A stretch of DNA of 64,000 nucleotides from the NCBI GenBank assembly GCA_001599295.1, contig BCGN01000007.1, forward strand, positions 446,433 to 510,432, given 5' to 3'. The translations under genes were made by a program, and so were the position numbers. Positions within the stretch are counted from its first letter, which is position 1; the number at the start of each line of letters is the position of its first letter. This DNA comes from Sporopachydermia quercuum. Taxonomy: Eukaryota. The notes under the pieces were generated by a model. It had not been told where the DNA came from and made no database searches. It saw only the letters and a list, made by a program, of their open reading frames with translations. Below are positions 1 through 64,000 of the stretch, in pieces.

Positions 1-656
1 CTCAAACATTTCCATCTATCTTTCATTTTCTAACATTTCTTTGTTCGACGCATTTCATTCGCTCTATACTCACTCTCATTGTATCTTTCTTTGATAACAG
101 TTTATCCATTATACTCTATCCACCAGTTAATATGTTAGACAGCCGTATNAACTTTGTTGTATCAGTACATAATGCCTACCCCATACTTTTTTTCTCCGTA
201 CATAATGTGCTCAGGCTCAATAATCATTCACTCGTTGAAATTTTATCCTTCANTTAATAGATTTGTTTCCTTTTAAATGCTCGGAATTCGTTTTCTTTAA
301 TTTTGTCAAATTTCGGAGAATCTTTCTATCTAAATATCGTGACTGTAATTATCTTTGTTGTTTTCTGAAGGAATCATTTATTGTACTAGTACTATATGAT
401 TTTTAATTCAGCTTTTCCTTGCTAATCATTTATAATAATTGATCATACGTTTTTCACTACTCACTTCTTACTGGAAGTTATCAGAGGTTCTGAAAACATA
501 TATAAACGATATTCTCTCGTTTGGATTACCGAACTTGTCTTTCAATCTGATTTTTCCTTAACAAGTTTTGATTTCTTTTAAACGAAATTAAGCATAGTAA
601 TAATTCGTCTAACAAACAACAATTATTATTCACTTTATATCAAATATATATACAAA

Positions 657-1922
657 ATGACTACCTCAGTTATTCCTGAATTCGAAGAAGCTACGCCAGA
701 GAAAAAGCAAATCATCATTATAGGTGCTGGCCCAACTGGTTTGTTCTTAGCTTTGAAGCTTGTTCAAGCAGGAATCAATGTTCTTGTAATTGAAGCAGAG
801 GACCAAATCAATCAATCACCAAGAGCAACCACTTATGTTCCAATTGTCTTGAATGAAATGGAAAAAGTAGGTATCATTGATGATGTTCTGAAAGCTGGTT
901 ACACTAATACTGAAGGTATTCTTTTCAGAAAACCTTTCTACAAGGGTGATACAATTCTAGCAAACCAATCTTTAGGTTTGATTCCAAAGGGTGTCTTGAA
1001 ATATGGACACGCTGGTGTTCACTTAGGGCAACCTTTACTGGCAGCAATCATTCTCAAGCATGCTAAGAACTATCCAAATTTTGAAATTCACTATGGTGAG
1101 AGATATGGTGGTGCCAGAGAAGATCCTGTTACTCACGAAATCTCGGTTATCACTACTGATTTCAAAACAAGAAAGGAGAAGTTTTACACCACTGACTACT
1201 TGGTTGGATGTGACGGGGCTGGCTCCGCAGTTAGAAAATCGTTAGCAATTCCATTTGAAGGTTTCACATGGCAAGATTTCAGATTCATGGCAACAAACGT
1301 TCGTTATAACTTTGAGAAGTATGGTTACTCAGCAGCAAACATGATTGTTGACGAAGAAGATTGGGCAGTCATTGCAAGAGCAGGACCTGCTGATGAAAAC
1401 ATTTGGAGAATTGCTTATGGTGTGAGAACCTCAGTTCCAGATGATAAGTTATTGGATACCATTAAAGACAAGTTTGAGAAGTTGATTCCAGGCCCAAGAC
1501 CCTTGGAGTATGAATTACTTGCTGCAAATCCTTACTGGGCTCATCAAAGAATTGCCAAAACCTACAGAGTTGGCAGAATAATCCTATGTGGTGATGCTTC
1601 TCACTCTAATAACCCAATTGGAGGTTTAGGGTTAACTTCTGGTTTGTTAGACTCTTCCACTCTTGGATCTTGTCTTATCAAGATTATTAATGAAAATGCT
1701 GATTCTGAATCATATTTGGAAAGATATGCTGTGGGTAGAAGAACTGCCTANAAGGAATATACTTACACTCAAAGTATTCAAAACAAATTGAGATTACATT
1801 CTGATGATCCTGAAATTGTTAAGAAAAGAGAAGATTTCTTTGACTCGATTAATAACGATCCTGATTTCCATGTTAAGGTAGCTAACATGATGAACGAAGT
1901 TCTTCAAGACGACTTTGAGTAA
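657..1922 (+). CDS. Group A flavoprotein (FAD-dependent) monooxygenase, aromatic hydroxylase family
   Basis: 421-aa ORF with GAGPTG Rossmann motif, 'LVGCDGAGSAVRK' DG motif and 'GDASHSNNPIGGLGLTSG' GD motif. TATA-like TATATAAA at about 500. Confidence 0.9.
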   Translation: MTTSVIPEFEEATPEKKQIIIIGAGPTGLFLALKLVQAGINVLVIEAEDQINQSPRATTYVPIVLNEMEKVGIIDDVLKAGYTNTEGILFRKPFYKGDTILANQSLGLIPKGVLKYGHAGVHLGQPLLAAIILKHAKNYPNFEIHYGERYGGAREDPVTHEISVITTDFKTRKEKFYTTDYLVGCDGAGSAVRKSLAIPFEGFTWQDFRFMATNVRYNFEKYGYSAANMIVDEEDWAVIARAGPADENIWRIAYGVRTSVPDDKLLDTIKDKFEKLIPGPRPLEYELLAANPYWAHQRIAKTYRVGRIILCGDASHSNNPIGGLGLTSGLLDSSTLGSCLIKIINENADSESYLERYAVGRRTAXKEYTYTQSIQNKLRLHSDDPEIVKKREDFFDSINNDPDFHVKVANMMNEVLQDDFE

Positions 1923-3264
1923 TTGAGTCAAATTATGCTCAGGCGCTATAAGCCAAACCTATATATGTTAACGATAGAGAAGTAGATTTTATCTAATTAT
2001 GAGTATAATGAATTAAATTTGTTAGTTGAAATTTACATAACTCAAGAACGAGTGTCTTCTTAAAAGTAAGTGACAACGCGATCATGGGGATAAGTGAAGT
2101 TATGGAGATTAACGAAAAAGAGATCATTGTATATGAAAAATGAGTGGAAGAACTGAAGGAAATTCGTAGCCCTGCTATTTCCATCTTCTATTTGTAGTTT
2201 ATAGTGACGCTCCTATAGAATTATCATATTATTATTATTCTCCTCAAGCAGTGATTATTGATTCCCATACATTATCACCAGCATTGCTCTCACTCGAGCT
2301 GGTTGTGCCCCAACTTCTTGATATTACTTTTCCTTAATATTTAACTCTAAAGTAATATTTAGAGTTGAATAATAAGGTTAACGTTTAGACAAAACTTTAA
2401 CGGGTTTTTACTTGCCATATGAATTATCACGAATACTTTTATCCGAAAATTAGTTTTTTTCTTTGATGGTTGTTTACACTATCTTCATCTTAACTCTCAC
2501 CTCTCAGTTCACCGCACAGATACTTTAATATAATAACCTATTTTAAATCGATGATAAATTTCTTCTCTCCGCAATTCCCCAGATTTGAAAGGCTTGTCTC
2601 TCTCTCAGCTCCGCAGGAACAAAGGAGCAAAGGAATAGTCCAAGGCTGTCTCCTGGTTCCATATGATTTCTGTCTGCAATTCTCTCATTTTGCCGGCTCC
2701 TATTCTTGAAGATTACTCTGAGTAGTTCCATTCTGGCATTGATCTACCTCGCATATCAGGGTTCAGTTTTTTGTTTCCTTTTTACCTCCTCTGTATGTTT
2801 CCATTTTTTATGTCTTTACTTCTCTTCATGTCCTTTCTCATCATTTCCTTTTCCAGGATACTACGTAAGCAAAACTAACCGAAACCCTCCGAAAGATAAA
2901 TGATTACCTTCCGGGGATCTTTCCATTATAGTCTAGGTGTATGGATGTTTTGCCATACTGCAAAGTGAGATCTGATGTTAAAATCGTTCACCTTTCAACT
3001 CCCTTTTACTATCAAATGTACGTGATCAAATCCGTATAATATCAACGGTGATTATCTGCACATAACTAGCCACAGATAAGCATCCGTTATATAAAATTGT
3101 ATAGAAGAGTTTTTGATGGTTACGCAGGATTGAAATACACATCATTAGATACATTTTAATACCAAATAAGGCTATCAGACTATCTTTTATTATATTTATA
3201 CGTATCAGTTCATTCCATACAATACCTCCACAGTAACGATAGCTAATTGTTGGGATACTTTCTA

Positions 3265-6138
3265 ATGGATTCGCTGGTAAATCATAGATCCAACATTATC
3301 AGCAACAGCGCGGTATCTGAGCTGTACGAAAGAAATGAAATCATCGGCAAAGGAAGATTTGGAACTGTCTATAAAGGTGTGAATAAGCAAACAAGCAAAG
3401 TAGTAGCAATCAAAGTTCTTGATCTAGATACCGAAGAAGATGAAGTAAGAGAAGTACAGCAGGAAATAACATTCCTCTCGCAGTTAAAACAAGTTCCAAA
3501 TGTAACAAACTATGAAGGCTGTTATTTAGATGGGTCCAAGATATGGATCGTCATGGATTACTGTGCTGGAGGCAATGTGCGTACACTTCTGAAACCTGGT
3601 CCTATAGAAGAAAAATATATTGGGATAATAATGAGAGAACTTCTAATAGCTCTACATTATGTACATAAAAATGGGGTTATTCATCGCGATATCAAAGCTG
3701 CAAACGTGTTGATAACGAAAGAAGGCAATGTTCGGTTATCAGATTTTGGAGTAGCCACCCAACTGACTTCCTTTCAGAAGATCACAGCTATGGCTGGAAC
3801 TCCTTACTGGATGGCACCAGAAGTAATCAAGGAGGACACTTCGTATGATGTTAAAGCAGATGTTTGGTCCTTAGGGATCACCACTTATGAGATAGCATCA
3901 GGAAATCCGCCTTACTGTGATAAAGATGCTGCATGGGCTATGCAGTTATTAACGAAAAGCAAACCTCCCAGACTTGATGGCTCACAGTATTCTCCTATAC
4001 TAAGAGAATTTGTTGCCTTATGTTTAGACGAATCTCCAGAAGAACGGCCAATGGCAGAGGATTTACTGAAATGCAGATTTGTTAAACAATATAAGAATCT
4101 TCCAACAATAACTCTCCGTGATCTAATTATACGCTATCGACGTTGGAAGCAAGAAAAACGTAATAACAGGGACAGTATGTCTATTCTTCAACGAGAGGAT
4201 TCACGTTCGGGCAGTGAAAGATCGCAATCTGATCTTGAGTGGGATTTCAACTCAGCAGGTGATTTCACTACAAATGATGCAACATTAATGAGAGAAACAG
4301 GGAAAGTGTTCGATGGACTGGGTAAAAGCAGCACGATGAACGTCACAGGTTCATTACAGAGATCAAATCCTGCTTATAATAACGAGTATGAAGATTCTGT
4401 GGGGCCCTTAGGATTAACTGGATCTCCTAAAAGGCATACAGGACAAATGAGTCTCGACCCTAAGGCTAATAGTATGAATTACGGCAATAGCCATAGCATT
4501 CATTCTAATGCTCCTTCTTATAAACGAAGTAATCCACATTCAAGCGCTCATTCTCAAAGCAATAATCAGGAACAGGAACCTCTGGAGAAACCAACATTTA
4601 TGAAAGACATTCCTAAGTCTCTTTCTGAGCTTTTCATCAACCCTGCTGAAGAATCAAATAAGCAACATAATAATCCCAACCATTATCTAGATGGAATTCA
4701 ACCACCAAACGCATCAATGCTGTCAGGAATGACTCCTACGGCACTATCATCGCCTTCTGTTGAGATTGAAATACCTAATTTCGAAGCTTTACCTGTTGTT
4801 CCAACGCCTTCAGCATCAACCACCAGTCTTCCTGTTCAGGCAATTGCATCGCATAAGTCTCAATCATCATTCAAAAGACCACCANCAAGAGTTCATGCTA
4901 ACACGGTATCAGAACTTGATGTTGTTGACAGCAGCCGCAGTCCTGCCAATTTGATGAATACTACTGCTAATCATAGCACTAGCAAGCTCCAGAGAGATCA
5001 TGAATCGATGAAATCCAGGAGCTCCGCTAGTATCAACACAAATATGGGTAAATCCATGCATATGCAAATGAATATGAATATGAATGCTCACATGAATCAG
5101 AGGGCTAATCCTATTGTAATGCCGCCTCCTGGTGGTACCAATGGTACACCTTCTACTGGAACACCTTTGTCTATCAACACTGCTAATCCTTCTGCTAATA
5201 CCAACGNCAATGCCTATAATAATACGAATAGTAATACTAGTGTCAGTACTAAGTCTAATACTATTGCTAACGCTAGTGCTAATGCTAATGCTAATTTAGG
5301 TGTCGTGTTCTCTCGCAGAACACCATCACCGAAGAGAATGGCGCCTTTATCAACAGGAACTTCTCCGTCTAAAACACTTACGAAGCCAATCGCTTCAAAA
5401 TCATTCAGCTCAGTAAACATGTCAGCTATGCAATCAGGACCATCACCAAGTGTTGCGTCCACGGGAAAACTCACCCCTGTAACTACCTTGGCCAATGTAT
5501 CGAAGGATATGAACTCGTTGAAGTCTCCATTATTCAATAAGTTCCCAAATACCAATATTAGCAATGCTGCGCATAGTTCTACCGTTGTTCCCACTGTGAA
5601 TACACAATGGTCTAGGTCTGACCCCTCTGCAGTTGGGAAATCAGCTCCTTCGCAGTTGTCTAATACATATAATGAGAATAATGGTAAACATAGCTTTGCT
5701 CGAGGAACAAAAACTGAAGATGGGAAAATGGGCTCGATGAATAAAGCGAATACTGGGACTCCAATTTCAATGCATACGGGACTAGGCAGAAGACAGCTTT
5801 CGTTTAGTTCTGGTATATCACATACGGGTACGAATGCTGCTGCTGCTGCTACTACTGGTAGTTCTCGGATGAACCCCAATGCTCATGCAAACGCTGTTAG
5901 TAATAATTTTCAAACCAATCTTCGTCATGAAACTGTGAAAACAATTGAAACTCCATTGGCATTTCCTAGTCTTCCTCCTTTGGATTCTTCTCTTTTGTTG
6001 GAAACCACCCCTCATAGCCGAGAATTGTTACTTGAAGGAATTGAAGACTTGGTGTCACGCTTCTACACTGGTTTAACGTGTTTGAGTGATTTAGTAGAGA
6101 GAATTGACAGTAGTAAAGTGACGAATTTGAGTACTTAA
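3265..6138 (+). CDS. KIC1: Ste20/GCK-III family Ser/Thr kinase, Kic1/Nak1-like (RAM network)
   Basis: N-terminal kinase domain (GKGRFG, VAIK, HRDIKAAN, DFG, GTPYWMAPE, GNPPY) followed by a long S/T/N-rich tail. The first ATG is at 3265; the track's TTG at 3247 is not a eukaryotic start. Confidence 0.85.
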   Translation: MDSLVNHRSNIISNSAVSELYERNEIIGKGRFGTVYKGVNKQTSKVVAIKVLDLDTEEDEVREVQQEITFLSQLKQVPNVTNYEGCYLDGSKIWIVMDYCAGGNVRTLLKPGPIEEKYIGIIMRELLIALHYVHKNGVIHRDIKAANVLITKEGNVRLSDFGVATQLTSFQKITAMAGTPYWMAPEVIKEDTSYDVKADVWSLGITTYEIASGNPPYCDKDAAWAMQLLTKSKPPRLDGSQYSPILREFVALCLDESPEERPMAEDLLKCRFVKQYKNLPTITLRDLIIRYRRWKQEKRNNRDSMSILQREDSRSGSERSQSDLEWDFNSAGDFTTNDATLMRETGKVFDGLGKSSTMNVTGSLQRSNPAYNNEYEDSVGPLGLTGSPKRHTGQMSLDPKANSMNYGNSHSIHSNAPSYKRSNPHSSAHSQSNNQEQEPLEKPTFMKDIPKSLSELFINPAEESNKQHNNPNHYLDGIQPPNASMLSGMTPTALSSPSVEIEIPNFEALPVVPTPSASTTSLPVQAIASHKSQSSFKRPPXRVHANTVSELDVVDSSRSPANLMNTTANHSTSKLQRDHESMKSRSSASINTNMGKSMHMQMNMNMNAHMNQRANPIVMPPPGGTNGTPSTGTPLSINTANPSANTNXNAYNNTNSNTSVSTKSNTIANASANANANLGVVFSRRTPSPKRMAPLSTGTSPSKTLTKPIASKSFSSVNMSAMQSGPSPSVASTGKLTPVTTLANVSKDMNSLKSPLFNKFPNTNISNAAHSSTVVPTVNTQWSRSDPSAVGKSAPSQLSNTYNENNGKHSFARGTKTEDGKMGSMNKANTGTPISMHTGLGRRQLSFSSGISHTGTNAAAAATTGSSRMNPNAHANAVSNNFQTNLRHETVKTIETPLAFPSLPPLDSSLLLETTPHSRELLLEGIEDLVSRFYTGLTCLSDLVERIDSSKVTNLST

Positions 6139-7398
6139 ATTTGGTTTGTTGGACAGTATCGTGATAATAGTAAAGGGATTGGTATGGATAAGGATAAGAA
6201 TAGGATATGGGTAGGTAAAATAGTTGAATCGGAGTTAATAGCTAATATTTCTTGCATATATGGTTTTAAAATGTCAGCTTATCTGTTGATTAGTCGATTT
6301 GGGAAGTTCTAGTGGTAATCATGTACCAAAGTGACTTTGTTCTAATATATCCACGATTACCTCCTGGTCCTCTTCAAATATCAAAACTAAAAACTAAATA
6401 ATAGAAGCATGTAAATAGTAGTCGAATTACGATAAATAGTGCAATACATACTGAAAACTCATTCAAACTGACAGCTNATTCGGTTGAAACCACTTCCTAG
6501 TATGTAGTCAATTCCGGAGATCATGCACTCAGTTCATTATGTTTTCCTGCAGAACTAAGCATGCATATGTTAGCAAAAAAACTGTCATAAATGCGAGAAA
6601 TGAATACAGGTACTTGTATTTAAGACATTTTCTTTGAATAATACGCATACGGTATTGATTATTTTGTATTAATTTATTAATGCCAAAGTACAACAATTAT
6701 AATAATATCAATACAACAGTTTTGCCTCTCTTACATATTGTTATCATCTAGCATTAAATAGAATGAAAATCACTGTTAAGGTTATCATCAGATTACATCA
6801 TCCAATAATTGCTTTTCTGGTATCTCAAAAAATTCGAAAATAATTCAGCCACAAAAGAACCCGCCAAAATTATGAAGAATGCTATACATCCTAGTAAGCC
6901 AAGCCACAATTGAAAAGCCACCTATTATTGAGCAAACCTAATTGATTGATCAAACAGACAAATTTCTTTTTCCCACCATGACAATAATCATCGCAATGGT
7001 AATCATTACATTAATGCCAATAATTAGACGTTTTCTTCTTATTTTTATACGTTGCATTCATATTAGAAGCTGATTGTAGTATGTTGTTTATCATTTCATA
7101 CTGATAGCTCTTGTGTATGATTATTTATCATCTGCCTGATTGGTAGGCTATTAGTTCAATTGTTGATGTTCGCGTTTTCTACTTTGCTCTTATCAAGATA
7201 GTTAACGTAGAGAAGATAAAGAATCTCTACTGATATTCTCTCGTTATAATAAGAACATCATTTTTTACTCTCAAATATACTGATGCTAATATTATTGACG
7301 CCTTCAACTTCATTTATTTGCAATAAGTTTATCCTATATCCAATACCATATGCTCACTCATTAGCCAATGATATAGTCTCACAGTCTATTAGATCGAC

Positions 7399-8789
7399 AT
7401 GTCACAATAGTATGTTTACCTTTTGAGAACGGCTCATTCATTTTCTAATAACTCACTATATTAGTAACTATCTTACTAACTATTGCTAGTTTCAACGACC
7501 TAAAAGATACTATAATCTCTCTTTTCAATCCAACATTGATTCTACCATTAATATCCTCATTCATATTTGATTGGCTATACGTTGCAGTAGGAGCTGTGAT
7601 ATTTCTTTTCTATTTCGAATCAGCTGAACCTTTCCATAGACAATTTGCGCTTAACGATGTCCGAATCATGCACCCTTTCGCCGAAGTCGAGACAGTCTCT
7701 GGTGGACTATGTCTAATACTGGCTTCCATGATTCCCTTAACAACTATTGTGGTGATATCCTTTTGGTTTGAGCTTTCATGGATTGGCAGAGCAAAATACA
7801 AGTATCTACGAGAAATGAAAACCTTAGATTCTAAACGCACTCACACCAGGTCCAATTCAAGTGCTACATCTGGTCATGTAAACTTGCGAGAACTCATCTG
7901 GAAAGCTTTCAATGACACAACTAGAATTGAACCAACATCACTACTTTATCTTTTACATCAGTCTGTTCTTGCACTATGTATGACGTTAATTACCAACGGT
8001 ATCGTAACAGATATACTAAAGAATTGGATTGGTAATCCTAGACCTGATTTTATTGATAGATGTCAACCTAATTATGCCAAAGCAGAGGAGATTCTTGCTG
8101 GCAATCCTTTATATAATAGTAATGGTGAATATCCCTACAATGTGTTGTTCGATATATCAATCTGTACAAGCACTGATATGAATATTTTACAGGATGGATT
8201 TAGGAGTACACCGTCTGGACATTCATCATTCAGCTTTGCAGGACTTGGTTTTATTTCTTTATGGCTCTTTGGTCAATTCTCTTTACTAAATGGGTTCTCG
8301 CCATACTTTCAAACATCCATAAGTATATTTAGGCTACGAGGAAGAAGCGCAACTTCAGAGCCTACAATTTCCAGTGGAGCAGGTGCTGCAGCTACTACAG
8401 CGTCTTTTGGGTTTTCTTATTTATTTGAAAACTTCATTAACACCAGAAATGAGTTTTTCCATAAGGTAAGAACACAACTTGTGCTATTATCTCTTTTACC
8501 ATCTGCTCTTGCAGCGTTTGTTGCACTATCAAGGACTAGAGATTATAGACATCATAATTTTGATGTCATTAGTGGTAGCATAATTGGCTCAACAGTGGCT
8601 TATTTATTCTACAGAAGGTATTTCCCATCGTTATCAGCAGATGATTGCTTTATTCCAAATCTTATAATCAAAAGCGAAGCTGGTGATTATGAAGAATTTA
8701 GTTACCAGCCTATAGGAATTAACGACAGTAATTCAGGAAGTGGAGCTGATTCAATATCAACAGATCAAGAGCTTGGTACAATTGTCTAG
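7399..8789 (+). CDS. PAP2-family lipid phosphate phosphatase (Dpp1/Lpp1-like); join(7399..7409,7490..8789)
   Basis: Motifs KNWIGNPRP, PSGH and SRTRDYRHHNFD, plus TM segments. ATG TCA CAA TA|GTATGT(7410)...TACTAAC(7474)...TAG(7489) splices in frame to give MSQYFNDLKDTIISLFNPTLILP. Confidence 0.9.
7410..7489 (+). other. Spliceosomal intron (80 nt) in the PAP2 gene
   Basis: GTATGT donor, TACTAAC branch point, TAG acceptor. Splicing supplies the missing ATG in frame. Confidence 0.9.
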
Positions 8790-9176
8790 ATGATTTGATA
8801 GACATACCAACTGTAAAAGAAAAAAAAACATAGTAGAAGCAATATGAGAAAGGTCTATGAGAGAATTGAGACCTGGATGGTGTTTCCAAAATGACACTTT
8901 TATCAATGTGTGAATATTGAATATTCTGAGATTTTGGTTCAATTAGTTTCATGAGAAATATCGTCTAGCTATGGTGAGCCAACGTATAGGAGAGTTATTC
9001 AATGACTAAACAACGGAGATTCATTAGACATTTACCTTACACACTTATATTCTCACTTATATTTTGCGACAAAATAAATATATATATTTGTACAGGAAAT
9101 ACGTTACGTAGACTCTTTTCATCCCGTTAATCACCCATTTTCATCAGAGANCAATAGAGATCAACTTGCTGCTGAG

Positions 9177-9540
9177 CACGTGGTCTCTCTTCAAAGTGCT
9201 ATGATATTGCTCATGTGAAAAACATAATACATCTGAAGTGAGACCTCATGTTCACTAAGGGAGATTCCAGCTTTAATTCTGACGCGTAATTCAATACATT
9301 GATTACAAGGGAAATTCCTGTAAATAAACAACGTGTATACAGTAATAAATTATTTAAATGCCTATTGTGACGAAATTTCCATCCCGCATTCTTAACATTC
9401 TCATCTTGGTTTACCAGACAGTGTACTTGTCAATGGTAACATTCATCAATGGCAATTCGCGTTCTCTCATTCGAAACAAGTATACACGTGACGTACTATA
9501 CAAAGTGATGCAAATTCAGGTGACTTCTTTAGCCACAAAT
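9177..9540. promoter_or_regulatory. Cbf1-type E-boxes upstream of SAM synthetase
   Basis: CACGTG at 9177 and CACGTGAC at 9485-9492, plus GCCACA at 9532 (core of the Met31/32 site). This fits Met4-regulon control known in yeasts; function here is inferred. Confidence 0.5.
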
Positions 9541-10204
9541 GNTTTTAAACTTCCTGAAATTCTGTAATTGGAAGAAAACGTGAAATTTCATCACACTCGT
9601 ATACAACACGCATATGTCTAATTATTGCTCAGAAAGTAACAGAAATCTTATAACAATACCATTAAAAGTACCAGATAAAGTGAATATGTCCAGAAAAGAT
9701 ACAAATATATAGTTAAAAGTTTTGAATCACGTTCAAATCACTCAAAAAATCAACTTTTCGTCATAATTTTCATAACTCTCCTTGTCCAATATCCCATTTC
9801 CCAACACCCAGAACGCAGTGCTCTCTTTTCACATGTTATCCTAATTAGACTAAAAACAAACTTTATCTCCAAACTTTATCCCATATTCCCTCAACCTTCA
9901 AACCTTCTTTTTATTTTTCACTCGAGATTTCACAAATCTCCAAGCATACATTCTACCACAATTGCAAATAGAAGGCTAACAAAATTTTCTCTTAGTAAAT
10001 CGACTTGTTGGTCTTTTCATTTCTCTTTCTTCTTTCTAATTATCAGAAAGCATTTGCTATTGACACATTTCTTACTGCTTCTTCTTCTTTTCTATTAACT
10101 ACAACTATAGTTTGTTTCTACCTGATAACCATAAATCGAAACATCAACTAACTACTGTGTGCAGTATATTGTATATATTTATATCATTCATATATTTATC
10201 AAAG

Positions 10205-11368
10205 ATGACCCAAACTAAATACGAAGACACTTTCTTCTTCACCTCTGAATCTGTTGGTGAAGGACATCCTGACAAGATCTGTGATCAAGTCTCCGATGCC
10301 ATCTTAGACGCCTGCTTGGCAGTTGATCCTTTATCCAAGGTTGCCTGTGAAACTGCTGCTAAGACCGGCATGATAATGGTTTTCGGTGAAATCACCACCA
10401 AAGCACAAATTGACTTCCAAAAGGTTGTCCGTGATGCCGTTAAGCACATTGGTTATGACCATTCCGATAAGGGATTTGACTATAAGACCTGTAATGTTTT
10501 GGTTGCTATTGAACAGCAATCTCCAGATATTGCCCAAGGTCTTCACTACGAGAAAGCTTTGGAAGATTTAGGAGCTGGTGATCAAGGTATTATGTTCGGT
10601 TATGCTACTGATGAAACCGAAGAATTATTACCCTTGACAATTTTACTCGCCCATAAGCTTAATAAGGCTATGGCTGACGCCAGAAGAGACGGCTCTCTTG
10701 GCTGGTTGCGACCTGACAGTAAGACTCAAGTTACAATTGAATACGCTAATGTCAATGGTGCCACTATTCCTTTGAGAGTTGATACTGTTGTTATTTCTAC
10801 TCAGCATGCTGAAGAAATCTCTACTGAAGATTTGAGAACAGAAATTTTGGAAAAAATCATCAAGAAGACCATTCCTGCTAACTTATTAGACGATAAGACC
10901 ATTTATCACATTCAACCATCAGGAAGATTCGTCATTGGTGGTCCTCAGGGTGACGCTGGTCTTACTGGTCGTAAGATTATTGTTGATACTTATGGTGGAT
11001 GGGGTGCTCACGGTGGCGGTGCTTTCTCCGGTAAGGATTTCTCAAAGGTCGACAGATCTGCTGCTTATGCTGCCAGATGGGTTGCCAAGTCTATTGTTGC
11101 CGCTGGTTTAGCCAAGCGTGCTTTAGTTCAGTTCTCTTACGCCATTGGTGTCGCTGAACCTTTGTCTATTCACGTTGATACCTACGGTACTTCCAAATAC
11201 TCATCCTCTGAATTGGTTGAAATCGTCAGAAAGAACTTTGACTTGAGACCTGGTGTCATTGTCAAGGAATTGAACTTAGCTCGTCCTATTTACTTCAAGA
11301 CTGCTTCTTATGGTCATTTCACCAATCAAGAAAATAGCTGGGAAAAGCCAAAGGCTCTTACTTTGTAA
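10205..11368 (+). CDS. SAM2: S-adenosylmethionine synthetase
   Basis: [19 protein letters not shown] and GGGAFSGKD motifs. ATG at 10205 (MTQTKYED). Strong codon bias. Confidence 0.97.
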
Positions 11369-12821
11369 GTAAGATCTCTGCCCAGTTTTTCGATCATTAC
11401 GACACACCCTGGATTTTAACATAGGTTGAGCTTTGTCTCCATGGTTTAACTCCTCTTATGTATATATGAAAAATAACTATTTAATTAACTCAATACTGAC
11501 GCTCAACTCGTCGTATTGGCCAACAGTTGATTTTCATTCAGGTTATAATAGTTTCGCTGCTATGATTATACCTGGTTGATCTTTACTGTTTGCATCATAT
11601 TCACGTGCATATTTCTGTTTTTACGTTCATCTTTTTCATAATTACTTAACTGTACCATTTCTCTTTGTTTCTTTCATTATTCTTTATTCTTATATTCAGG
11701 CTGGGTCACTTCTTAGAGTTTTTACTGTATGGTGGTTCCTTCATCTTTATTGGTTATCAGGGTTTGGGAGATAAATGATTTACTTTGCAGGTCCTCAACG
11801 GGCTTTAATATAATAATGTTTTCATTGGGATTTTTGTAGTTTGTAGGATTAGTATATGATTGATGTAGCAGAATACCCTAAGGGTTTTGTCATTGGTGGC
11901 CTTGAAAGNTGTGATTCAGGTGCCACTGAGTTGTGCTGTAAAGTTGATATACTTGAAAAAGAAACATCCAATGGGATATGACTGAAACCACCAAGGTTGG
12001 CCCTTTCCCTGAAATTGTTGATGCTGATATCTTCGTAACTGTATTTACTTATCTAAGTCGATTGTGGCGGAGAATTAAAAAAAATAGCATAAAAATAAAG
12101 TCAACAGGACAATGAACCTCTAATGGTTTAATTTCTGAGTATAATGTAGGAGAACCAATAGCAATAACAAGTATTGTGCTTCAAGATCATATCAAAGCAA
12201 AGGGATAGAAAGGGAGAAGACAGTTAATTAGGTGAAAACGACATCTCAAGTCCTACTACTCAAGTTCTAATAATTTGACTAGAAAATGATACAGAAAAAT
12301 AATAAAACATCATAGGCATAACAAGCTACAGTAAGCTTTAATAATCTAAGATACATATATGAATCAGGAAAGATCCGATTCTTGGAGGTTGACTGGTTTA
12401 TTGGTAACAGCCATCAACTACTCGATACAGTATGCTGTTTCTCCTGATGATAAATCTTTTCATTGGGGAATGGATACTCAGGATCATATCAACAATTGAT
12501 ATAGTATTTGTTTAACTGAAGGAAGAAGCAGAGAACTGGTGGGGCGGGGTTACACTTTTTGATCTAGCAATACTCAACAACTAGATGAAAATGCGTGATA
12601 TAAATACAATTGAACAGAGAAATTAGTATTCAAATTGACATAATAAACTAAAAATACATCAGAGGCATCATCACCTTTCTATGATCGTCATAGTTTTCTT
12701 CTTCACTTATCTCGTTCAGTTTAATCACTATCAGAATCACTTTCTTTACTGGAAGCACCAGTTCTGTTACCATTGTCATCACTTTTACTGCTGGTGATTT
12801 TGAAACTGAGAATTGGTTTCT

Positions 12822-15377
12822 TTAATACACTTTCTGATTGCCCATTTTCTCAATTTTCTCAATTTTCTCATTTTCACTCTCCATTTCATCATCATCATCA
12901 CTACCATCATAATTCTCTCCTCCAATTGTATTACTAGTAACAGTCTTGACACCACTATCCCTATCACTATTATTATCATTATTATCACTATTGTTATCAC
13001 TATTATCGTTATTATTATCATGACCATTCTCACCTGTGATACGTATTGGACTTCCAGTAGCAATCCCTCCATCATCACTATCAGTATTACTTTCACTATC
13101 ATTGACATTTAACTTGTTACTCATAACTCCACTCCCATTACTGTTTGCTTTCTTGTCTTCCTCCTCATCATTATCCTTTTCATTATCTGAGTCAAATCCA
13201 AACTCCATTTGTACCTCATCATCGTCATCATCATTGAAACCGAAACCAAAACCAAGTTCCACATCGTTCTCCTTAGCTGTTTCCTCCTGTTCTTTCATTG
13301 TTTGTAAAACTTCTTCTTTCCTTTCCCTTANCCTGTACTTTGCTCCTAACGCCATTTTCTCATCAATAGCTTCAACACAGCGCATAGCAACGTTCAATTC
13401 ACTGAAAAACGTCTTACTGAGTTCCTTGTTGATACTTTTCGTTTTAGTATTGATAGCAGATGCTTTGGAGAGGATCTCTAGTTTAATATCGGTATATGGT
13501 GATAAGTATTTGCTGATGGTGTACAAAGAATCTCTGGCTCGGAGATCTCTTCTGAGATTTGCTCTGTCGATACGAGATTCCTTTGCATGAATCCGTCTTT
13601 TGGCAAATGCTACAAGATCAAACCGATTAGGGTTATTTGATTGGAATGCTGTTTGTTGGCTGGTTCCAGAGGACGTCGATGAATCGTTCAAAGCAGCTGC
13701 TAATGGTGTTATAGGTATAGTTGATATTCCAGGGGATGATGCTAACGAGGAAGGAGCTGATGGGTCTAAATCGCTTAATGGTGAGGACATTTCGGTGGTT
13801 TTCCCATCACCGTTGTCAGTAGTGTCAATATGTGTTGTTGATTTTGGTGTAGAAGGTTCAAGAGGCCGGGGTAGTTCATCTTCAGGTGCAGCGAACCCTG
13901 TAGAGCTTGGCCCCAAATGTCCTGTAGACGCATCATTTTTACCGATAGAAGCACCAGTGGTATTCTGTTCTGATGAAGAAGCACCTGCAAACTTGAGATC
14001 TACAAGCCTTTCCTGGTTTCCCGGTAGTTGGCCCAATGGGAGGGAGCCGGTTCCATTGAAGTCTACTCGGAAAACATCCCCTACAAGCTTCTCGATGCCA
14101 GCTTGATTCACCAGTTCGTTATTCTCAGTAACAGCTATCAATTTTCTCAAGGCGAATTCACCCAGACGTCCTTCTTGCACGAGGAGCTCTCTTAGTTTCC
14201 TTGGATCTGTCTCCCGCTGAGTAGCATTAGTAAGAGTAGACATGTAAGTATGGTCAGGGGGAAAACTTGGCATCCACGAGGGGACATAAGCTGGTCTTTC
14301 ATGGGAAGGAGGTATCAGTTCAGTGATTTGCTCCCAATCTTGCTTCACTTGAATATCATGGCCAAAATATGATTCTGGTTGTAAAGTACCTTTAGTTTTA
14401 AACAGTTGAAGTAGCTTTGATTCCGAAGCTACTAGAATGTTGCAGAATTCCGGAACCTTTTCTTTATATACATATAGTTTCGAATATTCAGCGTATAACG
14501 CATTAACGGATATATTTTCCATTTTGATAAGCCCTTGAAGATCTTCTAGACACGGCTGGTGTCTTCTTTGGATAGTGCTGAACTTCTTTAGACTGGAAAC
14601 CAGCTGATTGAAGTAATCTTCAGCAGAAAAAAACAACTGAACTACCAGTTCGTCTGATACGTCTATGGCAGCAGATTGTAGTAGTAGTTTGATGACAGAT
14701 TTGAAGGATGCTCTGAAAGCATCTATGCTCGGTTTGCTAATGGCGAACTCATGTTTCAGTTTTGCCTGTATTGATTGTTTCCGCTGACTCCTTCTTCTCT
14801 CTAAATCGTTTTCAAAAAAATTTGATGGCGAATTTGGCAATGATAATGGTTTGGTCGCGTCTTTCGCATTAGTTGTGCTAGGAGTTGCAGGAGTTGTAGC
14901 AGAAATGATTGATGATGTATTGACGACAATCGAAGTAGTAGCAGAGCTAATAGCAGGATCTGAATCAACTTGAATGTTGCTATTATCATCGTCACCATAC
15001 TCATCAGCATCAAGATCCTCTTCTTCATCATCAAATTCATAAACTACTCCATCTTCAGGTATATCTTCTATATCATCAATAATAGGTACACTGGTGCCAC
15101 GAACCACAGTCTCTAGTGAGCTCTCTTTTACAATGCCAGTATCAACGTCATCGCCTTCAAACTCTACAGGAAATTCACTATCAACATCCACATCAATATC
15201 CATGCCAGTATTAACATCGTCAATAGTCAGAAAGTCCTTTCCTGGCTTAATTGATAGATCGTTCAGATCTAATGGTTGTGCATTGATAGCATCATTAGAT
15301 ACATCTGTCGAAATATGCTTCAGGTTCGTCTCATCAATCAAGTTGACTGCTTCTATATCGTCTTTTTCGTCGCTCAT
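12822..15377 (-). CDS. TAF8: TFIID subunit Taf8-like
   Basis: Histone-fold/BTP-like segment (FNQLVSSLKKFSTIQRRHQPCLEDL) and TAF8_C motif 'YVPSWMPSFPPDHTYMST...RELLVQEGRLGEFALRKL'. First ATG at 15377 (MSDEK). The C-terminus may be frameshifted (see findings). Confidence 0.8.
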   Translation of the reverse strand: MSDEKDDIEAVNLIDETNLKHISTDVSNDAINAQPLDLNDLSIKPGKDFLTIDDVNTGMDIDVDVDSEFPVEFEGDDVDTGIVKESSLETVVRGTSVPIIDDIEDIPEDGVVYEFDDEEEDLDADEYGDDDNSNIQVDSDPAISSATTSIVVNTSSIISATTPATPSTTNAKDATKPLSLPNSPSNFFENDLERRRSQRKQSIQAKLKHEFAISKPSIDAFRASFKSVIKLLLQSAAIDVSDELVVQLFFSAEDYFNQLVSSLKKFSTIQRRHQPCLEDLQGLIKMENISVNALYAEYSKLYVYKEKVPEFCNILVASESKLLQLFKTKGTLQPESYFGHDIQVKQDWEQITELIPPSHERPAYVPSWMPSFPPDHTYMSTLTNATQRETDPRKLRELLVQEGRLGEFALRKLIAVTENNELVNQAGIEKLVGDVFRVDFNGTGSLPLGQLPGNQERLVDLKFAGASSSEQNTTGASIGKNDASTGHLGPSSTGFAAPEDELPRPLEPSTPKSTTHIDTTDNGDGKTTEMSSPLSDLDPSAPSSLASSPGISTIPITPLAAALNDSSTSSGTSQQTAFQSNNPNRFDLVAFAKRRIHAKESRIDRANLRRDLRARDSLYTISKYLSPYTDIKLEILSKASAINTKTKSINKELSKTFFSELNVAMRCVEAIDEKMALGAKYRXRERKEEVLQTMKEQEETAKENDVELGFGFGFNDDDDDEVQMEFGFDSDNEKDNDEEEDKKANSNGSGVMSNKLNVNDSESNTDSDDGGIATGSPIRITGENGHDNNNDNSDNNSDNNDNNSDRDSGVKTVTSNTIGGENYDGSDDDDEMESENEKIEKIEKMGNQKVY
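12890..13090 (-). repeat. Low-complexity D/N/S codon repeats in the TAF8 tail
   Basis: (GAT/AAT/AGT)n runs encoding DNNNDNSDNNSDNND. They explain the spurious overlapping Ile-rich ORFs. Confidence 0.75.
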
Positions 15378-16510
15378 TTTCTTATCATGGTTGAATTTCG
15401 CTTCGCCCTGGGTTGTCTGCCTACAAGCAGCGAATGCTAGATAGATGTAGATGGCGAAAGGAAGGAACAACCAGACTGCAAAGGGGTGCGCTGATTGTTA
15501 ATTGGTAAACAAATAAAAAAGAGGATTAGAAAGCAGTGGATTGTGTAAGTTATGATTGTGTTTTGTGAATTATTGCGTGAATTATTTTGTGGATAGCATT
15601 TTGGTTGATATTATGTGGTTTTGTGGTGATAAATATACAAACCATATATTATATGATTACGCAAACAAATATACATCTAGTAGAATTTCATACTATGGTC
15701 TAAAAGCACCTTTACATCTGTTATGGGACAAAGGGACAAAGTGAGACTTTATGTTGATAGTCCATTGAGAGAATAACAATGGAAGATGAATAGTAAGCAT
15801 TTGATATAAATGTAGAGAAATGCAAATTCTTTTCTACTGGGGAGAGAAGACTTCATGGTGAATTAGCTGCAACAAAAAAGTTGCAAAAAATATTCAGGTA
15901 AGATTGCTCCGGGAAAACTGGAAAGAATGAATGTTTATGAGAAGAGTTCTAAACATGCTGATCGGGATCAACGGAATTAAATGACATGAACATCAAATCA
16001 GCCGTCACAAGACATAAGTAGTATAATACCAGAGTACGTGTTTTCGAAATAAATCAGCTTCTAAGGCTAGCTGGCGTGGAATGGAATCGTTGATAATATA
16101 CGCATATTCAGCGCCTCTAGATCTTGTTGTCTATGACAGCAATGACCATCTGGCTTGATTCATTGCAGTCCATTTGGAGGTAATTGACTAAATATGATAA
16201 CAAAAGGATCCAGTTATTGCATGTAATCCAATGAGATATTTCCCAGCTAATGGTCATAATAAATCCATCCCCTATACTATTGTCCACCAATACCACTATT
16301 ACTTCCTACTCCTACCAATGCAAGCCANACAAAATTCAAACAGTACAATGATGTTTTATTCAGAATGTCGAAAGTTCTCCTAATCAATATATCTAATCTC
16401 CTAAAAAATAGCATAATACAGACTCTCATTCCTCTAAACTCCCTTCAAATACTTCACTTCACTTTATGTACTCTTTCCATTTGACTTTTACCCATCATAC
16501 AACAAACTAT

Positions 16511-17545
16511 TTAGACAAGATTATCAAGTAATGCTTCGATGGCCCCTTGAACATTACCACCGGATCGTCTTAGAGCTCGTACGTTCTTGTCAAAATCAAA
16601 GAAACCCAATTCATTCAATTGTCTTAACTGCGATTCATATCTTTCTTCTGGAGGACGAGTATCTTCTGGTGGAGGAGCTGCAGCAGGGGATGCTCCTGGT
16701 TGAGCAAGATTACCCAAGTTTAAGAAAGGATTAAATGGCATTTGGCCAAAAGGATTGGCCAAAGGAGTTGCATCTTGTGGAGTCGACCCTGCAGCACCAG
16801 TGCTAGCAGCAGTATTTCCTGTTGATGTATTAGGAGGGTTTGATCCAAGACTAGGGAATCCTGCGTTACCTAATTGTGATTGCATGTTCAACATATCTCT
16901 CATGAATTGTGGGTTTGCTAGCATGCTTCTAAATGATTCATTTTGTAGCATTGCTCTCATTTGATCTCTCATAGGTCCTGTTAGCCCTGGTTGCGAGTTG
17001 ATAATAAAATCGATCATTTGAGGATTAGAAAGCATAGCTTGCATTGACTCTTGCATCATTGGATTTGAAAGCATGTCTGAAAGTTGGGCAGGATCAGGTA
17101 ATTGCATACCTCCATCGGGACCAAATGCAGAGGTTGGGGGTAGATTGACACGACCTGCATATCTAGCAGACGTTAGATCAGCCAAAGGATTGAAAGTACC
17201 TGTTCCTGTAGCCATTGGTATTGAAGGTGTAGGGATACTAGTAGCAGAAGTATTAGTGTTATCTCCGGTAGTGGATGCTGCGGCTGTTGACAAGGACGAT
17301 GAGCCAGTTGAAACATTAGGTTTAGCTGCGGATTTTACTAAATGAATGGTCATTCCATCTTTGATTTTATATGATTCTAATGTCTCTTCATCCTTTAACA
17401 CTCTACCAGAGAAGATCAATCGTTGTCTTTCTACTGCGATTTCACTTGTGTCAGCTATTTTACCCTTTAACTCAGCAACTGTATTAGTTGGCTCCACATC
17501 AATGGTGAACTTTTTGTCAGCTGATGATTTGATTGACACTTGCAT
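16511..17545 (-). CDS. DSK2: Ubiquilin-type UBL-STI1-UBA proteasome shuttle
   Basis: N-terminal UBL (QRLIFSGRVLKD...TIHLVKS), M/N/P-rich STI1 repeats, and C-terminal UBA 'PPEERYESQLRQLNELGFFDFDKNVRALRRSGGNVQGAIEALL'. Confidence 0.95.
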   Translation of the reverse strand: MQVSIKSSADKKFTIDVEPTNTVAELKGKIADTSEIAVERQRLIFSGRVLKDEETLESYKIKDGMTIHLVKSAAKPNVSTGSSSLSTAAASTTGDNTNTSATSIPTPSIPMATGTGTFNPLADLTSARYAGRVNLPPTSAFGPDGGMQLPDPAQLSDMLSNPMMQESMQAMLSNPQMIDFIINSQPGLTGPMRDQMRAMLQNESFRSMLANPQFMRDMLNMQSQLGNAGFPSLGSNPPNTSTGNTAASTGAAGSTPQDATPLANPFGQMPFNPFLNLGNLAQPGASPAAAPPPEDTRPPEERYESQLRQLNELGFFDFDKNVRALRRSGGNVQGAIEALLDNLV

Positions 17546-17923
17546 TGTGTTTTTAATTATCCGGATCGTTTGTTGAGCTGCGTTAATTGATCAGCAATAA
17601 ACACTTGATGGTCCAGTTTGCAACCAGAATTACACTATGGAGTTCTTGATCTTAACTTGTGACCAAAGGATATTTCCGTACAGTTTCATACAAAACCCAC
17701 TTACAGTTTGTTTGAATAACTGATTGGGTAGAATATGCTTTTTCATAGCTTTGAATAAATCCTTATCAGTTGGTTGTTCAGTGAATGCAACGTTGTCAAT
17801 TTTAATGCTTTTGAGATCTGGAAGGCGTTTATGAGAAACGTCCCAATACTCGTAGAAGGTACTAGAAAAGGAGAATAAAAGATTACGTGAACAAGTGATT
17901 AAAACTGGGAATTACATAATCAA

Positions 17924-17932
17924 GTCACGTGA
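17924..17932. promoter_or_regulatory. GTCACGTGA (Cbf1 consensus) upstream of DSK2
   Basis: Exact consensus about 380 bp upstream of the DSK2 ATG. Confidence 0.4.
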
Positions 17933-20429
17933 ATATCAGCAAGTGCTTGTTAGCTGTGTTCTGTGTGGTACTAATCCCAATATCGGTATGGTCCGATAGT
18001 TGGCATAAGATATGAATTACAACAGAGGTAATGCTGAAATAGGCCGACATTTCGTAAATTCGGTAAATCACACCTTAAAGGTATAATTATTAAGCTAGAA
18101 ACAAAATATTCATGCAACAACAAACAACTTACTCAAATATCATAGAGAACATGATTGTTGTTGAGACTCTTTTCAGCACGCGAAAGTCGAGTCATTATTC
18201 CGTAATTGTTTTGATCATGCTATATAATGCACAATTATGCTTGTCGCGATATTTATCTATTTATCTTTTTGACAAGTAAAAGCTTATTAAACTTTCATAT
18301 AATATTTTGAATGTCATCAACTTTTCTATAACAAGCAAACCCTATTTTTTCAGGGTCGTACTAGACTTCGAAGTAAAGTTTTGTCCTGAAACAGCAGATC
18401 ACTTGAATCTTGGATCTTGGTTTATGGGGTGCAAGACCAATTATATCCTGATTAGGTCTTGAATAACTAATGGATCGTTTTGATAGTATTATTCATAATG
18501 ATGCTAAGGAAATGCAATGATATTATGAGCCATTTTAAACTGGGTATTAAATTCTGTATCAACGGCAGTAGTTTTTCGAAAACGTCAGCAACACCTTTGG
18601 CTATTCAACGAAGACCAAAGTATCCTGACAGATTCAGGACCGGAGACTTCGCTGGCATCAGAACTTCTAATGAAACACTTCCTTTTCTGATAAATTGGAC
18701 AAACTAATGATCAATTTGGTAAATTAGCTCAGTTGTTCCTTCAACTTTTGCCTGCAAAATTTATGCAGAAACCAGTTCATGCATTCTGATTTCAAAGCAT
18801 ATTTGCTTGGCTTACATGTTGGTCATAAGTTACCCCAAGTTCAATTATCTTGTTTGCAATCGTTGCGAAGTGAAGATATTCACGGTTCAAAGNTTGCAAG
18901 GACATGAGAAAGGCTAAAAGCCTCAAATTGANCATTTAACAAAAATAGGAGTGTTCTATTATGGAAACAATTCACCAAGCTGACATGATATAACTAAGCA
19001 AGCATGANTGTACGAACAAAAGCTCCGGTTTAAAATGTCACACGATACTAGTAGGCGAAAGACCATCATAATTGTAGAATAGCCAAAGCCAGACGTTTTG
19101 TTTTATCTCGTGATCTGGAGAGTACTGCTACTTCTGTTCTAGACAAATTAATAACACCGGTTTTCGCTATAATTTATCCAGTTTGATCTTCCCCTGCCAA
19201 AAGCTATAGGCATTAGTTTCCATAGTGTTTCCCCAGCGGATTCGGCTGGAATTTCTACCCCATTCTCCAATATATCACCAAGAAAACAACAATGGCTGAA
19301 TCTCTTTACACTTATTATTGAGCTCACACTACACTTTTAAACTCATATCCAGCAAATATCGTATATATATGTTGACTGATATATGAACCCTCATAACTCA
19401 TTTACTTTTTCTTTATCTATTCTTCTCCTTCCATTTCCTGTACCAACATGCATCTCTCATGCACTCTATCGTATACCATGTCAAATTGTCACAAACTCTA
19501 ATTGTCAGTTAGTCCCGCATCCATGTAAAATAAAACCTTGCCAAAGCTTTGTTTCCTCCTCTTCTTCTCTCGCGCCCTTTTACTTTTACTTGTATACTTT
19601 GTTTGTTACAGTTAGAATGAATCAAATATGTAATCTCATCGACAGTTGAAACGATATACAATATACATTATCACTATATCTACGACACTGCAAGCAATAT
19701 ATCTCAAGTTTCACGCAATTGTTTCCTGTTCCATCAGATAGCCTGTGTGATTGATTGAGAGTCCTTTTTCTGTTGTATTTCCTATACAATTAACCCATTG
19801 ACACAAACTGGTGCTTTGTTTATTGGTATCTCATCATTATCCTCATCGTATATCAACCATAAACATATTTTGGTATCAAAGCAAAGTGGTTTTCTCTATT
19901 TACTTGCTGAAATACTGAGTTACCTCCTGACTTGAATTGGATCGAATTAGAACGATAGATTGATAGATAAATAGAAAGCTGTGATCATCGCAGAAGGAAA
20001 TAATTAATTAGCTAGGCTAGTTAATTGCATAATATACTGCATAGTTAATTGCATTATTTGTTTGTCAGTTTGTCAGTTGTTTTACCAAGATTTGATTTCT
20101 ATGGTTTCAAAGGGTGAAAATACAACCAGAAGAAAACAAGAAAAGAACAAAAGAGACTGAATTGTTTGCTGATTGGATTCTGTTCATTCCGTTGACCTTA
20201 GTCAGCATACTCTGGGTTTATGGCTAGTGCTACAGGTATTGATACTATTAACACTATTTTTGCTAACTGATAATTCAAACTATCGGCAATAACTGGCATC
20301 TGCTATAACTATCACCAACACTTCCTGACATTGGATATCACCAGACAACCAGCCCCATCCAGACAGACTACCACTATCACTATCACCATCACCATCTGCA
20401 ACCAGCATCTTTCCCCACAAATAAGAAAA

Positions 20430-21184
20430 ATGGCTTCAGAAGACATTTCAACACCTCAAGCAACTTTGGAGATGGAGGCAAGAGCCCTTCAGAGCTTACG
20501 ACGGAAAACTGACGCTATTCTCGCTACGAATCCCCTGTTTTTCGACCATCGCAAGAAAAGAAAACTTACACAGCTGTCGGCAAGAGAAAAGAAATTAAAG
20601 CTTCTTTTGCAGAGCAAAAAAGATACCAGCAGTCACAACCTTTCTAACGATCATCAACAGAACGATGGTACTGACAGTTTACTGAAAAATGACAGTGATA
20701 AACTAGTCGCTGGTGGTAGCGGTTCGGTGCCATTACCAGGATCAGCGTCTGATGCGTCTGATGCTACTGATCCAAGTTTAGGCGGGAAAGCAAAGGTGCC
20801 CCCGTCGTTGGTGAACTCTACCACCTTGAAATCCTTGGGTTCTGTTTCTCTTACGCCAGAACAACAGGCAAACTTGCTAAGTAGTGCGAAAAACACCCGG
20901 AAGGACTACCAATCCTGTGTCAGGTTCTGGAACAAATGGTGCGACGATTGGTACAGCCACTTGCCAGAGCCCTTCCGGTATCATGTCACAAGCATTAAAA
21001 CCCTGGCATTTCTTACTTATTTGGTGAACAGAGGGAACGACAAAATACAGCCGCCTATTGATTTGGCAGAAATCGAGATGGCAAACGCTGCCAAAAAGGA
21101 TAAACCCGGCTTAGATACCGATGACAAACTCACTGATCTGGGGGATGAACCCGATGTGTCGTTAATAGATGCTACTATCAAACA

Positions 21185-21215
<31 letters not shown>

Positions 21216-22049
21216 CAATCACAACAGCAACAACAGCAAGAGCAACTACTGCAACAATTACAGCACCAGAACCAAAATCAGTTACAACAACATCAACTAC
21301 AACAGCAACAACCACCCCAGAAATTCAAACCATACGCTTACTCCACCATAGACGGCTACCTTTCTGCACTGGTAGATCTATACTATAACCAAATAGACAC
21401 TGCTATTGAGAACATGATGAACACTTGGGATCCTCCCCGGGACGAGAAAGTGATTTATTTCATGGATATTCTCAAACATGAACACGGTCCTGTTCGTAGT
21501 AAGAAAAGGAAACAGAAAGACGAGTCGAAGCTAGAAGATAAGCTGGGAGATAGCGGCGATCTTGCCTCTGGGCAGGATTTGCTCGGAATTGATGCTCATG
21601 AGAGTAAAGGAAAAGGCATGCGTATGAAATCCCGTCGTTCGCGCAGCGTGAAGTCGAAACTGGACTCCCAGCACGATGTTTTGGCATCTCCTTCCCAAGC
21701 TCAAGCAGTTGCCCAGGCGCAGGCGCAGGCCCAAGCCCAAGCGCAGGCGCAAGCTCAGGCCGTTGCCCAGGCACAAGCTCAAGCCCAAGCCCAATCGCAA
21801 GCATTCAATATCAATACCAATCCCAATATGCCAATGATGCCTTTTACCTCAAAAGAAGAATACGAAAAGTATATGATGCATTACCCTATGTATATGCCGA
21901 TGATGAACATTTCTCCTCAACTGCAAATGCCAATGATGTCAGTTCAGCAAATGGGGAGTAATGTAAATGTGTCTAATTCACCATCAGGACAATCGTCATC
22001 TGCTTCTAATCAGACTTCACATAGACGTCAACAGTCTGATTTTTTCTAG
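20430..22049 (+). CDS. Crypton/Ndc10/Gcr-like N-terminal (integrase SAM-like) domain protein with polyQ and QA repeats; putative transcription regulator
   Basis: ATG at 20430 in A-rich context. Pattern 'AKNTRKDYQSCVRFWNKWC..YHVTSIKTLAFLTYLVNR..YSTIDGYLSALVDLYYNQ..PPR' resembles the N-terminal domain of fungal Crypton recombinases. Basic NLS-like clusters (RKKRK, SKKRK). Confidence 0.7.
21183..21320 (+). repeat. CAG/CAA polyglutamine tract
   Basis: Encodes QQQQQQQQQPQQSQQQQQQEQLLQQ... Confidence 0.9.
21696..21803 (+). repeat. (Gln-Ala)n dipeptide repeat
   Basis: CAG GCG/CAA GCC units encoding QAQAVAQAQAQAQ... Confidence 0.9.
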
Positions 22050-24686
22050 TATGCGTATACAATAAAATCGAATGGAATGGAGCAAATTTACTGGAATCAA
22101 ATGAATTGAACGAATGAGCGGATAGAATAGGATGGAAAATAATTTCACTATGATGTTTGATAGTTATTTGATGCTTATATGATGCTTATCAAGTAGTTAT
22201 TACTACGGTTATTACTGTTCATATGGTAGTTATTCCTACTATTATTGCCATAGTATAGCTACTGGTTTACTGCGGTTATTAGTACGGTTGTTACTGCAGT
22301 CATTCATATATGTCGTATGATCCATAGTATATATATTATCCATTAATTTTCTATTATTCATCTTGTTACTTCTTTATCATCCATCTACTCTCCTTACCAC
22401 TCCTTTACGACTCTTCATGTTTATATCACTTATTTATTACTATATAACAAGTACATTAAATGAATATCAAAGTATTTTGGAATTAGGAATATTAGCTTTT
22501 AGTTACTGGTTAAACATTTAAGTACTTCTTTTACACTTGATCTAATGATTTGACACTCAGATTAATGAAGACATCTCCATACTTACTGTTTTTCTCCTAA
22601 GGGTAGTAAGGAGTTTGTAGGAGTAGGAGGCTGTGCTCAGTTCGATTCAACTTGTCAAGTTAATTTAAGGACGGATTATGGCTACGAACATATGGTAGAT
22701 TCCTGATTATAGCTATTGAACTTGATATAATGTGAAGCATCAATTGTATCAACAATAGTTTGATTTGATTCGGTATTTTACTTACTAGATGCTAGAGGAT
22801 GTTATTTATTAGATGCTATCGATCAAGTACTATTTAATGAAAATATTTCATGTAGTAGTTAGTATTTATCACAGCTATCATATTTATTATCATTGTCTCA
22901 CATTATTATTCCTGTTTTTCAGGATTCATGTTGTTGCTTTAGCTGTTGTGTTCACTTTTTCTATGATGCTGAAAGTCAATTTAAATGTTAATAAAAATAG
23001 TCAGAAAATGTGGATATTTTGCCTGGTGAACAGCCATTAAATCAAGATTATTTCTTGGTAGTAATAATACTTAAATATTTGAGAGAGCAAGAAAGAAAAC
23101 TGAGTAGAAAACAAGAGTTAAAAGATAAAAGATAAAAGACAAAAGAAACGCAAAGACTTTCTATATTTGACAGATAATCAGCTTAATATCAACGGATTGC
23201 CAGGAGGTTTCAGCTGGTTTCAACAACTTATCAACTAAGGATTGGAATATAATTCACTGATGATTTCGAGGTTTCACTCACTCACTCTTCCATTGCTTGT
23301 TCTTTCTGTTTCAAAAGATTTACTGGCTTTGAGCCTTTTCATTTCTTTGCTTTCTTTGACTGAAACCCGCAAATGATTTTCTTTGAGCTTGGAAAAGCAA
23401 TGAGGATATTTATAAGGATACTTATAGGGAGATTTCAAAAGATTTTGTAATTATATGAACACTTATAGAGATATTTCTAGAGTATAATAACAAACAACGA
23501 TCTACATAAATCGTACACATCAAAAACACTAATCGAAATTACGAACTTCCTTCTCAGTTCTCATACAGGACTAAAAGCCAGTGACTAATAACTAATTGAA
23601 GTAGAGTTTTTGTTAGTTTTCAGAAGGATTTTGAATAGGAAAGTAGTAGTAGATGAGCTTGTTCCCTCTGAGCTTTCAGATGATAGTCATCCAAGAAAGT
23701 ACTGAAATGTGCCTCAGGAAAAGAATCTGGTCTAAAATCCAAATTCCTCGTCTATTATCTATTTCTATTCAATCACACTAATTCTGGCTTGTCGTCTCTG
23801 GTAAAACAACAGCTATCACCACTATGTCTATTATATTCCTCAGTTTGAACTTTATAGCATTTATAGCATTCTCACGTACAGATTCCTCCCATATACAGTA
23901 CAAGAGAGCAGAACTTTTGCTGATATTTCATTGTTTTCAGTACATCTTTTTCAAAATTCACTAAATATTTCCGCTCTTCTTTCGGCAGACCCGACAGACT
24001 TAAACAAAACAGTTTTACACCTTGCTCTTCTTCTTCTGAGCTATTCAACATGAAAGATTTCTATTGCCTTTGATTTTTTCATCACCATAGCATATAAATG
24101 CCCAAAACAACAATATATACATATATGCAGGCGAAACATCATGAGGTGTCTTTCAGTGAAATGTAAATTCATTTAATACCAGAGGAACCAGAGGAACCAG
24201 AGGTTCTAGTTTCTTCTGAGTTCCAAGTTCCGTATTCATATTCAGTCCCGTCCTCATTCCATGATGTGAGATATCCTGCTCTGCCAGAAACCTTCCGTTA
24301 AGTACTATATAAACAGCATCTGCTTCCGAACCCTGAGTATCTCTTTCTCATTCACAATCAAATATCCTGATATTGAAGGATGAAGCATAATGTTCAAAAG
24401 GTATTTTGCTCTCAAGAGTATCACTGACAGACCATTCCGGTCCAGTCATGAGATTAATACGAATAATACTGGAATAACAGCACTGAAANGTGGAAAGAGG
24501 CCATTTCCTATATCAAATGCTTCATATAATGATTCAGGTTCCTTCATAGGTTTCTTCGAAGGTTCCTTTCTATTCAAATCTAGTAGTTATTCATCTGCTG
24601 GCCCTTTCCTAGGCTCTCCTAGTTCTCTTCTACTCCCAGATTTACCTATTAACGCACCACCATGCTTACCATAACTTATCTACTTC

Positions 24687-27600
24687 TCAAATAAACCCTC
24701 TAGTAAGCAAAACATGCACTTTGCTTCCCTGGCCAAAACTGATTGTATATTTAGGTATAGGAACAGGTAATTCCACACCAGAACCAGCATTACCAAACGC
24801 TACAATATCATCTCGGGTTTCTCCCCAAATGTTCTTACTTTTAACGGTAGAAAGCTTAGGCGTTCCTAATAANTACTCCTGTTCCGTATGAGCGAACACT
24901 TCTCCTGACTCTGACTGATTTTCATGCACAACGTTCAATGGCACAGTCAGACTGATAGTAGGACCTGCAGTGAACATGCAGTCTATCTGCAGGTCGTAGA
25001 ACCTTGATATTAAACATGTATGAAAGTCAGGAAGAAACGTCATGCCACTTGGTTGGCTTAGTGGGATTTGGATTTCCTGTTTGAAGCCGATTGGGTCACC
25101 TGACACGGCGTTGTAGATACAGTTCGGAGGCACGTGACAGAGATCCGAGATTTCTGATGATGTCATCAACGACCAGTTGTTGCCAGCAGAGGCTCCGACG
25201 CGGATGTTTCGAGTGACATTTATACTTTCCCGAGCCACGGCTAGATCCCGTTTCAACTCCGATAGTCGAGAAGTCGGGATAAACGGAATGGAAAGTACGT
25301 CGTAAGTAGTGTACGCTTTAATTTTTATGGTTAAATTTGTCAGATTCGGTATTGTGAAGTAGTTGGCAAGTGGACAGTTTGAGTTTATGTCGGGATTGGC
25401 AGAAGCGGTAGGATCAAATCCGCCAGGCTGAGGGAAAAACACCATTTTTATAGGTAGCATTTCGGATATGCCGGATGCTTCAGCTTCAGCTTCGGAATAA
25501 GTCGGAGGTTCGACAGCGGCAGCAAAGCTACTCAGAGGCTCCGAACGATGTTCCGAAGTAGATTCCGCGTTTGTGGGTCCCGGAAACAAGGTTTCTGACT
25601 GAGGTTCCCCTGGAAACTNATCTTCTATAGTAGATTCCGATATTTTATCGGATATCCCTTTATCTATTCCAGAATTAGAACCGGAACTGGAGCCGGAATT
25701 AGAGCCAAAGGAAAACTTCCGGAAAATTTTCGATAACGATGATTTCCGTTTCTTGGCATCCGAGTTTCGCCGGGGACTGTTGTTCCCCGAATTTTGGGGC
25801 TCAGCGTCATTACTCGTTGAGCTATGATCTCCGTCTTTATTAGGACCGGGGAGTTTATGTGAGATAACGTTTGGAGGGGCATTTTTTCTAGGATTCCGAT
25901 AAACAAACGGGTTCGGAACCGGCACGTCCACCCGCATTACTCCGAGGTCTTGTTGGTTTCCAAAATCCAGATAAAAATTTCCGACTTTCTGAATATTCGC
26001 CGTTTTGAGTACTTCTGCTAAGTTTTCCTGTGGTATTGGTTCATCTTCTCCGGTTTCCGGACTCTCTATTTGGTTATCGTTCTGACTGTTAGTTCCGTTA
26101 CTACTGCTTAAAGATACAAATGAATCTTTTCCGCTATCTTTGCCGCTATCCTTTCCGCTATCTTTTCCACTATGACTTCCTTTCTCACTACCAAAAACGG
26201 ATAACAGCGTTTTCTTCTTCTTTTTGATTATCCGATACTTATGAAACGTAATTCTCTGAGTAGTCGGATTCACATAGTTTCCCATACTCCGTTCCGTCTT
26301 AGCGACAAGCTTCCGAATAGCCGATTGAGTTCCCATACTGCCCATACCGGATAATCGGATTGTATTAGCTGGAACCGGATAGGACGGAACGATTCGGATC
26401 TCTCTTCGGGACTCTTGAATCATCCGAAAATTATGCTCCGGTTTTATGTTTATTTGCACATCCGACGGGTGAACATCCTGAGATGTCTGTCCCATATCCT
26501 GTATGTCTAATTCTTCCTCAGTCCGGGCTTCTTCATAAGGCGACGATCCATTCATTGATCGTTCAAAGTATTCGGTGATTAATGTTTGAGTGGACACGTA
26601 ACGGAACGAGGATGCTACTGATGATGATGTTCTTCTTATCGTTTCACGGGCTCTGCCAGCGGCAGAACTAGATGCGTCAGCATAAGTAGAAGTAGCAGTA
26701 TTGGGTAGCGGTTGAGGCTCGTATCCAGGGACACTTTGATCCGAATCGGAGCTAATAGCTGTTCNTTGCTCGGTCAATCTCGGGCCATCTTCTGAGTCCA
26801 GGTAGGGATCGATCTCGGGATCAGCTTCGACGTCGGAGTCTCGGTCGGAATCTGANTCCCCAGGTAGTGTAACTATCATAGGTTCTATTCCGACATTATC
26901 TCCTATTTGGTCGTAATTGTTACGAATATCGTTTCCGTTATTTCTTCTTTCAGTGGTAGTTGGCATTTGATTTCTTGAATCCAAAGTTCGTAATCGTTGC
27001 AAATCCGTCTCGGATATACCTATATTGCTACCCGATAATTCTGTTTGAAGTACTGGCGCGGAACCTCTTCTCCGTTGAGGATCTTTCGGAACGTCTTTAT
27101 TCCGAGCCAATGCGACTTTAATACAATACGATATACATGTCATTCCAGGCGCTCTGTCATTGATGCTAGTCACAAGATACTGGGGAATAAGCTTCTCGGG
27201 TGTAATCTCCTCACGGGTTTCACTGGATTTACCGGTTTCTTCCGAACTCTCGCTTATAATCGGATCAGATTCTGCTAAATGCTTCCGAATGGTTTCTAAC
27301 GTATGCTTCGGAATCGGATCTGCATGTCCTGATTCAATCATGTCTTCCGTTACAGAAGTGCCAATGGCATTGCTAATGTTATAACTAGGTAAACCACCAG
27401 TCCGAGGTATTTCGCCATTGCCAATAAAACTGGCTTCTGTAGGCATAACAGCAATAGAAGAACCAACCGCCTGATTCAGCAGTAAGGATTCAGAGTTTCC
27501 GAATGTCGGCGGTAGTCTTCTATGAGGCAATAAATCGTACTTGCAAGTTGTTTCTAGTATGGTGAACGGAATAACAAACATAAAGTCAAATACATAGACA

Positions 27601-27929
27601 GCCCCTGCTTTAGCTATACGATCTTTTGGCAATTTATGCCTTGGAACTATATCCAATAGCTTTAAGAATGTATGAGTAATTGATATTCTGGATGAAGCAG
27701 TATCACGGAAAGTAGAACTTGAACCTTCTAGAGTTATCAACACGTCGTCAATAATAGTATCTCTATTGGATGTGACGGTCACTTTGCCTTTAACGACATC
27801 TCCAAGGTTGAATTCTGGTTTATCATTATCTATTATAATTGAGATTTGGGCACCATGCCAGTAGAATTTTCCTGGATTGACCAGCGAAGTCAATCGAGGT
27901 CTTCTATGGAATTGAGGAAGACTGTACAT
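24687..27929 (-). CDS. Bul1-like arrestin-fold Rsp5 ubiquitin-ligase adaptor
   Basis: Arrestin-N start (GDVVKGKV...ITLEG), Bul1-type 'FDFMFVIPFTILETTC...H..LPPTFG' and 'APGMTCISYCI', C-terminal 'FLPDFHTCLISRFYDL', and PY motifs (PPTY, LPSY). Confidence 0.75.
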   Translation of the reverse strand: MYSLPQFHRRPRLTSLVNPGKFYWHGAQISIIIDNDKPEFNLGDVVKGKVTVTSNRDTIIDDVLITLEGSSSTFRDTASSRISITHTFLKLLDIVPRHKLPKDRIAKAGAVYVFDFMFVIPFTILETTCKYDLLPHRRLPPTFGNSESLLLNQAVGSSIAVMPTEASFIGNGEIPRTGGLPSYNISNAIGTSVTEDMIESGHADPIPKHTLETIRKHLAESDPIISESSEETGKSSETREEITPEKLIPQYLVTSINDRAPGMTCISYCIKVALARNKDVPKDPQRRRGSAPVLQTELSGSNIGISETDLQRLRTLDSRNQMPTTTERRNNGNDIRNNYDQIGDNVGIEPMIVTLPGXSDSDRDSDVEADPEIDPYLDSEDGPRLTEQXTAISSDSDQSVPGYEPQPLPNTATSTYADASSSAAGRARETIRRTSSSVASSFRYVSTQTLITEYFERSMNGSSPYEEARTEEELDIQDMGQTSQDVHPSDVQINIKPEHNFRMIQESRREIRIVPSYPVPANTIRLSGMGSMGTQSAIRKLVAKTERSMGNYVNPTTQRITFHKYRIIKKKKKTLLSVFGSEKGSHSGKDSGKDSGKDSGKDSFVSLSSSNGTNSQNDNQIESPETGEDEPIPQENLAEVLKTANIQKVGNFYLDFGNQQDLGVMRVDVPVPNPFVYRNPRKNAPPNVISHKLPGPNKDGDHSSTSNDAEPQNSGNNSPRRNSDAKKRKSSLSKIFRKFSFGSNSGSSSGSNSGIDKGISDKISESTIEDXFPGEPQSETLFPGPTNAESTSEHRSEPLSSFAAAVEPPTYSEAEAEASGISEMLPIKMVFFPQPGGFDPTASANPDINSNCPLANYFTIPNLTNLTIKIKAYTTYDVLSIPFIPTSRLSELKRDLAVARESINVTRNIRVGASAGNNWSLMTSSEISDLCHVPPNCIYNAVSGDPIGFKQEIQIPLSQPSGMTFLPDFHTCLISRFYDLQIDCMFTAGPTISLTVPLNVVHENQSESGEVFAHTEQEXLLGTPKLSTVKSKNIWGETRDDIVAFGNAGSGVELPVPIPKYTISFGQGSKVHVLLTRGFI
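26123..26170 (-). repeat. 12-bp tandem repeat encoding (SGKD)x3-4
   Basis: Plus strand reads tctttt ccgcta tctttg ccgcta tccttt ccgcta tctttt cc. Confidence 0.8.
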
Positions 27930-29353
27930 TGCATATTCTTTTATAAGTGAGCGATATGTCTGTTAGATGGTAGGGTATATTCCAGTAGACAGTATGCAAT
28001 AGGCTCCAATAGACTGCAACGGTATGATGATTATGTGATTATTGAGTCCAATTCAGTGGTATAGAGAGTATTGTTTGGAGATCGCTATTAATATTGCAGT
28101 CAAAAAAAGGAAACTATGCAGTTGATAGTATATTCGCAATATGATCAGATACTGAAGAGTAACACCAAACACTGAAATTGAAACCAATTTAGTAGTGTCA
28201 ACTGGAATCAAATAAATCAATAATGTTATCTTTATAATCTACTAATCATCCAACGTGATCTAATTAGACCTAATCAATAACCTGACTTGCCAGCAAAACA
28301 AACGAAACAATCACTTCAATATTCGCAACTAGCTGAATCTCTTCTACTATCGTCAGCCAGCTAATTCAACAGCACACCAACAATCACAGCTGCTCTTCCT
28401 ATCCCTATCCTTTTTTCTTCTCCTTTTCTCGTTTTTCCAGTTTTCTTCGTCTTTTCTCCAATCTGGATCAACAATACTAAAACCACACGTGTGATCTATA
28501 GTGTAATNNTATTGTGAGATCTCCTATCTGTAAAAGTATCATCAACAGCAGTAAAATTGTGATTGCTGTTCAATCGTAAGGCAATAAATACGGTGAAAAC
28601 CAACCAAAATAAATAGATCCTTCCGTTTTATGCACCAATCTATTTCTTATCTACACTCCTGATTTTTACCACTCTATCTCTCCACTGCTGCTACATATAC
28701 ATCAAATTAACAGAAAAAACCTTACGCAAGCTGCCAGAGAAGCCACCAAACAACAACTGGGCTTGAACAATAACTATCACTACTATCTTTCAGCTTGAAG
28801 CCTATGCTTCTATAGTAATAACGCTACAAATACTTGATAACAGTTGTGATAGATAGAAAGAGCAACCAAAAAGGATTTCCTGGTTATGTGAATTGCTGAT
28901 GAGCGGCTGAGAAGTTTAAGATTCTGGGTTTGGTAACTTAGTGTTTTGTGGATGTTGTTGGGGGATCATTTTATCATGTGAATTGGGAATATAGGAAAAG
29001 ATGAAACCTATTGTTTCCAGAAATGTTTTGTGGTAGATCATGTGATCTAGTAGAGAGAAGAGTATAGAGTAATAGAAGGATTGGAGGCAGATTTTTCAGT
29101 ATCAGATCACGTGAGAGCTCACATAATCTAGAAGGGAGGGAGAGCGCAGGGTGAAGGAGATTGGATATTTACGGTAATGCTCCTACATGAGTATAATAAT
29201 TACCATCCAAAAAAACCGTTTGATATTTAATTATTTTCTAAACAACACCAACCATATATTTGCTAAAATTTGCCTAAATCCCAAAAGCTTTATCCCAAAA
29301 GCTTTATCAAAAACTTTTCCACACTTATCAAAACATAGTTCATTGTCACCAAC

Positions 29354-30481
29354 TTACTCCACAAAGTTCAGACTAATTGAATCCCAATCAACATCAGCAG
29401 AATCAATTTGCTTCTTGGTCTTAGAATCATATGCCTTATAGTACTTTCTCTTGTTTTCCTCAAACAGCTCATTCAATGCGTTTGAATACAATCCATGATA
29501 ATGATTCACCTCTTTAGTCGTAGGGCTAGGAAGGTAAGGAACGTGAATTGGCTTTCCAATTACCAAATCAACAGGCCTTCTGTATGGCATCATGCCAAAG
29601 TCATAATTAAATACTCCACGAGCATGGAAAATAGGTAATGTGAAGCCAAACTTATCCTTGATGAAAATTTGGGCTTTGCGTAAAAGAGAGGTTGAATCAG
29701 TCTCCACGGTTTCATAAAGCTCATTTTCACCAAACGCATACATAGGCACTAAACAAACATTTCCAACTTCACAAGCAATCTTGATAAAACCTTTGCGACG
29801 TTTTAATACGATATCGGTCTTGTTTGGCGCTGCCAACAAACTTTCCTGAGCACCTCCTACAACAATACAGCATGATTGGCCTAATCTCAGCAGCTTGAGT
29901 ATATTCCGCCTTGCTACCGAGGAAATACCCAGCGCAAGTAAATAATCTCGATAAATTGGTATCCGGAACTGGTTGACAAGTGTCAATACGCTTATTTTGA
30001 TACCAGGAAACAATTGGTCCCAACATGCCCCATTGGTAGCTACACCTGACATAACTCCCATACCAACAACTCCATGAGGGTGATAGCCAAATATATACGT
30101 AGGTCCTTCTTTTTTTCCCTCTTTCTCATTATTTGAACCTTTCACAAAAGTTGGTTCAAGGTCAACAGTTTTATGGATTTTTTGTGGAAAATAATTCACA
30201 AAATGTTTCCATATTGATAGATCTCTTACCCATTCGCTTTGGCGATAGAATGCACCTCCATTAACTGGCGATCTATCTAAGAGGTAGTAGATCGTATAAA
30301 TTATAAGCACAGGCCATAATGGAATAAATGACCAGAGTAAAATAGATATAGAGCTAAATATAGGTATAGAGATTGAATGGTATAAAACCATCAAAGTCTC
30401 TAGTCTTCTATTGAACGGAATATTCACTGGGGCGTGATTCCGTGCAGATTTCTCCGCGTGGTCACCGTTTTTCACACTCAT
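29354..30481 (-). CDS. DGA1: Diacylglycerol O-acyltransferase (DGAT2 family)
   Basis: YFP, HPHG, GGAQES, RKGFIK and FGENELY motifs; N-terminal TM hairpin. Confidence 0.95.
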   Translation of the reverse strand: MSVKNGDHAEKSARNHAPVNIPFNRRLETLMVLYHSISIPIFSSISILLWSFIPLWPVLIIYTIYYLLDRSPVNGGAFYRQSEWVRDLSIWKHFVNYFPQKIHKTVDLEPTFVKGSNNEKEGKKEGPTYIFGYHPHGVVGMGVMSGVATNGACWDQLFPGIKISVLTLVNQFRIPIYRDYLLALGISSVARRNILKLLRLGQSCCIVVGGAQESLLAAPNKTDIVLKRRKGFIKIACEVGNVCLVPMYAFGENELYETVETDSTSLLRKAQIFIKDKFGFTLPIFHARGVFNYDFGMMPYRRPVDLVIGKPIHVPYLPSPTTKEVNHYHGLYSNALNELFEENKRKYYKAYDSKTKKQIDSADVDWDSISLNFVE

Positions 30482-32014
30482 AATTGGAGATTACTTATAC
30501 AAATGGTTCGCAAGCAAAAAGTCCAAAGTCGAAGTCCGACGAGCAAATTTTGTTGTTGACTGCAAACTGAATGATTGATTAATTGATTGATTGATTGATC
30601 CTATTGTTCTTGTTATCAATCCCATAAGTACTTGGCAACTGTNTCGTTCTTATCCCTAGATACACTGAGAAACAACTCCAGACAACACTTTCTGAAGAAT
30701 CAACACAGTAAGTCAAATCCCTGTATTAATACAACGATCAGCTCTTTTTCACGTATATATCTATACCTGTCCACGCAATCAACAACCCCAACAATTGGTC
30801 AAATCAGTACAACCTTTTCTCATTTCCAACTGAACCGAACAACCGGCGTCGAAGTCCCATAAGAAATGCTTCTATTCTTTATGATCCTAGACACCGCCTA
30901 ATCGGACAATAAGTTAATTACTATAAGATTATTTAGTATACTAAGATAAGCTAATGTCCGGTAAGCTTAATGCTAGCTGTGAAAGAAGTCTCATTTAAGA
31001 AACTACAGGTTAATACTGGAATAAATAAGTATTTTACTACTGTTTTTCAATATATTCTATCTATTGATTTATAATACAAGACTTGAAAGATTATTATGCC
31101 TTTTTTAGGGAAGTAAAACATATAATATAACATTGTAGCAGTTCCCTTGTCGCTAGGAGCATGTATCGTATATATCCCAATTAGGTCCACATGCACCTAA
31201 AATGATCACTAATTAACGATTCTCATTGTTCAACTTGTAGACTGCGTTGTTAAAAGAAATAATGATTTTGGCTTCTTTAGTAGGAAATAGAAAGGGATGA
31301 TTTTGGAAAGGAAAGTGGTGGGTTCTTTAAACCTTTTATTAAAAGAGCAAACTTCAAAATAACAATGAAACCAAACTGTTTGTTTCAACATAGACCCTCA
31401 AAGACCAAAGCGGGCAGTTTTACTACCTTTCCGCTTTAACTATCAAAATTTCAGACAAATATACAAATGCAGCCTTAAATAGTATATAAGAATAAAAGAC
31501 ATTTTAACTCAACGTTTTTGCACTTTTCAAGAAATATCATATTCTATTTTCCACCCAACTAACAGAACTCTCTTCGCAGTCATCATATCTTCTCCGTTCT
31601 GTTCTCGCCCACCCACAACTCAAGTCTTCGTATTGTATCCTATTTAGGAAACATTTCATTCTTATCACTTATCTCCCGATACACCCCTACCTTTTTACTA
31701 ATTTCTTTATGTGGTTTGTGATTTTTTCAGTTAATCAACCACAAACTAGAAAAAGCTCTTAGTAATCAAAAACAAATCACTTTTCTGTTCGCCGTTCTTT
31801 CTTTATTTGTATCTTTCGTTTGCTATCCATTAGTAGAAACTACTTTATGAAGGAACTATTATTGTAACTGATAACAACTTTTTGAGTAATATTTAGTTGC
31901 TTCAAATATTTATCAAACAGTTCCAACGAGGACATTTTGGTACATCTCTCAGTAGATTGAGTACATTTCTAAGCATAACTCTCAGTATATCTCAAGCGTT
32001 TCACTGTTGACATA

Positions 32015-32983
32015 ATGCTGGCAGTTTCCAGTTCGAATTCACATCTACCGGCAGCTGAACCAGAGCACTGTCCAGGACCAGAATCAGAATCAGCAGGCAA
32101 AGATGACGCCTGTCAGGGATGCCCAAACCAAGCTATATGTGCATCTCAAACGCCAAAAGGACCCGATCCTGATATTCCTGCTATTACAGAAAAGCTAGCA
32201 CCCATAAGGCATAAAATCTTAGTGCTGAGTGGTAAAGGAGGTGTAGGCAAATCAACATTCACATCTATGCTAGGATGGGCGTTTTCCTCGGACGAAAACT
32301 CAGAAGTTGGAATCATGGATTTAGATATATGTGGACCTTCAATGAGTAAAATCATGGGCACTGAAGGAGAGCAAATTCACTCATCAAACTCTGGATGGAC
32401 ACCTGTGTATGTAGCTGACAATTTAGCCATGATGAGTATCAGTTATATGCTTCCAAACGAAGAAGATGCTATTATTTGGAGAGGGGCTAAGAAGAATGGT
32501 CTGATCAAGCAGTTTCTGCGTGATGTAGAATGGGGTCCTTTAGATTATTTGATCGTAGATACACCACCGGGAACATCAGATGAACATTTGAGTGTGCACC
32601 AGTATTTGAAAGGCTCTGGTATTTCAGGAGCAGTTATCATCACGACACCGCAGGAAGTTGCATTGTTAGACGTTAGAAAGGAGATCAATTTTTGTTTCAA
32701 GGCAGGAATTCCAGTGATAGGCCTAGTGGAGAATATGAGTGGATTTATTTGTCCTAGCTGTAAAGGGCAAAATGATATCTTTATCCCAACAACCGGTGGA
32801 GGTGAGGGATTAGCTAAAGAAATGAAGATTCCATTCCTGGGTAAAGTTCCTTTAGATCCAAGAATTGGAAAATGTTGTGATGAGGGTGAATCATTCTTAG
32901 ATGAATATCCTGATTCTCCTTCTTGTAGCGCTATTTTAGATATCATTACTAGTATTAAGAAGGAGTTAGGTGAAGAGAGGTAA
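32015..32983 (+). CDS. NBP35: Cytosolic Fe-S assembly P-loop NTPase
   Basis: N-terminal C-x13-CQGC-x5-C motif, [19 protein letters not shown] and [11 protein letters not shown]. Confidence 0.96.
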
Positions 32984-33744
32984 TTCAAATGTGTGTATAT
33001 AATGGATTGTATTTTATTTGACACTTTCTCATAACAGGAAGACTATACAACCATGGCATCTGATGATAGGCATTATCCAACCTCCATTTTGACTGCCAGA
33101 ACAGTATAAACAGTAGTATGTCTCACTAATTTTATCATCAGAACTCTCTCCCGATGACTTTTGGTTGGAGGATAAACAATGCATGGGATTCAATGNCAAA
33201 AAAATTGGGTAGTTCTATAAAGGTATACACAAGATATAGTATTATCCACCACCAAAGTTCAACGTTGAGTTGTCCACAGCACAGTCCATAACAAAATGAT
33301 AGTAAGTGGTCTAGTTGATGGTGGTCTAGTTGATGAACTATGCCATTGGAAGAAACAGTACTCAGGCATGATTTACTTAATAATGCATTTTCAATCCTTA
33401 TCTATTGTTTTCCATTTGACAGCTACATGGGAAATCGAAACAGTTCTTTCAATTGGTGCCGCTTAACTGATTTACAATAAAATGTCACTTAACTCACTTG
33501 ATATAGTCATATGCTTCGATTCATGCAGCGATGAACTTTCAAAATTGTAGATACAATAATGTTCGTTTACAGCTACAAAGTATTNTATAATGGAAAGGAA
33601 TATAATTATACCAATTTTCATAGTGACTAGTATCACATCAATGTTCCACCCCATATTTTTCAACATTGAAGTCGATGTAATGAATGCATCATAACCCATT
33701 TCACCACTGTGAATCCCCAAAAACTATAATTAACATCAGCATCA

Positions 33745-35940
33745 TCATACAATTGCCAGACTTTCATACAAGTACTCTGTACCAACAGCCGAAAGCTTCT
33801 TTCTAAGCTCATTAGAACTCAACTCAAGCTTCAAAGCATCTCTAAAGTTAACTTTGGCTTCATAATTCACTAGATCATCTCTGTACAACCTTTCGAGCCT
33901 CAACTTATCAATTATATAATCCACAACGTAANCTTTCATTATAGTCAATCCTGCATTTTCATATCTTCCTTTAAGCTTACAAGCTTTACTGAATCGTTCT
34001 AATTTTTTCAAAGAAACAACAGCAGAATATATCAGGGAATCAAACTGCAAAACCAACTCCTGGATGGTATTTTCGTTGATTTTATATTGTGGCGATCGGA
34101 ATTTCCTTAGCTTAGCATAATTGGCAAAAACATCTCCACCAACAGACCATAGACCATTGCTCACATGAACAGCGTAAGGTTGTCTGAATCTGTTAATGGT
34201 AGCTTCCATTTTGTCTAGTGACTCGTTGTTATCATTTATCACCAATTGAGGACCCGTATGGTGAATCAGAATATTATTAGCATAATTGTAGTTACCTGCT
34301 TGCAGATAGTATTCCAAACTGTTATCGTATTCTTCTTTATAGGTATACAGCACGCCAATAGCATTAGTTACCACTGGCTCGGGGATTTTCAGTACTTGGG
34401 TTAAACTGGTGATTGCAAAACCTATATTGGTTTCAGCAGAGTCAAAGCTGATAGCAACAAACCTGTTGATGATCTCAGTGATTATTTTCTCAGTAGCAGC
34501 ATCAGAAGACAAGTGAGACGCTACGAAAATAGCTTCAGCCCACATTCTGTTATTGAGCAGAGAGTAACATAGATTACCGCTTAACCAGCGATTTATGTCA
34601 TCTAGGCTTCCTACTGTCGCTTTGTCAATGTGAGATGCTGACTCTTCTGTTACTACAACAGGTTTCAGCAGGTGATAGGTAATCCATTGGCTGAAAATCC
34701 CCATCAGGGTGTTGGGATTAGAAACGGCGAGCCAATCGTTCGTGAAAGCATGAAGGTCATATTTCTGGTTGACTCTAGAACAGAACAGCGAGAGAAGAAG
34801 CACGCAGGTTCTATCGATTTCTTTCTGGACAGCTTTTTGACCACTGATTAGCTCTACGCTATCAACCCCAGTTTTCCGGACTTCAGCAAGGAAGTTTTTC
34901 ATAAAGACATTGAATCCAGACTTTCTACCTATTTCCGTGAAACGAAGTTGTAATCCTAACACAAATTTCCAATTCAATTCATCCCAGTTCATCTCTTTGT
35001 CTGTATAATCAACTTTACCGGAGAACAACGAGAATATCCTCCTAAGATTCAATGGAAAGATATTTCCAGCTGTGCTTTTGATCTGGTTCACCCAGGCTTC
35101 TAATCTTTGATACGTACTAGCTGTTAAACCATCCGAAAGACTCTTTTCAATATGTAAAGATCCTCCAAATGTAAGACTGTGTAAGTACTGAATAAGCACA
35201 GCCAAATCAGGTGTACCTAGATCTAAAGCTTTGTCAGTAGCTTGAGACAATTGGAAACCACAAATATAATAGAAGATTTTATCCACATTACTCAGATCAT
35301 CTTTTTGAAGTAGTTCTAGTGTCTCTGATTGCGTGGAAACCTCCAACCAGTTGATGATAGCTTTCTTCGTTCTCAGGTCAGACTCTTCCTGTGTTAAATC
35401 AGTCGTTAGACCGTCTTCTAATTCACTAAGCAGTTTTAACAGGTCCCAGAAATATGTTATAATACTAGATTTGTTTTCCAGACTGATTTTTGCATTGCCC
35501 GAGACTAACTTGCTAAGCAATTGACTAGATCCTTTCTTAGACAGTCCAGCAATCTTCGGNAATTCATTTGAGCTTCTGGTGAGAAATTTTGCCAACTGGA
35601 GTTTCGTTCCCAAACATGCAAGTACCAATTCTTTCTCCTTATCAAGAGCTTTATTGATGTCTTTCAAGGTCACTCGAGGTACTATTGCATCAGTATATAT
35701 CAATTTGCCGTCACCAGACCATCGTAAACCTGAACAGGATTGGATCTTCTCTCTCTTCAACTTCTTGGCTATTCGCTGACTCTCTAAACCACTCTCCAAG
35801 TTAAAGCTATCTTGTTTCAGAAGAGCACCTGGAATAGTTAAACCGTCTAAATCATCATCACCAATGCCATAAAATACTGAGGCTGCTTTGGAAGCAGGTT
35901 TGCTACCAGCGGATAGGTTTTTAATCCAAATACTTGCCAT
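33745..35940 (-). CDS. NUP145: Nucleoporin Nup96/Nup145C (Y-complex ACE1 protein), stand-alone
   Basis: Colinear Nup96 motifs: 'GLRWSGDGKLIY' (Sec13 blade), 'FWDLLKLL', 'IFYYICG..LSQATDKAL..G.PDLAVLI', 'LRRIFSLFSG', 'LNWKFVLGLQLRF', 'WAEAIFVASHL', 'LKIP' and 'WSVGGDVFANY'. 731 aa, about the size of the C-terminal fragment only. Confidence 0.85.
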   Translation of the reverse strand: MASIWIKNLSAGSKPASKAASVFYGIGDDDLDGLTIPGALLKQDSFNLESGLESQRIAKKLKREKIQSCSGLRWSGDGKLIYTDAIVPRVTLKDINKALDKEKELVLACLGTKLQLAKFLTRSSNEXPKIAGLSKKGSSQLLSKLVSGNAKISLENKSSIITYFWDLLKLLSELEDGLTTDLTQEESDLRTKKAIINWLEVSTQSETLELLQKDDLSNVDKIFYYICGFQLSQATDKALDLGTPDLAVLIQYLHSLTFGGSLHIEKSLSDGLTASTYQRLEAWVNQIKSTAGNIFPLNLRRIFSLFSGKVDYTDKEMNWDELNWKFVLGLQLRFTEIGRKSGFNVFMKNFLAEVRKTGVDSVELISGQKAVQKEIDRTCVLLLSLFCSRVNQKYDLHAFTNDWLAVSNPNTLMGIFSQWITYHLLKPVVVTEESASHIDKATVGSLDDINRWLSGNLCYSLLNNRMWAEAIFVASHLSSDAATEKIITEIINRFVAISFDSAETNIGFAITSLTQVLKIPEPVVTNAIGVLYTYKEEYDNSLEYYLQAGNYNYANNILIHHTGPQLVINDNNESLDKMEATINRFRQPYAVHVSNGLWSVGGDVFANYAKLRKFRSPQYKINENTIQELVLQFDSLIYSAVVSLKKLERFSKACKLKGRYENAGLTIMKXYVVDYIIDKLRLERLYRDDLVNYEAKVNFRDALKLELSSNELRKKLSAVGTEYLYESLAIV

Positions 35941-36530
35941 TGATGGTCACTTTGGATTGAGATTCGATTAGAATGCCCACAGCGTGTCGGACCGAGCCAA
36001 GATTAACTAACAAACAGCCAATGATATTACCGTCAATTAGTGTATACGTACTACAGCACAAGAAAAACAGTCAATGATACCTAAACTGGTTTAAAACTTT
36101 GATACAATCAATAATAGCCGATTTGACTGTCTAAATGGATCAATGATTTGGAATGTTTGTTTATGTTTAGTTCTTGTGGTGAGAAATGAGAGGAGATACG
36201 ANGTTGTTATTACTGATAGGGTCTGGGATATGGGACGAGACGGAGCATTGTAATATGCAGATATCTAGGTATCTGGAAGATATATGAACATTTAGAATTA
36301 GTAGTTTAATAGCTGATATAATCTATCTATATTATTATTAGATTCTCTGATACATTTTCCTAATATTACAGTTTTACCTCTATCTTCTATCTGCAGAAAT
36401 AATCTTTTATCTCTGGTTCCGAATACCTATCCCATCTCAAATAATAACATGCTTACGTAATACAAAATCCGCACCGTCCCATCACAGCCCCCTCTACACA
36501 TTCGTTTCCACAAATATAGCTTCACCTACT

Positions 36531-36570
36531 AAAAATTTTTTATTTTATATCTATCACCTTTATCATCTCT
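36531..36570 (+). promoter_or_regulatory. RRPE-like (AAAAATTTTT) and PAC-like (TCATCTC) elements upstream of RPA190
   Basis: Motifs are seen directly and are typical of ribosome-biogenesis promoters. Confidence 0.45.
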
Positions 36571-36960
36571 CGTTTTCATATTTCATTATCCGTATTTACT
36601 AACAAAACTTGCAATGAATTCTGAAATTCAGAGTTAATCGAATGGTAGATATAACTGGCAACTAACTGGAACAAGAAGTGGACACCAGTACCTTATCAGA
36701 AGACCATCATTGGATATTTGTTACCAATCGTCAGTTAGGACAAAGCCAGAATAAGATAGGCCCGCCTGTCTGCTGAATGAACTATTATTCCTATTTTTGT
36801 TGACATTATCATTGGCTATACTATAACTAGTTTGAGCATTAATCATCATTGATCGTCAGCAGTTATAGCATTGTATTATCCTACTCCTACCCTTGTACTG
36901 TGCAAGCATTCAGTATCCCACTTAGAATCTCCTTTCTGATTACAGTATTTATATAAGATC

Positions 36961-39900
36961 ATGGATATCGCTAAACCCATTGGCACAGAAATCACATCAG
37001 TGGATTTTGGGTTTCTCACGTCCAAAGAGATCAGACATTTATCCACCAAACAAATCACCAATCCCCAAGTATTCGATTCCCTTGGAAACCCAACTCCTTC
37101 TGGTTTATATGATTTGGCATTAGGTGCTTTCCTAAGAAATCTCTGTGCCACCTGTGGACTTGATGAAAAGGCTTGTCCCGGTCATTTAGGCCATATCGAA
37201 CTACCAATCCCGGTATATAATCCATTATTTTTCAGCCATATGTATGTCTTGCTTAGATCGGTGTGTGTCCATTGCTATGATTTCCGACTTTCACGATCTG
37301 AAACACATAAGTATATGTGTAAACTACGCCTTTTACAGTACGGATTAGTTTTAGAGGCCGAAGAAATAGACAATTTTCGCGTTAAGTCTGAGGACGACAC
37401 TTCCGATATTGGTTCCGAGGCTGAAGAAGCCGAAGATGATGGAGATATCCGAATGAGTTCTCGGAATTCTGGAAACGATAAGGATACAGAAACTCTATTC
37501 AAACTAAGAGAAGCCTTTGTTATTACCGCTATTGGCAAAGCAATTGCTGACGGCAGAACTTCCGAACTTGGTACTATCTCTTCCGTTCTAAACGAAGAAC
37601 GGAAACAGCTTATCCATGATTTCTACAAATCATTAATTTCTCGTACCAGATGCTTCAACTGTGGCTTATTTTCTCCGGGNTTCAGAAATGACGGTTATTC
37701 TAAAATCTTCTTAATGCCTCTAAAAGAAAAACAACAAGCACACAATAGAGCGAAAGGTGTCCATTCCGGTTTAAAAGCTGGTGCGGAAACTATTTTCCAA
37801 ACTCCATCAACAACATCCAAATACGTCATTTCTTCCGAAATCAGAAATCTGTTCCGCAATCTGTTCCGAATTCAACCGGATCTACTCAAATTCCTCTTCA
37901 ACTCAAGACCGAAAGCTACCAAACCGGTTTCTCCCGACATGTTCTTTATCTCATATGTAGTTGTTCCTGCTACTCGGTTTAGATTACCATCCAAGCTAGG
38001 AGAAGAAATCCATGAGAACTTCCAAAATGAGCTGTTATCGAAGATTTTAACAACCTCTTTACGAATCAGAGATATCAACGATACCATTGCGGGTTTTGTC
38101 AATGAAAAGAACGTTGCTGTTGAACGTTCTAATGCTTTTAATCAGCTTATGAATGCTTTCGTCACGCTTCAAAACGATGTGAACTCCTTCCTCGATTCTA
38201 CCAAAGCTCAAGCTCCTGCTGGAAAATTACCTTTGCCTGGTGTTAAACAGGCTTTGGAGAAGAAAGAAGGTCTTTTCCGAAAGCACATGATGGGTAAACG
38301 AGTGAATTACGCTGCTAGATCGGTCATTTCTCCTGATCCCAACTTGAGCACCAATGAGGTTGGTGTCCCACCAGTGTTTGCTGTGAAATTGACATACCCG
38401 GAACCAGTCACAGCTCACAATGTAGCGGAATTGCGTCAAGCTGTAATCAATGGTCCTACAGTTTGGCCTGGTGCTACCCAGATCCAAAGGGAAGATGGTT
38501 CTATTGTCTCCTTAACTGCTATGACGTTAGAACAGCGAACAGCTCTTGCCAACCAGTTATTGACTCCTACAGCTGGAGCTCCTCCTGGTGTGAACAAGAA
38601 AGTGTATCGTCATATCAAAAACAACGATGTGGTTTTAATGAATAGACAGCCTACTCTGCATAAGGCTTCCATGATGGGTCATAAAGTAAGAGTGTTGCCT
38701 GGCGAGAAGACATTGAGACTTCATTACGCTAATACTGGTGCCTACAACGCTGATTTCGATGGTGATGAAATGAATATGCATTTCCCTCAGAACGAGGCCG
38801 CTAGAGCGGAAGCCTTGTTTTTGGCTAATACCGACTCTCAATATCTAACTCCTACATCTGGTAAGCCCTTGAGAGGTTTGATTCAGGATCACATTACTGC
38901 TGGTGTATGGTTGACTAATAAAGACTCATTTTTTGACAGAGAAACGTATCAACAGCTTGTTTATTCCTGCTTGAGACCTGAAGATGGCCATACTTCTGCC
39001 GGACGGTTGAAGAGCTTACCACCAGTTATAGTGAAACCAAAGTCTCTATGGACGGGAAAGCAAGTCATATCTACAGTTTTATTGAATATCCAGCCTCTGG
39101 AACAACCTGGTTTGTTTCTCAAGAGCAAAAACAAAGTGAAAAATGAGTATTGGGGTTCTAAATCAGAAGAGAACACTGTTCTGTTTCATAACGGCGCTTT
39201 GCTCCAAGGTATTCTCGATAAGTCTCAATACGGTGCTGCTGATTATGGGTTGGTACATGCCGTCCATGAAGTTTATGGGCCAGCTATCGCCGGACAGCTT
39301 CTTTCAGCTCTAGGAAGATTATTCACAACTTACATGCTCCGAACAGGTTTCACCTGTGGTATGGATGATTTAAGACTCACAGAAGACGGCAATCGCTTAC
39401 GACAGGATATTCTTGCTAAAGCCGATACAGCAGGTGGTGCAGCAGCAGCAGAAGTTGTTGGCCTTGTTGAAGAAGAAGCCAAGAAAAACCCTGCCGAATT
39501 AAAGCGTCGTCTTGAGGAAATCCTCCGTGATGACGGTAAATTAGCTATTCTAGATGCCATTTCCCAGTCTAAGGTCAATGCTGTCTCATCCGAGGTTGTC
39601 TCCCGATGTGTNCCGTCCGGTACTCTCAAGAAATTCCCTGCCAACTCTATGCANCTTATGGCGTTGTCCGGTGCTAAAGGGTCCAATGTAAACGTGTCCC
39701 AAATCATGTGTCTTCTCGGACAGCAAGCTTTAGAAGGCCGCAGGGTCCCAGTTATGGTCTCGGGAAAGACCCTCCCTAGTTTTAAACCATTAGAAACAAA
39801 TGCTCGGGCTGGCGGTTATATCCGAGGCCGGTTTTATTCTGGTATTAGACCTCAGGAGTATTATTTCCATTGTATGGCTGGCCGAGAAGGTCTGATTGAT

Positions 39901-41847
39901 ACCGCCGTTAAAACATCCCGTTCAGGATATCTTCAGAGGTGTCTTATTAAACAGCTTGAAGGTGTTCATGTTGGATACGATTCTACAGTTAGAGACAACG
40001 ATGGAATGGTGATTCAATTTTTGTATGGTGGAGACGCAGTTGACGTCACCAAGGAATCGTATTTGAATCAGTTTGGTTTCTGTGCCGATAATTATGGCGC
40101 CTTACTGGGAAAACATCATCCAGAACGAATAGAAGCATTAAATACTGAAGATGCTATTGGATACGGCAAAAAGGTCAAGAAACAACTGAAAAAGAACCCG
40201 AACGCTGAAGTTGACCCAATTCTAGCGAAATTCAACCCTGGAAAATATTTAGGAGCTGTTTCCGAAAGATTCCAAACCGAACTGGATGCTTTCATTAAGG
40301 GAAGTGGTTCAAGATTCAGTAAAAAGGGCTCTCATGGTTCACTCACTGATAAGAAGTTCAAAGCATTGATGCAATTGAAGTATCAACAATCTCTAGTTAA
40401 TCCTGGTGAAGCCGTTGGCATTATTGCTGCTCAATCCATTGGTGAACCTTCTACTCAAATGACCCTGAACACATTCCATTTCGCTGGTCACGGTGCTGCT
40501 AATGTTACATTGGGTATTCCTCGTATGAGAGAAATTATTATGACAGCTTCTGCTTCCATCAAGACGCCCCAAATGACTTTACCAATTCTTGAAGACGTCA
40601 CTGATGAACAAGCCGACAGTTTCTGTAAGTCTGTGGCTAGAATTGTTATCTCAGAGCTTATTGATAAGGTCACTGTTGTGGAAACTTCAGGAACTTCAGA
40701 AGATGGAACAACAGCTAGACAATACACAGTAAAGGTTCAATTCTACACGCGGGAAGAATATGAAAACGAGTACGATGTCGATTCCAAGCAATTAGAAGGC
40801 GTTATTACTAGTAAATTGCTTACACAACTTGAAAAGCAATTGAAGCTTGAATTGAAGAAACAAAAGAAATCCAATGCCGAACTTCCAACCATTGGAAGAG
40901 CTAGTAGAAAGGTTCAACAAACAAGCGGGAAGATAGATGATGGTGATAATGATGATGAGCGACAAAAGACCACTGGTAAACAGTCTGTTTCTTATGATGA
41001 ACCTGATGAGGAGGAACTTGAAGCTATGAAGAAGGCTGAAGTAAGCGATAGTGAAGAAGGGGAATTAGAAGATAGTTCTGCTTCCGAAGCGTCGGACTCG
41101 GACTCGGACTCAGACCCAGATTCCGATTCCGATTCCGATTCTGAAGATACTGAGGCCTCCGATGCTGTCTCTAAAGCTGCCAGAGAACGGGAAATCGCTG
41201 TAATTGGCTCCCACTCTTTCATCACCAAGTATAAATTTGATGACAAAGCAGGTGAATGGTGCGAATTTCAATTGGAATTACCTGCCGGCAGTCAGAAATT
41301 GCTTATGGTGAACATCATTGAAACAATCTGTCAATCAGTAATCGTCAGGGAAATCCCTCATATTGGTAGGTGTTTAAGACCTAGCAGCCAAGGCAATAAA
41401 CGTGTTTTACTCACTGAAGGTGTCAACTTCAAAGCTATGTGGGATCAAGACGATTTCATTAACGTAGATGGCATCAGATCTAACGATATTGCCGCGGTAT
41501 TGAGAACTTATGGTGTTGAAGCTGCCAGAAACACCATTGTTAATGAAATCAACAATGTGTTTTCCACTTACGCTATTACCGTCAACCTTAGACATTTGGA
41601 TCTTATTGCTGATTTGATGACAAGAGAAGGTAGCTATTTACCTTTTAATCGTCAAGGTATTGATTCATGTACATCACCATTCAAGAAGATGAGTTATGAG
41701 ACAACCTGTCAATTTCTAACTAAAACCGTATTAAATGGTGACAGTGATGAATTGGATAGTCCTAGTAGTAAGATTGTGGTTGGTGGATTAGCAGATGTTG
41801 GTACAGGATCATTTGGTGTCTATACAGGAAGTATCGGAAGTAATTAA
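36961..41847 (+). CDS. RPA190: RNA polymerase I largest subunit A190
   Basis: MDIAKPIGTEITSVDFG start, Zn motif CATC..CPGHLGH, catalytic NADFDGD, TLNTFHFAG and an acidic expander region. Confidence 0.98.
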   Translation: MDIAKPIGTEITSVDFGFLTSKEIRHLSTKQITNPQVFDSLGNPTPSGLYDLALGAFLRNLCATCGLDEKACPGHLGHIELPIPVYNPLFFSHMYVLLRSVCVHCYDFRLSRSETHKYMCKLRLLQYGLVLEAEEIDNFRVKSEDDTSDIGSEAEEAEDDGDIRMSSRNSGNDKDTETLFKLREAFVITAIGKAIADGRTSELGTISSVLNEERKQLIHDFYKSLISRTRCFNCGLFSPXFRNDGYSKIFLMPLKEKQQAHNRAKGVHSGLKAGAETIFQTPSTTSKYVISSEIRNLFRNLFRIQPDLLKFLFNSRPKATKPVSPDMFFISYVVVPATRFRLPSKLGEEIHENFQNELLSKILTTSLRIRDINDTIAGFVNEKNVAVERSNAFNQLMNAFVTLQNDVNSFLDSTKAQAPAGKLPLPGVKQALEKKEGLFRKHMMGKRVNYAARSVISPDPNLSTNEVGVPPVFAVKLTYPEPVTAHNVAELRQAVINGPTVWPGATQIQREDGSIVSLTAMTLEQRTALANQLLTPTAGAPPGVNKKVYRHIKNNDVVLMNRQPTLHKASMMGHKVRVLPGEKTLRLHYANTGAYNADFDGDEMNMHFPQNEAARAEALFLANTDSQYLTPTSGKPLRGLIQDHITAGVWLTNKDSFFDRETYQQLVYSCLRPEDGHTSAGRLKSLPPVIVKPKSLWTGKQVISTVLLNIQPLEQPGLFLKSKNKVKNEYWGSKSEENTVLFHNGALLQGILDKSQYGAADYGLVHAVHEVYGPAIAGQLLSALGRLFTTYMLRTGFTCGMDDLRLTEDGNRLRQDILAKADTAGGAAAAEVVGLVEEEAKKNPAELKRRLEEILRDDGKLAILDAISQSKVNAVSSEVVSRCXPSGTLKKFPANSMXLMALSGAKGSNVNVSQIMCLLGQQALEGRRVPVMVSGKTLPSFKPLETNARAGGYIRGRFYSGIRPQEYYFHCMAGREGLIDTAVKTSRSGYLQRCLIKQLEGVHVGYDSTVRDNDGMVIQFLYGGDAVDVTKESYLNQFGFCADNYGALLGKHHPERIEALNTEDAIGYGKKVKKQLKKNPNAEVDPILAKFNPGKYLGAVSERFQTELDAFIKGSGSRFSKKGSHGSLTDKKFKALMQLKYQQSLVNPGEAVGIIAAQSIGEPSTQMTLNTFHFAGHGAANVTLGIPRMREIIMTASASIKTPQMTLPILEDVTDEQADSFCKSVARIVISELIDKVTVVETSGTSEDGTTARQYTVKVQFYTREEYENEYDVDSKQLEGVITSKLLTQLEKQLKLELKKQKKSNAELPTIGRASRKVQQTSGKIDDGDNDDERQKTTGKQSVSYDEPDEEELEAMKKAEVSDSEEGELEDSSASEASDSDSDSDPDSDSDSDSEDTEASDAVSKAAREREIAVIGSHSFITKYKFDDKAGEWCEFQLELPAGSQKLLMVNIIETICQSVIVREIPHIGRCLRPSSQGNKRVLLTEGVNFKAMWDQDDFINVDGIRSNDIAAVLRTYGVEAARNTIVNEINNVFSTYAITVNLRHLDLIADLMTREGSYLPFNRQGIDSCTSPFKKMSYETTCQFLTKTVLNGDSDELDSPSSKIVVGGLADVGTGSFGVYTGSIGSN

Positions 41848-42573
41848 TTTTAATTAAGGCGACTTGCATTGTGGATGAATACTGAATTGGAATAGGTGGG
41901 TTAAAGCTTGTATAGTGTATATAAATAGACATTCTGATGTATATGATATGATTTGGTGTGTTTTAAGATTATCATAAATTNTGTAATTAGTTTTTTTTTA
42001 CGGCATAATAGAAACATGTTATAGTTTTGCATTATTCTATATTTCCAATGAAGAAGAGGTTAGGTACAAGTTGCAGCGGTTACTTAGTTTAGACGTCAAC
42101 CTAACAAAGGCATTTAAGGTTAATATTNATGCAAATTACTGTATGTGTATGCAAGATATTTTGCAGTAGTGGTATTGCTGAGCTGGAGCTGTATTTTACT
42201 ATCATTCAGAAGNTATTCTACCAAATAAAATGGGTAATCTAAGATTAAATTCAATGAGCTTAATATTTATATAGTTGAAATACTTGTCAATACATTCAAC
42301 ATATCTGATCATTCAGACTCAAAACCTCACATGGAAATAACCTTAAAGCTCGTTATGTATGATCCTCAAACCTTAATTAATTATCTTTTTTGGGATTCGT
42401 TCTTCACCTCTTTCAACATGATCCAGCTAAAGTTCCGATTGAATACCCGTCATTACTACTAATAAACCAACTATATCAAATGCCAGCTTTCAATATAAAC
42501 CAACTATTGTCTAAATAAGACTACTCGCTCACTATTTAGTATATCAACGCCTCAATCTTCATTCCCCTTACGT

Positions 42574-45500
42574 TTACTCAATATCTAACACAGGTTTCAG
42601 ATTTCTCATCAATAACCAATCTTCACGTGCCACTGTATCTCTAAACATAGGATCCTTCAATGTATCGATACTCTTTCTTGAGATCAATGAATATAATGTA
42701 TCCTTCTCATCAACATGTCTACCCCATACTGGTTGTTGTCCAGATGGACCATCCAATCTCATTGCCACACCTTGATTAGTTTGCCCTTTCTTTACGAGAT
42801 CAATTGGTTTATGGTTGACTTCCAGACTCACCACTTTACCTAATTCCAAGATTTGCTTTTGTTTGGTTTCAGGATCAATCTTGACAGCAGCAATAGGTGT
42901 ACCAATTCGAACACTTCCTTCAACAACATCAACACCAATAATCATAGGATTTCTCTTGTTGATGATTTGTAAAGTCTTCAATACGCATGGGAAAATGGCT
43001 TGACCAATATTATCTTTACGTTTTGCTTCCAAGAGTTTCTTTTGATGAGCTGTGAATTCATCAAACAAATGATAAATGATATCCGCATTGAAGATCTTCA
43101 CTCCTTGTTCTTCTGCGTATTGTTCGGCCTCTTTATCGATCTTCACATCGAAACAGAGCATAACTGCAAATTCCTTAGCTTTATCAAGCATTGCCGCTGC
43201 CTTCATGACATCTCTTTTAAAAACAGGACCAATGCCAATAGACATCACTGGAATCTTCATATCTTTGAGGAAATCCAATAAAGCTTCCAAAGCACCTAAA
43301 GTAGATGCTTGAACAGTGACACCTCTGCCTGAGGAGTCTACAGAGTCTAAAAGACCAGTCAAATCATCCATAACGTCATCCATGAGTTCTTCTTCATCGT
43401 CACTAGGTCCAACAACAAGCAGCTGGGAACCAGCAACAGCCTTTTCTAAATCATTAGCAGCAATCTTCACACCCAAAGCAGCCTTCACTTCCTTATGATG
43501 AACATATTGTGATTTAATACGTAATTCACGTAACGGTTGTGGTGTAAGCAGCGCTCGAATATTCGTAGCAATAGGTCCATTGAGACCGCATAAAACTATC
43601 CTGTCACCTTCTTTGAGAATACCATTAGAAAGAATAACGTCAATAGTAGTACCAAGACCTTCTACGACCTTAACTTCGAGAATAGTAGCCTCAATAGATG
43701 ATAAGTACATCAATTGTTTGCTCATACGTTTCTGAGTTAACTCTAAGAGTAACCATAGTAAATCTGGGACACCTTCACCAGTTACAGCAGATGTAGGAAC
43801 AATAGAAACAAACTTGGATAAATTCTTGTTTTGATAGTATAATTCAGAGTTCAACCCTTGTTCAGCTAATGCTAATTTGATTTGGTCTAAACGATCTTTG
43901 AATTCATTTATAACACCTTTGTTTTGTCTAGAAAGTGAATCACGGAATGCATTGTTAGGAGTAGTTTCCCAACCATATAAACGATCGATTTTATTGAGAG
44001 CCACAATGAATGGAGTTTTTCTGTCTCTTAAAAGTCTGATGGATTCCAAAGTTTGTTGTTCTAAACCGTGAGTAATATCAATAACAAGAATAGCAATGTT
44101 ACATAATGAAGAACCTCTGGAACGGAGATTAGAGAAGGACTCGTGACCTGGAGTATCAATGATCAGAAGACCTGGAACAGAATAGTCTTGAGTTTCGTAT
44201 TTATTCATAACTTGAGTCTTTTGTTCAATGGCTTCGATAGGGAAATAGGTGGCACCGATTTGCTGAGTAATACCACCGGCTTCTCCTTCCTGGACGTTGG
44301 TTTGACGGATCTTATCAAGCAATTTGGTCTTACCAGTATCTACATGACCAAGAATACAACAGATAGGAGATCTGAGGTTTTCTGTACGTTTTGATTTGGG
44401 TGCTTTCTTTTCTGTCTCTTGTTTGCTGACAGATGAATTGGTGACTACTGCAGCAGGAGCACTCGCAGTGGTAGAGGTAGCCTTCGCAGCTTCAGCTTTG
44501 GCGGCAGCTTTAGCCTCGGCTTCGGTTTCAGCTTTAGTAGTCTCAGCTTCAGTGTCTTTGGTGGTTTTAGTTTCATCATCACTGAGGGCACCAGCTTCCC
44601 AGCTGTCCAAAACACCATCATCTTCAGCGGCATCTTCCCAGCTTTCCACTAAAGGAGCTTCCTCAACTACTTCCGGTTCCTCCTCCTCTTTTGCAGATTC
44701 AGCAGCAGGTTTTATTTCTGGCTCGGGAGTAGCAGTGCCCTTCTTCTTCTTATTGCCATACACAGGTCGTTTTGGCTTATTATCATTTGTATTTAAACCT
44801 TCAACAACAACACCCGATTGCAGGAGTTCTTCCCTTCTTTTTTCCATCAATCGTTTTTGTTCCTTTTGCTTCTTAGTAAGTAATAAACCAGCGGCCTTCT
44901 TTTCTTCTCGCTTTTGTCTTTCGCGTTCCTTCTTTCTCAAACGAGCCTCTTCTTTAGCTTTTTCTTCTTCTTCTGATTTCTTTTCTTCTTCAGCTAAACG
45001 TTTCAGCTCTTCTTCCTCAGCACGCTTCTGTTCTTCTTCTAAAGCCTTTTGAGCAGCTAAACGTTTCTGTAAAGCAGCAATATGAGCAGGTACTTTCTTA
45101 CCAGCTGCTGTAGCTGCTGCATCAGTTGAGGCAGCAGCAGAAGCACTAGCAGCTTTCTCATTAGCTTTGGCACTGGCATCTCCTTTAGCAGCTTGCAGAG
45201 CTGCTTTTTTGGCCTTTTCCTTTTCCTTCTTCTTTGCCTTTTCTTTTTCCTTCTTTTCCTTTTCCTTCTCCTTTTTACTCTTCAGCTGCACAGCAGGCTT
45301 ATTTGAACCATTGCTCTTCTCATTGCTGTCGTCTGTCTTGATGTCCTTCTTCTTTTTTGATTTTCTCAAAGCTGAAAGAAAATCATCTTCAGGGAAATCT
45401 TCCTCTGCAGTAGCTACTTCAAATCCAGATTCTGCTGTGGGTTCAGGAGTAGCCTCCGTAGCAGATTCAACCTCCTTAGAGACTCCGAACTCTTCTGCCT

Positions 45501-45878
45501 GAGGAGCATCTTCTTCAAAGTCCTCGTCCCAGTAATCGCCACCAGATTTTCCTTTGGCTCTAAACGATACAGTTAGTATACATCGTAATGTTCAAATGAC
45601 ACAATCAATGGAGAGTACCTGTGATTACGCTAGGTACAGAAATAATAAACACTAGGCATTTGATGACCAGCAAAATAGCACAAGAAATAATAAATAATAA
45701 ATGAGAAAAATAAAAAGAGAATAGTAAAAAACATCATAGAACTCTGCAACGCTTTCCAAGTGCGTTCTGACGCTTTTCCCAGACTCCAAGCTACTAGATC
45801 TCCGATTTCCCTGGTCATTCATCGTTTATTTTGCCCTTATGGTACGTCTCAAAGCTTCGATACATACTTCTTACCCAT
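42574..45878 (-). CDS. FUN12: Translation initiation factor eIF5B; join(45878..45868,45559..42574)
   Basis: [25 protein letters not shown] and NKID motifs. ATG GGT AAG AA|GTATGT(45867)...TACTAAC...TAG(45560) gives [18 protein letters not shown] in frame with the ORF. Confidence 0.96.
45560..45867 (-). other. Spliceosomal intron (308 nt) in FUN12
   Basis: GTATGT donor, TACTAAC at 45578-45572, TTTAG acceptor; frame restored. Confidence 0.9.
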
Positions 45879-46099
45879 TTTCACTGATTAATGCAATAAA
45901 TATGTGTTCAAACAAACACAAATCAGTTTCTAAAAACGATGGAGCAGCTGTATAATAAACTGTCCTAATTTGAATACTTGTTCTGTAGATTCTACAAATT
46001 TTCTCGATCCTCAATAAACCTTTCAGTATGCTAATTGATGATGCGATGTATGCTGATACCTTCTTTCACCGATTCTGCTTACGATTTTGTGTTTGAAAA

Positions 46100-46290
46100 A
46101 AGGATGAAAAAAATTGAAATGTGAAAAGTTTCAAACATTACCCGGCAGAGGAACTATTCAGGGGGTACATAGTAGATATATATTGTGTCCCATATAGGGG
46201 GGAGAAACATCTCATATCGCACCAAATTTTTTTATGTGTTAACTTAGCGAAAACTTACACAAAGCTTACAGTGAAAGTTCAAGATGAGAC
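46100..46290. promoter_or_regulatory. Divergent FUN12/RBG1 promoter with Reb1 site and RRPE/PAC-like motifs
   Basis: TTACCCGG at 46138-46145, TGAAAAAAATT near 46105, TGAAAAGTTT near 46122 and GATGAG near 46283. Confidence 0.55.
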
Positions 46291-46494
46291 TCATTAATAT
46301 GGAAGACCAATCGTTAGAAATTTTGTTCCTGTTCGTATATTAATGTTGCGAAGAGAACCTATTGAAGCATTTATATTGAGTATAAAGGTATAATTCAGTA
46401 TTTTTTGTTTGCTGAAGCTTGTTGTTTGTTTTTTGTTGAACTTGCTGTGTACCGGAAAGCAAGGAAAAAGATAGCAAGACAAACCGTTTCCACC

Positions 46495-47753
46495 ATGTCG
46501 ACTACTGTAGAAAAAGTATGTTCAACCATAAGAAGAGTTCATCAGTGTCATTTGAGTATCCAGTTTGCTGTAAGTCACAGTTATCATGACTAACCAACTT
46601 TATAGATTAAAGAAATAGAGCTGGAGATGTCTCGTACCCAGAAAAACAAAGCCACAAGTTTCCATCTGGGTCAACTGAAGGCTAAGCTTGGTAAGTATAA
46701 TACAGAGGTCGCAGCAGTATACTTTATGTCCCACCACTAACAATTACAGCAAAATTAAGAAGAGAACTACTGGCACCTTCTGGTGGCTCTGGCGGTGGTT
46801 CAGGTGGTGCAGGCTTTGATGTAGCTAGAACAGGTGTGGCTTCCGTAGGATTTATTGGTTTCCCTTCCGTAGGTAAATCAACTTTACTATCAAAGTTAAC
46901 TGGCACCCATTCTGAAGCTGCTGCCTACGAATTCACAACTTTGACCACCGTTCCTGGTACTATTAAATTTAAAGGTGCCAAGATCCAAATGCTTGATTTG
47001 CCTGGTATTATCGAAGGTGCCAAAGATGGTAAAGGTAGAGGTAAACAAGTTATTGCTGTAGCTAGAACTTGCAACCTGATTTTCATTGTGTTGGATGTCA
47101 ACAAACCTTTGATTCATAAGCAGATCATTGAGAAGGAATTGGAAGGTTTCGGCATTCGCATCAACAAAGTTCCTCCTAATATAGTTTTCCAAAAGAAAGA
47201 ACGAGGTGGTATCAATATCACCAATACTGTGCCATTAACACATTTAGATCCTGGTGAGATCAAAGCTGTTATGGGTGAATATAGAATCAACTCTGCTAAT
47301 ATTGCTTTCAGATGTGATGCCACTGTTGATGACTTGATTGATGTTTTAGAAGCTCAAAACAGAAAATATATTCCGGTGATTTATGTCCTTAATAAGATCG
47401 ATTCTATCTCTATAGAAGAATTAGATCTACTATACAGAATTCCCAACGCTGTACCCATTTCCTCGGAGCATGGTTGGAATCTTGATGAGTTATTGGAAGA
47501 AATGTGGAAGAAATTGAACTTGGTAAGAGTGTACACCAAACCAAAGGGTCGTATGCCTGACTATACGGATCCTGTGGTGTTGAGGAAGAGTGCATCAACT
47601 GTTGAGGACTTTTGTAATCAAATTCATAAGTCGCTGGTGGAGGATTTCAAAACTGCCGTGGTTTATGGTACGAGTGTCAAGCATCAACCTCAATACGTTG
47701 GTTTATCTCATACGTTGGAGGACGAAGACGTTGTTACTATTTTGAAGAAGTAA
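46495..47753 (+). CDS. RBG1: DRG-family ribosome-interacting GTPase; join(46495..46515,46606..46690,46750..47753)
   Basis: Spliced N-terminus [43 protein letters not shown], plus [21 protein letters not shown] and a TGS domain. Confidence 0.96.
46516..46605 (+). other. RBG1 intron 1 (90 nt)
   Basis: GTATGT...GACTAAC(46588)...TAG. Confidence 0.9.
46691..46749 (+). other. RBG1 intron 2 (59 nt)
   Basis: GTAAGT...CACTAAC(46735)...CAG. Removal restores the conserved KLAKLRRE. Confidence 0.9.
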
Positions 47754-48414
47754 AAGAAGAAATGTAATTAATGATGAAGGTATGAATATGGGAATAATTA
47801 GGCAAGCGACGAGGAGGAAGAAGACTAATACGAGGTAAATATCGATGAGCTGGGAAAAGAAACTATTGTTCCAATAGTGTTTATTTTAGTATTCAGAGGA
47901 ATATTATTAATTTTTATTATTCATTTTGAAGGTAATGATGGTTGTAACTACAATGTATGACAATCTGTATACAGTTTTTCTTTAACATAATGATTTTATC
48001 ATGTTTCGTTGCATCACATTTCTTGTTTTAAAGACACAATGCATACCATTATATAGATAACGAACGAAAAGGAGGTAAAATATATAAAATCATTCTTTTG
48101 CGTCCCTGATTATTGCTTTGTATCAGCCATACGCATTATCGACAGTTCATTCATTTATAACAGAATTATACCTATGAGATTTGTGGCATATACTTTCAGT
48201 TTGCATAATAATAACGTTATGCTCATCTCATCATCAAGCAATCCTCGGCTCAAGCACTTTGAAGACATCAACATTAGGGATTATAAGATCTTTAGCAATA
48301 TAAAATTCCACTTTTATCACAATTTATATTTTCTGCGTTGTTCCCATTTATTCTTAAGATCTCTCCGCTTATAAACAAAATTCCACCAGTTTCCACACAG
48401 TCTTAAACCAGCCT

Positions 48415-49422
48415 TCATTTCCTGTATGGCAAATTACTTTCTTTCTTAGCTGCTACGCTGCTAGTTCCTCCAACTTCTCCTTCAACGAAAACATCTCGAA
48501 CACTTCTCTTCTGCAGCCGACCAGTAGATCTTAAACTACCTATCGTCGTGGAACCTGAGCCTGCCCCTGAGCACCCACTATAGCCTGATCCCTCCTGAAT
48601 ATTTTGAGCATTTTGAGCATTCAGTAGCCCGAAATTTGATTGCAAAGAATCATAAGAACTACTGTTTGATCCTAGATTGCTGTTTCCTCTTGAATGGGAA
48701 TCCTCGGTGTCGTTAAGCCTTATCTGTCTTCTAGCTTTACATATATCTTCAAATGCTAACAAATAATGGCGTAGAGAATTATCAACAGTTATGCACAATC
48801 TTTTTGATTGAACAAATTGAAATGCTTCCTGAAACCCGATATTGAATGTCTCCATCAGATAGGCAATTATCAAAGCTGCGCTTTTATTATTTCCATTCTC
48901 ACAGAGAAACAGCACTGACTTAGATGAATTGTAGGCAAGTGACTGGTTAACTATCTTATTCACAGTTGATAGAATACTAACAAAAGGAAGTGAATGAATC
49001 AAGGGAGATTTAACGGAGTATATCAGTGAGAGTCTCACGTTATTGTTGAGATAATGATTTAGGAACTTTTCCATTTCCATTTGATCAATCTCCAATGTAT
49101 TGTCTTCAAGAAATAATGGATTCCCAGGAATATATTCATCGTCAATAAGGAAAGGATGGAAATTGGGAAACTTAATATTTTTCTGGCTCAGCCAAAATGC
49201 GTTTTGAATACAAGGGCCAATTAGTATTACTGTTGATATGTTTTTCTCCTGAAGAAAAGCTGTGTCGTCAGTAGTAGATAAAGGCCCAAGGAATACTCTG
49301 GATGCTATTTCTTGGGCCTTAGATCTGTCATTGTAATTCCAATCGGCAGAAGAAAAAGATCGATTAAGAAAAGATGGTTCAACATCCACTCTAGGAAAAG
49401 AAACAGTGGCCTCAGGGATCAT
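48415..49422 (-). CDS. STYX-like dual-specificity phosphatase-fold protein (probable pseudophosphatase)
   Basis: 'DWNYNDRSKAQEIASRVFLGP' resembles the STYX N-terminus. Also 'VLFLCENGNNKSAALIIAYLM' and 'EAFQFVQSKRLCI'. Confidence 0.75.
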   Translation of the reverse strand: MIPEATVSFPRVDVEPSFLNRSFSSADWNYNDRSKAQEIASRVFLGPLSTTDDTAFLQEKNISTVILIGPCIQNAFWLSQKNIKFPNFHPFLIDDEYIPGNPLFLEDNTLEIDQMEMEKFLNHYLNNNVRLSLIYSVKSPLIHSLPFVSILSTVNKIVNQSLAYNSSKSVLFLCENGNNKSAALIIAYLMETFNIGFQEAFQFVQSKRLCITVDNSLRHYLLAFEDICKARRQIRLNDTEDSHSRGNSNLGSNSSSYDSLQSNFGLLNAQNAQNIQEGSGYSGCSGAGSGSTTIGSLRSTGRLQKRSVRDVFVEGEVGGTSSVAAKKESNLPYRK

Positions 49423-52098
49423 CCTTGTTGTTTTGTTAGAAGCTAAAATGGATTGATGATAAGATCTGCCGGAAGTAGCTCATGCGGTTATTGATAGTCT
49501 CCAGTGGAAGAGGCTAACATTTAGAAGTTTCCTAAAGGAAACAAATGCAGAAATTTATTGAGAATTGTGTTCCAGTGGTTAGGGATATAATAAGTATAAT
49601 TCAGTTATCTTTTGTTATACACAGCTAAAGACTCTAATCAATCAGCTTCGTTAGCTAGTAAATGGGTTGATTCCTTAACAAACACAGCACAAGAAAGTCT
49701 GGAGTGTCTAACCATATTTATGCATATATATGCATAGTTAATGCAAGCTAAGTTTTAGAGAGAAACGCAAAGGGTTAATTGTGTATTGTGGAGATTATGA
49801 GAATTGAGAATATAAAGTAGGACTAAAAAATTACAACATCAATTTTGATAGGGAGACTATTATATCACATTATTTCAGTAGTGAAAATGTTCTTTTGAGG
49901 TTTATTGAAAAGAAAAGTGAAAAGTTGTGCGGAGTGATGCCATGCTCAAATAGCATTGTACTTCGCCAAAAGAGAAAAAAATAAAGTTGTCCATCTGCAT
50001 ACTCGCTTAATTTTCCGATTGGGGTTGTAGTTTGGGAGCGCACGTGAGATAACAGTTCATGCATAATCATGCAGGCACCTGGGAATAGAAGATTGATTTT
50101 AGAATAAGTACCTTCAATCTGATCATGTAATATTATTTCGAATATTACATAGTACGATAAGTCGGACTTCTAAAATATTATTCAATTAAAACTTTGAGCA
50201 CTACTTTATCTCTTGGTTTTAAAAGCGTGTTCTCAGCTCAAACTGGTGCACTAATAACGGTTGTTGAATGAGGACTTAGATTCCAACGAATGTACAACAA
50301 AATGTCATTTATAACAATTTTGCAACGCTTATCTGTGATGAAACCCAAACCATTTTCCAGTTGCCATTGTTACCTACCTTGATAAACTCCCAAAATTTTA
50401 TCANTCTAGTGGATGTTAATCATTCATGTTGAACTCATCTTCTTCCTGGTTCTAGATTTCTCACCTCTTTAGTAGCTGCTCGCTAAGAGAGTAAGAGACA
50501 ACCCTCTTGAATCTTTCAATATGTTTATGAATGCTTTAACGCAGAGACTTGCACTGTTTTAAGTGAAAGTTAATTAATAATCAATAGGGACACACTGCCC
50601 TCATAATTTTAATATCTACCAAATGTCCAAACGGCATTTCGAGTCATGAATTGATTATGTCTGTTGATGCTCACCGGTTTCTTATCTGAAATCTAGGATT
50701 AAAGTTTTTATTTCTCTTTCGTAGTGATTTGTCAGGATAATTTGTCAGGATTATTTTAGGTCCTATAATCATTCTTGTCTTTGCCTACTCTCTTTCAACA
50801 TCCTACTTTTTTAGGACCATATTGATAGACAAGGTAACTACTATTTTACCCAGAGCGCAAAATAGTTGTGCGATATAGGTTATAGGTTATTGCTAATTTG
50901 GATGTTGGAGTACGTCCTTCTTGCTTAGTCTGTCCAGCCCCCGATCGCGTGATTAAAAGGACATACAATATGTAGGAATATGCACTCAAACTCAACATCA
51001 AGAATTTTAACTTAAAAGGTATATGTAAAAGCCTGACAATCCTGACGTTGCTCGATATTAATTTCAACCCAATTAAGATTGAAGTTCACTTAAATGCATA
51101 CTGTCTACATATCATCTAAAACCCTATTTTCCTATTTGAATAAGGATCAACTATATTTTCTTCAAACAGNTGAGATAAGTTTAAAGAAAAATAAACAAAC
51201 ATAGAGAAAAGTATTTGAATCATTAGAATATTAGTATCTTTATTTGCTTGGGATATGCGTAGACTGTCATGGATTTTGATTCTACTGGCCTGAAGTGAAT
51301 ACGATGGAACGTCCNATAGATGAAGAGCAGAGTAAATGGTGAAGAAGACTAGCAAGATAAAGTAATAAAAAAATTGTTATTGCATATATATTTCTTTCCA
51401 ATATGGAAGATGGAAGTAAGACAGTAGTAGTAGTATCAGGGGCGGCATGAACAGATAAGACAACAATAGGACCCCGCCTCATACATGGAAGGTGATAAAC
51501 ACAATAGTTATTCTAGCAGAGACATTTCATTTTCTCATCAATCGCTTTAAAATATAACAAACGTGTGATTTCGTTGAATATTAAGCTCTGTAGTTAATTT
51601 AAGTGTAGAACTCTATGTTCGTAGACCGTTAAATCTGTTTAGTTCTTCCTTTGGCTAAAGAAACAAATGTTGGTCGTTTCAAATTGATAGTCGCAATTAG
51701 CCTAGACTTCGTCATAAGCAGAGAGTGTACGTTAAAACTGAAACATGTTCTAGAGTTTGAATAAATAATATCATTCTTAGAATCTATCGTGGACATCCAC
51801 CGTTATTCAAACAATCCTCAATATGTTTACAGTCTGTCAAGTTTGGTTCTTACATAACTAGTAGATTGCATTTCCGGGTCATATCTACCCTGTATTTCCT
51901 ATTTGAAATTCTACCATCTGGTATTGAAAACTAGAAAAAAGCTAATTAAGTTATACCTACTCGCACAGCTAGTTCTTTCCACAATTTGATTCCACATTAC
52001 CATTTCTTCTTGTTTTCTTTCCTTTCAAGACATTTGAGTTCTGGAAGTCTTTTTTGATTCTCCAAATTCAAACCCGAATCTTATTTCAATTTAAACCC

Positions 52099-55071
52099 TT
52101 AAAAAGTAGAAAGGAATCCAATAACTCCAGAACAATATTTATTTAGTTCATCCAAGCTTTCAAGACTCTTTCTTTGGATAACTTCCCATTCTTTCAAACT
52201 CTCCATCAACTGTGGTGACCGCTCTTTATTACTGATGATAACGTCTCCATGAGCACGAAGGAACATCTTCATCCAAGCTTGTGCCAAATCAAAATTAGCT
52301 TTACTTTCAGCAGCAAATGTCATTGCTTCAATGAATGCAATCAACTCTATGAACGGATGGAACATGTTGAGTGACTTAATCTCTAAATCAGTTAAAGCTG
52401 GGGATAAATTTGTCAGGTAAGTAATAAGTGGTTCATATTCGGAGTTGGCATGAGAGGTCATAAGGAGATCCGTAAAAGTAGAGGAAACCGAGATAGCGGA
52501 AGCTAAAGCCGAGACAGGTGTTGATTTGGAAATAGACGAGGTGAGAGTTCTCGAGTCTCCGATAAGACTTCCGNTATCACCATTTGCTCCGTTATTGTTT
52601 CTGTTTTCATGGCCAAGATTCGCTCCGGCGCTTCCTAAGAAAAACGGCAGCTTTTCCGGCTTCTTTGGAGCCTCTTTTGGCTTACTACGCATTTTTATCG
52701 TATCCAGATGTACTAGAGTATTGAACCGCGTTTTTGGTCCAACACTAAGAGTAACCAAATCTTTAGAAAGCTGGGTGACAGTTGAATTCTTTCCACCGGT
52801 GCCCTCGATATTATCCTCATCATCGCTGTTATTATCAAACAAACCAGCTAATATACCTTCAGAACTACCTCCAACCGTTGGAACAGCTGTTATTTCATTA
52901 TGNCCATTGCTGCTTCTATTACTATTCAAATCCTCTTCTCTAACGCCATATGCAATTCCCCCAAACTGAGCTCTGTTGCTCCATAGACTAACACCAACAT
53001 TGTTAACATCAGCAGTAGCAATCAATGCTCCATTAGGACTAAACGCAACATCTACCACAACACTGCTCATTTTCATGATATCAATACAGGTACCAGTAGG
53101 TATATCCCATATTCTAACAGTTGCATCCAATGAACTAGAAATGATCCATCTGCTATCAGGACTAAAAGCAATAGATGTTATTCTATTATCATGGCCCCAT
53201 AGCTCTCTGATGATTTTCTTAGTTGTGAGATCAATAATCACCACAGAAAAATTGTCAACAGCAAGTGCAACCAATTGTGAGCTTTCATGAAGAATCATTT
53301 TAGTTACTGGAGCATCTAATTGGATTTTCCCAAATGCTGTACCTTTCTTGAAATTGAAAAACCTGATAACCCCAGAGAGTGAAGTAGCCACCAAGTCCTG
53401 GTTCATAGAAGTAATACAAATCCCAGTCACTGGCGATCCAGGAAAAGCAGAGTACGATTTTCTAAGGATCCCACTTTGAAGATTATAAACAGCAATTGAT
53501 CCTTTGACTGATCCAATCAAACCAAAGTTGCCGCACGACGAAACGCAGACAGAACTAATAGGAGCATTGTCGGGAGTATTTAATTTCCAACGACCAATTC
53601 TTCCAGTAGAACTTCTCCATGTTCTAGCAAACAGTTCTCCTTTATGAGCCGTAATNATATTTTCCCAGTCGGATTCTCTTCGGCTTTGATAAGCAACGGA
53701 AATAATTTCGGGAAGTTTCTCGCCTAATGAACTGAGACTGCTTGCGGCTCGGCCTTTTGGTTTATTGATTCCTGTTATTTTGGGCTCCCTTTGAGAAAAT
53801 TCAGCTGACTGAGCATCTTTACGAAGAGAAAACCTCCAGAAGGATCTATCGCGGGAAGCCGAGAGTAAGAAATGAGAATCATCGTCAGAAAATGAAATTG
53901 AGCTTGGTGGAGCGGAATGGCCACCTCGAGAACGAAGATATCTTGGTGGGGAAATGATCACCCCTCCAGAGAACACATCAGAGCTCATTGGAGGGTCAAA
54001 AACGTATTCTTTCAATTGGTTGTCTCCTCCAGAAGTGACAATGATTGGTTGATTAGGTAAGAAATAAGCAGAAGCGATACCTCCGTGGGTTTCCGAATGA
54101 AGCTGTTTTTGAATATGTATTCGCTTCTTGCGAGCTAGATCATAGAAAAACAAATCCCCCGAGGCNACACCAACAGCAAGAACTGATATTCCGTCTGTTC
54201 GGAAGGTGATAGCTGTAACTGAACTACCAGATGAGGTAGTATTGGTGGTAGTTGTAGAAATACCTCCAGTAGTGAAAGAACGAATAACTGTTGCTTTCCG
54301 GATGTTGTATAGCAAAATCTCACCATTAGAGGTTCCTAATGCAATTATATCAAGCACAGGAGCACAAGTAGCTGTTGTGAGAGTTGCGTTATCTCCACCT
54401 TTACTAATATCAATAGGATTCGTGGTAAAAAGAACATTACCAGTTTTCACATTTATTAACAANAATGATTTCTCGGTGACTGCTACAATCTTATTCAAAT
54501 AAGTAGCTGGATGGATTAGAGAAATCAATGGACCGCTTTCTTCATTGATTCTAATAGTAGTGTAAAGCTCAGAAGGGTACTTTGTAATATTGGCGCCAGT
54601 TGTATTGTTTTTGAATACATACAAAGTATCTTTAGTGGCAGCAATCAAATAATCACCTAAAATGCAAATCTGGGTAATAAATGAATCATTTGCTAGTTCA
54701 ATTTNAAGCAAATGTAACAATTTCCCTCGCTTGAAAATACCTATTTGGTTGCTCCAGGCAGCATAAACATAGTGGAAATGTGCTTGCAGNGCGGTAATCT
54801 TACCAGTTATATCATTTGAAGAAACAAATAATAGATGAAGATTTGCTGCATCAAATATTTGTAAGGCACGTCCAACAGATGTCACAATGTAGAAATTAGA
54901 GCCCAAAGAGCTTGAAGCAAACGGTATTTCATTACATACTAAACCAACTATTCTGTATGGTGATAGTAGATGCTTTTCATCCTTGTGTTTCTGAGTATGT
55001 TGTAATGAAGAACTTTCACTATTTTGCTGCAATTTTCTTCTTTTAGTACTTTCATCAGTAACAGAAGGCAT
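52099..55071 (-). CDS. UTP21: SSU processome UTP-B WD40 subunit Utp21 (WDR36)
   Basis: 'PPRYLRSRGGHSAPP', 'RESDWEN.ITAH', WD40 repeats and 'RSKPKEAPKKPEKLPFFL'. Confidence 0.95.
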   Translation of the reverse strand: MPSVTDESTKRRKLQQNSESSSLQHTQKHKDEKHLLSPYRIVGLVCNEIPFASSSLGSNFYIVTSVGRALQIFDAANLHLLFVSSNDITGKITXLQAHFHYVYAAWSNQIGIFKRGKLLHLLXIELANDSFITQICILGDYLIAATKDTLYVFKNNTTGANITKYPSELYTTIRINEESGPLISLIHPATYLNKIVAVTEKSXLLINVKTGNVLFTTNPIDISKGGDNATLTTATCAPVLDIIALGTSNGEILLYNIRKATVIRSFTTGGISTTTTNTTSSGSSVTAITFRTDGISVLAVGXASGDLFFYDLARKKRIHIQKQLHSETHGGIASAYFLPNQPIIVTSGGDNQLKEYVFDPPMSSDVFSGGVIISPPRYLRSRGGHSAPPSSISFSDDDSHFLLSASRDRSFWRFSLRKDAQSAEFSQREPKITGINKPKGRAASSLSSLGEKLPEIISVAYQSRRESDWENXITAHKGELFARTWRSSTGRIGRWKLNTPDNAPISSVCVSSCGNFGLIGSVKGSIAVYNLQSGILRKSYSAFPGSPVTGICITSMNQDLVATSLSGVIRFFNFKKGTAFGKIQLDAPVTKMILHESSQLVALAVDNFSVVIIDLTTKKIIRELWGHDNRITSIAFSPDSRWIISSSLDATVRIWDIPTGTCIDIMKMSSVVVDVAFSPNGALIATADVNNVGVSLWSNRAQFGGIAYGVREEDLNSNRSSNXHNEITAVPTVGGSSEGILAGLFDNNSDDEDNIEGTGGKNSTVTQLSKDLVTLSVGPKTRFNTLVHLDTIKMRSKPKEAPKKPEKLPFFLGSAGANLGHENRNNNGANGDXGSLIGDSRTLTSSISKSTPVSALASAISVSSTFTDLLMTSHANSEYEPLITYLTNLSPALTDLEIKSLNMFHPFIELIAFIEAMTFAAESKANFDLAQAWMKMFLRAHGDVIISNKERSPQLMESLKEWEVIQRKSLESLDELNKYCSGVIGFLSTF

Positions 55072-56170
55072 TTTAAAATATGTTGTGCAACACGTTCGTT
55101 TCTATTATACTTCTGTCAATAGTATATTGCTGGTATAAGAATGAACGAATGGATAGTTGATTATTCTGGGGCAATTTTGTGAAAGAGTTCCTAATTATTA
55201 GCAAGATGACTTTGAATAAATTGGAATCAAAAAACAAACGGTTTTCAGTGATTGATTCTGTAGAAATACTAGTATTAAACGGTATAAAACGTAGGTATTG
55301 TTAATAACAATGAATGCTGAATGGTAAGTTAAAATGTTTTTAGTTAGTCGATTTTTCACTGGTAAATAAAAATTTTGTTTAATGTGTAAAATAAGCTTTG
55401 AGACCAAGGTGTTCGACTTTATATTTTATATTGATCTATTATACTATTATATAATAAAGGAATATGCATAGATATGTAGTGTTGCTAAGTCTTTATGCAT
55501 TATTGTGCGCTTATACTTTTACATAAATATGCATAAAGATATGTCTTACGTGAAAATGTATGGACAGTTGATGTTAAAGTGTATGCCCAGAAATAGTACC
55601 AGAAAAGTACTTCGATAATAAAATTGCTTTAAGAAAACAAAAAGAAAAGAATAAACATTTTTGTTCAAATATAATTATCATTTCTTTACTTTTTTGCATG
55701 TTTTTCAGTACATCAGCTGAAGAAGATCTTCCCTTCATGTACCGCTAATGCGAGATCCTGCATTAATCCTCTTCACATGTACAATCAGCCTATTCCATGT
55801 GGCCAACAACCTCTACTGATAAGACAAACGTCTTCGCATTGCTATGTAAGTAACAACAGACTACTATTTGATATGATGCTAAGGATCCATCATAATAAGC
55901 TATTTATTTCTGTTTATAGTGACTGATTAGAGGCATTTTATTTTAGAAAGAGTTTTATCGACGCTGCAAGAAATATTAAACTTGAAACAGTTGTAGAGTA
56001 GCATAAGGGTTACAATTGANAACAGAGGAGTCATAAAAAGTCATAGCAACAATCCAGCGGTAAACCAGCAATAATTCAGTTTGTGATAATATCCGAGAAT
56101 TTACTGGAATAAAGGCATTGTCATAAAAAATCACCCAAGTGAATTAGCGAGTATATCAAAAGATTACACC

Positions 56171-56757
56171 ATGTCTAGTAACAATACATCGCCTCATAAA
56201 CCTTTTCAAGCATTTGATGGAGGAAAATCTCCATCAGGAAAAGGATTTGATGCCAGACCAAAAATCAAACAGCAAACATTTGATGAGATTTATGGGGTAC
56301 CCGAAAATTTCTTAGAAATCGAAGTGAAGAATCCTCAGACACATGGCGTTGGTAGAAAGATGTATACAGATTATGAAATTGTGTGCAGAGTAAGTTGACT
56401 AGCTACGTTTGCTTAGAGAGTATTTTTTTCTTTATCTTCATGAAAATTCAATAACTAACAGCTTTTCAGACAAATATTCCTGCTTTTAAACTACGACAAT
56501 CTTCAGTAAGAAGGCGATATAGTGATTTTGAAGTGTTTAGAGATATTTTGGAAAGAGAATCAACTAGAGTAACTATTTCACCGCTTCCGGGTAAAGTTTT
56601 TACAAACAGATTCTCAGATGAAGTTATCGAACATCGGCGACAGGGACTAGAAAAGTTCTTGACCTTGACTGCTGGTCACCCATTACTACAAACTGGATCA
56701 AAAGTTCTATCTGCTTTTATTCAAGATCCAAACTGGGATAAAAACCAGTGGATGTAA
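56171..56757 (+). CDS. SNX3: Sorting nexin 3 (PX domain); join(56171..56389,56470..56757)
   Basis: '[43 protein letters not shown]'. Intron GTAAGT(56390)...AACTAAC...CAG(56469). Confidence 0.96.
56390..56469 (+). other. SNX3 intron (80 nt)
   Basis: GTAAGT donor, AACTAAC branch point, CAG acceptor; joins two ORF-track fragments in frame. Confidence 0.92.
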
Positions 56758-57630
56758 AGTTGACTGGATAGCTAGATGGTATGAAAAATGAATTGTCGTA
56801 ATTATTTGAGATATATCAAGAGTTATTTGATGATTTAGTTGTATGAAAATAGTCCGTGGGTTTATGTATAAAGATGTTCTATATGATTTGATCTGGATTG
56901 TGGTTGTACTCAAGTAAATGATAGGAATGGTTTCCAAGTTTGGATTGAGCTCTGGCCTTTAATTGTTGATGCTATTGTAATCTCACTCGAAAGATCTCTA
57001 ATATTTAAATAGTAAATAAATATATTCATCTCTTATAATAAATTGTGTTAAATGAACAAAAACCATCGTAAGACACTATTATAGGTGTTGTTAGATTACG
57101 TGATCCGATTCCAACTTGGGTAGAAAGTACAGTTGATTATGCATACTCGTGCATAATCTATAGATATATCCTTCATTTCAACAAACTCATAAACATATTC
57201 AATATCACGAAGTTATGAAAATGAAACACGGATTGTTTTAAGTATTAAAATGCAGAAAGTAAAGCATTTCAATCAACAATTAAGCTCTATATTCTTATTC
57301 CTGTTTACCTTTACCTATCCTCCTCTTGAACTCTCAGGAACGTCAATTCTACATAGTCCTTGCATGATATACAAAACTCTATTACTATTGCCTTCCATCC
57401 TCTATTTATTTCCTCTTTGAACTACCAGTTACTTTCATTCATTATTTATTCTCACATCTGGTTAAGTGTTAACAAGCTCTTGTTTCTCATAAATGGCCAG
57501 TTACCTTATTTTATCATTTACTATCTACCACAGCTAACTCCGTTCAGTTTCAACTCTTTCTATCCTCTTTCCTATAAGGATTTCATACAATCAATATGAT
57601 TATTATCCTGAGAGGAGGAGTATCATTGCT

Positions 57631-59870
57631 ATGACCTCGGTTTTCGAACAAATACCAAACAAAGACTTAAATCATGTACGATTTCTTACCTTCAACGTCT
57701 GCGGAGTCAAAAATGTGTTTAAATACTATCCTTGGTGTGAAAATCGGACTTTGAATGTAGGTATTTTGCTGTCATTGGGATGATTGATACGAATATCTAT
57801 TCATTGTCTCTTATCATATACATGACATTCTATGCATCTGTACTAACCTAGCACTATTTCTAGTATTTGTTCAACACATTACAAACAGACATAATAGGAC
57901 TTCAGGAGCTCAAACTATCAAAACATGATATTGACTCGTCTATATCAAGTGTTCCGGGATTTCAAGCTTATATTTCAATTCCCCAAGCAAAAAAAGGTTA
58001 TAGCGGTGTAGCTGTATACATTAGAGATGATCTAACAGTAAACGGTAAGCCGTTAAGAGTGATCAAAGCCGAAGAAGGATTGACTGGATATCTCCAATCA
58101 AGGGATGATTCTACTAAAACATATCGGCAGTTATATGATTTTGAGAATGAAAGCCAAACTACCTCTACTAATGATGATGGCCCATGGGCTATTGGAGGAT
58201 ACCCTGATGTTACCTCCAACGAAGGATTGGAAATTGATGCTGAAGGTAGAGCAATTGTTCTAGAGTTTACAGGAAATATAATACTTATCAATGTTTATTG
58301 TCCTGCTAATTCCAACGGAGAAAAAGAGAAATTGCGTGATGATTTTATTACTATTCTCCTAGATAGAATCAGCCGTTTAATAAAACTAGGGAAAAGGGTA
58401 ATACTCATGGGTGATATCAACATAGCCAGAGATTTGATTGATTCTGCTGATGGTATCACGGGATGGAAAAAAGAAGGGAAAGTATCCATGCTTCATTCTG
58501 AACTAGTTGCTTCTTTGAGTACTCCTAACGATATTGGCAGAGCTTTTGAGAAGGTGAATGCCAAAGCTGTGAGCCAATGGAGATCTCTGACATACTATAG
58601 ATCTATATTCAACAGTATGATCACTGATGATCATTCTAATGCTGAGAAGCTTACCAAAGGTGAAAAACTAATAGATCTTGTTAGATTCTTTCAAGGTAGA
58701 ACGCAGGCTTTATACACATGTTGGAATATCTTGAAGAACTGTCGGCCAGGTAATTATGGATCTCGAATTGATTATATCCTTGCTTCTGGTAGTTTATATG
58801 AATGTTTCAATGCTTGTCAAGCGAATATAATGCCATATGTAAATGGTAGTGATCATTGCCCAGTTTATGGAGATTTTCAGTTTGATAAGTTGCCAGAGTT
58901 TGCTGAGAGTGGTTGCAGGGAAACCAGAATTGATGATAATGGTGGCAGTTTACGATCTAGCTATAATGATAAGAATAATGATAATGCCAGTGATATTAAT
59001 GGTCGTAATAATACGATTACTGTTGATAAACATAACGCCTCTACAACTGGCAGTTATAGACTTCCTGGTTTATGCACTGCTTCAAAAAGAACCCAGAAGC
59101 ATTTCCAACACCAATCAAAATCTATGGGGCCTTTAGATATGTTTCTCAGTAAAAAGAAAAAGGTTGANAGCAAATCATCTTCACCAAATGGCAGTACTCC
59201 TACTAGCGAATTCAACTCAGAAAGAGAAACAGATAACGATATCGTGAAACAAGAATCGTCCCGTAAACTCAATGAACAACCATTTTCTCAAACACAAGCT
59301 TCATCTTATTCCAGCCAACAGTCTCTACCATCCTCCACAGCGACAAGTAGACCATCCACATCTTTCAAGTATAAAAGCAGCAAGAAAACTAGAGAGAAGA
59401 AAAGAAACAACCAGTCGTTTCTTGATGGGTTTCTTCTCAGCAAGAAGACCAAATTAAGGGGAACTGCTGATAACTCCACTAATTCTGCTACTAGTTCTTC
59501 TACTAATAGTGTTGTTCCTACCAATAACTCTACGGCCAATAACCAATATTCATTGTCTCAATCTCCTTCATCGTCACAGGCAATCGTTATATCGAATGAA
59601 TCTCCAGCTTGTTCTCAGCCAGATGTACAAACTGAAAGCAAAGCATCCATTTCAATCAATTCATTTGCAGCCATTAAAAACTTCCAATCAGTTAAATTAA
59701 ATGCACCTCTATGTTCAGGTCATTCAACTCCATGTATATTGAAAATAGCGAATAAACCAAGCAAAATAGAAAACAAAGGTAGAAGATTTTGGATTTGTTC
59801 CAAACCATATGGAGATTATGATCATGAGCCTGAGAAGTATCGATGTAACTACTTCAAATGGGTTGTATAA
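57631..59870 (+). CDS. APN2: ExoIII-family AP endonuclease Apn2/APE2; join(57631..57756,57864..59870)
   Basis: Exon 1 'RFLTFNVCGVKNVFKYYPW', then LQELK, KKGYSGV, EGR, NVYCP, GDIN, GSRIDY, GSDHCP and a C-terminal GRF zinc finger (C..H..C..NKGRRFWICS..C). Confidence 0.94.
57757..57863 (+). other. APN2 intron (107 nt, GTAGGT donor)
   Basis: GTAGGT...TACTAAC(57841)...TAG(57863). The proximal TAG ending at 57851 is too close to the branch point and would give a stop. Confidence 0.85.
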
Positions 59871-60795
59871 TATGAATGAGGATTAAATGTTAGATGTAAT
59901 ACGAGCAAGGAATAGTACCGTTAATTTAGTGAGAGCAATGGTTGTACTAGTAAGGTACGATTGGTAGATAAATAAAGGATATAATGTATTTAAGTAAGGT
60001 AATAGAAATGAACAGAATAGAATTACTGATAAGATGATCATTTGCTAGCACTATATTCATACGCTATTCAAATAGGCTGTTTTACCAGTACAGTTAGTCC
60101 TAGCAATACTGATTGCTGTTGCAATATTAATATATATCTCCACTATAGTACCTGACAGCACTTTTTTCATAGTTGAAAACTAAGGGTTTATGGACATAAG
60201 AAGGCATTATCAATATAGCAATATATGTTTTGCAGAGCATCTAGGTTTCTCCAACTATCTCCGGCATTATTGTCAGCAGTTCAGATGAACCAGAAAACCC
60301 ATTGGATTAATGCTTTGTCTTACTGCTAGAAGTGACAATAGTAGCAGCTGTGGCATGTACTCTAGCAGTAGTACACGCGCCTATTTGTTGAATGCCATTT
60401 AGATCCCTTGGGTTATCTACTAAATGTAAAGCAATAGCAGTTTTTAATGATACATCATAAATAACAATTGTATCTTCATTCGCTTGGGAGTTTGGTTGTT
60501 GCTCAGCTTTTATTCTCTTTATAAATTTGCTCACCTGTAGTAGGATCAAATTTCGAGTGTTGTTGATTTGATTATTGAATTCAGCCAAGTTTTCATTTCA
60601 GGAATCTTCTTCTTCTCCTATAATCTTCTTATGATTGATTGGTGATACTCTGAAGGATCACTTGCAGATAGGGAACAGCTAATAATGACTGTTGCTTTAT
60701 TCCGTTACTCCAACATAGTTTGTTTCAATGGTCGCTAGATTAGTTATCATTATAGCTATCACAATTCCTTGCCTCCCAAATTCAGCTCCTATTTC

Positions 60796-61363
60796 CTATT
60801 TCCCACTTCCTATAGTTATCCATGAATCTCTACCTAAATTGTTCAGAGCTGCTAGCACAATTGATTCTCCTATAACTGTAAATGATGCTGTACTAGCAAT
60901 AGTATCTAACTCAAATGTATAGGACGTGATAGCACTATGGAATTCCTGCTGATCATCAATCGCTATTCTAACCCAAACAATTGGACCTATAAATTGTTTT
61001 TTACCATTGCTTAAATTTCGAATTCTTGATGGTGATGAATGTAGTAAATCAAATACAATGGCACCTCCAAATGAACCGTATAGTCTTGTTAATGCAGCTG
61101 TGAGTTTTTGCTTCCAAGTGAGTAGATCAATTGCTAGTTCTTCTTTGTTATCTAGTAATTTTTGCTGGGATTTGGAGTCAATCTTACTGCAAAACTGTCA
61201 GTAACTGTTTGATTGACGATACTGATAGATTTCAGTACATGAAGTAGGATTTTAAGTAGGAAAATTAATACGGTACTTGCTCCTGATGATAGTACAATAC
61301 TTACAGTTCGATTTGAAAGTAGTAAAACTCTGGAGAGTTCAAAGTGAGCTTTTTTATAGGCAT
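60796..61363 (-). CDS. POP8: RNase P/MRP subunit Pop8-like, 149 aa; join(61363..61305,61186..60796)
   Basis: Manual translation: MPIKKLTLNSPEFYYFQIELKIDSKSQQKLLDNKEELAIDLLTWKQKLTAALTRLYGSFGGAIVFDLL...VWVRIAIDDQQEFHSAITSY...VIGESIVLAAL..GRDSW. This matches the Pop8 pattern. Intron GTAAGT...TACTGAC...CAG. Confidence 0.8.
61187..61304 (-). other. POP8 intron (118 nt)
   Basis: GTAAGT at 61304, TACTGAC at 61203-61197, TTTTGCAG ending 61187; phase-2 junction CT|T keeps the frame. Confidence 0.85.
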
Positions 61364-61882
61364 CTTTTTGTTATGAGAAGTCTCGAATTAGCAATTCACT
61401 GTTATTGTATTGGTTGAATCATAAGAGTAGTTGGGAGGTACGCTGCTGATGTATTGATGTATTCGCATTGGCAAGATCAACAGTGGTGATGATAGCCTCT
61501 ATTAGAAACTTTCACAGCCGGAAACTAGGGAAAGTTCAATTAGAGTGAATAATAGAGAACAAAAAAAAAAATAAGAAGAAGAAAAATAAGAAGAAGAGCG
61601 ATGAATGCATTATTGTTAGAATCCGATTATTTATTGTAAGAAAAAGTGCTATAAAGGAAAGAAAAGCAATAATAAATGGAGAAATGAAATGAAAAAGGAA
61701 AATATTTCGGAGATTATAATATCACGTGGAAACATTACCTCGGATTTTACATGTTCGAATATTTCAGAGCTTTTCAGATAACTAATCATTTACTCGAAAA
61801 CCAGTACATTATTGAATTCTCTGATGTACATAGGTTAACATATAATCGATAATTATACATATTCCAGAAACCTAAGGCCATA

Positions 61883-63951
61883 CTAGTTCAAAGATTTTTG
61901 ATCATCAAACCTCAAATCCCAACCAATCTTTGGTCCTAACCTAGGTAGAACTTCGGCCACACTTTGAACATCTTTATCACCTCTACCAGAAACACAGATC
62001 ACCAAGTTTTGGTCTTTGCTCATAGTCTTAGCTAATTGAACAGCTCCATAAACAGCATGTGATGATTCTAAAGCAGGAATAATACCCTCAAATTGAGATA
62101 ACCATTTGAAGCCTAATAAAGCATCGGCATCAGTAGCAGCTACAAATTGAGCTCTGCCACTGGCTTTCCAGGCTGCGAGTTCAGGTCCAACACCAGGATA
62201 ATCTAAACCAGCAGATACTGAATGAGTGTCTTGAATTTGTCCATCTTTATTCTGTAGAACGTATGTCTTCACGCCATGGAATACACCTTTAACACCAGCT
62301 GTCAACGTAGCTGAGTGTCTATCAGTATCGAGACCATCGCCACCAGCTTCAACACCAAGTAACTTGACACTCGAATCTTTCTCAAATGGTGAAAACATAC
62401 CTGTGGAGTTACTACCACCACCAACACATGCAACCACAGCATCAGGAAGTTTGCCATCGTTCAAAGCTTTGAATTGTTCCTTTGTCTCATTACCGATAAC
62501 TGATTGGAAGGTTCTAACTAGAGTAGGGTAAGGATGAGGTCCAATAGCAGAACCTACAACGTAATGTGTAGTAGCTAGGTTAGAAACCCAGAATCTGAAA
62601 GCTTCTGAAGTTGCATCACGTAAAGTTTGAGTACCGGCTGTGATAGGAATAACCTTAGCGCCTAGTAATTTCATTCTAAATACGTTCAAAGCTTGTCTTC
62701 TTACGTCTTCAGCTCCCATAAACACTGTACATTCCAAACCAAATTTAGCTGCTGCAGTTGCAGTTGCAACACCATGTTGACCTGCCCCTGTTTCAGCAAT
62801 AACCTTGTTTTTACCTAGTCTCTTAGCAATCAATACTTGAGCCATAGCGTTATTGATCTTGTGAGAACCAGTATGGTTTAAATCTTCACGTTTTAACCAG
62901 ATCTTAGCCCCACCAGAAAATTCAGTTAATCTCGGAGCTTCATGTAAAGATGAGGGTCTTGACATATATGGATAGTATGATTTTAATTCAGCCCAGAACT
63001 CCGGATCAGCAGTTGCTGATTCAAAAGCTCTTTCGAGTTCTAATAAACACGTATGCATAGCTTCGGGAACGTATTGACCACCAAATTCACCAAATCTGGG
63101 GTTATATTTGGAACTCACATCAGCATCTGGCTTGTTTTCCAGTTCTTCAGTTGCTGCTGCACTGCCAGCACTATTACTGCTATCAATAATCTTTGGTGAC
63201 TCACCACCTTTAAGAATATCTTCAACAAAAGCTTTAGCAGCTTCTTGCCTGCTTCCTTCTGGTGCTTGTTCAATGGTGGTAACAAGCTTAGAGCCAATGA
63301 CTACACCATCAGCAGCAGCAGCAAATTTAAGGAAATGCTCTCTAGTACTAACCCCAAAACCAACAGCAAGAGGAATCTCCTTGGTGAACCTNCTGACATG
63401 TCGAACAAGCTCAGGTACACTGTCACTGACAGTTTGTAAAGCACCAGTAGTAGCCATACGGGATACAACGTAGATGAATGAATCAGCGATTTCTGCAAGT
63501 ACTTTCAATCTATCATCTTCAGTGGATGGAGCCACTAAAGGAATGTATGATATACCAACAGCGGCACATTGACCTCTAAATTTGATAGCTTCCTCAGGTG
63601 GCAAATCAACAATGATAAACCCATTTGCGCCAGCATCAAATGAATCTTGAATCATTTTTTCTTCTCCGTAATTAAGAATAGGATTATAATACCCCATAAG
63701 AACAATAGGTACGGTTACACCAGAAGCACGAGCCTTTCTAACTAATTCCAAACATAGTGGTACATTTACACCGTTTGCCAAAGCAACGTTATTTGAATGC
63801 TGAATAGTGGGTCCGTCAGCAATTGGATCTGAGAATGGAATACCTAATTCAATAACATCAACACCACCGGCTTGTAATCCTTGAAGAATCGGCACTGTCT
63901 CTACAATAGTAGGATGACCAGCGGTAACAAAGGTGACTAAGGCCGTGCGAC
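61883..63951 (-). CDS. TRP5: Tryptophan synthase (alpha-beta fusion); 3' exon only, first exon lies beyond the window
   Basis: [42 protein letters not shown] and ACVGGGSN motifs. The exon begins after TCCTAAC(63974-63968)...CAG(63952). Confidence 0.97.
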
Positions 63952-64000
63952 CTGTAATTGGAAATAAGTTAGGATTNTATGACTAGGGCTAGCATGAAAA

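Follow-up and report, generated by a model that had tools for sequence, protein, structure and literature searches.

The question raised by this locus is whether a single reading frame of the budding yeast Sporopachydermia quercuum encodes a host protein built around the N-terminal domain of a tyrosine recombinase. The frame lies at positions 20430..22049 (+) of a 64,000 nucleotide stretch of contig BCGN01000007.1, here called the window. An initial annotation, made from the letters of the DNA, had proposed a domesticated Crypton. The reading we prefer, to which we assign about an even chance, is that a domain of the recombinase N-terminal type is carried by a functional single-copy host gene for a probably nuclear, mostly disordered regulator or adaptor.

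The reading frame is intact, with 539 codons plus a stop (protein P0001), and contains neither an internal stop nor an N; 20430 is the first ATG downstream of the preceding in-frame stop. The N-terminal region (residues 1-137, 20430..20840, +) is basic (pI 9.4) and Ser-rich, carries an NLS-like KKRKL (residues 42-46, 20553-20567) and has no family match in a Pfam profile search. It is followed by the first half of a split domain (residues 138-212, 20841..21065, +), with KNTRKDY at 20889-20909 (starting at residue 154), FWNKWC at 20925-20942 and LVNR at 21021-21032. An insert (residues 213-295, 21066..21314, +) was delimited by composition as an acidic stretch followed by polyQ, with 12 D+E against 5 K+R and 31 Q among its 83 residues. 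The second half of the domain (residues 296-356, 21315..21497, +) contains YSTIDGY at 21339-21359 (starting at residue 304) and PPRDEK at 21432-21449. No motif block departs by more than a few bases from the ranges given by the initial annotation (about 20884-21035 and about 21333-21482), and the acidic/polyQ insertion that it described between them is present.

Downstream of the split domain there is a basic linker (residues 357-420, pI 9.8, 21498..21689, +) with KKRKQK (residues 358-363, 21501-21518) and an RSRRSRS cluster. The protein ends with two segments defined by composition: a (QA)n tract (residues 421-457, 21690..21800, +) and a Met/Pro/Ser-rich tail (residues 458-539, 21801..22046, +), where 13 M, 8 P and 13 S were counted out of 82. 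The NLS-like clusters, the (QA)n tract and the Met/Pro-rich tail are located as originally claimed. CAG and CAA codons are mixed in the polyQ of the insert, and the codons of the (QA)n tract are also mixed.

The two motif blocks are predicted to be halves of one small helical unit, the fold type being left unspecified by the packing model. AlphaFold2 models, which are of low confidence, place helices at about residues 143-152, 157-175 (NTRKDY...FWNKWC) and 180-202 (VTSIKTLAFLTYLVNRG) of the first half, and at about 304-332 (starting YSTIDGYLSALVDLYYNQ) and 339-352 of the second half. The mean pLDDT of AlphaFold2 without alignment was 44.9 for residues 130-360 and 47.4 for residues 151-353. Pairing of residues 140-212 with residues 296-356 by ESMFold2 gave a score of 0.64, compared with 0.01 for the highest of 3 controls. 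At least 85% of the contacts agree between the ESMFold2 runs on the two halves, and the partner pLDDT is at least 75. In calibration, 51 of 78 solved complexes attained the ESMFold2 packing mark, versus 2 of 108 mismatched pairs; for eukaryotes it was attained by 39 of 65 solved pairs versus 2 of 126 unrelated pairs.

The predicted interface is formed by residues 159-167 and 184-199 of the first half and residues 302-321 and 333-348 of the second half. Helix 180-202 and helix 304-321 are predicted to run antiparallel and to touch through hydrophobic contacts, which is how adjacent helices connected by a loop would be arranged. The core would consist of four helices (157-175, 180-202, 304-332 and 339-352), positioned by the low-pLDDT models, with the two halves predicted to pack at the score given above. 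This packing was made without alignments and may owe something to a resemblance to helical folds already solved.

A search in the feature space of a protein language model (ESM Atlas) was carried out with two queries. With residues 138-350, 13 of the 30 matches belonged to the QRICH1 (PF25561) set with a best score of 0.92, 16 were found in clusters without a common family, and the remaining one was the ALOG cluster at 0.88. When the polyQ was excluded (residues 140-212), 26 of 30 matches fell in clusters without a common family; the PF02899 Phage_int_SAM_1 set, where 10% of the members bear the family, and the PF25561 QRICH1 set, where 60% do, both scored 0.90. QRICH1, ALOG and Phage_int_SAM_1 are the only family-bearing sets among the matches listed in both queries. 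PF25561, which we take to be the N-terminal helical domain of QRICH1, has a profile length of 115 positions, which fits a domain of this sort. As a lead and not as proof, the neighbours in feature space suggest the recombinase N-terminal SAM-like superfamily. The matches share 155 (residues 138-350) and 147 (residues 140-212) of 256 features, both below the 170 that are reached by 9 in 10 same-family matches. Between 4 and 10 of 100 shuffled proteins reach 0.9, and all of these yardsticks were calibrated for whole proteins and not for parts.

Among the alternatives, chance resemblance survives best. P0001 would then be a lineage-specific disordered nuclear protein with a helical bundle unrelated to the N-terminal domains of tyrosine recombinases, which we consider somewhat unlikely. 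In favour of chance, significance was reached by no profile or sequence match. Pfam hmmscan with each half and with the whole domain, at E up to 10, returned nothing related, including QRICH1, ALOG and Phage_int_SAM, the HMMER filters concealing matches above about E 0.1-0.25. Likewise, searches against PHROGs and NCBIfam profiles gave no relevant match.

A profile was also built from 77 XerD N-terminal domains. The first block scored 5.2 bits against it, a score reached by 1 of 500 shuffles, and the helix 'NT..aY..dL....wL' of the profile aligns with AKNTRKDYQSCVRFWNKWC of the first block, in helix 1 only. That the right helix is aligned in the right place counts against chance. The second block, which by itself matches nothing, scored -0.5 bits, which 43 of 500 shuffles equal or exceed; this is in line with chance. 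Using hhalign, 21 columns were aligned with the XerD N-terminal profile (P 0.038, probability 1.35%). BLASTP against E. coli XerD was not significant, with the best segment in the catalytic part (E 0.022) and helix 1 aligned at E 1.8; for the second half it gave nothing at E<=100.

The Atlas results can be read on both sides as well. Scores of 0.90-0.93 and 147-155 shared features are in a range that chance matches also reach, but all family-bearing sets listed are either recombinase N-terminal families or the one named after the Crypton-derived QRICH1, and these families agree with a proposal that had been made beforehand from motifs alone. The prediction of the two halves as one unit, with the insert at the insert site of ALOG, argues in the same direction, whereas the absence of the family's basic residues from helix 3 is what chance would give. 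If the likeness is accidental, the gene would be just another Q-rich nuclear protein confined to its lineage, and its wider interest would be small. Of the core-binding-type domain that was first proposed, the ESMFold2 packing, the Atlas families and the helix-1 match to XerD give support, but no profile match to the Phage_int_SAM/ALOG/QRICH1 superfamily rose above threshold. We infer homology to the recombinase N-terminal domain at this strength.

In architecture, the closest parallel appears to be plant ALOG (LSH1/G1 family, PF04852), where a four-helix recombinase N-terminal domain is retained without the catalytic domain and is flanked by low-complexity segments. According to Iyer & Aravind (2012), ALOG proteins are nuclear, their zinc-ribbon insert sits between helices 2 and 3, and helix 3 has a conserved +xR motif. 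By the helix numbering of ALOG, the insert of P0001 has the same position, but it is acidic/polyQ instead of a zinc ribbon. Furthermore, no Pfam ALOG match was found here, and the +xR motif is missing. Residues 303-332, corresponding to helix 304-332 of the second half, contain 0 K/R and 4 D/E, i.e. no basic DNA-contact residues are present in the third core helix. ALOG also differs in origin, having come from DIRS1-type retroposons of plants and other lineages, not yeast.

For XerC/XerD (Phage_int_SAM_1, PF02899), the likeness consists of 'NT..Y......W' in helix 1 at the matching position and of a cluster bearing PF02899 among the Atlas matches, but helix 1 alone aligns and P0001 has no catalytic domain. 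In the set of 77 XerD domains D32 is invariant and R74, in the helix corresponding to helix 3, is nearly invariant (at least 90%); by inspection, both are without a counterpart in P0001. QRICH1 supplies the nearest named Atlas clusters in both queries, but PF25561 has no hmmscan match here. QRICH1 is a Crypton-derived, Q-rich regulator according to Kojima & Jurka (2011, PMC3212892). The animal Crypton-derived genes (QRICH1, ZMYM2-4, KCTD1) keep the DUF3504 recombinase-derived domain, which is absent from P0001.

The absence of further recombinase domains was confirmed by Pfam hmmscan, where the 539-aa protein gave no match at E<=1 to Phage_integrase/tyrosine-recombinase, DUF3504, NDC10_II or GCR1_C (PF12550). 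The flanks, read as 62 stop-to-stop frames, likewise showed no remnant of a recombinase, DUF3504, NDC10_II or GCR1_C at E<=0.1. The initial annotation had seen no R-H-R-Y catalytic domain and no GCR1_C, and this holds for both the frame and its flanks.

This absence bears on the source of the domain. As stated by Kojima & Jurka (2011, PMC3212892), GCR1_C is the only domain common to all published Crypton-derived yeast genes, Cbf2 and Gcr1 also have a recombinase-like central domain in common, and Saccharomycotina hold derived genes only and no Crypton insertions. The CryptonF-derived genes Gcr1, Msn1, Hot1, Cbf2/Ndc10 and Cdg1 resemble P0001 in their host lineage, the budding yeasts, and in the source element proposed. 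P0001 differs in having neither GCR1_C nor a recombinase-like centre, and in having no PDB sequence match. Of the proposed domesticated Crypton, the intact single-copy gene without a catalytic domain stands, but a Crypton origin specifically does not follow. The domain may have come from a mobile element; a DIRS-type element, or a host gene copied in truncated form, is as good a candidate for the source as a Crypton. Judged by title and the beginning of the abstract, the listed literature on Cryptons and Saccharomycotina includes no N-terminal-only Crypton-derived gene, and a search of the literature from 2012 on gave no domesticated Crypton in budding yeast.

The possibility of a host-gene copy leads to a second alternative, where P0001 is a fast-evolving ortholog or a truncated paralog of a known yeast gene (a Gcr2-type coactivator, or a copy from the Ndc10/Gcr1 family that keeps the front domain) and no separate domestication has occurred. 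We regard this as quite unlikely. In its favour, Saccharomycotina have derived genes and, according to Kojima & Jurka (PMC3212892), no Crypton insertions, so that an existing host gene would be the nearest available source of the domain. Additionally, a length of 539 aa and a low-complexity architecture would suit a coactivator. The searches for homologs had little power, and the protein collection used was without the proteome of this genome, as 0 of 5 window proteins tested (including SAM synthetase) were present in it.

Against a known gene, phmmer with residues 130-235 versus 1.84 billion representatives gave 4 matches at E<=0.001, and these are not relatives but tandem-repeat proteins, each matched in 4-5 stretches. 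Word-index protein searches with the whole protein (swamped by polyQ words), residues 138-215 and residues 296-356 gave no match. PDB sequences, which include Ndc10 entries, were searched with the protein and with pieces of the domain, and low-complexity or chance matches only were obtained. One of the PDB sequences, prostaglandin E synthase 2 (E 0.0023, over helices 1-2), was set aside as a chance or low-complexity match. Ndc10 does resemble P0001 in that its front domain has its motifs in a comparable order and also carries an acidic insert, and Perriches and Singleton are said to have related the DNA-binding region of Ndc10 to tyrosine recombinases in 2012. Gcr2 had been counted among the Crypton-related proteins at the outset; in the literature searched this is without backing, as no paper brings Gcr2 together with either Crypton or 'tyrosine recombinase', which weighs against a Gcr2-type gene here.

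Metagenomes were scanned with each half, giving 533 and 167 pattern matches, of which 0 were confirmed. A 19-residue match on a viral contig was rejected as chance: no ORF on its own strand contains it, and the other strand has a 479-aa gene there.

If P0001 carries a recombinase N-terminal-type domain in a host gene, as we prefer, the mode of action would most likely be that of a transcription regulator or adaptor. The sole folded module would be a four-helix SAM-like/core-binding domain of the kind known from Phage_int_SAM, ALOG and QRICH1, opened between the second and third core helices by the 83-residue acidic/polyQ loop. With the recombinase catalytic domain gone, the protein would be unable to cut or join DNA. 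The helical module may bind to a partner or to DNA, nuclear import and unspecific DNA contact may come from the basic clusters, and the Q-rich, (QA)n and Met-rich tracts may recruit the transcription machinery. As the third helix is without basic residues, binding of a partner by the module is favoured over sequence-specific DNA binding. The coactivator or dominant-negative function that was suggested initially would follow from composition only; the protein is probably nuclear and may be regulatory.

A narrower version of this mechanism, a yeast parallel to plant ALOG which we hold to be doubtful as a whole, is that the front domain of a Crypton-type recombinase, split by polyQ, without the DNA-contact arginines and fused to the Q-rich, QA and Met-rich tracts, acts as an adaptor. 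Domain contacts of the recombinase style would dock it onto the other Crypton-derived yeast factors, those of the Gcr1/Ndc10 family, to which it would supply activation tracts. It would be domain-minimal, would bring the domestications in budding yeasts to five, and would be the first of them to lack GCR1_C. If the domain assignment is true, the gene would be a recombinase-derived regulator of budding yeasts reduced to the N-terminal helical domain. An architecture with this domain only has so far been described for plant ALOG, and the published yeast cases rest on GCR1_C. It would also be a further case of a DNA-binding or multimerising domain of a mobile element turned into a host regulator, and a small module where DNA binding can be tested against protein binding of the Gcr1/Ndc10 type.

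The gene is single copy. In two assemblies, of which 17.1 and 16.5 Mb were read, the stretch 19900-21180, which was picked to precede the polyQ and QA repeats, matched a single contig each time at >=80% likeness and with 0 differences, the assemblies possibly being the source of the window itself. No second copy of the ORF was found inside the window. The locus is carried by 3 DNA sequencing runs, possibly also the source of the window, and RNA runs carrying it are not listed.

A decaying or non-autonomous Crypton-type transposon copy, and no host gene, is very improbable, because although a domain of this type, if correctly assigned, belongs to the recombinases of mobile elements and long spacers flank the gene (2884 and 2637 bp, with a gene relic downstream), the 539-codon frame is intact, one contig per assembly argues against many near-identical copies, and neither the R-H-R-Y recombinase and several genomic copies of an active Crypton nor any recombinase, DUF3504, NDC10_II or GCR1_C remnant was found.

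The divergent upstream region, described at first as about 2.9 kb, was measured as a 2884 bp spacer (17546..20429) between the ORF and a divergent DSK2-like ORF (16511-17545, -). In this spacer no family match was found in stop-to-stop frames of at least 40 aa, and no Rfam match. The neighbouring genes are ordinary core genes, and the relic in the downstream spacer is an NST1-like fragment.

The ORF studied (positions 20430-22049, forward strand) is intact, encodes 539 amino acids and lies between a DSK2-like gene (16511-17545, reverse strand) and a BUL1-like gene (24687-27929, reverse strand). The initial annotation described its layout correctly: block 1, KNTRKDY...FWNKWC...LVNR (20889-21032, forward strand), and block 2, YSTIDGY...PPRDEK (21339-21449, forward strand), are separated by an acidic/polyQ insert of 83 residues, and the protein also carries two Lys/Arg clusters, a QA tract of 37 residues and a Met/Pro-rich tail. 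The polyQ and QA tracts show mixed codon usage, from which we infer that they have been kept at the protein level rather than produced by recent slippage. The CTG codons of the ORF (residues L192 and L314) both fall within the predicted hydrophobic core, and the CTG-coded sites in the RPA190 gene of the window are what we take to be conserved leucines; the standard genetic code was therefore applied.

When ESM-Atlas was searched by features with residues 138-350, 30 hits came back: 13 in the QRICH1 set (PF25561, best score 0.92), one ALOG cluster (0.88) and 16 in clusters without a common family. This query held polyQ, and its top family takes its name from a glutamine-rich protein; the search was therefore redone with residues 140-212. 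Of the 30 hits obtained here, 26 fell in unnamed clusters, and the family-bearing sets shown were only Phage_int_SAM_1 (0.90, 10% of members) and QRICH1 (0.90, 60%), a score of 0.9 being reached by 4 to 10 of every 100 shuffled proteins. Iyer & Aravind (2012) class ALOG and Phage_int_SAM_1 as DNA-binding domains from the N-terminus of recombinases, and QRICH1 is described as a Crypton-derived gene by Kojima & Jurka (2011).

Given to ESMFold2 as separate chains, the two halves of the domain packed as one unit with a score of 0.64 (best of three controls 0.01); among solved complexes 51 of 78 pass this mark, against 2 of 108 mismatched pairs, and for eukaryotes the figures are 39 of 65 for solved pairs and 2 of 126 for unrelated ones. 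The pass, obtained without alignments, may partly reflect resemblance to solved helical domains. The runs share at least 85% of contacts, with a partner pLDDT of at least 75. Hydrophobic contacts involve Y160, V164, W167, V186, L192, F194, L195 and L198 of the first half and I307, L311, L314, L317, Y318, V341, F344 and L348 of the second half, and helices 180-202 and 304-321 are antiparallel to each other, as would be expected of neighbouring helices linked by a long loop. The packing, as modelled, shows a single unit and not the identity of its fold. The insert separates helices 2 and 3 (ALOG numbering), exactly the site at which ALOG has its zinc-ribbon insert (Iyer & Aravind 2012), and this too speaks for the assignment. 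We also used an XerD profile built from 77 N-terminal domains (77 of 81 loci), whose 'NT..aY..dL....wL' helix aligned on AKNTRKDYQSCVRFWNKWC with 5.2 bits, a score reached by 1 of 500 shuffles.

Other comparisons speak against the assignment or add nothing to it. The ESM-Atlas hits had 155 and 147 of 256 features in common, fewer than the 170 typical of same-family hits. The second half alone scored -0.5 bits against the XerD profile (reached by 43 of 500 shuffles), hhalign of this profile with the domain covered 21 columns (P 0.038, probability 1.35%), and BLASTP against XerD gave no significant match. No related Pfam family matched either half or the domain at E up to 10, HMMER filters hiding most matches above about 0.1, and no relevant match was found in PHROGs, NCBIfam or PDB sequences. 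AlphaFold2 without an alignment gave mean pLDDT values of 44.9 and 47.4 in two runs. We regard homology of the domain to the recombinase N-terminal domain as somewhat probable; for the full explanation, a recombinase-type domain together with a host regulator function, the chances appear about even. The initial interpretation is supported in part: a single-copy host gene that carries a split N-terminal domain of the recombinase type is plausible. Its Crypton origin, likeness to Gcr2 and coactivator function are hypothetical.

Word-index protein searches, metagenome scans and a viral scan found no homolog of the ORF protein, a weak null as none of five window proteins, including the SAM synthetase, is present in the collection of 15 billion proteins; the proteome of this genome is therefore absent there, and perhaps those of close relatives too. 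With 15 billion proteins to search, a half-domain of about 55 residues also passes only if it scores about 36 bits. Exhaustive phmmer with residues 130-235 returned no homolog but four hits, all repeat proteins, which were rejected as relatives. The only 'hits' to block 1 are P0002, P0003 and P0005 (374-466 aa), proteins with 4-5 tandem units of the type W-H/S-x-Y/F-C-D...G-G-x-R-D-P...F-L; as far as we can tell they form an unannotated repeat family with no relation to the ORF studied.

The domain may stem from a Crypton, from another recombinase-bearing element or from a truncated copy of an existing host gene. According to Kojima & Jurka (2011), Gcr1, Msn1, Hot1, Cbf2/Ndc10 and Cdg1 are CryptonF-derived, the elements have no domain but GCR1_C in common with all derived genes, and Crypton insertions were not found in Saccharomycotina. 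Unlike these yeast genes the ORF protein lacks GCR1_C, which places it outside the CryptonF-derived set as published. The initial annotation also counted Gcr2 as Crypton-related; this is unsupported, as our literature search found no paper joining Gcr2 with Crypton or 'tyrosine recombinase'.

The ORF studied is not a mobile element, having a single locus per assembly, no second copy in the window and no recombinase remnant in the protein or its flanks. In two whole assemblies, for which 17.1 and 16.5 Mb were read, positions 19900-21180 occurred in exactly one contig each, with 0 differences (contig match at >=80% likeness). Both may be the window's own source and so show copy number, not independent occurrence. 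Recombinase, DUF3504, NDC10_II and GCR1_C had no match in the 539-aa protein at E<=1 and none at E<=0.1 in 62 flanking frames (stop-to-stop, >=40 aa), in agreement with the earlier view that both a catalytic domain and GCR1_C are missing.

Lacking the catalytic domain, the ORF protein would perform no recombination. It has two basic clusters of the classic kind, and its flanks are basic as well (pI 9.4 and 9.8), which suggests that it enters the nucleus and contacts nucleic acids unspecifically. Tracts such as its Q-rich, QA and Met-rich ones are present in yeast activators and co-regulators, and the helical module would be the specific part of the protein. The third helix of this module holds 0 K/R and 4 D/E in 30 residues, whereas the Arg found there in XerD is nearly invariant and ALOG has a +xR motif (Iyer & Aravind 2012); this difference favours a module that would dock on a partner protein over one binding DNA sequence-specifically. 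Kojima & Jurka (2011) argue for multimerisation of recombinase-type domains. If real, the protein would be a regulator with the recombinase N-terminal domain only, as is plant ALOG, in a lineage whose published derivatives all carry GCR1_C.

The window comes from a budding yeast and holds ordinary chromosomal DNA; for the large subunit of RNA polymerase I that it encodes, the S. cerevisiae chain gives 2316 bits and the S. pombe chain 1735 bits. The genes around the ORF studied are core genes (SAM synthetase, TAF8-like, DSK2-like, BUL1-like, DGA1-like, NBP35-like, Nup96-type, RPA190 and IFM1-like); no Rfam families or tRNAs were found in the window. Scattered over it are 47 isolated N, which look like masked single sites, not gaps; four fall within the BUL1-like ORF, and the ORF studied has none. 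A DRG/Rbg-type ORF (46989-47753, forward strand) has the MMR_HSR1_Xtn and TGS parts only, without the GTPase part, and a tryptophan-synthase ORF (61883-63697, reverse strand) starts at position 93 of the Trp_syntA profile; introns or frame breaks must have placed the 5' parts of both in another exon or frame.

The spacers around the ORF studied measure 2884 bp upstream and 2637 bp downstream. Within the downstream spacer, a frame of 62 aa from stop to stop (23875-24060, reverse strand) matches Pfam NST1 (PF13945) with E 5.5e-8 and 33.6 bits (cut-off 25) at profile positions 99-145 of 193. The match is not extended by taking its TGA as X and has no surrounding long frame; the frame is apparently a short remnant of an NST1-like gene. 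The TAF8-like, DSK2-like and BUL1-like genes lie close to each other at 12822-27929. BUL1 and DSK2 are presumably adjacent and divergent in S. cerevisiae, whereas their counterparts here are on the same strand with the ORF studied and the NST1-like relic between them, which suggests a local rearrangement.

Follow-up and report, generated by a model that had tools for sequence, protein, structure and literature searches.

Does the Nup96/Nup145C gene at this locus stand alone, without the Nup98 half, and, if so, at what point did the ancestral fused gene come apart? In animals and fungi, Nup98 and Nup96 are made from one gene by autoproteolysis, according to the portion of a review drawn on here (PMC8685260), and the conservation of this coupling is a standing question. 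The explanation favoured below, with a probability of about 0.8, is that of an ordinary Nup145C/Nup96 gene translated from its own ATG, the N half being gone from the locus and the start lying most probably inside the N-terminal region.

Identity and surroundings of the gene

The window (the whole stretch of DNA that was analysed, 64 kb in length) contains the gene and its two neighbours at the following positions.

33745..35940, minus strand: stand-alone NUP145C/Nup96 gene, 731 codons and a stop (open reading frame list, Pfam, PDB matches, AF2 and Foldseek)
34360..35280, minus strand: Pfam Nup96 domain (PF12110), residues 221-527, part of the alpha-solenoid
32015..32983, plus strand: NBP35, an ATPase of cytosolic Fe-S cluster assembly, which meets the Nup145C gene tail-to-tail (Pfam ParA/NUBPL)
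36961..41847, plus strand: largest subunit of RNA polymerase I (RPA190-type), divergent neighbour (Rpb1 domains 1-5, profile matched from residue 10)

Translation of the reading frame gives a product of 731 amino acids with the N-terminal sequence MASIWIKNLSAGSKPASKAASVFYGIGDDD, and its two X residues arise from single N bases at 35560 and 33932. Pfam Nup96 (PF12110) is matched over residues 221-527 with 67 bits, the cut-off being 25 (E 1.9e-18), the match spanning positions 2-291 of the 295 in the profile, and Nucleoporin2 (PF04096) was not found in the 731-residue protein in a Pfam search at E<=1, as expected from the initial annotation, which had recognised the Nup96 part alone in this frame. 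A PDB sequence search with the product led to human Nup96 and yeast Nup145C. The AF2 model of the 731-residue protein (pLDDT 76.9, pTM 0.75) retrieved Nup96/Nup145C-type chains of NPC outer-ring models at Foldseek ranks 1-11, including 8tie_c, 4xmm_B and 3iko_B, with E-values from 2.5e-13 to 6.9e-9. The predicted product is, on sequence and model, Nup145C/Nup96, and its predicted role is that of a scaffold nucleoporin of the Y-complex (outer ring), where Sec13, Nup84, Nup85 and Nup120 would be its partners.

Relatives were gathered by a full HMMER scan at E<=0.001 (n=66); comparison of the reading frame with 8000 word-sharing protein candidates gave no homologue at E<=0.001, and metagenomes scanned for its close relatives yielded 153 pattern matches, 0 of which were confirmed by tblastn. 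Fusion to the N half is found in 51 of the 66 relatives, which carry the site HF|S-x-[WYF]-[GS] and have post-cleavage parts of 669-955 amino acids as against 731 here.

The product of the 3' neighbour is 68-77% identical to named NBP35 homologues. NBP35 presumably lies tail-to-tail with NUP145 in S. cerevisiae as well (YGL091C/YGL092W), an arrangement for which a literature search pairing YGL092W with YGL091C found no paper; the same orientation in the window suggests that the gene occupies the original locus. The divergent neighbour at 36961..41847 is taken by us to be RPA190, a name that follows the initial annotation and the yeast protein.

Absence of the GLFG and autoprotease half from the locus

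The region upstream of the gene contains two features.

35947..35970, minus strand: in-frame stops upstream of the ATG, TGA at 35949-35947 (codon -3) and TAA at 35970-35968 (codon -10)
35941..36960, no strand: divergent intergenic spacer of 1020 bp with a single N at 36202 (three-frame translation and HMM scans)

The ATG of the Nup145C frame is read at 35940-35938 on the minus strand, in agreement with the start at 35940 given earlier, and the TGA and TAA reported 3 and 10 codons ahead of it are indeed in frame. The distance to RPA190 had been described as about 1 kb of divergent promoter with no place for autoprotease or GLFG exons, a description with which the present results agree. Stops occur throughout all three frames of the 1020-bp spacer, leaving no open frame, and HMMs of the junction, of the post-cleavage peptide and of the N-terminal-region motifs found no remnant of the N half or of the N-terminal region in it; the N-terminus of the reading frame was never ranked when the same motif HMMs were run against all six-frame peptides. 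Three intron candidates end at 36327, 36273 and 36007, all upstream of in-frame stops, and therefore none of them can add coding sequence.

Searches of the entire 64-kb window were likewise negative for the N half. The best E-value for an autoprotease domain was 4.4, obtained with an HMM from 51 fused relatives against 2574 six-frame peptides, and a motif scan of the six frames found no GLFG; seven scattered matches to [ST]LFG or F[GS]FG were present, without any FG-repeat run. The GLFG repeats, the autoprotease domain and the HF|S site are gone from the locus. The earlier suggestion that independent translation replaces autoproteolysis is thereby borne out at the locus only: with its own ATG and no autoprotease or GLFG coding sequence, direct translation, as predicted from the reading frame, has replaced autoproteolytic release there.

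The N-terminus and the point of separation

Three segments near the start of the protein bear on the point at which the two halves were separated.

35926..35940, minus strand: start codon and residues 1-5, MASIW, in which W5 is the Trp of a Nup85-contact helix (preferred) or belongs to a post-cleavage SIW look-alike
35851..35880, minus strand: residues 21-30, SVFYGIGDDD, a weak match to W-G-L-x-D-E-D or to the S-V-F and D-L-D-x-x-L motifs of relatives
35689..35797, minus strand: residues 48-84, a basic stretch before the DIM (LESQRIAKKLKREK) together with the DIM-like beta segment LRWSGDGKLIY, which presumably forms the blade inserted into Sec13

Residues 48-84 were aligned by an anchored HMM of 15 relatives with an E-value of 0.002 (a score attained by 22 of the 2000 shuffled versions of residues 1-60), and short strands are predicted by AF2 at 72-74 and 80-82 with pLDDT under 50. 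The protein appears to retain a DIM-like segment at about residues 62-84, presumed to insert into Sec13, and it has the alpha-solenoid in full together with the C-terminal end. The DIM anchor stands at residue 73, compared with 139-297 (median 240) after the cleavage Ser in the 15 relatives; the DIM of S. cerevisiae covers 149-183 in the portion of the study cited here (PMC5653651).

Both MASIW at the start and SVFYGIGDDD at residues 21-30 exist in the translation as first noted. The initial annotation went on to locate the fission at the cleavage site or close to it and to propose that the docking peptide had possibly been kept; neither point finds clear support. H-F-S-x-W-G holds without exception in all 41 fused relatives compared, and the query has M-A-S-I-W-I, with Ile in place of the invariant Gly that follows the Trp. 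With a PSSM, SIWIKNLSAGS scores 0.5 bits versus 14.1-37.0 for 36 true sites; judged by these residues, MASIW is not credible as a docking peptide. The second element, SVFYGIGDDD, scores 3.4 bits with the PSSM (p about 0.04-0.05), and YGIGDDD reaches a marginal 2.1 bits (E 0.025) with the HMM of the post-cleavage peptide. Four metazoan-type relatives align YGIGDDD to residues 3 onward of the cleavage product, and in the unaligned motif rows its acidic stretch fits the D-L-D-x-x-L motif of the relatives equally well.

The 57 nt between W5 and G25 were considered as an intron and as an in-frame duplication; the former was rejected for want of GT..AG boundaries at the right place and the latter because the AGTATTT copies are 56 nt apart and hence out of frame.

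Docking was also addressed by complex prediction with ESMFold2, in which residues 1-60 were combined with a stand-in autoprotease domain of another species (P0006 residues 410-561). The resulting score of 0.36, versus 0.00 for the best of 3 controls, amounts to weak support and gives no interface; the runs agreed in at least 48% of the contacts and the partner pLDDT was at least 38. In calibration, 51 of 78 solved complexes and 2 of 108 mismatched pairs attained the mark; passes at a score of 0.60 or less came from only 5 of those 78 and from each of the 4 passing mismatches (of 180). A similar complex is already solved, and the pass may stem from the model's memory of it.

A different placement of the N-terminus is obtained with MAFFT, which sets residues 1-23 (MASIW...SVF) on an internal S-x-D-W-x-x-Q-L ... 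S-x-F motif corresponding to about residues 90-108 of S. cerevisiae Nup145C, the alignment of residues 1-47 to the relatives having no statistical support of its own. In the part of the study consulted, residues 92-99 of S. cerevisiae Nup145C form a helix contacting Nup85 (PMC5653651). W5 precedes the DIM anchor W73 by 68 residues, versus 59-89 (median 67) in 15 relatives. W5 is not selected by the HMM and PSSM of the helix motif, an HMM from four N-terminal regions of the S. cerevisiae type gave 0.9 bits versus 7.9 for the best shuffles, and the best pairwise N-terminal match, P0024, has a p of 0.007 uncorrected for 51 targets. Residues 3-12 are not helical in the AF2 model (pLDDT about 28), and a PDB search with residues 1-126 returned only chance-level matches to NusA (E 0.28). 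Since the pre-DIM region is short and the spacing from W5 to the DIM is as in the relatives, the start of the gene probably lies inside the old disordered N-terminal region, at the Nup85-contact helix, and not at the cleavage site, in which case the canonical docking peptide SIWGLxDEDD would have been lost.

The host is an early-branching budding yeast (Saccharomycotina) that is predicted to make Nup145C from its own ATG and not from a Nup145/Nup98-96 polyprotein. NBP35 has stayed tail-to-tail 3' of the gene, and the upstream half of the ancestral fusion is gone from the locus. The reading frame now most probably opens at the counterpart of the short Nup85-contacting helix of S. cerevisiae, with about 60 disordered residues before the DIM, and a separate GLFG/autoprotease nucleoporin would be encoded elsewhere in the genome.

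That the real gene is a fusion, misjoined to RPA190 in the window through an artefact of assembly or annotation, is exceedingly improbable. The window does contain 47 single N bases, including the one at 36202 in the spacer; these are, however, single letters and not gaps, and stops are present in all upstream frames. One contig of run X1 (study P1, 2016) crosses 30650-39600 with 0 differences and one of run X2 (study P2, 2023) crosses the same interval with a single T insertion behind 36535, the depths of the two runs being 97 and 33 with 0 substitutions across the interval; the runs are not fully independent, as both may be the source of the window sequence. A corrected assembly with a fused upstream half, which would have overturned the earlier proposal, was not seen in these two unbroken contigs. 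Runs X4 and X5, from other organisms of study P2, matched at 80% likeness no more than brief conserved stretches of NBP35 and RPA190 and are uninformative on gene order. It is also quite unlikely that the gene is an additional, 5'-truncated copy of an intact fused NUP145 residing elsewhere, given a scaffold part of full length, with 731 intact codons and the Nup96 fold, and the tail-to-tail NBP35 that, presumably as at S. cerevisiae NUP145, suggests the original locus. A possible, though on balance doubtful, explanation is that the Nup145N half was deleted outright and its function is covered by Nup116/Nup100-type paralogs, which have GLFG repeats and a non-cleaving autoprotease fold; an orthologous gene for the N half would then be absent from the genome. 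S. cerevisiae, which has two such paralogs, tolerates the loss of Nup145N, and no remnant of the N half was found at or near the locus within the 64-kb window; the weak docking signal, if real, argues instead for a retained partner. A start inside a dispensable N-terminal region is, moreover, what would be expected of the end-point of a deletion and not of a precise split, and S. cerevisiae can do without this region of Nup145C in the portion of the study cited (PMC5653651).

Somewhat less probable than outright loss is fission at the autoproteolytic junction itself, with SIW and/or YGIGDDD retained as a peptide that docks in trans to a separate autoprotease domain. SIW stands exactly where the cleavage products of the 51 fused relatives begin, and S[IVT]W falls within the first ~10 residues by chance in a fraction of 0.00145 of 20000 shuffles, the pattern having been chosen post hoc. 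YGIGDDD fits the pattern aromatic-G-aliphatic-x-D-acidic-acidic at the E-value given above, at the place where the four metazoan-type relatives align, and the starts of basidiomycete Nup96 described below offer a precedent. These points, together with the ESMFold2 result, are to be set against the low score of SIWIKNLSAGS with its missing Gly and against the equal fit of the acidic stretch to D-L-D-x-x-L. As the DIM anchor is at 73 instead of 139-297, a split at the junction would further require about 65-225 residues to have been deleted in addition, the EKAYEP and DW helix motifs among them; and a weak complex pass, here with the domain of another species, is more often wrong than right unless the pairing was likely beforehand. 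The broader proposition, that several independent splits occurred in fungi (in Basidiomycota with a conserved MARFGL docking peptide, and in this yeast) and that a degenerate or displaced SIW ... YGIGDDD still tethers the yeast Nup145C to a separate autoprotease in trans, is unlikely. A start inside the N-terminal region continues to be preferred.

Comparison with known systems

A stand-alone Nup145C in a budding yeast is real and only modestly surprising, since plants and many basidiomycete fungi also split Nup96. A natural split in the Saccharomycotina, taken together with the basidiomycete database cases, suggests that fungi, too, can in nature do without the coupling of Nup98 and Nup96. 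Comparative material on the N-terminal elements that survive is also gained, with the DIM-like segment apparently kept, the Nup85-contact helix probably so, and the docking peptide at best a remnant in the window protein. If tethering in trans were true, the locus would be a natural experiment on why autoproteolysis, and not separate genes, is widely kept. The outcome is of use for annotation and of modest evolutionary interest, with no new mechanism.

The window protein has in common with S. cerevisiae Nup145C and human Nup96 the PF12110 domain, an ACE1-type alpha-solenoid and, apparently, a DIM-like segment preceding the solenoid, and its length of 731 amino acids is similar to the 712 of PDB chain 7n84_c; however, identity to the two proteins is only about 16-29%, and the autoprotease domain, the HF|S site and the GLFG half are lacking at the locus. 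The pre-DIM region has about 60 residues in the window protein and 148 in S. cerevisiae, as given in the part of the study referred to (PMC5653651). In the same portion, Nup145C without its N-terminal region, combined with plasmid-borne Nup145N, rescues an S. cerevisiae nup145 null, and removal of the entire Nup145C N-terminal region leaves growth unimpaired as long as Nup145N is provided separately (PMC5653651). Split expression in the laboratory is described, in the source passages drawn on, as viable in both model yeasts; those engineered splits are laboratory constructs, whereas the window gene is a natural arrangement. Literature searches, within the collection covered, found no paper on Nup145C and Nup145N as separate genes, and none joining Nup96, Nup98 and Basidiomycota.

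The stand-alone Nup96 proteins of Basidiomycota in NCBI annotation resemble the window protein in having PF12110, their own Met and no PF04096. The set considered comes from Microbotryomycetes (Rhodotorula, Microbotryum, Sporobolomyces) and Agaricomycetes (Mycena, Coniophora), and the motif HF[ST].[WYF]G is absent from all 54 of its Nup96-only proteins (Nup96 entries alone, 461-1469 amino acids). A start of the form M-[ATVG]-[RK]-F, as MARFGLxDSD or MARFRAY, occurs in 35 of the 54, and in 21 of the 54 the start is ...FGL with acidic residues or serines after it. Basidiomycete Nup96 thus combines a start that looks like a docking peptide with a long acidic N-terminal region, mostly within a total of 860-1000 amino acids, whereas the window protein has a short N-terminal region and no clear docking peptide, only SIW matching. 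In plants, NUP96 (Arabidopsis MOS3/SAR3 type) is encoded by a gene separate from NUP98 in the portion of the review cited (PMC8685260); the likeness of the window gene to this arrangement, in a different kingdom, is one of description only.

A stand-alone Nup96/Nup145C gene

The ORF under study is a stand-alone Nup96/Nup145C gene, as the initial annotation had observed. The ORF and its divergent neighbour are as follows.

33745-35940, minus strand: Nup145C/Nup96 ORF, 731 codons, beginning MASIWIKNLSAGSKPASKAASVFYGIGDDD
From 36961, opposite strand to the ORF: RNA polymerase largest subunit gene, Rpb1 domains 1-5, N-terminus complete

The start codon (ATG, 35940-35938) is preceded by in-frame stops at 35949-35947 (TGA) and 35970-35968 (TAA), the next other Met of the ORF occurs only after about 300 residues, and the 1020-bp spacer up to the RNA polymerase gene carries stops in all three frames, which bears out the earlier description of an own ATG, a closed upstream frame and a divergent spacer of about 1 kb. 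The 64-kb window also carries 47 isolated single N bases, including 35560 and 33932 within the ORF and 36202 in the promoter, which resemble masked positions, ambiguous or heterozygous, and not gaps.

The Pfam profile Nup96 (PF12110) matches residues 221-527 (67 bits; cut-off 25), and Nucleoporin2 (PF04096) was absent from the ORF even at E<=1, in agreement with the claim that only the Nup96 part is encoded. A sequence search of the PDB retrieved chains of yeast Nup145C as well as human Nup96, the latter at E 4.9e-7. In Foldseek, the AlphaFold2 model (49 sequences; mean pLDDT 76.9, pTM 0.75) came closest to Nup96/Nup145C chains from pore models of frog, human, Dictyostelium and yeast (E 2.5e-13 downward), with 8tie_c, 4xmm_B and 3iko_B among the matches. 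Judged from these profiles and the predicted fold, the product is a genuine full-length Nup96/Nup145C scaffold; its 731 residues are a normal size for Nup145C, since the post-cleavage parts of fused relatives measure 669-955 aa.

When 1.84 billion representatives were scanned in full with HMMER, the ORF gained 66 matches at E<=0.001, the best of which (E 4.6e-14) is a fragment without Met having just 26% identity, so that no sister sequence is present among these representatives. The cleavage pattern HF|S-x-[WYF]-[GS] occurs in 51 of the 66; among the 26 analysed with Pfam, 15 carry PF04096 and PF12110 and 11 carry PF12110 alone. Across the aligned fused proteins (n=41), HFSxWG does not vary at H, F, S, W or G. 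The neighbouring NBP35 shows at most 77% identity to any database protein, and its best named matches (Trichomonascus, Kockiozyma, Lipomyces, Tortispora, Sugiyamaella and Nadsonia) point to an early-branching budding yeast with no proteins of its own in the collections searched. NBP35 (YGL091C) and NUP145 (YGL092W) are presumably convergent neighbours in S. cerevisiae, like NBP35 and the ORF here, in which case the ORF would occupy the original NUP145 locus.

The N-terminal half at the locus

An autoprotease-domain HMM built from 51 fused relatives and run with all filters off against the 2574 six-frame peptides of the window did not find the domain (best E 4.4). GLFG and FG-repeat runs were absent from every frame of the window, and HMM scans of the spacer detected no remnant of the cleavage junction or of the Nup145C N-terminal motifs. 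Three intron candidates 5' of the ORF end at 36327, 36273 and 36007, all ahead of the in-frame stops, and thus add no coding sequence. In each of two sequencing runs, a single contig spans 30650-39600 with 0 substitutions: that of run X1 (2016, study P1, depth 97) and that of run X2 (2023, study P2, depth 33), the latter with one T inserted behind 36535. As both runs derive from one organism and may be the source of the window itself, their agreement indicates reproducibility, not independence. The extra T in X2, relative to the window and X1, reflects a different homopolymer length within the promoter spacer.

The ATG with its upstream stops, together with the lack of an autoprotease domain or GLFG repeats in the window, upholds the core proposal that the protein is here translated independently instead of being released by autoproteolysis, which is considered well supported (probability about 0.8).

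Elsewhere in the window, a DRG/Rbg1-like GTPase gene (46495 onward, plus strand) has, as read by eye over 46495-46800, an apparent first exon of 21 nt, followed by two apparent short introns (at about 46516-46605 and 46691-46749) with GTATGT/GTAAGT, ACTAAC branch sites and YAG ends, canonical signals which indicate that the genome uses short canonical yeast introns. In a TRP5-like tryptophan synthase ORF (61883-63697, minus strand), the match to the alpha-chain profile begins at position 93 of the profile; the 5' part is probably encoded by an exon further upstream or extends past the first ATG on the list. For a 539-aa ORF (20430-22049, plus strand), Pfam gave nothing at E<=0.001.

Position of the ORF start relative to the cleavage product

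The initial annotation had placed the break at or near the HF|S site and read MASIW (residues 1-5) and SVFYGIGDDD (21-30) as a possibly retained docking peptide. Such retention appears unlikely. SIWIKNLSAGS scores 0.5 bits in a PSSM against 14.1-37.0 for 36 true sites, the Gly after Trp, invariant in fused relatives, is Ile in the ORF, and VFYGIGDDDLD reaches 3.4 bits (shuffling p 0.049; p 0.039 with random segments as reference). In its favour, S[IVT]W falls within the first ~10 residues in only 0.00145 of shuffles, a share close to the 0.00155 of a helix pattern devised post hoc in this analysis, and YGIGDDDLD gains 2.1 bits (E 0.025) with a post-cleavage HMM. Complex prediction of residues 1-60 with the autoprotease domain of the relative P0006, used as stand-in, returned 'weak support' (0.36; best of three controls 0.00), a mark reached by 51/78 solved complexes and 2/108 mismatched pairs, but at scores <=0.60 by only 5/78 solved complexes, and each of the 4 mismatches (of 180) that passed did so in this range. 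The runs showed at least 48% contact agreement and a partner pLDDT of at least 38, with no interface reported, and the pass may stem from memorisation by the predictor since a like complex has already been solved.

At the DNA level, the heptamer AGTATTT occurs twice on the minus strand within 35878-35934, 56 nt apart and in different frames, one copy at codons 3-5 (S-I-W) and the other spanning codons 21-23 (S-V-F), coinciding exactly with both look-alike motifs; this is probably chance in AT-rich DNA.

MAFFT aligned residues 1-23 not with MASIW on SIWGL but to an internal S-x-D-W-x-x-Q-L-x-L ... S-x-F motif, which 36 relatives carry at residue 80-212 (median 173) of their cleavage product and S. 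cerevisiae at ~90-108. PMC5653651 describes residues 1-148 of S. cerevisiae Nup145C as unstructured, ~92-99 as a short helix touching Nup85, 149-183 as the Sec13-binding domain invasion motif (DIM) and 184-711 as the helical domain. With a profile of 15 relatives, residues 48-84 of the ORF aligned to the DIM and the basic stretch before it (E 0.002; true score reached by 22/2000 shuffles of residues 1-60), with the anchor at W73 against 139-297 (median 240) in these relatives. A break at the cleavage site is therefore not well supported, and a start inside the old disordered N-terminal region is more likely on these alignments. The preferred placement is at the Nup85-contact helix, suggested by the spacing from W5 to W73 (68 residues, against 59-89, median 67, in relatives) and by a series of weak motifs in collinear order (AGS, SVF, D-L-D-x-L, LESQR), no test confined to residues 1-47 being significant. 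The helix PSSM and HMM failed to pick W5, a 4-sequence HMM gave the ORF N-terminus 0.9 bits where shuffles scored as high as 7.9, and AlphaFold2 left residues 1-72 disordered with no helix predicted at 3-12. The best pairwise alignment (database protein P0024; query 5-60 on 90-138) has p 0.007 by 300 shuffles, uncorrected for 51 targets.

Alternatives and precedents

The arrangement may have arisen by fission of NUP145 with a separate N-half gene, by complete loss of Nup145N or as a truncated paralog of NUP145. Nup98 and Nup96 are described as one gene in animals and fungi and as separate genes in most plants (review, PMC8685260). It is reported that S. pombe is viable with split expression (PMC4483485) and that S. 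cerevisiae Nup145C without its N-terminal region is functional if Nup145N is supplied separately (PMC5653651).

A search with the Nup96-only protein P0033 (Meredithblackwellia; E<=1e-10, lengths 461-1469 aa) matched 54 basidiomycete proteins, for which precomputed lists gave PF12110 in 54/54 and PF04096 in 0/54; HF[ST].[WYF]G was found in none of the 54. An M-[ATVG]-[RK]-F start occurs in 35 and G-L followed by acidic/serine runs in 21. P0033, P0050 and P0187-P0239 (Microbotryomycetes, Agaricomycetes) mostly start with MARFGLxDSD or MARFRAY, and the MARF start reads as a Met set on a sequence that resembles the post-cleavage docking peptide. In the literature library searched, no paper on Nup96 together with Nup98 in Basidiomycota was found, nor an account of such a split; the pattern in these Nup96 entries suggests a lineage-wide natural Nup98-96 split in Basidiomycota. 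Fungi thus already have naturally split Nup96 genes, if only as entries in databases, and the present ORF is a further case, in Saccharomycotina, of this known split-gene arrangement.
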